From a virus (lineage: Duplodnaviria > Heunggongvirae > Uroviricota > Caudoviricetes), in IMG/VR virus record IMGVR_UViG_3300025735_000005: a stretch of 15,026 nt of DNA, one strand, 5' to 3'. Of this stretch, positions 1 through 15,026 are shown one piece after another. Position numbers and translations under genes: made by a program. The notes beneath the pieces are model-generated. The model had not been told where the DNA came from and did no database searches. It saw only the letters and a program-made list of their open reading frames with translations. Position 1 is the stretch's first letter, and every line of letters starts with the position of its first letter.

Positions 1-35
1 AAAAAAAAGAGGGTTGCACACTCGCACAACCCTTT
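1..35 (-). terminator. Rho-independent terminator
   Basis: Minus strand reads AGGGTTGTGC-GAGT-GTGCAACCCT-CTTTTTTTT: a stem of about 10 bp (two G-U pairs) followed by a U8 tract, just after the stop of the last minus-strand ORF (42). Confidence 0.85.
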
Positions 36-41
36 GATAGT

Positions 42-500
42 TTAATCGTCGTAGTCAGAGAGGCCACGCATAGCCTCGCTGTACCATTCCCAATTATCAA
101 CACCGTTTGCTTCCAAAGCTGACAGCTTCTTTTCAGCAGCTTCCAATTCTTTGAGGCGCTCTTCAGTGATAGTACGCATACCCATGTTGTCAACCTTAAC
201 TATAATCAGTTGTCTGGAGAGTATCATCTTGTAGATGCTATCATAGTCATGATGTCTTTCATAATCATTTACACAAAACACAGTAGCGCCTTGATGAACA
301 CCTAGCAGTTGCCGTGGGCTGTTCACAAATTTAGCATTATTGTGGTTTATGGAAAATAAATTTAGGAATGACTGGAAATCATAACGATTTCTGGCACAAA
401 CAAGATAAAAGTTAGATGTACGCATACGCACAGAACCAACATGTTTTGGAGTGTACAGATGTGGGCTTTTACATTTCCAGCAAAGATTAATGGATTTCAT
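42..500 (-). CDS. Hypothetical phage protein (start uncertain: ATG at 500, 425 or 185/179)
   Basis: The open frame 42..641 overlaps the polymerase 3' end, so the start at 641 is unlikely. The C-terminal LSALEANGVDNWEWY resembles a motif I recall in small phage proteins, and the ORF is followed by a terminator. Confidence 0.6.
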   Translation of the reverse strand: MKSINLCWKCKSPHLYTPKHVGSVRMRTSNFYLVCARNRYDFQSFLNLFSINHNNAKFVNSPRQLLGVHQGATVFCVNDYERHHDYDSIYKMILSRQLIIVKVDNMGMRTITEERLKELEAAEKKLSALEANGVDNWEWYSEAMRGLSDYDD

Positions 501-2478
501 ACCAATTAGCCCCAAGCTTCGGATCACCGCCATCCATAATATCAACCCCAAACATAGCTGGCCCGTCTTTAAAGCATTGGCGCCCGATCTCACCAGCTCT
601 TTGTGCGAACGCGTCAGGCACCAGGAAGTCGGCTTCGTCATGCATAAAGATGCAAGGAATAAACGGAATTCCCTCTGCTTCCAGGCGTTCCATCAACAGC
701 ATAATGGCTGCGCCACACGTTATCTTTTCTGTTGATTGCAGGAGATAGACGAGAAGTTTATGGAAGCTGTCTACATATACACGTGTTCCAGCTAACGAGG
801 GAATATATCCTTCGCCTCGCTTGCTTGTGCTGCTGTAAATACTATCCAGACGCTTCATCAAGTTCTGGAACCCAGGAACTGCTTTAGTAAATCCGGTCTT
901 AAAGCGGGTTCCTTTTTGGTGGTCCTGAACGTCGAAAATATAGCTCCACAGCTTTTTACCTGAAGCACCAAACAAGAATGCATACAGGATTCGCTTAGCG
1001 CGTCCGCGTTTGGCCTTCGCAATAGCCTTCAGTGCATTTGGAGAACCTGATTGCAACCAGGCCTTTTTAGTCTTGTGGCCTTCCCAGCTGTCTGGGTCGT
1101 CTTCCGGAATCTTATTGTTTTCAATCAGCCACGAAGACCAATCCACATTCATATTAGCCAGCACAGCATCTGCTTTGTCGGCATTATACATGTGAATATC
1201 GCCATTCAGCAGGATATCTGTGTACTCTTCATTGCCTAGAAAATGCGCCAGGCCACGTGCCTGATTACCAGCTGAGTCACAACCTACAAGAGTCCATCCT
1301 GGAATGGATTTAAAGAGCTCTCGCATTTCACGGCCGTATCTAGCATCACCCGATGGGATATTGACAATAATACTGTGAGTTGCTCGCATTGATGGAGTGC
1401 CGATTGTTCGGCATTGCCCATGTACGCGACCATTTTCATCAGTATTTTCTAGGAAGCCTTTAAGGATACCGTGGCGGCTTACAGCAGTGAGGTATTCTTT
1501 GTAGAGCTTACCGTCGCCACCCAAGAACTCAAGGCTATCCTCGGAGATCTTCGGTGATGTCTCGACTTTGCGCCCTAACTCCGGATCCCACTTAAAATTA
1601 AATTCAGTAGGCACCCAACCGTTGCGAAATAGGAAAGTTTTAACATCGGCGTTAGACGACAGCTTTAGAGGTTCAATCGTCAAACGGCAATACTCACCAG
1701 CAAGCGGCCTCTCTTCGCCTTCAAAGCCGGAGCAGACGTCTACACCAAACCAATTGGCGGTGTGTACATCATAAAAGCCATTCTTCACCCACTTAGGGTA
1801 CTTGCTGATAGCTTCACCAGCTTTCTTATCCTTTGCGACCGCTTTGAAACCCAAACGGGCTTCTAGTTTTTCAGTGATAGACGCCTTTTCAGCTAGAAGA
1901 ATTTCTTCTAGCTGGAGGCCCTTCTCTGTATCAAACGGCCAACCATGCTCGTAGCACATCGCACACCAGCGAGCAACAGCATGTTCAACTCTCATATAAT
2001 CACGAATGAGAGAGTTGCGCTCAATAGCTTCCAAGAACTCAGCACGAAGCTGGCCGTATACCTGCGCTGTCAGCCGAACGTCTTGCAAGCAGTAGGCCTT
2101 CATCTCCTCGCTATATTGCGAGAAATCATGAAAATCGCCTTTAGGGTAGTTGAGGTGAGCGCCCCATTGGGCAAGGCCATGCCCAGCATCGCCAAAGCGA
2201 CGATAATTCAAAACCTTCGACATAACCAATGTATCATGAATGGTGCATGTCTTCGGGAATGTGAAGCCGAACAGCTTCTTAAGAACATAATTGTCGTAGT
2301 CAATGATATTATGACCGACAACGAGGGTAGCATTATTGAAGACGTCTACCCAGCCCATATCGCCTTCGAGCCAGTAATACATCTTCTTTTCATCGAGGTT
2401 GTATGCGGCAAGAATCCACATACGGCTTACAGTCTTATGCAGACCGTCTGACTCGATGTCGTAGATCCAACGGCTCAT
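487..2478 (-). CDS. Family A (T7-like) DNA polymerase with N-terminal 3'-5' exonuclease, 663 aa
   Basis: ExoI DIESDG, ExoII GHNIIDYD, ExoIII YCLQDV; motif A VGCDSAGNQAR, motif B RGRAKRILYAFLFG, motif C MHDEADF. The start is coupled to the upstream stop (TAATG). Confidence 0.97.
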   Translation of the reverse strand: MSRWIYDIESDGLHKTVSRMWILAAYNLDEKKMYYWLEGDMGWVDVFNNATLVVGHNIIDYDNYVLKKLFGFTFPKTCTIHDTLVMSKVLNYRRFGDAGHGLAQWGAHLNYPKGDFHDFSQYSEEMKAYCLQDVRLTAQVYGQLRAEFLEAIERNSLIRDYMRVEHAVARWCAMCYEHGWPFDTEKGLQLEEILLAEKASITEKLEARLGFKAVAKDKKAGEAISKYPKWVKNGFYDVHTANWFGVDVCSGFEGEERPLAGEYCRLTIEPLKLSSNADVKTFLFRNGWVPTEFNFKWDPELGRKVETSPKISEDSLEFLGGDGKLYKEYLTAVSRHGILKGFLENTDENGRVHGQCRTIGTPSMRATHSIIVNIPSGDARYGREMRELFKSIPGWTLVGCDSAGNQARGLAHFLGNEEYTDILLNGDIHMYNADKADAVLANMNVDWSSWLIENNKIPEDDPDSWEGHKTKKAWLQSGSPNALKAIAKAKRGRAKRILYAFLFGASGKKLWSYIFDVQDHQKGTRFKTGFTKAVPGFQNLMKRLDSIYSSTSKRGEGYIPSLAGTRVYVDSFHKLLVYLLQSTEKITCGAAIMLLMERLEAEGIPFIPCIFMHDEADFLVPDAFAQRAGEIGRQCFKDGPAMFGVDIMDGGDPKLGANWYEIH

Positions 2479-3131
2479 TAGCCCTCAGCCAGCTCCGACA
2501 TACGCGAAACTTCTGGGATTGAAAGCTTATACTGTGAACCATTGTAGGCGTTCTTAGCTACTTTACGCAGGATTTCCGTATCGAGGTATGGCGGCTCAAC
2601 AACACCCAAGATGACATCAACATCTGCCACCTTAATAGGCTTGTATCCGTTCTTTGCGAATGCCGTGGCAAACTTCGTATACCAACAGAACTTCACAATC
2701 TCTTGTGTCTCGTCATCCTTCAAACCCAACCGCGACTGATAGCGGTCTGCCATCAGCATCACAGCATGGTAAAAGGCCTTAGGGTTAGCGCGCCAATATG
2801 GCTTAAGTTGTTGCGTCTCAAGCCACTGAAGATCAATCCCCTCGCCGACGAGGTATCCCTTGTAATGATTTGCGTTGCCCTGCGCATCATAGTTAGCTTG
2901 CATCGTGCCCTCGGATTTCATCTCTTGTACGTTGTTTGCTGCCATTTCTAAATTACCCAGATACTTTTCTAATTCGTCCATGCTGTTAAAGACGGCAGAA
3001 CCGCCAGCGTTAGTTACAATGCTTACGATACCTTTCTTAAAATCATCAGCATGAATCCAGGGCAACTCGACTACAACAGCTGTTCCGCTATTGCTGCTAA
3101 ATGGCGTATAGTATAGTTTGTACATAATCAT
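2478..3131 (-). CDS. Hypothetical protein with a DUF3310-like central domain
   Basis: Segment NANHYKGY...IDLQWLE...RYQSRLGLKDDETQEIVKFCWY resembles the DUF3310 pattern (N.P.HY...R.G.K....Q...K..WY), which is common in phage replication modules. Confidence 0.6.
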   Translation of the reverse strand: MIMYKLYYTPFSSNSGTAVVVELPWIHADDFKKGIVSIVTNAGGSAVFNSMDELEKYLGNLEMAANNVQEMKSEGTMQANYDAQGNANHYKGYLVGEGIDLQWLETQQLKPYWRANPKAFYHAVMLMADRYQSRLGLKDDETQEIVKFCWYTKFATAFAKNGYKPIKVADVDVILGVVEPPYLDTEILRKVAKNAYNGSQYKLSIPEVSRMSELAEG

Positions 3132-3141
3132 CTCCGTTTAA

Positions 3142-3175
3142 AAGGACACCAGCTTTTTACAACTGATGTCCTTTC
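3142..3175 (-). repeat. Conserved stem-loop, copy A (terminator or processing-site candidate)
   Basis: Minus strand GAAAGGACATCAG-N9-GCTGGTGTCCTT followed by TT. The arms pair with G-U wobbles and recur at 10825-10858. Confidence 0.75.
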
Positions 3176-3182
3176 TTGATGA

Positions 3183-3746
3183 TTAAAAGATTTCGCCGGG
3201 GGCGTTCGTTTCAGGGCCTTCAGCCTTCTTTACAAAGCCTTCTTCAGGTGCATTATCGGCCTCATCTTCCGGATCCTTCTGAATCCGCTTCGTAGCCGTC
3301 TTACCAAAGCCGTCTTCACGTGGCTTAGGCGTATACAGAATATGGGTAGTCAACTGGATGCCCATGAGGACAGAGGCAATACCGGGCTTGTTGTCATTTT
3401 CGTAATCGTACTGAAAAATCCGAACATTTGCGATAGAACCATTACCGATCGTGTTAGGATCGACAGGCTCCATATCACCGTCGATTACTTCAGGCGCTTG
3501 ACCAGGCTCGCCATCGGACTTGATAGACTTCTTGCGGAGATTGGTACGCCAATAGAGCAGAGGACCATCTTCGTCTTCACGATGGCCTACGACCTTAAGG
3601 CCTAGAGCGACCCATTCATCTCGTTGAGCCTTGTCCTTAGTACGCAACTGCACTTCCCACGTGGGATTCTTCTTGTTATACTTATCAGAAGGACGCTTCG
3701 GGTCAAGCTTAGCAAAGTGGATTTCACAGTTAAGAAGAATAGCCAT
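3183..3746 (-). CDS. Single-stranded DNA-binding protein (T7 gp2.5-like, putative)
   Basis: Contains VDPNTIGNGSIANVRIFQYDY...GIASVLMGIQLT (gp2.5-like OB-fold pattern) and an acidic C-terminal tail ending in Phe (EIF). It lies upstream of the DNA polymerase. Confidence 0.75.
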   Translation of the reverse strand: MAILLNCEIHFAKLDPKRPSDKYNKKNPTWEVQLRTKDKAQRDEWVALGLKVVGHREDEDGPLLYWRTNLRKKSIKSDGEPGQAPEVIDGDMEPVDPNTIGNGSIANVRIFQYDYENDNKPGIASVLMGIQLTTHILYTPKPREDGFGKTATKRIQKDPEDEADNAPEEGFVKKAEGPETNAPGEIF

Positions 3747-3855
3747 TTATTACCTTTGAAGAGTGTTATAATCCATGTTAAGACTCCCTCTTGGGTATAG
3801 GTCTGGGGAAGAGTGCAGTGTTCCGGTCAGATTTTGCTGCTGCACCCTTCCAGGG

Positions 3856-3870
3856 TTAAGTTAACGGGTT
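3856..3870 (-). promoter_or_regulatory. Candidate phage-RNAP promoter, copy 1 (AACCCGTTAACTTAA)
   Basis: Intergenic 15-mer with 14/15 identity to 11880-11894, upstream of the SSB/DNA polymerase genes and followed by a long hairpin. The function is inferred. Confidence 0.4.
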
Positions 3871-3878
3871 CGTAGAAG

Positions 3879-4487
3879 CTAAAGAAGCATTTCCGCTATA
3901 TGCGCTTCAGTTGTAACGACACCGGTCTTAAGAAATGTAATTTCGTGTCGTGTGAGATTAATTGCGCCATCCGGCAGAGCACCTGCTTGCCATCTACGAT
4001 AGGTTTCTTGTGAGATCGGAATATACCGTTCTACAGGCAAACAAGAGATAGGCGCAATCCGAGATACTTTGGTAAATTCACCACGGGCTGTTTTAATAAC
4101 AGTACCAGCGGCTTTAATTGCGTTTTCCGAGTCTGCAAAAACGCTTCGTGGAACATAATATGAGTTACCGCCAGCGTTATTTGTAGCGAGCATAAACATC
4201 ATCCATTGCTCCGACGCCAAATAGAACGCACAATCAAAGATAGGAACACCATCCAGCAGTGATATGTAATGAGCTCCCGACAATGGCGACAGCCCCATTA
4301 CGTCTTTCAGGTCATCGTACGCTTCCACTATATACACATTACCGCCCAGTAGAGTTGTAAATGTATTAGCGAAAACATCGTATTCACCGAATTCATCCTG
4401 TGAGAGTACAGTACGAAGCTCTAGAAAAACTTCTTCCGGAGCATCGTCATCTTCAAACATTTCAGCGAAGTTTTTATAGATTTTCAT
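3879..4487 (-). CDS. Hypothetical protein (probable start MKIYKNF at 4487)
   Basis: Long ORF. AAGAGGT Shine-Dalgarno precedes the ATG at 4487, just downstream of the RNAP stop (4502). Confidence 0.8.
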   Translation of the reverse strand: MKIYKNFAEMFEDDDAPEEVFLELRTVLSQDEFGEYDVFANTFTTLLGGNVYIVEAYDDLKDVMGLSPLSGAHYISLLDGVPIFDCAFYLASEQWMMFMLATNNAGGNSYYVPRSVFADSENAIKAAGTVIKTARGEFTKVSRIAPISCLPVERYIPISQETYRRWQAGALPDGAINLTRHEITFLKTGVVTTEAHIAEMLL

Positions 4488-4501
4488 AAATACCTCTTGG
4501 G

Positions 4502-5200
4502 TTAGACAAAGCAATACTCTGAATCTAGCACTAGAGACAGATCTAGAGTACCGAATTGCACTTCACTGATATCGCCCTGAATAGCTTCCATAATCTCGCC
4601 AAGCGGATCAGCATAGTACAACTCTAAGAAAGTTTTACGAATTAATTTAAACAGCTCTGGCATATCTGCAAGCAGACAACCAAAGCTATCATGAATTGTT
4701 GTAATTGGAAAATCAGCTTGTGCTACGGTCATTGTCAGATGAGCAGCGTCTAGCGAGTGGATAGCATTAGGGCTAGCTCCTGAGACCTGTTTACCTTTAG
4801 AAGGCACCTGGTCTTCAATAAAGCAAATTGCCAATTGCAGCGTGTTTTCAAAATACCCAGTGCTTGTTCGTGGCCCTTTAGGAGGCCCGTACTGACACCA
4901 AATCTTCTTGACCTTACCTTCAGTGTAATACTGAATTACCGGAAAATTGGTGATGGGAACTGTCCACCCGAGGAATTCTCCGTTTTCTTCAGCCATTCGG
5001 CCAGCATCTTCAAAAACCGATAGAAGCTGCATAGGTCTTTTTAATGATACTCGGCAGTCTTCATATACTAGTCGGCCAAGATAAGAACCCCAGCGATGCT
5101 CCATAAACAGAAGCTTGTCAATACCATGCTTCTTGCTGTCATCGATCTGCTGCTGCCCCAGCCCAAATGGAGTCCCTCCATAAGGTAGTGTCATTACATT
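4502..5200 (-). CDS. T7-type single-subunit RNA polymerase, exon 2 (232 aa)
   Basis: Begins NVMTLPYGG (second half of motif B) and contains SPNAIHSLDAAHL and motif C IHDSFG. It has no plausible independent start; the 24 upstream codons in the ORF track are intron sequence. Confidence 0.93.
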   Translation of the reverse strand, partial: NVMTLPYGGTPFGLGQQQIDDSKKHGIDKLLFMEHRWGSYLGRLVYEDCRVSLKRPMQLLSVFEDAGRMAEENGEFLGWTVPITNFPVIQYYTEGKVKKIWCQYGPPKGPRTSTGYFENTLQLAICFIEDQVPSKGKQVSGASPNAIHSLDAAHLTMTVAQADFPITTIHDSFGCLLADMPELFKLIRKTFLELYYADPLGEIMEAIQGDISEVQFGTLDLSLVLDSEYCFV

Positions 5201-5907
5201 CAAGTGTGTTAAATAGCTTTCGTTACGAGCTATCAACCTAGATTCGCAAATTCGCCATAGTGTAGCAAGCAAACCTCACAATACTTTGCGTAAGCTTCTT
5301 GAGGATCTTTAAAGAATCCTAGAAATTTATTACGCCCTTCAATCTTAATTTGTGCTACCCATTTTTGTTTTTGCTTATGCCAAGAAACACCCTTATAACC
5401 GCTTTTATTATTAGATTGTTTACCGCGATTAAAATGATTTTGTTGATGAGTACACGCTCTAAGATTTTCAGGTATATTATGAGAACGAATCCTATCGATA
5501 TGATCTATTGTCATCCCTTCAGGGATTGGCCCATTAAATTTTTCATAAATAAGACGGTGCTCAAAGTGATACTTTCCAGCAATGAAGATTCCAATATAAC
5601 CATCATTACGCAAAGTACCTGCAATCGAACCAGCCGGCACATTAGAATTAGGGCTATTTATCCAATATAAGTGACCATCACGATATTCAAATAGATCAAT
5701 GTAATCCATATCTACTCTTTCGGTTCTATACATCGCTGTATAGTTCAGACTATATCATATACCAAAGTTGGTACCCGGGCGCTTCGAGCCACTTGGCTCT
5801 ACGTCTTTCGACTAGTCGTTGCACCTTCCTCTTTCGAGGCTTGGCTCAGGATTGTCTACTAGAGAGTTCCCCTGAGTTCACCCGGTTTTACAAGCGCTAT
5901 GCAATTA
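5201..5907 (-). mobile_element. Group I self-splicing intron (IA2-like, 707 nt) with internal homing endonuclease
   Basis: 5' exon ends in U (AAGCGT), intron ends in G (CACTTG). P1: IGS GCGCTTG (5897-5891) pairs with exon CAAGCGT with a U-G pair at the splice site. P10: ATTGCAT pairs with 3' exon ATGTAAT. P4: CTCAGG/CCTGAG. P7: GACTA/TAGTC. Hairpins P7.1, P7.2, P8, P9 (GCGA loop) and P9.2 are present. Removal restores the reading frame. Confidence 0.95.
5233..5709 (-). CDS. Intron-encoded HNH homing endonuclease with C-terminal AP2 domain (about 158 aa)
   Basis: HNH_3-type IDHIDRIRSHNIPENLRACTHQQN, and AP2-like YKGVSWHKQKQKWVAQIKIEGRNKFLGFFKDPQEA. The ATG at 5709 (after GAAAGAG) is preferred over 5733, which lies inside P9. 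Confidence 0.92.
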   Translation of the reverse strand: MDYIDLFEYRDGHLYWINSPNSNVPAGSIAGTLRNDGYIGIFIAGKYHFEHRLIYEKFNGPIPEGMTIDHIDRIRSHNIPENLRACTHQQNHFNRGKQSNNKSGYKGVSWHKQKQKWVAQIKIEGRNKFLGFFKDPQEAYAKYCEVCLLHYGEFANLG

Positions 5908-7449
5908 ACGCTTGACAATCTTTCGTTTCTCTTTAGGATCAGTAATGCCAAGCCAGTATACTGGAGCAGCGAGATCCGCTATAAGCTTGTTTGCTTCTTT
6001 GAATGCCTTGATCTCTTCTACTAGAAATCGGCGTTGCTCGCTACGCGGCTCAGTTGCATGGATTTGCTTCTTGTAGTCAACGAGAGTATCGATGAATATA
6101 TGGCAAGCTTTAATGTCGTCCTCAGTGTATCCAGAAACTTCTTCCTTCAATCTTTCCCAAACGTGATCTGCAACATATTTGTACAAATCACCAGGAAGAT
6201 CTTGTGGCGTCAAATTAACATGAGGCGCTGTTGTTTCGTCTCTGGTCAGTGCTGTAAGATGCTGGGACCCATTGTTAGATCCATCAATAAATACTTCCAG
6301 CGAGGAGTCAAAATTAAAGTTGTTTGTGTCACCACCAGCACGCATCTGCCACATTCGAATTTTCATGAGCTCATTGCAAGCTGCAAGAAATTGCCATGGT
6401 TTATCAGCCTTCATCCAACCTTGATGAACCTTAGGGCTTTCCGCATAACTTAGCAGAATCTCTTCGTTATCCAGCGTCCATAGGTATCGATCGTGCAGTG
6501 GAATTTTATCTGTTTTCGCGCCATCTGGCCGTCCTGCATCCCCAGCCCAATTAGAGGCTATCGAGACGCATAGCCAAAAGAAACCAGCTTCTCCGATGAC
6601 TTTGCTATCATCTCGTAGAAGAAGCCCGCGCGCCAGATCCGAGCCTTGCTCATGAAGGTACGCCGTAGTGGGGTATTTACGTCCCCGGAAGTCATAGTAA
6701 TAAAGATGGTAAAATGTCTTACCGATAAATCTTCTAGCCAAGTCACCGATAACTTTAGACTCCCGCAGTTTTGTTGCGCGGGCGTCAGGATTTTGTTGTT
6801 CCCAGATATCGGAGAATGCATCTGTCTTATTCTTCAAAGCCCACTTCTGAACCTCGTAGATATCCTTATTAATGCGCCAACCTATTTCTTGAGCCTTGTT
6901 TAAACAAGTGAACAGCATTGGATGGGTTTCAGGCGTAATCTGGTCGAGGACATCGCGACTGCCAGTCTTCACCATAGACATACCGTTCTCATGCTTGGTA
7001 GACATCCAAGGCGCATATGGCTCTGTCGCCGGAAGCTTCTCCGAGCGAGCAGACGCAACCGATGACCAAAGTGAACAGATGGTTTCATCGTCTACGACTT
7101 GAACAATATAGGCAGCATGCCCTTTATTACCCTGCCCCAGCGCCATCTTTGTCATCATGAGCTGCTCAAAAGACCACAGTAAAAATGTACCTGTCTTAGC
7201 GGCAAGACCCGAGTCTCTTTTTAATTTTAATTTTGTTCTGACAGAATGCCCAATCGCAGCAACCATTTCGGTAAGGTATAGCGCCGCGTTTCTATTACCC
7301 TTCTTTGCGCGAGTGTGCAGATACACCACAGAAATTAAAGTATCAAGATATTCGTCAATATCATAATTCTTCAAAAACTTAAGAGGGTTACGTGGGGAGA
7401 TCTCGGTGTTAAGCCTAGACTTAATGCTAGCTTTTAGCTTTTCTCTCAT
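5908..7449 (-). CDS. T7-type single-subunit RNA polymerase, exon 1 (514 aa; spliced product 746 aa)
   Basis: Contains YYDFRGRKY, KPWQFLAAC, motif A IDGSNNGSQH, DLYKYVA, and ends KRKIVKR (first half of motif B). AGGGG Shine-Dalgarno and ATGA coupling at the start. Confidence 0.95.
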
Positions 7450-7589
7450 TTAGCCCCTAGTACAATTTTCAAAGCGACGAGTACCGCTATAAATCCAGTA
7501 ATCCATGTCAAAGCCTGTGCTACAATAGCAAATACAATAATAAACAATAGGCTTTTACACAGAAGGTTGGAAGGGGTAATGCTCGCCAC
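7446..7589 (-). CDS. Small membrane protein, 47 aa (not in ORF track)
   Basis: AAGGAG Shine-Dalgarno then GTG. Translates as MASITPSNLLCKSLLFIIVFAIVAQALTWITGFIAVLVALKIVLGAK; the stop overlaps the RNAP ATG (ATGA). Confidence 0.7.
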   Translation of the reverse strand: MASITPSNLLCKSLLFIIVFAIVAQALTWITGFIAVLVALKIVLGAK

Positions 7590-7604
7590 TTATGCTCCTT
7601 GGTT

Positions 7605-7685
7605 TCAGATTTTGTTCATCGTCATCATAAACATCAAAGCGCAGATACCGCCAGCCAAGAGAGGCAGACTGTACAAGAGATACAT
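7605..7685 (-). CDS. Possible 26-aa hydrophobic peptide
   Basis: MYLLYSLPLLAGGICALMFMMTMNKI fills the gap between neighbouring genes; no strong Shine-Dalgarno. Confidence 0.35.
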   Translation of the reverse strand: MYLLYSLPLLAGGICALMFMMTMNKI

Positions 7686-7695
7686 ATCAAAGGTT

Positions 7696-8016
7696 CTATG
7701 CGGCCGACGCCTTGAGCGACGCCATGACCAACGCAAAAGCGGCGTAATTTGCTGTTGCTTCATGTCCTTTAACTCTTGCCGTATGTTTTCCGAGCTCATC
7801 TTCACAAATCTCAAATGACACACGGCGGCCATCAGGTAAGGTTGGCAGAAGCATCATAGCGGTGTCCATATTCTGGGTATACCGATACGGTCCCATTGGC
7901 TTCGCGCCTGGTAGTAGCTTGTGAATAGCCGCGCAAATTACGTATTCGTCTTGCTCGTGCTGCCACCCTTTCTGGCATAAGTCTATTACAGATTTTATTG
8001 TATCCTTATCAAACAT
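7696..8016 (-). CDS. Hypothetical protein, 106 aa
   Basis: Protein-like composition. YTQNMDTAMMLLP...FALVMASLKA loosely resembles lambda-Nin/ABA-sandwich-type small phage proteins. Confidence 0.7.
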   Translation of the reverse strand: MFDKDTIKSVIDLCQKGWQHEQDEYVICAAIHKLLPGAKPMGPYRYTQNMDTAMMLLPTLPDGRRVSFEICEDELGKHTARVKGHEATANYAAFALVMASLKASAA

Positions 8017-8095
8017 ATACTACTCGACAAAAATATTAACGAAAAGTCCGTTTATAGTCTGGACGGGACTTGCTCTGGAGAGCATGGGTGGCCTT

Positions 8096-8293
8096 TTAAC
8101 GTCGTGCCGAGGACGTGGCTGCTGTGAAACTAATGCATAGCGTTAGTACCACAACAAGCCCTTTGAATACAGCAAACGTGGCTGCTGTGAGCTTATAGAA
8201 ACCAACCGCTGGCACCTTCCACAGCAGGAAACCAAAAAGAAGGACGCTAACAATGCATAAACTATGTGTTAGCGCCCTAATTGCAAGTGGCAT
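8096..8293 (-). CDS. Small membrane protein, 65 aa
   Basis: ATG 2 nt after the upstream TGA; two hydrophobic stretches (MPLAIRALTHSLCIVSVLLFGFLLW...GLVVVLTLCISF). Confidence 0.5.
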   Translation of the reverse strand: MPLAIRALTHSLCIVSVLLFGFLLWKVPAVGFYKLTAATFAVFKGLVVVLTLCISFTAATSSARR

Positions 8294-8295
8294 GG

Positions 8296-8478
8296 TCAGT
8301 CCAGTGTCCAGTGGAAAGAGCCTTTCTTTTGACCATCCACCACAGTTCGCTTTGCGCGGCCAATCGCCACAAAAGCAGTGAGCCAGCCAATGATGCCGAG
8401 AGCGGCACGGACGGAAAGCAGAATGCCAGCGATCACAACGACGTACCAAAGAAATTCGATCGAAGCAAAGAAACCCAT
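8296..8478 (-). CDS. Small membrane protein, 60 aa (start MGFFASIEF)
   Basis: GGAGA Shine-Dalgarno before the ATG at 8478, downstream of the promoter copy at 8512-8540; hydrophobic N-terminal half. Confidence 0.7.
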   Translation of the reverse strand: MGFFASIEFLWYVVVIAGILLSVRAALGIIGWLTAFVAIGRAKRTVVDGQKKGSFHWTLD

Positions 8479-8511
8479 TGTAGTTCTCCAGAAAGATATC
8501 TTTGAGGATAT

Positions 8512-8540
8512 CATATAAGATGACTGATTTTGCGCGTCAA
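8512..8540 (-). promoter_or_regulatory. Sigma70-like early promoter repeat, copy 1
   Basis: TTGACG-CGCAAAATCAGTCATCT-TATATG: -35, 17-nt spacer, -10-like. Near-identical to 8682-8710 and 10858-10886. Confidence 0.8.
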
Positions 8541-8662
8541 CCGCGCCTGCCACCGTTGATAACGTCAAGGATAAAATAGATGCCCATAACAATCATCTTT
8601 GCTAACTGCGTTGCGCACCATAAGCCCATCGCAATGACAGAGCCTACAAGTGTTTCCACCAT
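8537..8662 (-). CDS. Small membrane protein, 41 aa (not in ORF track)
   Basis: AGGAGA Shine-Dalgarno then ATG. Translates as MVETLVGSVIAMGLWCATQLAKMIVMGIYFILDVINGGRRG and lies between two promoter copies. Confidence 0.7.
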   Translation of the reverse strand: MVETLVGSVIAMGLWCATQLAKMIVMGIYFILDVINGGRRG

Positions 8663-8681
8663 ATTTATCTCCTATAGATAC

Positions 8682-8710
8682 CATATAAGATGACAGATTT
8701 TGCGTGTTAA
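8682..8710 (-). promoter_or_regulatory. Sigma70-like early promoter repeat, copy 2
   Basis: TTAACA-CGCAAAATCTGTCATCT-TATATG. Confidence 0.78.
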
Positions 8711-8811
8711 GGAACCAGTATATTTACAATGCGGCGAAGGATCCCAACATTCTTGTTGACGCGGCGGCTCAATTTCTTTCGATTCTGAGCAGAGCGCGCG
8801 ATTGACTTCAT
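8707..8811 (-). CDS. Small basic protein, 34 aa (not in ORF track)
   Basis: MKSIARSAQNRKKLSRRVNKNVGILRRIVNILVP fills the intergenic gap; weak Shine-Dalgarno; the stop overlaps the -35 of promoter copy 2. Confidence 0.45.
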   Translation of the reverse strand: MKSIARSAQNRKKLSRRVNKNVGILRRIVNILVP

Positions 8812-8834
8812 CCTAGGACGATCCCATTTATTTT

Positions 8835-9230
8835 TCACAAGAACAAATCCTTGACGCTCGCCTTAGCTTTCGGGGTAGTAGGCACCCCAAGGACTGTCTC
8901 AACAACAGGCGTATTCATCAAGTCATATAACTTAGCGCGTGCAGACCAAACGGCATCATACAGATGAATACCACCACCGCGTACAGAGCCTTTCGGATGG
9001 ACGAGCGTGACTGAGTAAGAGCCAATCTGGCTGTCGTAGCCTGGCGGGTCTAACTCAATTGTCATTTTATATCCAGCTGTTTCAGTGAACAGCTTCATGA
9101 GCGCCATATCGAGTTCTATAAGCTCTTCGCGACTCTTTGGGATTGGTGTATTTATCCAATCGTTGCGGCGTTTACTTTCGGTCGCCCACGCGATTTCTCT
9201 CTCGCGACGTGTTGGTCCTTTGTACGTCAT
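8835..9230 (-). CDS. Hypothetical protein (probable start MTYKGPT at 9230)
   Basis: AGGAAGG Shine-Dalgarno before the ATG at 9230; 131-aa ORF of protein-like composition. Confidence 0.75.
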   Translation of the reverse strand: MTYKGPTRREREIAWATESKRRNDWINTPIPKSREELIELDMALMKLFTETAGYKMTIELDPPGYDSQIGSYSVTLVHPKGSVRGGGIHLYDAVWSARAKLYDLMNTPVVETVLGVPTTPKAKASVKDLFL

Positions 9231-9597
9231 TTGAGGCCTTCCTATAAAAATTATGTGGACCAACCCTCGTAGTCAGCTTCAGCTGAGGCCAACTAACGCG
9301 GGATTTGGTTGTCTTAAAGAAAGTGGCGCCATATGTATTATCATTACCTAGGTTTTCAGCCAAAGACAATGCCATATTCCACTGCTTCCAGTCAGCTGTC
9401 TTTGGATTAATTCGCTGAGTAAAGCTAAGTCTTGCTGGTGCGAACTGCCCTGGGCGTCTTACCTCTTGCGCCACAGAAGTTCTCTCCTGTTTGACTCTAT
9501 TCATCACAACATGACCTACAGCGCGCATCTCGTCTCGAGAGCAACCTCTGCATTCGCCGAACATAGTAAGAGCCAAGAGGAGTAAAGTACCTGTCAC
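9172..9597 (-). CDS. SleB-like (Hydrolase_2) cell wall hydrolase
   Basis: LALTMFGECRG...AVGHVVMNRV...PGQF...DNTYGATFFKT...RVGPHNFYR is the Hydrolase_2 pattern, including the catalytic Glu in FGE. Confidence 0.88.
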   Translation of the reverse strand: MTGTLLLLALTMFGECRGCSRDEMRAVGHVVMNRVKQERTSVAQEVRRPGQFAPARLSFTQRINPKTADWKQWNMALSLAENLGNDNTYGATFFKTTKSRVSWPQLKLTTRVGPHNFYRKASNDVQRTNTSRERNRVGDRK

Positions 9598-9623
9598 ATT
9601 TCATTCTCGCATAGTTGATCCAA

Positions 9624-9929
9624 TTACGCCGCACATGGGGCAAAGGTTCTGGTACAGCGGCCGCCTTCATAGCTCTTAACCCAGACAGCATCTTGTTGAA
9701 GCAGAATCCAGGTATTGTATGCCTTGATGACGTCAGCTCTGGACTTGCAGTAAATATAATGTTTACGTCCATCTGTCGTCTGCATGACGATATAAAAATC
9801 ACCGCATTGTGCTTCTAGAGCATCAGCGAGGTTAAGCAGGCTGTCACGCCCCTGCGCAAACATCATGCTGATAGCATGGGGAAGTGTAGCAATAGAGCGA
9901 AGGGTATGGGCTGCAGTAAGTTTCAACAT
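9624..9929 (-). CDS. Hypothetical protein, 101 aa
   Basis: AGGAGA Shine-Dalgarno before the ATG; tightly packed with its neighbours. Confidence 0.75.
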   Translation of the reverse strand: MLKLTAAHTLRSIATLPHAISMMFAQGRDSLLNLADALEAQCGDFYIVMQTTDGRKHYIYCKSRADVIKAYNTWILLQQDAVWVKSYEGGRCTRTFAPCAA

Positions 9930-9940
9930 AAGGTCTCCTG

Positions 9941-10129
9941 TTAAAGAAGTTTCAAAAGATCACGCATAGACTTAGGGATATGTTTATCGATTGGCGGTGT
10001 CCCGAGGTATGTTACAGGCTTGCCTGCTTCAATCCTGACAATAGTCACCTTAGCGCCAAGAGGTATTGCATGACCGATTTTCACCACCCATGTGTAGCCT
10101 GGGTAGCGAAGCTCTAGCTCGGCTAGCAT
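9941..10129 (-). CDS. Hypothetical protein, 62 aa
   Basis: Start overlaps the upstream gene end; fits the operon packing. Confidence 0.65.
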   Translation of the reverse strand: MLAELELRYPGYTWVVKIGHAIPLGAKVTIVRIEAGKPVTYLGTPPIDKHIPKSMRDLLKLL

Positions 10130-10503
10130 TTTTGATTAGCGGCAGCCAGTTGAGCAGAGAGCCAACGTATTCGTTCTTTTGCAGCGGTCTGCCAGATAAT
10201 CAGGTCTAAATCATTTCTGTTGGCTAAGAAAATGCCATTGGCAATTTCAAAGTCAGATAGATCACCTTTTGCCAGGTCTGTTCGTTCGCGTCCCAGATAC
10301 TCGTTAGCAAGCATCTGGCCTGCTGGCGATTTCCAATGTCCCTTGACATATACTGGGGCAGGGTCAGCGCCTTGCATGATCTGTGTAAGTATGCATTCAC
10401 GGCATAGAAGTAATGCAGCGCTGAAACTACGTGCTTCGTGCTCAAAAGGGAAGGAGAAAGAACGGCTGCCCCAGGTAAACCTTGCAAAAACGCTGTAAGT
10501 CAT
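10123..10503 (-). CDS. Hypothetical protein (probable start MTYSVF at 10503)
   Basis: AAGGAG Shine-Dalgarno and ATGA coupling with the upstream ORF. Confidence 0.75.
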   Translation of the reverse strand: MTYSVFARFTWGSRSFSFPFEHEARSFSAALLLCRECILTQIMQGADPAPVYVKGHWKSPAGQMLANEYLGRERTDLAKGDLSDFEIANGIFLANRNDLDLIIWQTAAKERIRWLSAQLAAANQKC

Positions 10504-10730
10504 TTTTGTTTCTCCTTTGAGAAAAGATGCTTTGGAGCAATATACCAGCGCCTGCACCCTGTTGTTGCAATACAGTCGTCTACTTGTTCACGATTGCGGC
10601 AGATGCGCATCGTGTCAACAAAGGAACAAATCAAAAATTGCTTACCACTGTCGATTATACTTCTGACTTCGTCTTGAAACACATGCTGGAATTTTGCATC
10701 GAACTCTTTTCGTTTGTAAAGCTCAGGCAT
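10500..10730 (-). CDS. Hypothetical protein, 76 aa
   Basis: GGAGG Shine-Dalgarno; first clear gene after promoter copy 3. Confidence 0.75.
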   Translation of the reverse strand: MPELYKRKEFDAKFQHVFQDEVRSIIDSGKQFLICSFVDTMRICRNREQVDDCIATTGCRRWYIAPKHLFSKEKQK

Positions 10731-10824
10731 TCATTCCTCCGTTTGCAAGCATGAAAGAACAGAATAATAAATAAATTAATTACAACAACTGACAAGATAA
10801 GTGACACATCACCCTCCCAAAATT

Positions 10825-10858
10825 AAGGACACCAGCGCCATAGCACCGATGTCCTTTC
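10825..10858 (-). repeat. Conserved stem-loop, copy B
   Basis: GAAAGGACATCGG-N9-GCTGGTGTCCTT. The arms are 24/25 identical to 3142-3175 and the element directly follows the -10 box of promoter copy 3. Confidence 0.75.
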
Positions 10859-10886
10859 ATATAAGATGGCTGATTTTGCGTGTCAA
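10858..10886 (-). promoter_or_regulatory. Sigma70-like early promoter repeat, copy 3
   Basis: TTGACA-CGCAAAATCAGCCATCT-TATATG; perfect -35 consensus, overlapping the endolysin stop codon. Confidence 0.82.
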
Positions 10887-11422
10887 GCTTCGGAAGTTGA
10901 TAGCGATCCATTTGCAGCCATGAAGTATGGCTTATAGCTACGAGGCAAACCCGTGGTAAAAGGCACCTGGCGGGCCTTATACAGCCGCTTCTTTTCAATG
11001 CGCGTAAAGCAAACCTTGTCGCTTTGATTACCACCTAACACATGGTAGGCAGTGGCATCTTCAGCGATATAGAGGGCTACATGCCCACCACCCTCTCGCT
11101 TGAATGTCAGTACATCGCCTAGCGAAGGTTTAGACGATGCCTTTCCAAAGGAAGACCAATTCAGCGCGTATAGAGGGCCAACCGGCAATTTCTTACCAGC
11201 ACGCTGCGCGATGACAGCCATAAACAGCCCACACCAAGGTACATCATCGCCAGTATACTTGTAACCCAGCTTAGTGTCACCGACCTCTTCAGCCCATGAC
11301 ATAATAGTTGGATTACTGGCTTTTCCCGGCTTTTCAGTAGTACCCAGCAGCTGCAGAGCATGCTGCACCATAAGAGGAAGAGTGCCTACGGTATCCAGCC
11401 AGGCGTATTCCACAGGAATCAT
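10883..11422 (-). CDS. Endolysin, NlpC/P60-CHAP-like peptidase (TIGR02594-like)
   Basis: DVPWCGLFMA (catalytic Cys), ALNWSSFG, GDVLTFKREGGGHVALY (catalytic His), HVLGGNQSDKV; located next to a holin-like gene. Confidence 0.88.
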   Translation of the reverse strand: MIPVEYAWLDTVGTLPLMVQHALQLLGTTEKPGKASNPTIMSWAEEVGDTKLGYKYTGDDVPWCGLFMAVIAQRAGKKLPVGPLYALNWSSFGKASSKPSLGDVLTFKREGGGHVALYIAEDATAYHVLGGNQSDKVCFTRIEKKRLYKARQVPFTTGLPRSYKPYFMAANGSLSTSEA

Positions 11423-11580
11423 AGAATCTCCTTTACAGCAATATTAACTACCTCTTTGACAAGAGGATCGTCTTTCTTGATCTTGTCTGCAATCTCTGCA
11501 GCGGCTTCTGTCACGACGACACTAGCAGCTGGCTTAGAGATTTTCAGGATCAGTCCCAACAGTAGATTTAGAATCTTCAT
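11419..11580 (-). CDS. Small lysis-cassette protein (probable start MKILNLL at 11580, 53 aa)
   Basis: AAGGA Shine-Dalgarno, N-terminal hydrophobic segment, stop overlaps the endolysin ATG (ATGA). Confidence 0.6.
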   Translation of the reverse strand: MKILNLLLGLILKISKPAASVVVTEAAAEIADKIKKDDPLVKEVVNIAVKEIL

Positions 11581-11791
11581 TCGTCTTTTCCTTATCTTTA
11601 GATGACCCAAAATACCAATTGACAATAGTTGCGAGCAGGGTGCCTAACATAAAACCCAGCACAGTATCGGCAAATCTAATATTGTCTTTTGGTATATCAT
11701 GAAAAGTGATGGAAGTTAGATAACCAGCTCCATAAAGCGACCAAAAGAGCGCTAGCATAGTCCTGGTATCAGGTATTTTGAAGGTAGACAT
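11534..11791 (-). CDS. Putative holin (two transmembrane segments, charged C-terminus)
   Basis: TM1 MLALFWSLYGAGYLTSI, TM2 VLGFMLGTLLATIVNWYFGSS, charged tail KDKEKTNED; upstream of the endolysin. Confidence 0.7.
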   Translation of the reverse strand: MSTFKIPDTRTMLALFWSLYGAGYLTSITFHDIPKDNIRFADTVLGFMLGTLLATIVNWYFGSSKDKEKTNEDSKSTVGTDPENL

Positions 11792-11879
11792 AATAGGGAT
11801 CCTATAGAGGGTAAGGTATAGGGTAGATCATCTATCATCCTCTACCCTTATACTCCCAATTAACCGGACATAAATATCA

Positions 11880-11894
11880 TTAATTTAACGGGTT
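11880..11894 (-). promoter_or_regulatory. Candidate phage-RNAP promoter, copy 2 (AACCCGTTAAATTAA)
   Basis: 14/15 identity to 3856-3870; intergenic, upstream of the lysis cassette, followed by a long hairpin at 11816-11853. Confidence 0.4.
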
Positions 11895-11938
11895 GATGTA
11901 TGCATTATCTACTTACAAACCTTTGAAGCATACCTGCA

Positions 11939-12508
11939 CTAAGATTTCTGCGTAGCATAATCCTTAATCGCATTCTGGCGCGTTTCAGAGGTGCTGGAGG
12001 CTTCCCTGCGCCCACACGCGTCGCCGTGCCCAGCGACAGTTTTTGCTTTGCTACTGTGCCATTTTGTGCGCCGCGTGAGCATCCGCCCGGTCCAGCGCCA
12101 GTTATTTTTCTCTAAGATACGTTTGAAAGTTTCTGAAGAACTAGAAATTACGCTACTTGTAAGAACAATCTCGTATCTACGCTGTTCTGCCCAATTAAAT
12201 AAATGTTCGTGGAATTCTATTAAAGCCTTAACCGCCTTGGTGCCACGTAACGTTGTATGGTAGTACAGTTGTGTTAGAGCTTTTATAGGACTGTGATAAT
12301 TACCAGCCCCATCGCAAGCTAAAAGCCATCCCACAACTATACCATCGATTTCCATTACTTTGAAATAAGACTGGCGCAGATAGAATTCAAATGCTTTCCG
12401 ACAACTAACCTCGTCAGATGGAAAATCCTCATCGTTTTCATCAAAGAATAAAGTAGAGGACATTCTATATATTGCATTAAAATCGCTTCTACGACCAGTC
12501 CGTATCAT
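11939..12508 (-). CDS. GNAT-fold acetyltransferase-like protein
   Basis: MIRTGRRSDFNAIYRM (beta1-alpha1), FKVMEIDGIVVGWLLA (beta2-beta3), LYYHTTLRGTKAVKAL (motif A-like), FKRILEKNNW (motif B-like). ATGA coupling to the tail gene. Confidence 0.7.
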   Translation of the reverse strand: MIRTGRRSDFNAIYRMSSTLFFDENDEDFPSDEVSCRKAFEFYLRQSYFKVMEIDGIVVGWLLACDGAGNYHSPIKALTQLYYHTTLRGTKAVKALIEFHEHLFNWAEQRRYEIVLTSSVISSSSETFKRILEKNNWRWTGRMLTRRTKWHSSKAKTVAGHGDACGRREASSTSETRQNAIKDYATQKS

Positions 12509-15026
12509 GGCTGTAATGCCTTTGTATTGTGTGAAAGAATATTATTGGAAATATAACTTTGCGCGCCTTTTACTGTAATCTTAACAATAGTTGTCGTACC
12601 AGCCGGTTCACCTAGGCATTCAAGCCTAACCCATTGGTTATCCATCCACACTAGATGCCCTTGTGTACCTCGTAGAATATTGCCATTTATATTTGCTTGG
12701 TATACTTCAGATTCAGCAAACTCAACATGTGTCACAGGGAATACTCCCCACTCCTTATTTAAATGATGCTGAGTCTTAACGTAATCTCCAATTTGGATAG
12801 CACTGGCTGTCTTCTGTGTGTCATCAGACATTAGAATTAGTGTATCGTGACTTACACAGTAACCACCGCCGCCGTCACCACCGCCATAACTTCCGCCTGG
12901 CGTACCGCTTCCATTGTTCTGATTAACTGGCTCAGAAGTACCTGAGGCATTTGCAATAGTTGCTTGTCTAAGCTCGGTAACTTCTAACGTCACACCTTCA
13001 CGTACAATTGTAGGGCCTTCTACTTCTAAACTAGTAACATTAAATGAAACACTATGGCTGCCGGCTGCAATACCTGATAAAAATACAAAAGCAGTAAGAG
13101 GCCCTTCGGCTCGTGAATCTGCATTATCAAAGATCATATTATATCTAGCACGCTGCACAATATCGCCATCTAGATAGATATCGGCATACATAATTAAATC
13201 ATCTTGATTGTAAACTTGTCCATAAGCTTGAATTTTGAGGAGACTATTAGAGTCTTCTTTATAAAAAGTATAACCAAGAACTTGCTGATTGATATTACGG
13301 TAACAATTAGTAGGAATCGAGCTGTACGTAAAAGAAGTTTTGGCAGCAGCTGCTAGTTGTACGTTATTAACAGCAACGCTCTTAGCTGCAAGAGTATCTA
13401 TCTCAACATTATGCATCTTAACGCCAGCTTCGCTAGCAATAAAATATGGATCTCCTGTGTCAGGGTCAATGATAGAAAACTTATCAGAAGTAAAAATGAT
13501 ATCTGAGGTTTCGCCTTGATTGATGATGTCCATACCTACAATTCGTTTAGAACCGTCCGAGGCTGTCTCAACACGAATTGTAGCGCGGGCGATAGTACCG
13601 CTAGGGTCTGCAAGAGTCGTCTCAAGTGTTTCAACGCGTGCTGACGCATCGCCAGCAACAGAGGATACAGTTGAAATTTGCTGTGATAAGGCTGTATCAG
13701 CATTAGCTCTATTCAGCTGCTCTTGGGATATTGCAGATGTATTACCGCTGACATCCTGCTGTAGTTGAGTTGTATTTGTAATAAGTGTATTAATATCATT
13801 GCGTGCAGCATCAAGAGCATTTGAAAGAGTTTCATCAACGGCCGCAATAGAACTTATGACAGTTTCAGGAGACATCACATACTGAAATTGCTTACGAGCA
13901 GAAATAGAGGTAAGCTCATTTCCATCTTTAACAGAAACTGATATAACTTTAGAGGGTGCGTCTGTGAATTGAGCTACAATGAAAGTAGCTGCTGTAGCAT
14001 TAGCCACAGGAGCGTCGTCAATGTACCACTGGTAAGATGGCGAAGTAAACCCAGATATTGAAGCCGAAACTTGAATAGCAGAAGGCGATACACTGCTTCC
14101 ATTGTTTACAAAGAATTGAGAAGGCGCATTTATAGAAACAGACCTAATCCAGTTATGCGATAGATCTTGTGCATCTGTAGGATCTGTAATTGTCATTGCA
14201 GACATACGACCACTGGTGGACAAAGTACGTACACCGAAGAATGCACTAGCAGCATCCACAGCTGGCATTACAAATGTAGGTTCAGAATTTCTACCGACTT
14301 CGTTGTATACTGGAGCACCGTTTGCCTCAGTCGCATCTATGCCTGCACGATGCATATAAAATACATAGCCAGCAAGTTCAGAGAAAGTGACAGAGCTGCA
14401 TTCAAGTATACCAGAGGAAGCGACATTGCTGTCTAAGTTAGGTGTATATGTAATATCACGAGGTTGTGGTATACCCACACCATATGGATTTGGTGGGGTA
14501 ATATACACATCGTCTTTAATGCTCCAAGCAAGCTGCGTGTAATCAAACCTAGTAGCTTCAATAGTACACTGGTCATCGCCTGAAACCTTAGAGCTATCAA
14601 CACGGAGGTATACTGGGACTTCAACGCCTACTTTTAGTGTTTGGCTTTCAAGTCTAATATAATCGCCAGGCTCATAGTAACGATCCCTAATAACATATTT
14701 AAACTTATAACCAGTAGCGCTTCGACTTGTACGACAAATTTCTTCTGCCTTTGCCAGTGCGTGCTGGGGATCTGTAATAGCTTCCGCGAATATATCAGTC
14801 TCTAACGAAAGACCATTATCCTCTTCTAACATGGCCTGATATATTGTATCAGTCTCAGAGACTTGTGCAAAATCATCATAAGCAATATCACGAGACGTGA
14901 ACAGAATTTTATTTGAACTTTCAATACTAACAGAAACACCGTAAAAATCTTGGTCTTTACCAGTGCTTGTATTAGTTACGGAAACTGCGATCTTGTAAAG
15001 TTTTCTTCCAGTTTGGCTACCTAGCG
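12505..15026 (-). CDS. Central tail fibre / host-specificity protein (TipJ-like), 5'-partial, with C-terminal Hint domain
   Basis: The frame stays open from 14832 to the window edge (LGSQTGRKLYKIAV...TIYQAMLEED). It contains a Phage-tail_3-like segment (RYYEPGDYIRLES), Ig/Fn3-like beta regions, a heptad coiled coil (about TLSNALDAAR...VETLETT), a DUF1983-like region (IVGMDII...IIFTSDKFSIIDP), a Gly-rich linker and then Hint. Confidence 0.85.
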   Translation of the reverse strand, partial: LGSQTGRKLYKIAVSVTNTSTGKDQDFYGVSVSIESSNKILFTSRDIAYDDFAQVSETDTIYQAMLEEDNGLSLETDIFAEAITDPQHALAKAEEICRTSRSATGYKFKYVIRDRYYEPGDYIRLESQTLKVGVEVPVYLRVDSSKVSGDDQCTIEATRFDYTQLAWSIKDDVYITPPNPYGVGIPQPRDITYTPNLDSNVASSGILECSSVTFSELAGYVFYMHRAGIDATEANGAPVYNEVGRNSEPTFVMPAVDAASAFFGVRTLSTSGRMSAMTITDPTDAQDLSHNWIRSVSINAPSQFFVNNGSSVSPSAIQVSASISGFTSPSYQWYIDDAPVANATAATFIVAQFTDAPSKVISVSVKDGNELTSISARKQFQYVMSPETVISSIAAVDETLSNALDAARNDINTLITNTTQLQQDVSGNTSAISQEQLNRANADTALSQQISTVSSVAGDASARVETLETTLADPSGTIARATIRVETASDGSKRIVGMDIINQGETSDIIFTSDKFSIIDPDTGDPYFIASEAGVKMHNVEIDTLAAKSVAVNNVQLAAAAKTSFTYSSIPTNCYRNINQQVLGYTFYKEDSNSLLKIQAYGQVYNQDDLIMYADIYLDGDIVQRARYNMIFDNADSRAEGPLTAFVFLSGIAAGSHSVSFNVTSLEVEGPTIVREGVTLEVTELRQATIANASGTSEPVNQNNGSGTPGGSYGGGDGGGGYCVSHDTLILMSDDTQKTASAIQIGDYVKTQHHLNKEWGVFPVTHVEFAESEVYQANINGNILRGTQGHLVWMDNQWVRLECLGEPAGTTTIVKITVKGAQSYISNNILSHNTKALQP
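12526..12858 (-). other. Hint (intein/Hedgehog-like) domain, 111 aa, within the tail protein
   Basis: Block A CVSHDTLILMSD starting at Cys, IQIGDYV, block B RGTQGHLV (TxxH), block G ILSHN followed by Thr. Confidence 0.85.

Follow-up and report, generated by a model that had tools for sequence, protein, structure and literature searches.

A predicted self-splicing group I intron with an HNH endonuclease gene in the T7-type RNA polymerase gene of an uncultured phage

A T7-type RNA polymerase gene in two exons

The stretch of DNA that we analysed (15,026 nucleotides, hereafter the window) comes from the genome of an uncultured phage, known only as a metagenomic contig; this genome of 79 kb is complete, with terminal repeats. 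The features of the polymerase locus described below lie on the minus strand of the window. Exon 1 of a T7-type RNA polymerase gene (7449..5908), defined by its open reading frame (ORF) and translation, encodes 514 amino acids that end in ...KRKIVKR, with the last codon (CGT) at 5910-5908 and an in-frame TAA directly after it at 5907-5905. This exon contains motif A and the first half of motif B (equivalents of T7 R627 and K631), and matches positions 1-141 of the Pfam RNA_pol profile (PF00940) with 111 bits. Exon 2 (5200..4502) encodes 232 amino acids, opening with AAT at 5200 (NVMTLPYGG) and closing with a stop codon at 4504-4502; it contains the second half of motif B (equivalents of T7 Y639 and G640), motif C (HD) and the C-terminal ...EYCFV, and matches profile positions 163-372 with 84 bits. 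The two exons cover the profile in consecutive parts, and once joined (514 + 232) they encode a T7-type RNA polymerase of 746 amino acids. When we aligned the spliced protein with the polymerases of T7 and DSS3_VP1, equivalents of D537, R627, K631, Y639, G640, H811 and D812 were all present. The interruption splits the O-helix (motif B), separating the codons that correspond to R632 and S633 of T7. Every coordinate in the preliminary description of this locus, namely the exon ends, the 707-nt gap, the 746-amino-acid join and the terminal G, holds.

The closest cultured relative of the polymerase is that of DSS3_VP1, with 34.5% identity. A megablast search of the whole gene against GenBank phages returned no polymerase match and no close cultured relative; the only match was between 45 nt of the P4-P6 region of the intron and the DNA polymerase I region of Escherichia phages Bas93 and Bas94.

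Between the exons lies a group I intron of an IA2-like subgroup (5907..5201, 707 nt), recognised by a match to an Rfam model, bounded by comparison with intron-less alleles and matched at the same site by a homologous intron in a related gene, L003. Its first codon is an in-frame UAA and its last base is the terminal G at 5201. The boundary follows the rules for group I introns, with a U preceding the 5' splice site and a G closing the intron, and the chosen register is the only one that gives back the intron-less DNA sequence. The preliminary description had proposed a covariance-model search, and Rfam RF00028 (Intron_gpI) indeed matches 5959..5726 with 78.2 bits (E 8e-19); the gathering score of this model is 50 bits. 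We rejected Rfam's own placement of P1 and P2 (5959-5920), because it falls within the exon and involves many non-canonical pairs; the actual P1 sits inside what Rfam aligns as an insert.

P1, read from the sequence, pairs the end of exon 1 (5914-5908, CAAGCGU) with a guide at 5897-5891 (GCGCUUG), placing a U.G pair (5908/5897) at the 5' splice site. P10, also read from the sequence, is formed by 7 bp between intron positions 5905-5899 and exon 2 positions 5199-5193. The catalytic core (5726..5885) comprises P3 (5885-5880/5780-5775), P4 (5876-5870/5851-5845), P5 (about 5866-5854), P6/P6a (5844-5824), P7 (5817-5813/5752-5748, GACUA/UAGUC), P8 (5773-5760) and P9 (5743-5726). Two extra hairpins, P7.1 (5812-5803) and P7.2 (5799-5786), are present between P7 and P3'; they are a hallmark of subgroup IA2, and both are kept in the L003 intron through compensatory changes. 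P9.1 (5725-5722, AACC, with 5238-5235, GGUU) holds an endonuclease ORF in its loop. The 3' terminal elements (5201..5233) consist of the P9.2 hairpin (5233-5228/5218-5213, read from the sequence, with a loop that includes UAACGA) and a tail ...CACUUG that ends with the terminal G at 5201. The P9.2 hairpin, its loop and the terminal G recur at the 3' ends of the other polymerase introns. We also considered an intein and rejected it, since the insert begins with a stop codon, has further stops in the host frame, and is 707 nt long, which is not a multiple of 3.

The ORF in the P9.1 loop (5709..5233, 158 amino acids) is an HNH homing endonuclease gene with an AP2-like part. It starts with ATG at 5709 and stops at 5235-5233; an alternative upstream ATG at 5733 falls within P9. 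The match to Pfam HNH_3 scores 62.4 bits against a cut-off of 24.8, and that to Pfam AP2 scores 24.5 bits (E 3e-5), under its cut-off of 33.3. The ORF takes up about two thirds of the intron. Hence, the initial view that the 707 nt fold into a complete core stands in that all helices are readable, but 5709..5233 is endonuclease ORF rather than ribozyme. The L003 intron carries a copy with an aligned ATG start that is 68% identical and gap-free over the 158 codons, and in which the catalytic residues DH...N...NH are kept. The endonuclease gene is intact, and the dN/dS of 0.16 between the two copies indicates purifying selection.

Introns in related polymerase genes

We compared the window with some 60 related polymerase genes from IMG/VR. 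Most of these are continuous through ...VKR|NVMT..., exactly at the predicted junction; intron-less alleles that are contiguous at this point fix the intron boundaries independently. Of the 59 full-length relatives, 49 lack introns altogether, and two genes, L003 (707-nt intron) and L067 (3408-nt intron), are interrupted at the same nucleotide as in the window. Thus, the intron-less and other intron-containing alleles that the preliminary description had suggested seeking both exist among the IMG/VR relatives. Within the same polymerase clade, introns occupy five conserved sites of the gene. A gap in L072 at query residues 463-483 was considered as a further intron and rejected: the reading frame stays open across it, and the sequence there is just divergent.

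On a quick IQ-TREE phylogeny of the polymerases, the window groups with two intron-less genes, L013 and L014, which are its two nearest relatives (SH-aLRT 100), while L003 groups with four intron-less genes (SH-aLRT 97). Since the window and L003 each lie among intron-less genes, the intron has been gained or lost repeatedly. Its scattered distribution on the tree and its absence from the nearest relatives mark it as a dispensable mobile element. The introns of the window and L003 are 71% identical in nucleotides and their host genes 67% identical in amino acids; intron and host gene are similarly diverged, which gives no sign of recent horizontal transfer between these two.

To assess the structure, we ran RNAalifold on 12 related intron cores from five insertion sites. 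Compensatory double changes were found in 30 of the 43 predicted pairs, distributed over P1, P3, P4, P5, P7.2, P8 and P9. The P1 guide changes to fit the exon target at each of the five sites (columns 30-37/47-54). P6 and P7 are invariant in all 12 cores, so that their support comes from consensus only; for P7 this means invariance together with the Rfam consensus. P7.2 covaries in all 12 cores and P7.1 is present in 4 of them. At the 3' end, P9.2 of the L003 intron keeps its pairing through compensatory changes. P10, strong in the window with its 7 bp, is weak in L003 and L067. At a threshold of E 0.01, Rfam did not detect the introns of L003, L043, L064, L067 and L071, which are group I introns by alignment to the other cores. 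The model misses even the homologous L003 intron, which shows that its verdict can err either way; we therefore did not read the lack of a match as the lack of an intron. The core of the window's intron is similar to those of known phage introns, among them introns in the DNA polymerase genes of Aeromonas T4-like phages and introns of Staphylococcus phages. On this evidence from comparative sequence analysis, we conclude that the element is a group I intron of the phage IA2 type, predicted to be self-splicing. The central proposal of the preliminary description, that a group I intron divides a T7-type RNA polymerase gene within motif B, is borne out by Rfam, by intron-less alleles, by covariation and by the catalytic residues.

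Proposed mechanism and alternative readings

We are highly confident that this single-subunit RNA polymerase gene carries, in motif B, a mobile, predicted self-splicing group I intron of the IA2 type. The transcript would contain exon 1, the intron and exon 2, in that order. On unspliced RNA, ribosomes would halt at the UAA that opens the intron, yielding a 514-amino-acid fragment that would lack the catalytic Tyr and motif C. The ribozyme is expected to fold with the U.G pair of P1 at the 5' splice site, the P3-P9 core, P10 and the terminal G in place; with free guanosine, the intron would excise itself, AAGCGU would be joined to AAUGUAAUG, and the full 746-amino-acid enzyme would be translated from the spliced mRNA. 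Since the first intron codon is a stop, and exon 2 lacks a separate start signal (neither a Shine-Dalgarno sequence nor an ATG lies ahead of it), it is a sound inference that splicing is obligatory for making the enzyme, as had been suggested. By analogy with the endonucleases of other phage introns, the HNH endonuclease would cut or nick, close to the insertion site, those polymerase alleles of co-infecting relatives that lack the intron, and repair would then copy the intron into the cut allele.

Two-subunit enzymes of the T7 family exist, as exemplified by N4 RNAPII (PMC5418858), and the insert could be an endonuclease cassette only, with the polymerase made as two associating polypeptides of 514 and about 232 amino acids. 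Exon 1 closes with a clean stop, and an in-frame TTG lies just ahead of exon 2, at 5203-5201. However, a complete ribozyme with covarying helices surrounds the ORF, exon 2 is preceded by neither of the usual start signals, and the break lies inside the O-helix, between K631/R632 and Y639; moreover, the pairing of guide and exons in P1 and P10 would be purposeless in a cassette. We regard this reading as very improbable. We give equally little credence to the idea that the intron is decayed, with a ribozyme that no longer splices and a polymerase gene that is dead or dying. The life cycles of homing elements do end in decay, and some of the related polymerase introns are under the Rfam threshold, but here both exons are intact with every catalytic residue kept, no core helix is broken, the endonuclease ORF is uninterrupted and has a low dN/dS, and the phage genome is complete with its terminal repeats.

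A third possibility is regulatory. The preliminary description had proposed that splicing gates the switch to phage transcription, such that the rate or conditions of splicing would time the appearance of the phage's own polymerase. Active enzyme would indeed need prior splicing, and splicing of T4 introns is reportedly dependent on translation and on the growth state of the host (Sandegren and Sjoberg 2007). Nevertheless, with the large majority of full-length relatives intron-less, including the two closest, timing control cannot depend on the intron; in addition, the introns of relatives at four other sites resemble parasitic colonisation of conserved DNA rather than regulatory design. We therefore regard such a gate as unsupported and unlikely, and the intron as dispensable rather than a conserved means of regulation. 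Going beyond the mobile self-splicing intron that we favour, in which the gene could be a passive landing site, we tentatively raise the less probable but still plausible idea that the single-subunit polymerase gene is a battlefield between phages. Introns occur in at least five of its conserved motifs, and ribozyme cores seem to move from one site to another where the 7-nt target is identical. The endonucleases may serve as weapons against co-infecting relatives without the intron, whose polymerase gene they would cut, much as PhiPA3 gp210 cuts the intron-less allele of a competing phage (PMC11620839), and synonymous changes of the Arg codon at the site (AGA for CGT) may confer immunity.

Relation to known phage introns

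In the literature that we searched, which lacked most subscription journals, no paper names a group I intron in the gene of a T7-type polymerase; phage parasites of this sort are familiar, but the searchable papers do not describe one in this host gene. In the N4-like Pseudomonas phage ZC08, an "HNH endonuclease insertion" in the RNAP2 gene was reported in 2017 and described as an endonuclease element, with no intron named or shown (PMC5418858). We find that this insertion is a group I intron by Rfam (88.9 bits), right after the annotated gene end, and so unrecognised examples exist in GenBank; the initial caution over novelty was fair. As in the window, a gene of the T7 polymerase family (RNAP2) has a group I intron with an HNH endonuclease; unlike in the window, the ZC08 insertion follows ...SVHD (motif C) rather than interrupting motif B, and the host enzyme is of the two-subunit N4 type. 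Phages JWAlpha and JWDelta are said to encode "two RNAP2" (PMC4837373). For annotators, the intron provides a concrete explanation of polymerase genes that look "split" or "duplicated" in phage records: if such a gene is called as two ORFs and the intron is left in place, the polymerase will be mis-annotated and will be misplaced in trees. The T7-type single-subunit RNA polymerase gene joins the short list of phage genes that host group I introns, and its closely related alleles with and without introns, at five sites of the one gene, form a natural series well suited to studies of homing-site choice, of ectopic transposition and of endonuclease swapping. Understanding of how group I introns work is unchanged.

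The T-even phages provide the classical group IA2 introns with endonuclease ORFs, in T4 td (I-TevI), nrdB (I-TevIII) and nrdD (sunY; I-TevII). These and the Aeromonas phage introns, with which the window's core shares about 70-74% identity over some 170 nt, have in common with the window a core with P7.1 and P7.2, an ORF looped from a peripheral helix, a stop just inside the intron, and a position within a conserved catalytic part of an essential gene. The window differs from both in that its host gene encodes a single-subunit RNA polymerase, and from the T-even introns in that its endonuclease is an HNH enzyme that has an AP2-like part; I-TevI and I-TevII, by contrast, are of the GIY-YIG type. 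An IA2 intron with an HNH endonuclease, I-TslI, is found in the gene for DNA polymerase in the T7-like phages PhiI and W31. The cyanophage Pf-WMP3 is of the same kind: it has a group IA2 intron with the HNH endonuclease I-PfoP3I in a family A DNA polymerase gene, in a podovirus-type phage and again in a conserved motif of a right-hand polymerase (PMC3428280). In these T7-like phages, it is the DNA polymerase gene that is split, whereas that of the window (487-2478) is uninterrupted.

PhiPA3 gp210 is likewise an HNH endonuclease of a group I intron in a conserved catalytic stretch of a phage RNA polymerase gene (PMC11620839). There, however, the gene encodes the beta subunit of an unrelated multisubunit polymerase in a jumbo phage. 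The roseophage DSS3_VP1 (Naomviridae) carries in terL a group I intron whose endonuclease is of the Endo VII type (PMC8323127). The window's genome likewise has an intron in terL, with an Endonuclease_7 ORF. Unlike that of the window, the polymerase gene of DSS3_VP1 is continuous, and the endonuclease of its terL intron belongs to a family other than that of the window's polymerase intron.

The polymerase gene and its predicted spliced product

The first exon of the polymerase gene (7449..5908, minus strand, as are all window features below) is an open reading frame ending in KRKIVKR and directly followed by an in-frame TAA at 5907-5905; the second begins NVMTLPYGG and runs from AAT at 5200 to the stop codon at 4504-4502. 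The Pfam RNA_pol profile matches exon 1 over profile positions 1-141 (111 bits) and exon 2 over positions 163-372 (84 bits); since these matches cover successive stretches of the profile, the exons are consecutive parts of one polymerase. A preliminary description of this DNA had proposed that a group I intron splits the gene and that the joined exons encode a 746-aa polymerase with an intact motif B. Its coordinates and counts for the open reading frames, translations and junction are all correct. Alignment of the predicted 746-aa product with T7 RNA polymerase and the enzyme of roseophage DSS3_VP1 identified equivalents of T7 D537 in motif A, R627, K631, Y639 and G640 in motif B, and H811 and D812 in motif C, together with the C-terminal aromatic tail, and positioned the intron in the O-helix, where it separates the codons matching T7 R632 and S633. 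The enzyme is compact relative to that of T7 (883 aa), as are those of its clade relatives (743-760 aa) and DSS3_VP1 (732 aa).

The viral contig in which the window occupies bases 62012-77037 is complete, measures 79,024 bp and has direct repeats at its termini. Downstream of the RNA polymerase, on the same strand, lie genes for an SSB-like protein and a family A DNA polymerase. Elsewhere in this contig (G000:C1:16241-16492, minus strand), a 1552-aa open reading frame has a weak RNA_pol match of 15 bits (28 with neighbours), and may from its sequence be a second, virion-type polymerase.

Structure and boundaries of the intron

Rfam family RF00028 matches 5959..5726 with 78.2 bits (E 8e-19; gathering score 50); it is the sole Rfam match in the window. 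The Rfam alignment places P1/P2 on exon sequence, a placement we rejected, as the true P1 lies within a stretch that Rfam treats as an insert. P1 pairs exon CAAGCGU (5914-5908) with GCGCUUG (5897-5891), with U.G at the splice site, and P10, read from the sequence, pairs a seven-base guide (5905-5899) with exon 2 (5199-5193). The core comprises P3 (5885-5880/5780-5775), P4 (5876-5870/5851-5845), P5 (about 5866-5854), P6/P6a with a GAAA loop (5844-5824), P7 (5817-5813/5752-5748), P7.1 (5812-5803), P7.2 (5799-5786) and P8 (5773-5760), followed by P9 (5743-5726), P9.1 (5725-5722/5238-5235), P9.2 (5233-5213) and the terminal G (5201). The pair of helices P7.1/P7.2 puts the intron in the IA2 group, whose introns are typical of phages. 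A 45-nt stretch of the P4-P6 region (5839-5883) is 97.8% identical to sequence annotated within the DNA polymerase I gene of Escherichia phages Bas93 and Bas94, and these genes probably also hold an unannotated intron.

An IMG/VR search that used first exon 1 and next an alignment of its relatives recovered roughly 70 loci from this polymerase clade (35-74% identity). Most have an uninterrupted gene that reads VKR/NVMT or VKR/GVMT (slashes mark insertion points) at the predicted junction, so that the proposed splice junction coincides exactly with the point where intron-less relatives run continuous. Two loci carry inserts at the same nucleotide: that of L003 is exactly 707 nt, as long as the window's own, and that of L067 is 3408 nt. 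A single register fits both the intron-less DNA and the rules of a U before the 5' site and a G at the 3' end.

The introns of the window and L003 share 71% identity and differ by paired changes in P3, P4, P5, P7.1, P7.2, P8, P9, P9.1 and P9.2. We aligned 12 cores: the window's, those of ten other surveyed polymerase introns and that of a second intron in the window's own genome. RNAalifold predicted 43 pairs, and in 30 of them both bases change in a compensatory way at least once. Most telling is the P1 guide, which tracks the exon sequence and changes in step with it at each insertion site. P7 and P6 are invariant across the 12 cores and so agree with the model through conservation, not covariation.

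Endonuclease gene, insertion sites and distribution

Coding sequence takes up two thirds of the intron. A 166-aa open reading frame (5733..5233), enclosed by P9.1 as previously described, matches HNH_3 with 62 bits and AP2 weakly (24.5 bits, under the cut-off). The ATG at 5733 is situated within P9; since the L003 homologue starts at an ATG aligned to 5709, a 158-aa product is likely. The window and L003 copies are 68% identical in a gap-free alignment, with dN 0.28, dS 1.76 and dN/dS 0.16, and the endonuclease gene is therefore under selection now or was recently.

Precise mapping identified five insertion sites in the clade, all within the most conserved motifs of the polymerase: DFR/GRKY (L071:2698-3500); FIDG/SNNG in motif A (L061:4682-5391, L064:4706-5451); VKR/NVMT (window 5907..5201, L003, L067:5013-8420); inside the catalytic Tyr codon (T/AT) of LPYGG (L030:5067-5577, L043:5040-5791, L057:5061-5775, L058:5076-5796); and YGLG/QQ (L050:2584-3293, L074:4910-5690). 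Every mapped polymerase intron is preceded by T, has a stop codon at or soon after its start and ends in G; six score at least 50 bits with Rfam. The L067 intron has a beginning (P1-P6) homologous to that of the window's intron and precedes an identical exon 2 start, although the two polymerases share only some 42% identity; it carries four open reading frames of 80-307 aa, starting in the P6 region. The ribozyme cores of L043 (5041-5250) and L071 (2699-2905) are 85% identical and share the P1 target heptamer CTTCCGT. These closely related phages carry the cores at different sites, and the endonuclease genes of the two introns are unrelated. This suggests that the ribozyme moved ectopically to a look-alike site or that the open reading frame was swapped. 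The Arg codon before the VKR/NVMT splice site (window 5908-5910 and its equivalent in about 59 related loci) is CGT in all three alleles with an intron there and AGA or AGG in most alleles empty at that site. Neither AGA nor AGG offers the U needed for the U.G pair; these codons might also shield the allele from the endonuclease.

In a quick maximum-likelihood tree that comprised the DSS3_VP1 enzyme and 59 full-length polymerases in spliced form, the window clusters with two intron-less genes (L013 and L014; SH-aLRT 100) and L003 with four (SH-aLRT 97); thus, the intron at this site has been gained or lost at least twice. An intron is present somewhere in the gene in 10 of the 59. The pattern of insertion sites is that of selfish elements colonising conserved DNA. 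Such a pattern, together with intron-less closest relatives, argues against the earlier suggestion that the phage could use splicing as an inherent timing gate on the takeover from host to phage transcription. In this particular phage, splicing is, as the gene is predicted to be read, a precondition for making the polymerase.

Relation to known introns

The nearest cultured relative of the polymerase, that of DSS3_VP1 (Naomviridae; 34.5% identity), is encoded by a continuous gene. The two phages are alike in their large terminase gene, which in DSS3_VP1 has a published group I intron with an Endonuclease VII-type open reading frame (PMC8323127). In the window's genome, outside the window, this gene (Terminase_6N upstream) is interrupted by the second intron (G000:C1:28358-28586, minus strand; 1501-1729 of L001, a piece of the same genome; RF00028 87.5 bits), which carries an Endonuclease_7 open reading frame.

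Full-text searches of the literature turned up no paper naming a group I intron within a T7-type polymerase. The intron described here is real and cleanly documented; its kind is already known, and its host gene is new for group I introns within the literature searched. The closest paper is a 2017 description of Pseudomonas phage ZC08, which reported a homing endonuclease (HNH) inserted in RNAP2, a T7-family gene, without using the term intron (PMC5418858). In the ZC08 record (KU356691, L010:9704-9969), RF00028 matches with 88.9 bits directly after the annotated RNAP2 end (SVHD, motif C), and a short downstream exon is unannotated. By its Rfam match, the ZC08 insertion is a group I intron, and unrecognised introns of this type are thus already in GenBank; it lies after motif C, whereas that of the window is in motif B. 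In phage PhiPA3, too, an RNA polymerase gene is known to hold a group I intron that carries an HNH endonuclease, which there serves phage-phage competition (PMC11620839), but the PhiPA3 enzyme is multisubunit.

Follow-up and report, generated by a model that had tools for sequence, protein, structure and literature searches.

The window analysed here, a stretch of 15,026 nucleotides from an uncultured 79-kb phage, contains at 12505–15026 (minus strand) the 3' 2.5 kb of a J-like tail-tip (central fibre) gene, delimited from its open reading frame and translation and continuing beyond the window. Its product, whose full length was obtained from the protein database, has 1383 amino acids (P0002). 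The phrog_31 family (central tail fiber J) matches the N-terminal 560 residues with an E-value of 2e-20, PF13550 is assigned to the protein in the precomputed annotation, and a Phage_Tail_Tip segment (PF09327) is encoded at 13414–13623 on the minus strand (Pfam, E 2e-5; bit score 24.8, cutoff 22), so that both the J-type N-terminal domains and the tail-tip segment of lambda-J-like proteins are present. The last folded domain ahead of the C-terminal linker is a TNF/C1q-like jelly roll (12967–13344, minus strand), recognised by AF2 modelling and Foldseek. Four homologues were used for this model, which has a mean pLDDT of 66 with values of 75–88 in the core, and its structural matches are the TNF-like lectins BC2L-C and PLTL, Pgp3 and the lambda gpJ tip (8xcj/8xck), with E-values of around 1e-5 to 1e-4. 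With moderate confidence, the modelled domain is a probable receptor-binding domain.

The original prediction placed at the end of this protein a mini-intein-like Hint domain with a six-residue C-extein, preceded by a Gly-rich linker and provided with Cys1, a TxxH block B and a His-Asn pair followed by Thr, KALQP and the stop codon. All these elements were found in their places, encoded on the minus strand. The 18-residue linker GSGTPGGSYGGGDGGGGY (12859–12912, from the translation) ends in the Tyr at position −1 and is disordered in the AF2 model (pLDDT <50). The domain itself, of the bacterial-intein-like (BIL) kind, begins at Cys1, ends at the terminal Asn (12526–12858) and is only 111 residues long, as expected from the claim that it lacks an endonuclease, and makes up with its short Lys-bearing tail the final 117 residues of P0002. 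Cys1 (12856–12858) is the putative nucleophile for the N-S acyl shift. Alignment with solved inteins identifies block B as T-Q-G-H (12655–12666; Thr at 12666–12664 and His at 12657–12655), and the nearby TQHH (12774–12763) is a separate family-specific motif, which reads TQHE in most relatives. In the block F equivalent IVKITVKGAQSYISNN (12541–12588), IVKITV places its Lys opposite the intein Asp in the alignment, the lack of an Asp having been anticipated, and a Gln occupies the place of the usual His of the family. The terminal His-Asn (block G) lies at 12526–12531 and is followed by the tail TKALQP (12508–12525), in which Thr+1 (12525–12523) precedes the residue that is conserved, Lys at +2 (12522–12520), and by the stop codon (12507–12505). 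There is no compositional anomaly, the GC content of the Hint region being 0.39 versus 0.41 in the remainder of the gene.

The neighbouring downstream gene (11939–12508, minus strand) encodes 189 amino acids, and its ATG overlaps the stop codon of the tail gene (ATGA). It matches the phrog_1249 acetyltransferase family with an E-value of 9e-6 and has no match in Pfam. This GNAT-like gene was considered as a conserved partner of the Hint domain and discarded, as no homologue of it was found in about 98 other Hint-bearing loci.

An HMM search had been proposed as a way to recognise the Hint domain, and its outcome depended on the query. With the C-terminus of P0002 itself, the Hint matches in Pfam, NCBIfam and PHROG were all sub-threshold (Hom_end_hint at E 0.03–0.05 and Intein_splicing at E 0.056, far under the gathering scores), and a phmmer search of the single sequence against the PDB gave nothing relevant. 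The relatives were numerous: exhaustive phmmer retrieved 377 cluster representatives with E ≤ 1e-3, of which 69 had E ≤ 1e-10. Among 52 relatives, 22 matched Intein_splicing at E ≤ 0.01 and 10 showed weak PT-HINT matches. When a family profile built from these 52 sequences was searched against the PDB, it matched the Hint domains of solved mini-inteins and BIL proteins with E-values from 9e-11 to 2e-7, including NpuDnaB (1.4e-10), Tetrahymena BIL2 (2e-10) and the BIL of C. thermocellum (2lwy, 2e-7), and Hedgehog weakly (E 0.1–0.2). Structure prediction, the absence of a Hint fold in which would have spoken against the proposal, agreed with the profile: the AF2 model of the domain has a pLDDT of 89.9, and Foldseek matched it to 47 Hint structures with a probability of 1.00 and E ≤ 1e-3, among them BIL2 (the best, 1.6e-8), DnaB mini-inteins, 2lwy (rank 11), gp41-1, DnaE and Hedgehog 1at0 (2.6e-5). 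Since the curated models stay sub-threshold for the sequence itself, membership in the Hint superfamily is supported by the family profile and the structure, which confirm that a genuine endonuclease-free Hint domain terminates the tail-tip protein. Complex prediction for a Hint trimer, made with the idea of a trimerising chaperone, returned a score of 0.00, which counts neither for nor against that idea.

Conservation was counted over 143 complete domains (133 cluster representatives, at no more than 50% identity). No domain among the 143 lacks Cys1, the block B His or the terminal His-Asn, and block B has Thr or Ser at its first position in 140. This invariance indicates that selection acts on the chemistry and not on the fold alone. 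At the position of the block F Asp the family carries Lys (77) or Arg (24) in 101 of the 143 domains and Asp in none, and at its own block F His position it has His in 116, Arg in 10 and Gln in 6. The residue at +1 is mostly Ile, Leu, Val, Ala or Lys, with Cys, Ser or Thr in only seven domains (Thr in four). By contrast, a Lys at +1 or +2 was found in 137/143, and in 95 of the 96 terminal domains, P0002 included; by a rough estimate, around 11% would be expected if Lys makes up 5–6% of residues. Lys counts from the loci selected by pattern (see below) were left out, as they are biased by the search pattern. The tails that follow the domain are not conserved and have ten residues or fewer in 83/143 cases, and the 15 residues preceding Cys1 have a median Gly content of 40% in the relatives. 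The conserved Asn and Lys argue that the C-terminal junction may react too, beside the N-terminal one. The protein of the window departs from its family in the Gln that replaces the block F His and in the His that replaces the Glu of TQHE, and because of these two changes its Hint domain might be slower or altered.

These counts also bear on the view that P0002 holds a full set of canonical splicing nucleophiles. The residues are there, but as a set they lose their meaning in the family, in which Thr+1 is so rare and Lys at +1 or +2 so common that the Thr of P0002 has to be regarded as a tolerated variant, and not as a family feature.

The same cassette, always behind a Gly-rich linker, was found on at least 28 distal domains of phage fibres that are unrelated by BLAST. 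A narrow pattern search, built on 12 closer sequences, detected Hint loci in 102 IMG/VR contigs and at 16 sites of bacterial genome records, which are mostly of Sphingomonadales. The bacterial copies are probably prophages, and locus L085 among them has a tail-module gene next to it. A megablast of the region against the phages of INPHARED gave no match, and tblastn against the same collection, with the Hint domain of P0002 and with a more typical member, produced as its sole match the uncultured record MT835519, so no isolated phage in INPHARED carries the cassette. Homologous tail proteins, the survey of which for presence or absence of the domain had been suggested, were of both kinds. Two homologues of the distal domain, P0004 and P0006, carry the Hint domain, whereas P0152, with 49% identity in the distal domain, lacks it and has a Gly tail that ends in GGGGGGGY followed by seven residues. 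No Hint remnant was detected in the 11.6 kb of the P0152 locus, and no further relatives of the distal domain with or without Hint appeared among shorter proteins, IMG/VR or metagenome contigs. As P0152 keeps the distal domain and the Gly tail without it, the Hint domain appears dispensable in the finished fibre.

Having in mind all these data, the reading that we prefer, with a probability of about 0.6, is that the cassette is a domesticated, portable and self-removing BIL-like maturation module, possibly resolved by Lys, and not a mobile intein. The preference for a domesticated device over a selfish intein, already present in the original prediction, is favoured by the extreme C-terminal position, the variety of distal domains, the Gly linker and the invariant catalytic residues. 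As judged from its sequence, self-excision from the fibre is the most likely activity of the domain, and the behaviour of a classical intein is less so, since the family keeps a Lys after the domain and not the usual splicing nucleophile. From Hint chemistry and the conservation in the family we infer the following steps. Once the fibre is translated or assembled, Cys1 would attack the carbonyl of Tyr(−1), with the block B Thr and His assisting, to form a thioester, and the terminal Asn would cyclise with the assistance of the penultimate His, cutting the C-terminal junction. Water could then resolve the thioester, or an amine of the tail could do so, either the epsilon-amine of Lys +2 or the freed alpha-amine of the +1 residue; by analogy with BIL2, the conserved Lys possibly has a role here. 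Either route would free the Hint domain and leave a mature fibre whose C-terminus is ...GGGGY, either free or with the six residues of the tail added to it. Candidate roles for the Hint domain as a removable C-terminal cap are to aid folding or assembly, or to mask the tip until assembly takes place. A more specific and tentative version, which we consider possible without favouring it, is that the conserved Lys is the real nucleophile of the family, and that a Lys-directed isopeptide "splice", like that of BIL2, caps the fibre C-terminus with a branched peptide or cross-links the three chains of the tip, or the tip to a partner.

Other explanations were weighed against self-removal. In a transfer of the Hedgehog or BIL2 kind, an external nucleophile would attack the fibre thioester and the tail tip would become covalently linked to it, the candidates being a Lys on a partner protein or on an adjacent subunit of the fibre, or an amine of the host envelope. 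Two points speak for it: the closest solved structure, BIL2, attaches its N-extein through an isopeptide bond to Lys residues on other proteins (PMC8616854), and in the phage protein a flexible linker connects the Hint domain to a trimeric TNF-like tip. Nevertheless, we regard this as unlikely: no conserved partner gene was found, the downstream one having no homologue in about 98 other loci, the conserved Lys lies within the same chain, a thioester would be too labile to last on free virions, and the Hint-less P0152 indicates that the fibre can manage without the domain. We are equally doubtful that the Hint domain escapes cleavage and stays on the tail tip for good as a structural or adhesive knob. 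The Gln that P0002 has in place of the block F His speaks for this; against it stand the residues that never vary over 143 diverged domains (Cys1, His-Asn and the His of block B) and the attachment of the domain through a disordered Gly linker.

Class-1 mini-intein splicing, in which Thr+1 takes the thioester, Asn cyclises and TKALQP becomes peptide-bonded to ...GGGGY, is improbable. The sequence of P0002 alone would allow it, with its Cys1, TxxH, His-Asn and Thr+1, but the scarcity of Thr+1 relative to Lys at +1 or +2 means that such splicing is not selected for in the family, the block F Asp is missing family-wide, and the site is at the extreme C-terminus, before a non-conserved tail of 2–12 residues and with no conserved host-protein site. 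Finally, a selfish mini-intein remnant lying by chance at the 3' end of the gene is hardly credible, even if phages often carry inteins and the one analysed here has mobile elements in the form of HNH-bearing interruptions of its RNA polymerase and terminase genes, since the cassette has neither endonuclease nor conserved insertion site, misses the +1 nucleophile family-wide, has normal GC and appears with its Gly linker on so many unrelated fibre ends.

Self-removal of the cassette would be relevant to fibre maturation and to the way in which receptor-binding proteins of phages are annotated, as the gene would no longer give the real C-terminus of the mature protein. If the isopeptide reading is true, it implies ATP-independent covalent chemistry within the receptor-binding organelle of the virion. 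Domains as small as these (around 111 amino acids) could also be of use in protein engineering, as tags that process themselves or ligate to lysines. The family is directly testable, as it is present, probably in prophages, in the genomes of cultured Sphingomonadales, among them Stakelama pacifica DSM 25059, Sphingomonas desiccabilis CP1D, S. melonis AS2.3 and S. glacialis CGMCC 1.8957. The literature searched yielded terminase inteins and other unrelated matter, but no Hint or BIL domain carried by a phage tail fibre, no description of a large Hint family on the ends of unrelated phage fibre proteins, and none, for inteins or BILs, of a Lys at +1 or +2 combined with a basic residue where block F has its Asp.

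Among known systems, the cassette is most easily compared with the A-type BIL domains (Amitai et al. 2003 and Dassa et al. 2004, as summarised in PMC7765530 and PMC7664689), which have a terminal His-Asn, no +1 nucleophile and a location in variable, non-conserved proteins (PMC7765530). Both share the Hint fold, Cys1, TxxH, the lack of an endonuclease and the occurrence in variable surface proteins, and the phage family has His-Asn in every domain, a +1 nucleophile in 7/143 and N-exteins of at least 28 unrelated groups. A placement with the A-type domains is suggested by these shared features and, at the sequence level, by the match to 2lwy as the only evidence. BIL domains that have no +1 nucleophile yield cleaved products for the most part (PMC7664689; PMC7765530), and by analogy cleavage at the N- and C-terminal junctions would be expected to predominate. 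Unlike the A-type domains, the phage ones sit behind a poly-Gly linker at the extreme C-terminus of tail fibres, and have the Lys at +1 or +2, the basic residue for the block F Asp and the TQHE motif. The Tetrahymena thermophila BIL2 of the BUBL locus (6TMM/6Y75), which resolves its thioester with a Lys epsilon-amine to give an isopeptide (PMC8616854), is the best structural match and among the best in sequence, and provides a precedent for such a role of Lys. It differs in being eukaryotic, in lying between two ubiquitin-like domains and in having its nucleophilic Lys further into a folded C-extein, whereas the phage C-extein has merely six residues.

The Hog-Hint domain of Hedgehog (1at0) is also C-terminal, and its N-S acyl shift frees and modifies the N-terminal protein, but it has a sterol-recognition region and no terminal His-Asn, whereas the phage family has no such region and an invariant His-Asn, with six residues after it in P0002. 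Pretoxin-HINT (PF07591) of polymorphic toxins is likewise found near the C-terminus of large surface or secreted proteins, although it precedes and releases a toxin domain, and the phage domain has TKALQP alone after it. Class 1 inteins are set apart by their conserved +1 nucleophile, block F Asp and insertion in a conserved host protein whose functional C-extein has to be rejoined, none of which the phage family has. Peptidase S74 intramolecular chaperones, known from endosialidase and the T5 L-shaped tail fibres, are C-terminal domains of phage fibres that are self-removed after assembly; the analogy is functional only, as their fold is unrelated and their chemistry is that of a Ser-Lys dyad. 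To our knowledge, self-removing C-terminal domains on phage fibres are known solely as such serine-lysine chaperones, and a thioester-forming Hint cassette would, if true, represent a second, chemically distinct answer.

The window covers bases 62012-77037 of an IMG/VR virus record that is 79,024 bp long, has direct terminal repeats and is rated complete, and all genes of the window are carried on the minus strand. By DNA polymerase, the nearest isolated phages are the roseophages DSS3_PM1 and DSS3_VP1, with around 32% identity, which places this uncultured phage among the distant relatives of marine alphaproteobacterial siphophages. Its tail-tip gene runs from position 12505 past the window end, and the protein database holds the whole product of 1383 residues (P0002). 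This is a lambda-J-like tail-tip protein: phrog_31 "central tail fiber J" is matched by its N-terminal 560 residues at E 2e-20, PF13550 is assigned to it in precomputed annotation, and PF09327 (Phage_Tail_Tip) is matched above cutoff. The structure model of its last folded domain (12967-13344, minus strand) has a mean pLDDT of 66, with 75-88 in the core, and is similar to trimeric lectins and to the lambda gpJ receptor-binding tip (8xcj/8xck), supporting with moderate confidence a TNF/C1q-like jelly roll.

Behind this domain, and all on the minus strand, come a Gly-rich linker (12912-12859), the Cys1 of the Hint (intein-like) domain (12858-12856), a block B T-Q-G-H (12666-12655), the terminal His-Asn (12531-12526) and a tail TKALQP (12525-12508), whose Thr (12525-12523) takes the +1 position, followed by the stop codon (12507-12505). 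Block B aside, these elements lie where the original prediction had placed them, which was also right in that the endonuclease is missing, as the whole domain, Cys1 through Asn, takes up 111 residues and holds no insert, and in that the block F Asp is absent. Alignment to solved inteins puts the Lys of IVKITV at this Asp position, and block B at the T-Q-G-H, so that the upstream TQHH (12774-12763) was ruled out as block B. The GC content of the Hint region, 0.39, matches that of the remainder of the gene, 0.41.

The ATG of a 189-aa GNAT-like gene (11939-12508, minus strand) overlaps the TGA of the tail gene (ATGA), which couples both genes translationally, so that the ribosome-binding region of the second one lies in the final codons of the Hint tail. 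This gene matches an acetyltransferase PHROG weakly (E 9e-6) and has no Pfam match, and it was discarded as a conserved Hint partner, with no homologues beside around 98 other Hint-bearing fibre genes. Two genes of cell-wall hydrolase type are found downstream of the tail gene (10883-11422 and 9172-9597, minus strand), one like a baseplate-hub lysozyme (phrog_1259, E 4e-23, with a weak CHAP match) and the other a Hydrolase_2 (PF07486, E 1e-11). The window also contains a T7-type RNA polymerase gene in two pieces (5905-7449 and 4502-5272, minus strand), with an HNH endonuclease ORF between them (5233-5733, minus strand).

To assign the fold, P0002 was compared as a single sequence with curated Hint models, none of which it matched above threshold (Hom_end_hint E 0.03-0.05; Intein_splicing E 0.056), and its Hint sequence gave no relevant match in the PDB. 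When 1.84 billion cluster representatives were searched exhaustively with phmmer, 377 relatives emerged at E<=1e-3, of which 69 reached E<=1e-10, and a profile built from 52 of the relatives (A1) matched in the PDB the Hint-containing protein 8w20 (E 9e-11), the NpuDnaB mini-intein (E 1.4e-10), Tetrahymena BIL2, a bacterial intein-like (BIL) domain (E 2e-10), Ssp DnaB (E 1e-9) and the C. thermocellum BIL 2lwy (E 2e-7), with Hedgehog at E 0.1-0.2. The AlphaFold model from this alignment reached a pLDDT of 89.9, with linker and tail disordered, and its top Foldseek matches were BIL2, DnaB mini-inteins, 2lwy, gp41-1, NpuDnaE, a Vint domain and Hedgehog 1at0, all with probability 1.00. The predicted Hint fold is thus secure on the family profile and the model, whereas the single-sequence matches stay below threshold.

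Conservation was studied in 143 complete domains from 133 proteins, each the representative of one 50%-identity cluster. Cys1, the block B His and the terminal His-Asn are invariant (143/143), and the block B Thr/Ser is present in 140; the block F Asp position never holds Asp, being Lys in 77 and Arg in 24. At +1, Lys (42), Ile (39), Leu (17), Val (15) and Ala (13) predominate, with Thr in 4 and any Cys, Ser or Thr in 7. Lys is found at +1 or +2 in 137 of the 143, and in 95 of the 96 located at the C-terminus of their protein, the sole exception having it at +3. Tails of 10 residues or fewer follow 83 of the 143 domains, and they are otherwise unconserved. P0002 conforms to this pattern, with Thr at +1 and Lys at +2. 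The Thr is an incidental variant, and the lysine is the residue under selection.

P0002 departs from its family in the TQHE motif, where it has TQHH (12763-12774, minus strand), and in the block F His (116/143), replaced by Gln (12550-12561, minus strand). The same pairing, with extra His residues after TQH and Gln in block F, is seen in its closest relative, P0004. In these few cases a His may have shifted its position in compensation, or the residues may form a metal site like that of BIL2.

Hint domains form a thioester at Cys1 through an N-S acyl shift, and cyclisation of their terminal Asn cuts the C-terminal junction. The joint conservation of Cys1, block B His, His-Asn and Lys suggests selection on this family for reactions at both junctions; it would be needless for Hedgehog-style N-terminal cleavage alone. 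The most likely net outcome is the release of the Hint domain from the fibre, the thioester being resolved by water, by the freed alpha-amine of the tail or by the Lys, and such a removable cap could act as an assembly aid or as a mask of the tail tip. In BIL domains without a +1 nucleophile, cleavage products predominate (PMC7664689, PMC7765530). In BIL2, the best structural match of the P0002 domain, the thioester is resolved by a lysine epsilon-amine into an isopeptide (PMC8616854); transfer of the fibre to an external nucleophile, or cross-linking, is nonetheless improbable. Retention of the uncleaved domain as a knob, in a family that keeps its residues at both junctions, has an equally small chance. 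Classical splicing through the Thr is slightly less probable still: the original prediction that all canonical nucleophiles are present holds for P0002 itself but not as a family feature. That the domain is the remnant of a selfish intein is very unlikely.

The domain seems portable. Among 73 terminal-Hint proteins with enough upstream sequence, the 150-residue segments before the linker fall into 28 mutually BLAST-dissimilar groups, and Gly makes up 40% (median) of the 15 residues preceding Cys1. Several carriers are J-like (PF13550, FNIII-A_GpJ), among them the sole INPHARED match, a 734-aa protein of MT835519 ending in ...SHN-IKQQEQLQ. Tandem Hint arrays occur in some relatives (P0003, P0132, P0145, P0114); P0132 shows eight matches, some partial, 1-4 residues apart (...VHN-K-GG-C...), again with Lys directly after Asn. 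A locus search with a deliberately narrow pattern gave 102 IMG/VR contigs, plus 16 sites in the records of bacterial genomes, the latter probably prophages, since locus L085 adjoins a DUF6950 gene as phage locus L004 does. The bacterial carriers are nearly all Sphingomonadales, several of them culture-collection strains, and L085-L100 (in Stakelama pacifica DSM 25059, Sphingomonas desiccabilis, melonis, glacialis and zeicaulis, and Sphingopyxis) hold the subfamily nearest the consensus in genomes of cultured Sphingomonadales.

The survey of homologous tail proteins proposed with the original prediction found the Hint domain in three of the four known proteins with the P0002 distal domain. The fourth, P0152 (L003, 4001-7615), shares the TNF-like domain with 49% identity and has the same Gly-rich tail (...GGGGGGGY), after which its gene closes with seven more codons (NPNVNIA) and a stop; the surrounding 11.6 kb showed no remnant of a Hint. 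It has the appearance of an "empty" allele at the cassette site. The Hint is thus a cassette that a fibre may or may not carry, and termination in the Gly tail is viable.

The search of openly accessible literature turned up no paper describing a Hint or BIL domain on a phage tail fibre. Compared with known systems, in those features that could be tested the P0002 domain would work like an A-type BIL, with which its family shares His-Asn without a +1 nucleophile and variable surface proteins as hosts. It differs from class 1 inteins in that the +1 nucleophile is unconserved in its family, the block F Asp is absent and there is no real C-extein, and the criteria for Hog-Hint and PT-HINT do not fit it either. 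What sets its family apart is the location at the end of phage fibres behind poly-Gly, a Lys at +1 or +2, a basic residue where block F would have Asp, and the TQHE motif.
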